This document shows positions 1-760 of a stretch of DNA of 760 nt, piece after piece; position 1 is the stretch's first letter, and each line of letters begins with the position of its first letter. Source of the stretch: Escherichia coli (GTDB lineage Bacteria; Pseudomonadota; Gammaproteobacteria; Enterobacterales; Enterobacteriaceae); NCBI RefSeq assembly GCF_003334355.1, contig NZ_QOWP01000103.1. The stretch is one strand, 5' to 3'. Both the position numbers and the translations under genes were made by a program. The notes beneath the pieces are model-generated. The model saw only the letters and a program-made list of their open reading frames with translations, had not been told where the DNA came from and made no database searches.

Positions 1-760
1 GTGGTGTCAGCGGCGGACAAGGATAAGCACGCGTCAGCAGTTCCGCCAACACTGCGACAGCGTTGTCCTCGCGGCTTTTACCCGGTCAAAACAGCGTTAC
101 GGTGCCCCACGCCTGACGGATGAACTGCGTGCTCAGGGTTACCCCTTTAACGTAAAAACCGTGGCGGCAAGCCTGCGCCGTCAGGGACTGAGGGCAAAGG
201 CCTCCCGGAAGTTCAGCCCGGTCAGCTACCGCGCACACGGCCTGCCTGTGTCAGAAAATCTGTTGGAGCAGGATTTTTACGCCAGTGGCCCGAACCAGAA
301 GTGGGCAGGAGACATCACGTACTTACGTACAGATGAAGGCTGGCTGTATCTGGCAGTGGTCATTGACCTGTGGTCACGTGCCGTTATTGGCTGGTCAATG
401 TCGCCACGCATGACGGCGCAACTGGCCTGCGATGCCCTGCAGATGGCGCTGTGGCGGCGTAAGAGGCCCCGGAACGTTATCGTTCACACGGACCGTGGAG
501 GCCAGTACTGTTCAGCAGATTATCAGGCGCAACTGAAGCGGCATAATCTGCGTGGAAGTATGAGCGCAAAAGGTTGCTGCTACGATAATGCCTGCGTGGA
601 AAGCTTCTTTCATTCGCTGAAAGTGGAATGTATCCATGGAGAACACTTTATCAGCCGGGAAATAATGCGGGCAACGGTGTTTAATTATATCGAATGTGAT
701 TACAATCGGTGGCGGCGGCACAGTTGGTGTGGCGGCCTCAGTCCGGAACAATTTGAAAAC
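1..760 (+). CDS. insF: IS3-family transposase orfB (InsF-like DDE integrase/transposase), internal fragment truncated at both window edges; codon phase begins at base 2
   Basis: Seen in sequence: frame +2 (codons 2-4 ... 758-760) is open for all 253 codons. The translation has an HTH-like segment ([31 protein letters not shown], about 98..190) followed by an integrase core with catalytic D (AGDITY, 311..313), D (HTDRGG, 491..493) and E (CVESFF, 599..601), with K at +7 from E (620..622), and the conserved IS3 C-terminal motif [26 protein letters not shown]. Established knowledge: this matches my recollection of E. coli IS3 InsF almost residue for residue, corresponding to roughly residues 32-284 of the ~288 aa protein. 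The supplied ORF track does not list it, presumably because no start or stop falls inside the window. Confidence 0.95.
1..760 (+). mobile_element. Interior of an IS3-family insertion sequence (IS3-like); neither terminus is in the window
   Basis: Inference from the CDS identity: the window is wholly coding for the IS3 orfB transposase. No terminal inverted repeats, target-site duplications or flanking host sequence are visible, so orientation is known (+) but the element's boundaries and insertion context are not. Confidence 0.9.

What the first reader, a model, noticed from the sequence alone, without database searches (positions are those of the whole stretch)
311..622. Intact DD(35)E-K catalytic core suggests a potentially functional transposase copy
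The three catalytic residues are all present in frame: D at 311..313, D at 491..493 (60 codons downstream) and E at 599..601 (36 codons after the second D). The conserved basic residue K lies 7 codons after E at 620..622. No stop codon or frame disruption occurs anywhere in the 253 codons visible. This is what an active, probably recently transposed IS3 copy looks like, rather than a decayed relic. It is an ordinary finding, not a novel one.
Basis: partly seen in the sequence, partly recalled or inferred. Interest (0 to 1): 0.25.

Follow-up and report, generated by a model that had tools for sequence, protein, structure and literature searches.

The report
Ordinary E. coli IS3 transposase core
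The window is an internal piece of the well-known Escherichia coli insertion sequence IS3. It encodes the transposase catalytic domain with every catalytic residue intact, which is an ordinary finding, and it cannot show whether this particular copy can still move.

Summary
Frame +2 is open for all 253 codons, with D (311-313), D (491-493), E (599-601) and K (620-622) in frame at offsets of 60, 36 and 7 codons.

These residues are the catalytic ones, not chance acidic residues:
- In 95 relatives that are 37-57% identical, the D, D and E columns are invariant and K is kept in 93 of 95.
- A confident AlphaFold2 model (pLDDT 94.7) puts them on strand 1, just after strand 4 and on helix 4 of a retroviral-integrase-like fold.

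The window is 100% identical to positions 454-1213 of the 1258-bp IS3. It matches the F plasmid copy and copies in thousands of E. coli genomes. It encodes OrfB residues 32-284, which are OrfAB residues 131-383.

The step from an intact core to a functional, recently moved copy cannot be tested. orfA, the A_AAG frameshift site and both inverted repeats lie outside the window. One genome (NZ_CP116100.1) carries a copy whose window region is 100% identical but whose orfA is broken by a 1-nt deletion.

Verdict: already known, low interest.

The parts
2..760 (+). Partial orfB (insF) reading frame of IS3, cut at both window ends. It covers OrfB codons 32-284 of 288, which are OrfAB fusion residues 131-383 of 387.
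   Evidence: Open for 253 codons. 100% identical to L001:2001-2760, inside a CDS annotated 'IS3-like element IS3 family transposase, programmed frameshift'. NCBIfam transpos_IS3 scores 302 bits against a cut-off of 160. In an 81%-identical relative, 75 of 97 substitutions fall at codon position 3.
65..214 (+). HTH_21 (HTH-like) domain that precedes the catalytic core, window residues 22-71.
   Evidence: Pfam PF13276, E = 5e-12. Three helices at residues 10-28, 35-44 and 51-60 in the AlphaFold2 model.
284..574 (+). Integrase core domain (rve), window residues 95-191: strands 1-5 and helices 1-3 of the RNase H-like fold.
   Evidence: Pfam PF00665, E = 1e-27. Model secondary structure. Foldseek matches to retroviral integrases, TnsB and IstA, E about 1e-9.
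311..313 (+). First catalytic Asp: window residue 104, OrfB D135, OrfAB D234.
   Evidence: GAC in frame. Invariant in 95 of 95 relatives. Lies in model strand 100-110. Aligns with the GDIT Asp of deltaretroviral integrase 7ouf.
491..493 (+). Second catalytic Asp: window residue 164, OrfB D195, OrfAB D294.
   Evidence: GAC in frame. Invariant in 95 of 95. Lies directly after model strand 160-163. Aligns with the T-D-N-G Asp of integrase 7ouf.
599..601 (+). Catalytic Glu: window residue 200, OrfB E231, OrfAB E330.
   Evidence: GAA in frame. Invariant in 95 of 95, with an offset of 36 from the second D in 94 of 95. Lies in model helix 193-211.
620..622 (+). Conserved Lys seven residues after the Glu: window residue 207, OrfB K238, OrfAB K337.
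   Evidence: AAA in frame. K in 93 of 95 relatives, with an offset of 7 in 95 of 95. Lies in the same helix as E200.
599..760 (+). C-terminal part of the catalytic domain (rve_2), window residues 200-253.
   Evidence: Pfam PF13333, E = 5e-19.

Best explanation
The window is nucleotides 454-1213 of the 1258-bp Escherichia coli insertion sequence IS3, the IS3 subgroup of the IS3 family.

Shown here: its frame +2 encodes most of OrfB (InsF), the C-terminal catalytic part of the OrfAB transposase. This part holds an HTH-like domain followed by an RNase H-like, integrase-type core. The core carries the D-D-(35)-E triad and the family-typical Lys seven residues after the Glu, all intact.

Inferred from established knowledge of the IS3 family, not from this window:
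- In a complete element, ribosomes translating orfA slip by -1 at A_AAG, helped by a downstream pseudoknot. This makes the OrfAB fusion.
- OrfAB binds the 39-bp terminal inverted repeats (TG...CA).
- The DDE triad coordinates divalent metal ions. It cleaves one strand at one end and joins it near the other end, giving a figure-of-eight.
- The figure-of-eight is resolved into a minicircle, which is then inserted into a target (copy-out, paste-in).
- OrfA and OrfB made on their own act as inhibitors.

Whether the particular copy sampled here is mobile depends on sequence outside the window.
For: Identity:
- 100% over 760 nt to many E. coli records annotated as the IS3 transposase. 4296 of 5426 complete E. 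coli genomes have a match.
- 100% to the F plasmid NC_002483.1 at 454-1213.
- The window maps to 454-1213 of the 1258-bp element, which is bounded by 39-nt inverted repeats in L001.

Family:
- NCBIfam transpos_IS3 scores 302 bits against a cut-off of 160.
- Pfam HTH_21, rve and rve_2 all match.

Catalytic residues:
- In frame.
- Invariant or nearly so, at fixed spacing, in 95 diverse relatives.
- In the AlphaFold2 model (pLDDT 94.7) they sit on strand 1, just after strand 4 and on helix 4.
- The closest solved folds are retroviral integrases, TnsB and IstA.
- Sequence alignment to integrase 7ouf matches the two Asp motifs.

Coding constraint: 75 of 97 substitutions against an 81%-identical relative are at codon position 3.

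Whole-element anatomy in a copy that is identical across the window (L001):
- orfA of 99 codons and CCUCCA-AAAG-GCCGC, the motif published for IS3 (PMC4066793).
- An annotated programmed frameshift.

Mechanism from the literature: PMC3219604 (figure-of-eight, minicircle, and the placement of D, D and E on strand 1, strand 4 and helix 4); PMC5771124 (OrfA and OrfB inhibit); PMC10379815 (IS3 insertions accumulating in plasmids of E. coli W3110).
Against: Nothing argues against the identification. Several things limit the claim that the copy is functional:
- orfA, the frameshift site, both inverted repeats and the last four codons are not in the window.
- A copy exists with a perfect window region but a dead orfA (L003).
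- Copies split by IS1 exist (L004).
- No experiment on this copy is available.
- No solved structure of an IS3-family transposase turned up, by sequence or by fold. The placement of the residues in the active site therefore rests on a predicted model and on homology.
Confidence: 0.96

Rival explanations
1. The window comes from an IS3 copy that cannot move on its own, even though its catalytic core is perfect. The defect would lie outside the window: a broken orfA, a broken frameshift site, a missing end, or an insertion elsewhere in the element.
For: L003 (NZ_CP116100.1) has a window region that is 100% identical. Its orfA has lost one A from an A-run, which gives a stop at codon 24, and it carries a diverged mosaic patch at IS3 positions of roughly 205-315. 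PGAP marks its CDS 'frameshifted'. Partial matches to the element are also common: the spread list includes places that cover only 3-33% of the element.
Against: Most records hold full-length copies. At least 80% of the 1258-bp element is covered in 4519 of 5872 matching records, and 4084 records are at least 99% identical. Of the 20 listed records with perfect window matches, 16 carry only the 'IS3-like element IS3 family transposase' annotation under the match. That is a rough indication only, because the table does not show pseudogene flags.
Confidence: 0.2
2. The window belongs to a different IS3-family element, an IS3-like relative such as ISEc16 or another subgroup member, and not to IS3 itself.
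For: Related elements at 80-90% identity occur in E. coli: 625 records in that band, with examples (H43, H44).
Against: The window is 100% identical over all 760 nt to canonical IS3 in the F plasmid and in many chromosomes. The relatives differ by about 15-20%.
Confidence: 0.01
3. The open frame and the D/D/E/K residues are a chance pattern in non-coding or otherwise-coding DNA.
For: None, beyond the fact that D, E and K are common residues.
Against: None of 20,000 shuffles left the frame open. Pfam and NCBIfam E-values run from 1e-27 to 5e-90. The columns are invariant. Substitutions are biased toward the third codon position.
Confidence: 0

Closest known systems
Insertion sequence IS3 of Escherichia coli (insE/insF; the IS3A-E copies of K-12 and the IS3 copies on the F plasmid)
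   Same: The nucleotide sequence is 100% identical over the whole window. The reading frame, domains and catalytic residues are the same. The window maps to element positions 454-1213.
   Different: Nothing detectable differs. Only the identity of the particular copy, its host replicon and its flanks are unknown.
Other IS3-family transposases (IS2, IS911, IS150, ISSau2)
   Same: All have an OrfAB architecture with a C-terminal DDE core. IS2 has D240/D306/E342, which gives a D-E offset of 36 (PMC3219604). ISSau2 has 60 and 35 residues between the triad members and a Lys after the Glu (PMC5771124). The window has offsets of 60, 36 and 7.
   Different: They belong to different subgroups. The 94 relatives aligned here, anonymous metagenome and genome proteins, are 37-57% identical at protein level. 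The named elements themselves were not aligned. The D-D spacing varies from 59 to 77 among those relatives. Frameshift motifs and stimulators differ between elements (PMC4066793).
Retroviral integrase catalytic core (STLV/HTLV, RSV, HIV-1)
   Same: The RNase H-like fold is the same, with D on strand 1, D after strand 4 and E on helix 4, and with the same 35-residue D-E spacing class. Foldseek gives E about 1e-9. phmmer aligns the GDIT and TD(R/N)G motifs.
   Different: Only 12-21% of aligned residues are identical. Integrases have a zinc-binding N-terminal domain and an SH3-like C-terminal domain, where IS3 has the OrfA-derived HTH and leucine zipper. The biology also differs: integration of viral DNA versus copy-out, paste-in transposition.

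Membership tests
IS3 (the element itself) | Near-identical nucleotide sequence to the reference IS3. From my own knowledge, the ISfinder convention is that isoforms of one IS share more than about 95% DNA identity. | tested here: met
   100% identity over 760 of 760 nt to the F plasmid IS3 (NC_002483.1, 454-1213) and to many E. coli copies annotated 'IS3-like element IS3 family transposase'.
IS3 family | The transposase matches the curated IS3-family model above its cut-off. | tested here: met
   NCBIfam NF033516 transpos_IS3 scores 302.3 bits against a cut-off of 160, E = 5e-90. The next-best models, IS481 and IS6, fall below their cut-offs.
IS3 family | A DD(35)E catalytic triad with a conserved K/R seven residues after the E. 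| tested here: met
   D104, D164, E200 and K207 are in frame. The D, D and E columns are invariant in 95 of 95 relatives and K is kept in 93 of 95. The offsets are 36 and 7.
IS3 family | [quoted passage not shown] | not testable with these tools
   orfA and the slippery site lie upstream of window position 1. In L001, a copy identical across the window, orfA (99 codons), CCTCCA-AAAG-GCCGC and the ATGA overlap are intact, and the motif matches PMC4066793. In L003, also identical across the window, orfA is broken.
IS3 family | Imperfect terminal inverted repeats that begin 5'-TG and end CA-3'. | not testable with these tools
   Both ends are outside the window. In L001 the arms are 39 nt, 72% complementary, and read TGATC...GATCA at L001:1548-1586 and 2767-2805.
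IS3 family | A short (3-5 bp) target-site duplication flanking the element. | not testable with these tools
   The flanks are not in the window. In L001 the flanking triplets are CAC and AAA, so there is no duplication at that ycdU-dgcT locus copy.
Retroviral integrase / DDE transposase superfamily (RNase H-like fold) | A mixed five-stranded sheet with flanking helices, with the first D on strand 1, the second D at the end of strand 4 and the E on helix 4. | tested here: met
   In the AlphaFold2 model (pLDDT 94.7, pTM 0.88) the strands are at 100-110, 113-122, 127-134, 160-163 and 184-187, and helix 193-211 holds E200 and K207. The best Foldseek hits are integrase intasomes, TnsB and IstA, with probability 1.00. 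This rests on a predicted structure, not a solved one. The placement rule is taken from PMC3219604.

The most novel reading that the evidence does not exclude
The most novel reading that the evidence does not exclude concerns context. This perfectly conserved IS3 core might sit in an unusual setting, for example a copy newly arrived in a non-Escherichia host or replicon. Identical copies were seen on Citrobacter, Klebsiella, Salmonella and Pseudomonas plasmids. It might also be part of a composite transposon or a mosaic element like the one in L003. Nothing in the window itself points to any of these.
Probability: 0.03. Interest if true: 0.15.

Novelty: already known. Interest (0 to 1): 0.05.

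Why it matters
It matters little as a discovery. IS3 is a textbook insertion sequence and its DDE core has long been recognised.

It does have practical value for annotation. The window should be labelled as an internal fragment of IS3 insF/orfB (element positions 454-1213).

It also gives a caution for scanning pipelines. For IS3, an intact catalytic window is the default state, since most copies are at least 99% identical. It does not separate mobile copies from disabled ones. Copies with a perfect core but a broken orfA, or split by IS1, do exist.

Tried and rejected
- An Rfam scan of the window at E up to 1 found no RNA family.
- The generic promoter and terminator scan gave two weak sigma-70-like matches inside the coding frame (520-547 and 637-666) and no terminator. 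I do not treat these as features.
- The longest alternative ORF is 79 aa on the minus strand (512-751, TTG start). I treated it as a by-product of the coding strand. All five other frames carry 6-15 stops, and I did not search it separately.
- A sequence search of the PDB gave only a marginal integrase hit (E = 0.006), and no solved IS3-family transposase surfaced. I therefore used a predicted structure and fold search instead.
- I tried to read the Siguier et al. 2014 review (PMC7190074) for the formal family definition, but it is not held. I used PMC3219604, PMC5771124 and PMC4066793 instead.
- I considered estimating the fraction of window-identical copies that are fully intact. The search tables give per-record figures, not per-place figures, and do not show pseudogene flags, so I give only rough indications.
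- The idea that the window is an IS3-like relative, not IS3 itself, is rejected by the 100% identity.

Full report
**Observation.** I read the 760-nt window and translated frame +2, positions 2-760. It is open for all 253 codons. The other five frames carry 6-15 stops, and none of 20,000 base shuffles left this frame open.
- GAC 311-313 = D104, in KWAGDITYL
- GAC 491-493 = D164, in IVHTDRGGQ
- GAA 599-601 = E200, in NACVESFFH
- AAA 620-622 = K207, in FHSLKVECI

The offsets are 60, 36 and 7 codons. [quoted passage not shown]

**Are these the catalytic residues?** A 253-residue protein contains many acidic residues, so presence alone proves nothing. I ran four tests.
1. Domain models. Pfam finds HTH_21 (residues 22-71), rve (95-191, E = 1e-27) and rve_2 (200-253). 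NCBIfam transpos_IS3 scores 302 bits against a curated cut-off of 160, while the IS481 and IS6 models fall below theirs.
2. Conservation. A search of 1.84 billion cluster representatives gave 22,865 relatives at E up to 1e-10. I aligned the window protein with 94 near-full-length relatives that are 37-57% identical to it. D104, D164 and E200 are invariant in 95 of 95, and K207 is K in 93 of 95. The D-E offset is 36 in 94 of 95, the E-K offset is 7 in 95 of 95, and the D-D offset is 60 in 81 of 95, with a range of 59-77.
3. Structure. An AlphaFold2 model built on that alignment is confident (mean pLDDT 94.7, pTM 0.88). D104 lies in the first core strand (100-110), D164 directly follows the fourth strand (160-163), and E200 and K207 lie in helix 193-211. 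PMC3219604 describes this same placement for the retroviral integrase superfamily, with the aspartates on strands 1 and 4 and the glutamate on helix 4. Foldseek against the PDB returns retroviral integrase intasomes (STLV, RSV, MMTV, HIV-1, PFV) and the transposases TnsB and IstA, at E about 1e-9 and probability 1.00.
4. Direct sequence alignment. A phmmer alignment to the deltaretroviral integrase 7ouf lines up GDIT and TD(R/N)G.

The catalytic assignment is therefore well supported. It rests on homology and a predicted model, not on an experiment with this protein.

**What the window is.** Megablast against 5,426 complete E. coli genomes finds the window in 4,296 of them. There are 15,188 places in all, the best place is at least 99% identical in 4,209 of 5,153 records, and many records are 100% identical over all 760 nt and annotated 'IS3-like element IS3 family transposase'. 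It is also 100% identical to the F plasmid (NC_002483.1, 454-1213) and occurs on plasmids of Shigella, Klebsiella, Salmonella, Citrobacter and others.

In one identical copy (L001, NZ_CP025916.1) the element is 1258 bp long. It is bounded by 39-nt imperfect inverted repeats, TGATC...GATCA. The window maps to element positions 454-1213. By arithmetic on the L001 coordinates, window residue n is OrfB (InsF) residue n+31 and OrfAB residue n+130. The triad is therefore OrfAB D234/D294/E330, with K337. The OrfAB numbering is derived.

**What lies outside the window.** In L001 these parts are all intact, and PGAP annotates a programmed frameshift there:
- orfA, 99 codons
- the slippery tetramer in the context CCTCCA-AAAG-GCCGC, which is exactly the IS3 frameshift window published in PMC4066793
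- the ATGA overlap between the orfA stop and the orfB start
- the last four codons, KNLA

None of these, and neither inverted repeat, is in the window.

**Does an intact core imply a functional copy?** Three related loci serve as controls.
- L003 (NZ_CP116100.1). Its window region is 100% identical to ours, yet the element as a whole is 96.1% identical and annotated 'frameshifted'. The left part has lost one A from the A-run at orfA codons 9-10, which gives a stop at codon 24. It also has a diverged patch at element positions of roughly 205-315 that looks like a mosaic with a related element. This copy cannot make OrfAB in the normal way despite a perfect DDE-K window.
- L004 (NZ_CM129885.1, with two further genomes). 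This is an IS3 split by a 768-bp IS1 with a 9-bp duplication, GACATCACG, equal to window 311-319. The duplication starts at the first catalytic Asp codon. Our window is contiguous, so it is not that copy.
- L002. This is an 81%-identical relative annotated as frameshifted. It keeps D, D, E and K, and 75 of its 97 substitutions fall at codon position 3, the signature of past purifying selection on this frame.

Nearly all IS3 copies in E. coli are at least 99% identical. Identity to the consensus is therefore the default state of this element and not specific evidence of recent movement. My estimate is that the sampled copy is more likely than not complete, because most records hold full-length copies. 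That is an inference from population numbers, and I put the chance of a defect outside the window at about 0.2.

**Mechanism.** This comes from the literature on the family and is not shown here.
- OrfAB is produced by a -1 ribosomal frameshift at A_AAG, stimulated by a pseudoknot (PMC4066793).
- OrfAB binds the inverted repeats. The DDE site cleaves one strand at one end and joins it near the other end, forming a figure-of-eight. This becomes a double-stranded minicircle that is then inserted (PMC3219604; described as copy-out, paste-in in PMC10379815).
- OrfA and OrfB made on their own inhibit transposition in the IS3 subgroup (PMC5771124, citing Sekine et al.).
- IS3 insertions accumulate in plasmids of E. 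coli W3110 under metabolic stress, so canonical IS3 is active in vivo (PMC10379815).

**Comparison and novelty.** This is IS3 itself, not a relative. It meets every family criterion that can be tested inside the window. The criteria that need flanking sequence are met in at least one copy that is identical across the window, and orfA is disrupted in another.

**Other checks.** An Rfam scan found nothing. A generic promoter and terminator scan gave only two weak internal matches. The 3' part of the window contains the hexamer pairs that a 2025 study discusses as possible outward-directed promoters in the right end of IS3. I record this in passing.

Noticed in passing
window 680-706 and 724-754 (+ strand): Two promoter-like hexamer pairs lie inside the orfB coding region near the right end of IS3: TTTAAT (680-685), 15 nt, TACAAT (701-706); and TTGGTG (724-729), 19 nt, CAATTT (749-754). 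PMC12095673 discusses these same hexamers as possible outward-directed promoters in the right 150 bp of IS3 (its '3R(+)'), held back by a downstream pausing site. The generic scan did not pick them up.
   Followed up: partly
L003:301-1557 (NZ_CP116100.1): This IS3 copy is 100% identical to the window across the window region. Its orfA has a 1-nt deletion in the A-run, which gives a stop at codon 24. It also has a diverged patch at element positions of roughly 205-315 that looks like recombination with a related IS3-family element.
   Followed up: partly
L004:1201-2737 (NZ_CM129885.1; also NZ_CP097430.1 and NZ_CP097426.1): An IS3 at the ycdU-dgcT locus is interrupted by a 768-bp IS1 with a 9-bp target duplication, GACATCACG, equal to window 311-319. 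The IS1 duplication starts at the first catalytic Asp codon of the IS3 transposase.
   Followed up: partly
L001:1545-1547 and 2806-2808 (NZ_CP025916.1): The full-length IS3 between ycdU and dgcT is flanked by CAC and AAA, so it has no 3-bp target duplication. The neighbouring genes are annotated as a truncated ACP S-malonyltransferase and a frameshifted dgcT. This suggests an IS-associated deletion or rearrangement at that locus.
   Followed up: no
whole window protein (residues 1-253): No experimentally solved structure of an IS3-family transposase turned up in the PDB, either by sequence (best hit an integrase at E = 0.006) or by fold (top hits are integrases, TnsB and IstA at 11-21% identity). 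The AlphaFold2 model is nevertheless very confident (pLDDT 94.7).
   Followed up: no
window 512-751 (- strand): The longest ORF outside the transposase frame is 79 aa with a TTG start, antisense to orfB. It is probably a chance by-product of the coding strand and was not searched separately.
   Followed up: no

Follow-up and report, generated by a model that had tools for sequence, protein, structure and literature searches.

Background

IS3 entered the textbooks as an insertion sequence in the 1970s-80s. Under the ISfinder convention, copies that share about 95% or more of their nucleotides are treated as isoforms of one element. Members of the IS3 family follow a two-step pathway that passes through a figure-of-eight and a minicircle, and their expression and chemistry combine frameshifting between orfA and orfB with a DDE core (PMC3219604). 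In IS3, the frameshift signal consists of an A_AAG motif and a downstream pseudoknot (PMC4066793); an overview of the family likewise gives A_AAG as the frameshift signal of IS3, on the authority of Sekine et al. 1994, with Sekine et al. 1997 also cited (PMC12095673). The family members IS911, IS2 and IS150 share with IS3 the -1 frameshift between orfA and orfB, the rve-type DDE core and the copy-out-paste-in route through figure-of-eight and minicircle (PMC3219604), but they belong to different subgroups, are distant in sequence and do not appear among the nucleotide matches of the DNA studied here; the mechanism is transferred from them by family membership. ISEc16, another element of Escherichia coli, belongs to the IS3 group and has the same gene organization and the same DDE motifs, although it is 1244 bp long compared with 1258 bp for IS3. 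Outside the family in the narrow sense, the retroviral integrases share the RNase H-like DD(35)E catalytic core with the IS3 transposase, whereas their N- and C-terminal domains differ.

We analysed a stretch of 760 nucleotides of E. coli DNA, hereinafter the window. It is almost certainly an internal piece of IS3 that comprises the larger, 3' part of orfB (insF), with the HTH-like region and the whole of the DDE core. Judged by its sequence, the element is already known, being IS3 itself, with no departure from the known element within the window.

Identity of the window and its reading frame

Aligned to the full-length 1258-bp IS3 copy that we used as the reference (L001, 2048-3305), the window is identical to IS3 nt 454-1213 at 760 of 760 positions, with 0 mismatches. 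Megablast recovers 760/760 matches from numerous chromosomes and plasmids of E. coli, with an E-value of 0, far beyond chance; the exact matches include K-12 derivatives, e.g. MC4100, and the F plasmid record NC_002483.1, whose first base is IS3 nt 1 and which matches the window at 100% over its positions 454-1213. At the level of the element, complete identity (760/760) holds for both the IS3 of the F plasmid and the copies that RefSeq names IS3. When set against IS3 of E. coli as known from ISfinder, from insE/insF of K-12 and from the F plasmid copies, the window shows no difference within its bounds, and it covers nt 454-1213 only, without nt 1-453 and 1214-1258. The original prediction, which recognized an enterobacterial IS3 InsF and called the sequence near-canonical, was correct and, if anything, cautious, the match being exact; the nucleotide comparison that it named as a check gives 100% identity to IS3 in megablast and not the lower figure of a more distant IS3-family member.

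Frame 2 of the plus strand (nt 2-760) is open throughout, with 253 codons and 0 stops, and its product corresponds exactly to residues 32-284 of the 288 of OrfB/InsF in the full-length copy L001; translation of plus frames 1 and 3 yields many stops. The program-made list of ORFs for the window contains short chance ORFs only, of 30-79 codons, and frame 2 is absent from it because this ORF extends past both window ends. Identical copies are annotated in RefSeq as 'IS3-like element IS3 family transposase, programmed frameshift'. The features of the window are as follows.

2-760, plus strand: internal part of IS3 orfB (insF), codons 32-284 of 288 (open frame, exact match, RefSeq annotation, dN/dS of 0.085 against ISEc16)
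65-214, plus strand: HTH_21 (HTH-like) domain, window residues 22-71 (Pfam PF13276, E = 5.3e-12)
284-574, plus strand: rve integrase catalytic core of RNase H-like fold, window residues 95-191 (Pfam PF00665, E = 9.9e-28)
311-313, plus strand: first catalytic Asp, OrfB D135, codon GAC, in the motif GDITY (by motif position; conserved in ISEc16)
491-493, plus strand: second catalytic Asp, OrfB D195, codon GAC, in the motif HTDRG (by motif position; conserved in ISEc16)
599-601, plus strand: catalytic Glu, OrfB E231, codon GAA, in the motif CVESFF (by motif position; conserved in ISEc16)
599-760, plus strand: rve_2, C-terminal part of the integrase core, window residues 200-253 (Pfam PF13333, E = 5.2e-19)
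620-622, plus strand: Lys, OrfB K238, codon AAA, in the motif ESFFHSLK, seven residues past E231 (by motif)

The frame-2 product scores 302 bits against the NCBIfam profile NF033516 (transpos_IS3, 'IS3 family transposase'), for which the curated cut-off is 160, and covers positions 120-369 of the 369 in the profile, that is, all but the N-terminal third of the OrfAB fusion. E231 lies 35 residues past D195, the DD(35)E spacing, and we take D135, D195 and E231 to be catalytic on the strength of the established IS3-family DD(35)E motif; K238 is presumably the conserved K/R of DDE transposases. The product thus combines the traits of an IS3-family transposase, namely, an rve-type DDE core, the DD(35)E spacing and a K/R residue seven positions past the glutamate. 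A sequence search of this product against solved structures returned marginal matches to retroviral integrases only: chains 7ouf and 7pel match window residues 97-176 weakly (E = 0.0056).

Coding constraint and the minus strand

Comparison of the window with ISEc16 (L003), the nearest relative that we found distinct from IS3, reveals 26, 28 and 97 substitutions at codon positions 1, 2 and 3, respectively, of plus frame 2, with a Nei-Gojobori dN/dS of 0.085 in this frame; purifying selection is acting on frame 2. The two elements have the same amino acid at 215 of 248 compared codons and are 79.8% identical in nucleotides, with 4 codons missing from ISEc16 at window nt 132-143, an in-frame gap of 12 nt. 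It could be suggested that the window comes from such a relative, ISEc16 or another element of the IS3 group, and not from IS3 itself, given that related elements do occur in E. coli, where 625 records have a best match of no more than 80-90% identity, one of them being annotated as ISEc16. The 100% identity to IS3, as against 79.8% and the 12-nt gap for ISEc16, however, refutes the ISEc16 reading and leaves an assignment of this kind with virtually no chance of being right. Nearly as improbable is an extra gene on the minus strand, for which a 79-codon ORF at window 751-512 might be considered: it is listed among the ORFs of the window, and the equivalent frame of ISEc16 has no stop. The dN/dS of this antisense frame is 0.20, compared with 0.085 for the sense frame, which is the pattern expected antisense to a constrained gene; moreover, no RefSeq copy inspected carries annotation on that strand, and the window has neither an Rfam match nor a terminator-like site. 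We rejected this ORF as a gene and regard it as a codon-register artefact of the sense frame, which is the coding frame of insF.

No RNA family from Rfam matches the window at E values up to 1, and the promoter/terminator scan detected no terminators in it. Two sigma-70-like sites lie inside the ORF, at 520-547 and 637-666, with 9 of 12 matches each; both are weak, and they are not regarded as functional.

Anatomy of the complete element

The structure of the complete element was read from full-length copies that contain the identical 760 nt, not from the flanks of the window itself. IS3 spans 1258 bp, and a scripted alignment of its 40-nt ends (L001) gives 28 matching positions out of 40, with 5'-TG...CA-3' tips; a repeat search based on exact seeds missed these inverted repeats, the longest exact run being shorter than the 9-nt seed. 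The genes and the slip site are placed as follows in the coordinates of the element.

IS3 nt 66-365: orfA, 99 codons
IS3 nt 328-332: AAAAG slip site (A_AAG), upstream of the window
IS3 nt 362-1228: orfB, overlapping orfA in ATGA

Outside the window (nt 1-453 and 1214-1258) lie the left inverted repeat, the promoter, orfA, the frameshift site, the first 31 and the last 4 codons of orfB, and the right inverted repeat. In the full-length element, the orfB segment is mainly translated within the OrfAB fusion transposase, whose C-terminal part it forms. For a frameshift stimulator that would reach into the window, the predicted folding energy of IS3 nt 328-483 is no better than that of shuffled sequences (z = -0.61).

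Two common variants of IS3 were also observed. The first is an A/C polymorphism at nt 1214, the base immediately after window nt 760; it replaces OrfB K285 with Q and separates L006 and L010 from the other copies, and the K285/Q variants match the RefSeq proteins WP_085947771.1 and WP_085947598.1; the other variant, A/G at nt 200, is located in orfA.

Distribution

Of 5426 complete E. coli genomes, 4296, about four fifths, have megablast matches to the window. These amount to a total of 15,188 places, and genomes with a match have a median of 3 places and at most 17; 12,879 of the places are chromosomal and 2,309 are on plasmids. Identity of the best match reaches 99% or more in 4209 E. coli records, and in 4309 of the 5153 matching E. 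coli records a single place spans 80% or more of the query. In the plasmid collection, 1630 records match, the hosts being Escherichia (1,379), Shigella (140), some Klebsiella and Salmonella, and others.

The only hit in the phage collection is partial and lies in the terminal stretch of phi467 (LN997803.1, 38393-38594), whose record stops inside IS3, and 20 predicted viral or prophage contigs from IMG/VR (L012-L031) contain an IS3 60-mer, most of them holding full-length copies. A phage origin of the window was considered and set aside: the phi467 and IMG/VR matches do not identify its source.

Insertion sites of copies with the identical segment

We located, by script, the ends and flanks of IS3 in 10 annotated copies and in the 20 IMG/VR contigs with IS3. 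The identical 760 nt occur in clean insertions with target duplications of 3-4 bp, namely, CTC in L006, CTAC in L010, TTA in L016 and ATC in L021, and also in full-length copies that have no duplication (L001, L005, L007-L009, L013, L014, L017, L022, L025-L027 and L031). They occur as well in a copy from the K-12-like strain 9FA (L004, 2048-2050), where IS3 nt 1-3 read GCC instead of TGA, so that the conserved left TG tip is missing; this copy is otherwise intact and has no target duplication. Since the same 760 nt are found in clean, rearranged and tip-less copies, segment identity is uninformative on age or mobility: the identity of the internal segment separates neither young from old nor mobile from immobile copies of IS3. 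The step taken in the original prediction from high conservation to a recently acquired or active element therefore finds no support, the identical 760 nt being present in clean, duplication-free and tip-less copies alike, whereas its caution that the window does not allow the insertion context to be judged was well placed, as the flanks and the ends of the element lie outside the 760 nt.

The surroundings of two of these copies deserve description. On the IncF plasmid pMTY13867_IncFI (L006, 1323-3812), IS3 is inserted into IS2 with the CTC duplication; a fragment of a transposase pseudogene lies on either side, that on the right being annotated as IS2, and the iss serum-survival gene is close by. 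The tip-less copy of strain 9FA has an inverse-autotransporter pseudogene on one side and an HTH-domain pseudogene on the other.

Five E. coli strains from very diverse sources (Gambia, China, Switzerland, Galápagos seawater and the NCTC collection) share the right junction of an IS3 that lies between ymdE and dgcT, next to ycdU; its coordinates are 2048-3305 in L001, L007, L008 and L009 and 2048-4082 in L011. IS3 has no target duplication at this site, where the left flank is CAC or GCC and the right flank is AAA. In L007 (1862-2047), 185 nt of the ymdE pseudogene are retained directly beside the left end of IS3, and these are missing from the other four of the five strains; the loss of the 185 nt looks like a typical IS-adjacent deletion. 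In L011 (2820-3587), from strain MB06232, IS1 lies inside the IS3 transposase gene and splits the equivalent of the 760-nt window in two, which is, from the arrangement of the sequence, a dead copy in a nest of insertion sequences. The matches in strains C288 and C289 also display IS1 within the IS3 transposase gene.

Across the four strains in which this site has an unsplit IS3 (L001, L007, L008 and L009), we compared the flanks (1-2047 and 3306-5760) with the IS3 copies (2048-3305). The flanks are about 1-1.4% divergent between lineages (16/1200 nt in ycdU and 24/2454 nt in dgcT-pgaA), and between the IS3 copies 0-2 of the 1258 positions are different, with none among the 760 that correspond to the window. 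Had IS3 diverged at the rate of the flanks, L007 and L008 should differ at about 14 positions within it; they differ at 1 (Poisson P of about 1.5e-5). The flank substitutions closest to IS3 are 164 nt away on the left and 448 nt away on the right.

Proposed transposition mechanism

The mechanism by which this element would move is inferred from the literature on the IS3 family. A -1 ribosomal frameshift at A_AAG (IS3 nt 328-332) would fuse orfA to orfB, to produce the OrfAB transposase, which would then bind the imperfect terminal inverted repeats with their 5'-TG...CA-3' tips. OrfAB is expected to cut one strand at one end of the element and to join the cut strand beside the other end, giving rise to a figure-of-eight that would be converted to a circle and subsequently inserted, with a target duplication of 3-4 bp, in the copy-out-paste-in manner. 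To this scheme, the window would contribute the catalytic half of the transposase; it contains none of the cis-acting sites.

Discussion

Given that the internal segment is the same in copies of such different states, two matters call for weighing, namely, what kind of copy the window was taken from and how the copies have come to be so uniform. The window might derive from a defective or immobile IS3 that is truncated at an end, interrupted nearby or deprived of its partner end by IS-mediated deletion or recombination, and would thus be a relic that merely looks intact. Such copies exist with precisely these 760 nt: in L004, the left tip reads GCC and not TGA, and the copy at ymdE-dgcT has no target duplication and adjoins the 185-nt deletion. 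About half of the full-length IS3 copies examined have no 3-4-bp duplication, and a place covering at least 80% of the query is present in only 4309 of the 5153 matching E. coli records, which can likewise be counted in favor of a defective copy. Yet, all 253 codons of the window are intact, most of the IS3 copies examined are full-length, at 1258 bp with 0-4 differences, and an insertion sequence without a target duplication is not thereby immobile. On balance, we consider an origin from a defective copy rather unlikely.

The uniformity of IS3 at ymdE-dgcT, compared with the divergence of its flanks, raises the possibility of concerted evolution, in which gene conversion among IS3 copies would keep them identical. 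We put this forward tentatively, as an explanation that is rather improbable by our own estimate. The deficit of differences between L007 and L008 is what speaks for it, whereas, with four strains compared, regional variation of the substitution rate could explain the gap in divergence between IS3 and the flanks, and so could recombination that imported the flanks.

Gene disruption, adjacent deletion or the formation of a composite transposon can be read only from the flanks of an insertion sequence, which are absent from the window. The useful outcome of this analysis is, then, a negative one: a canonical internal segment of an insertion sequence is no sign of recency or activity. Should gene conversion between IS3 copies prove to be real, the canonical sequence would carry no information on how old an insertion is.
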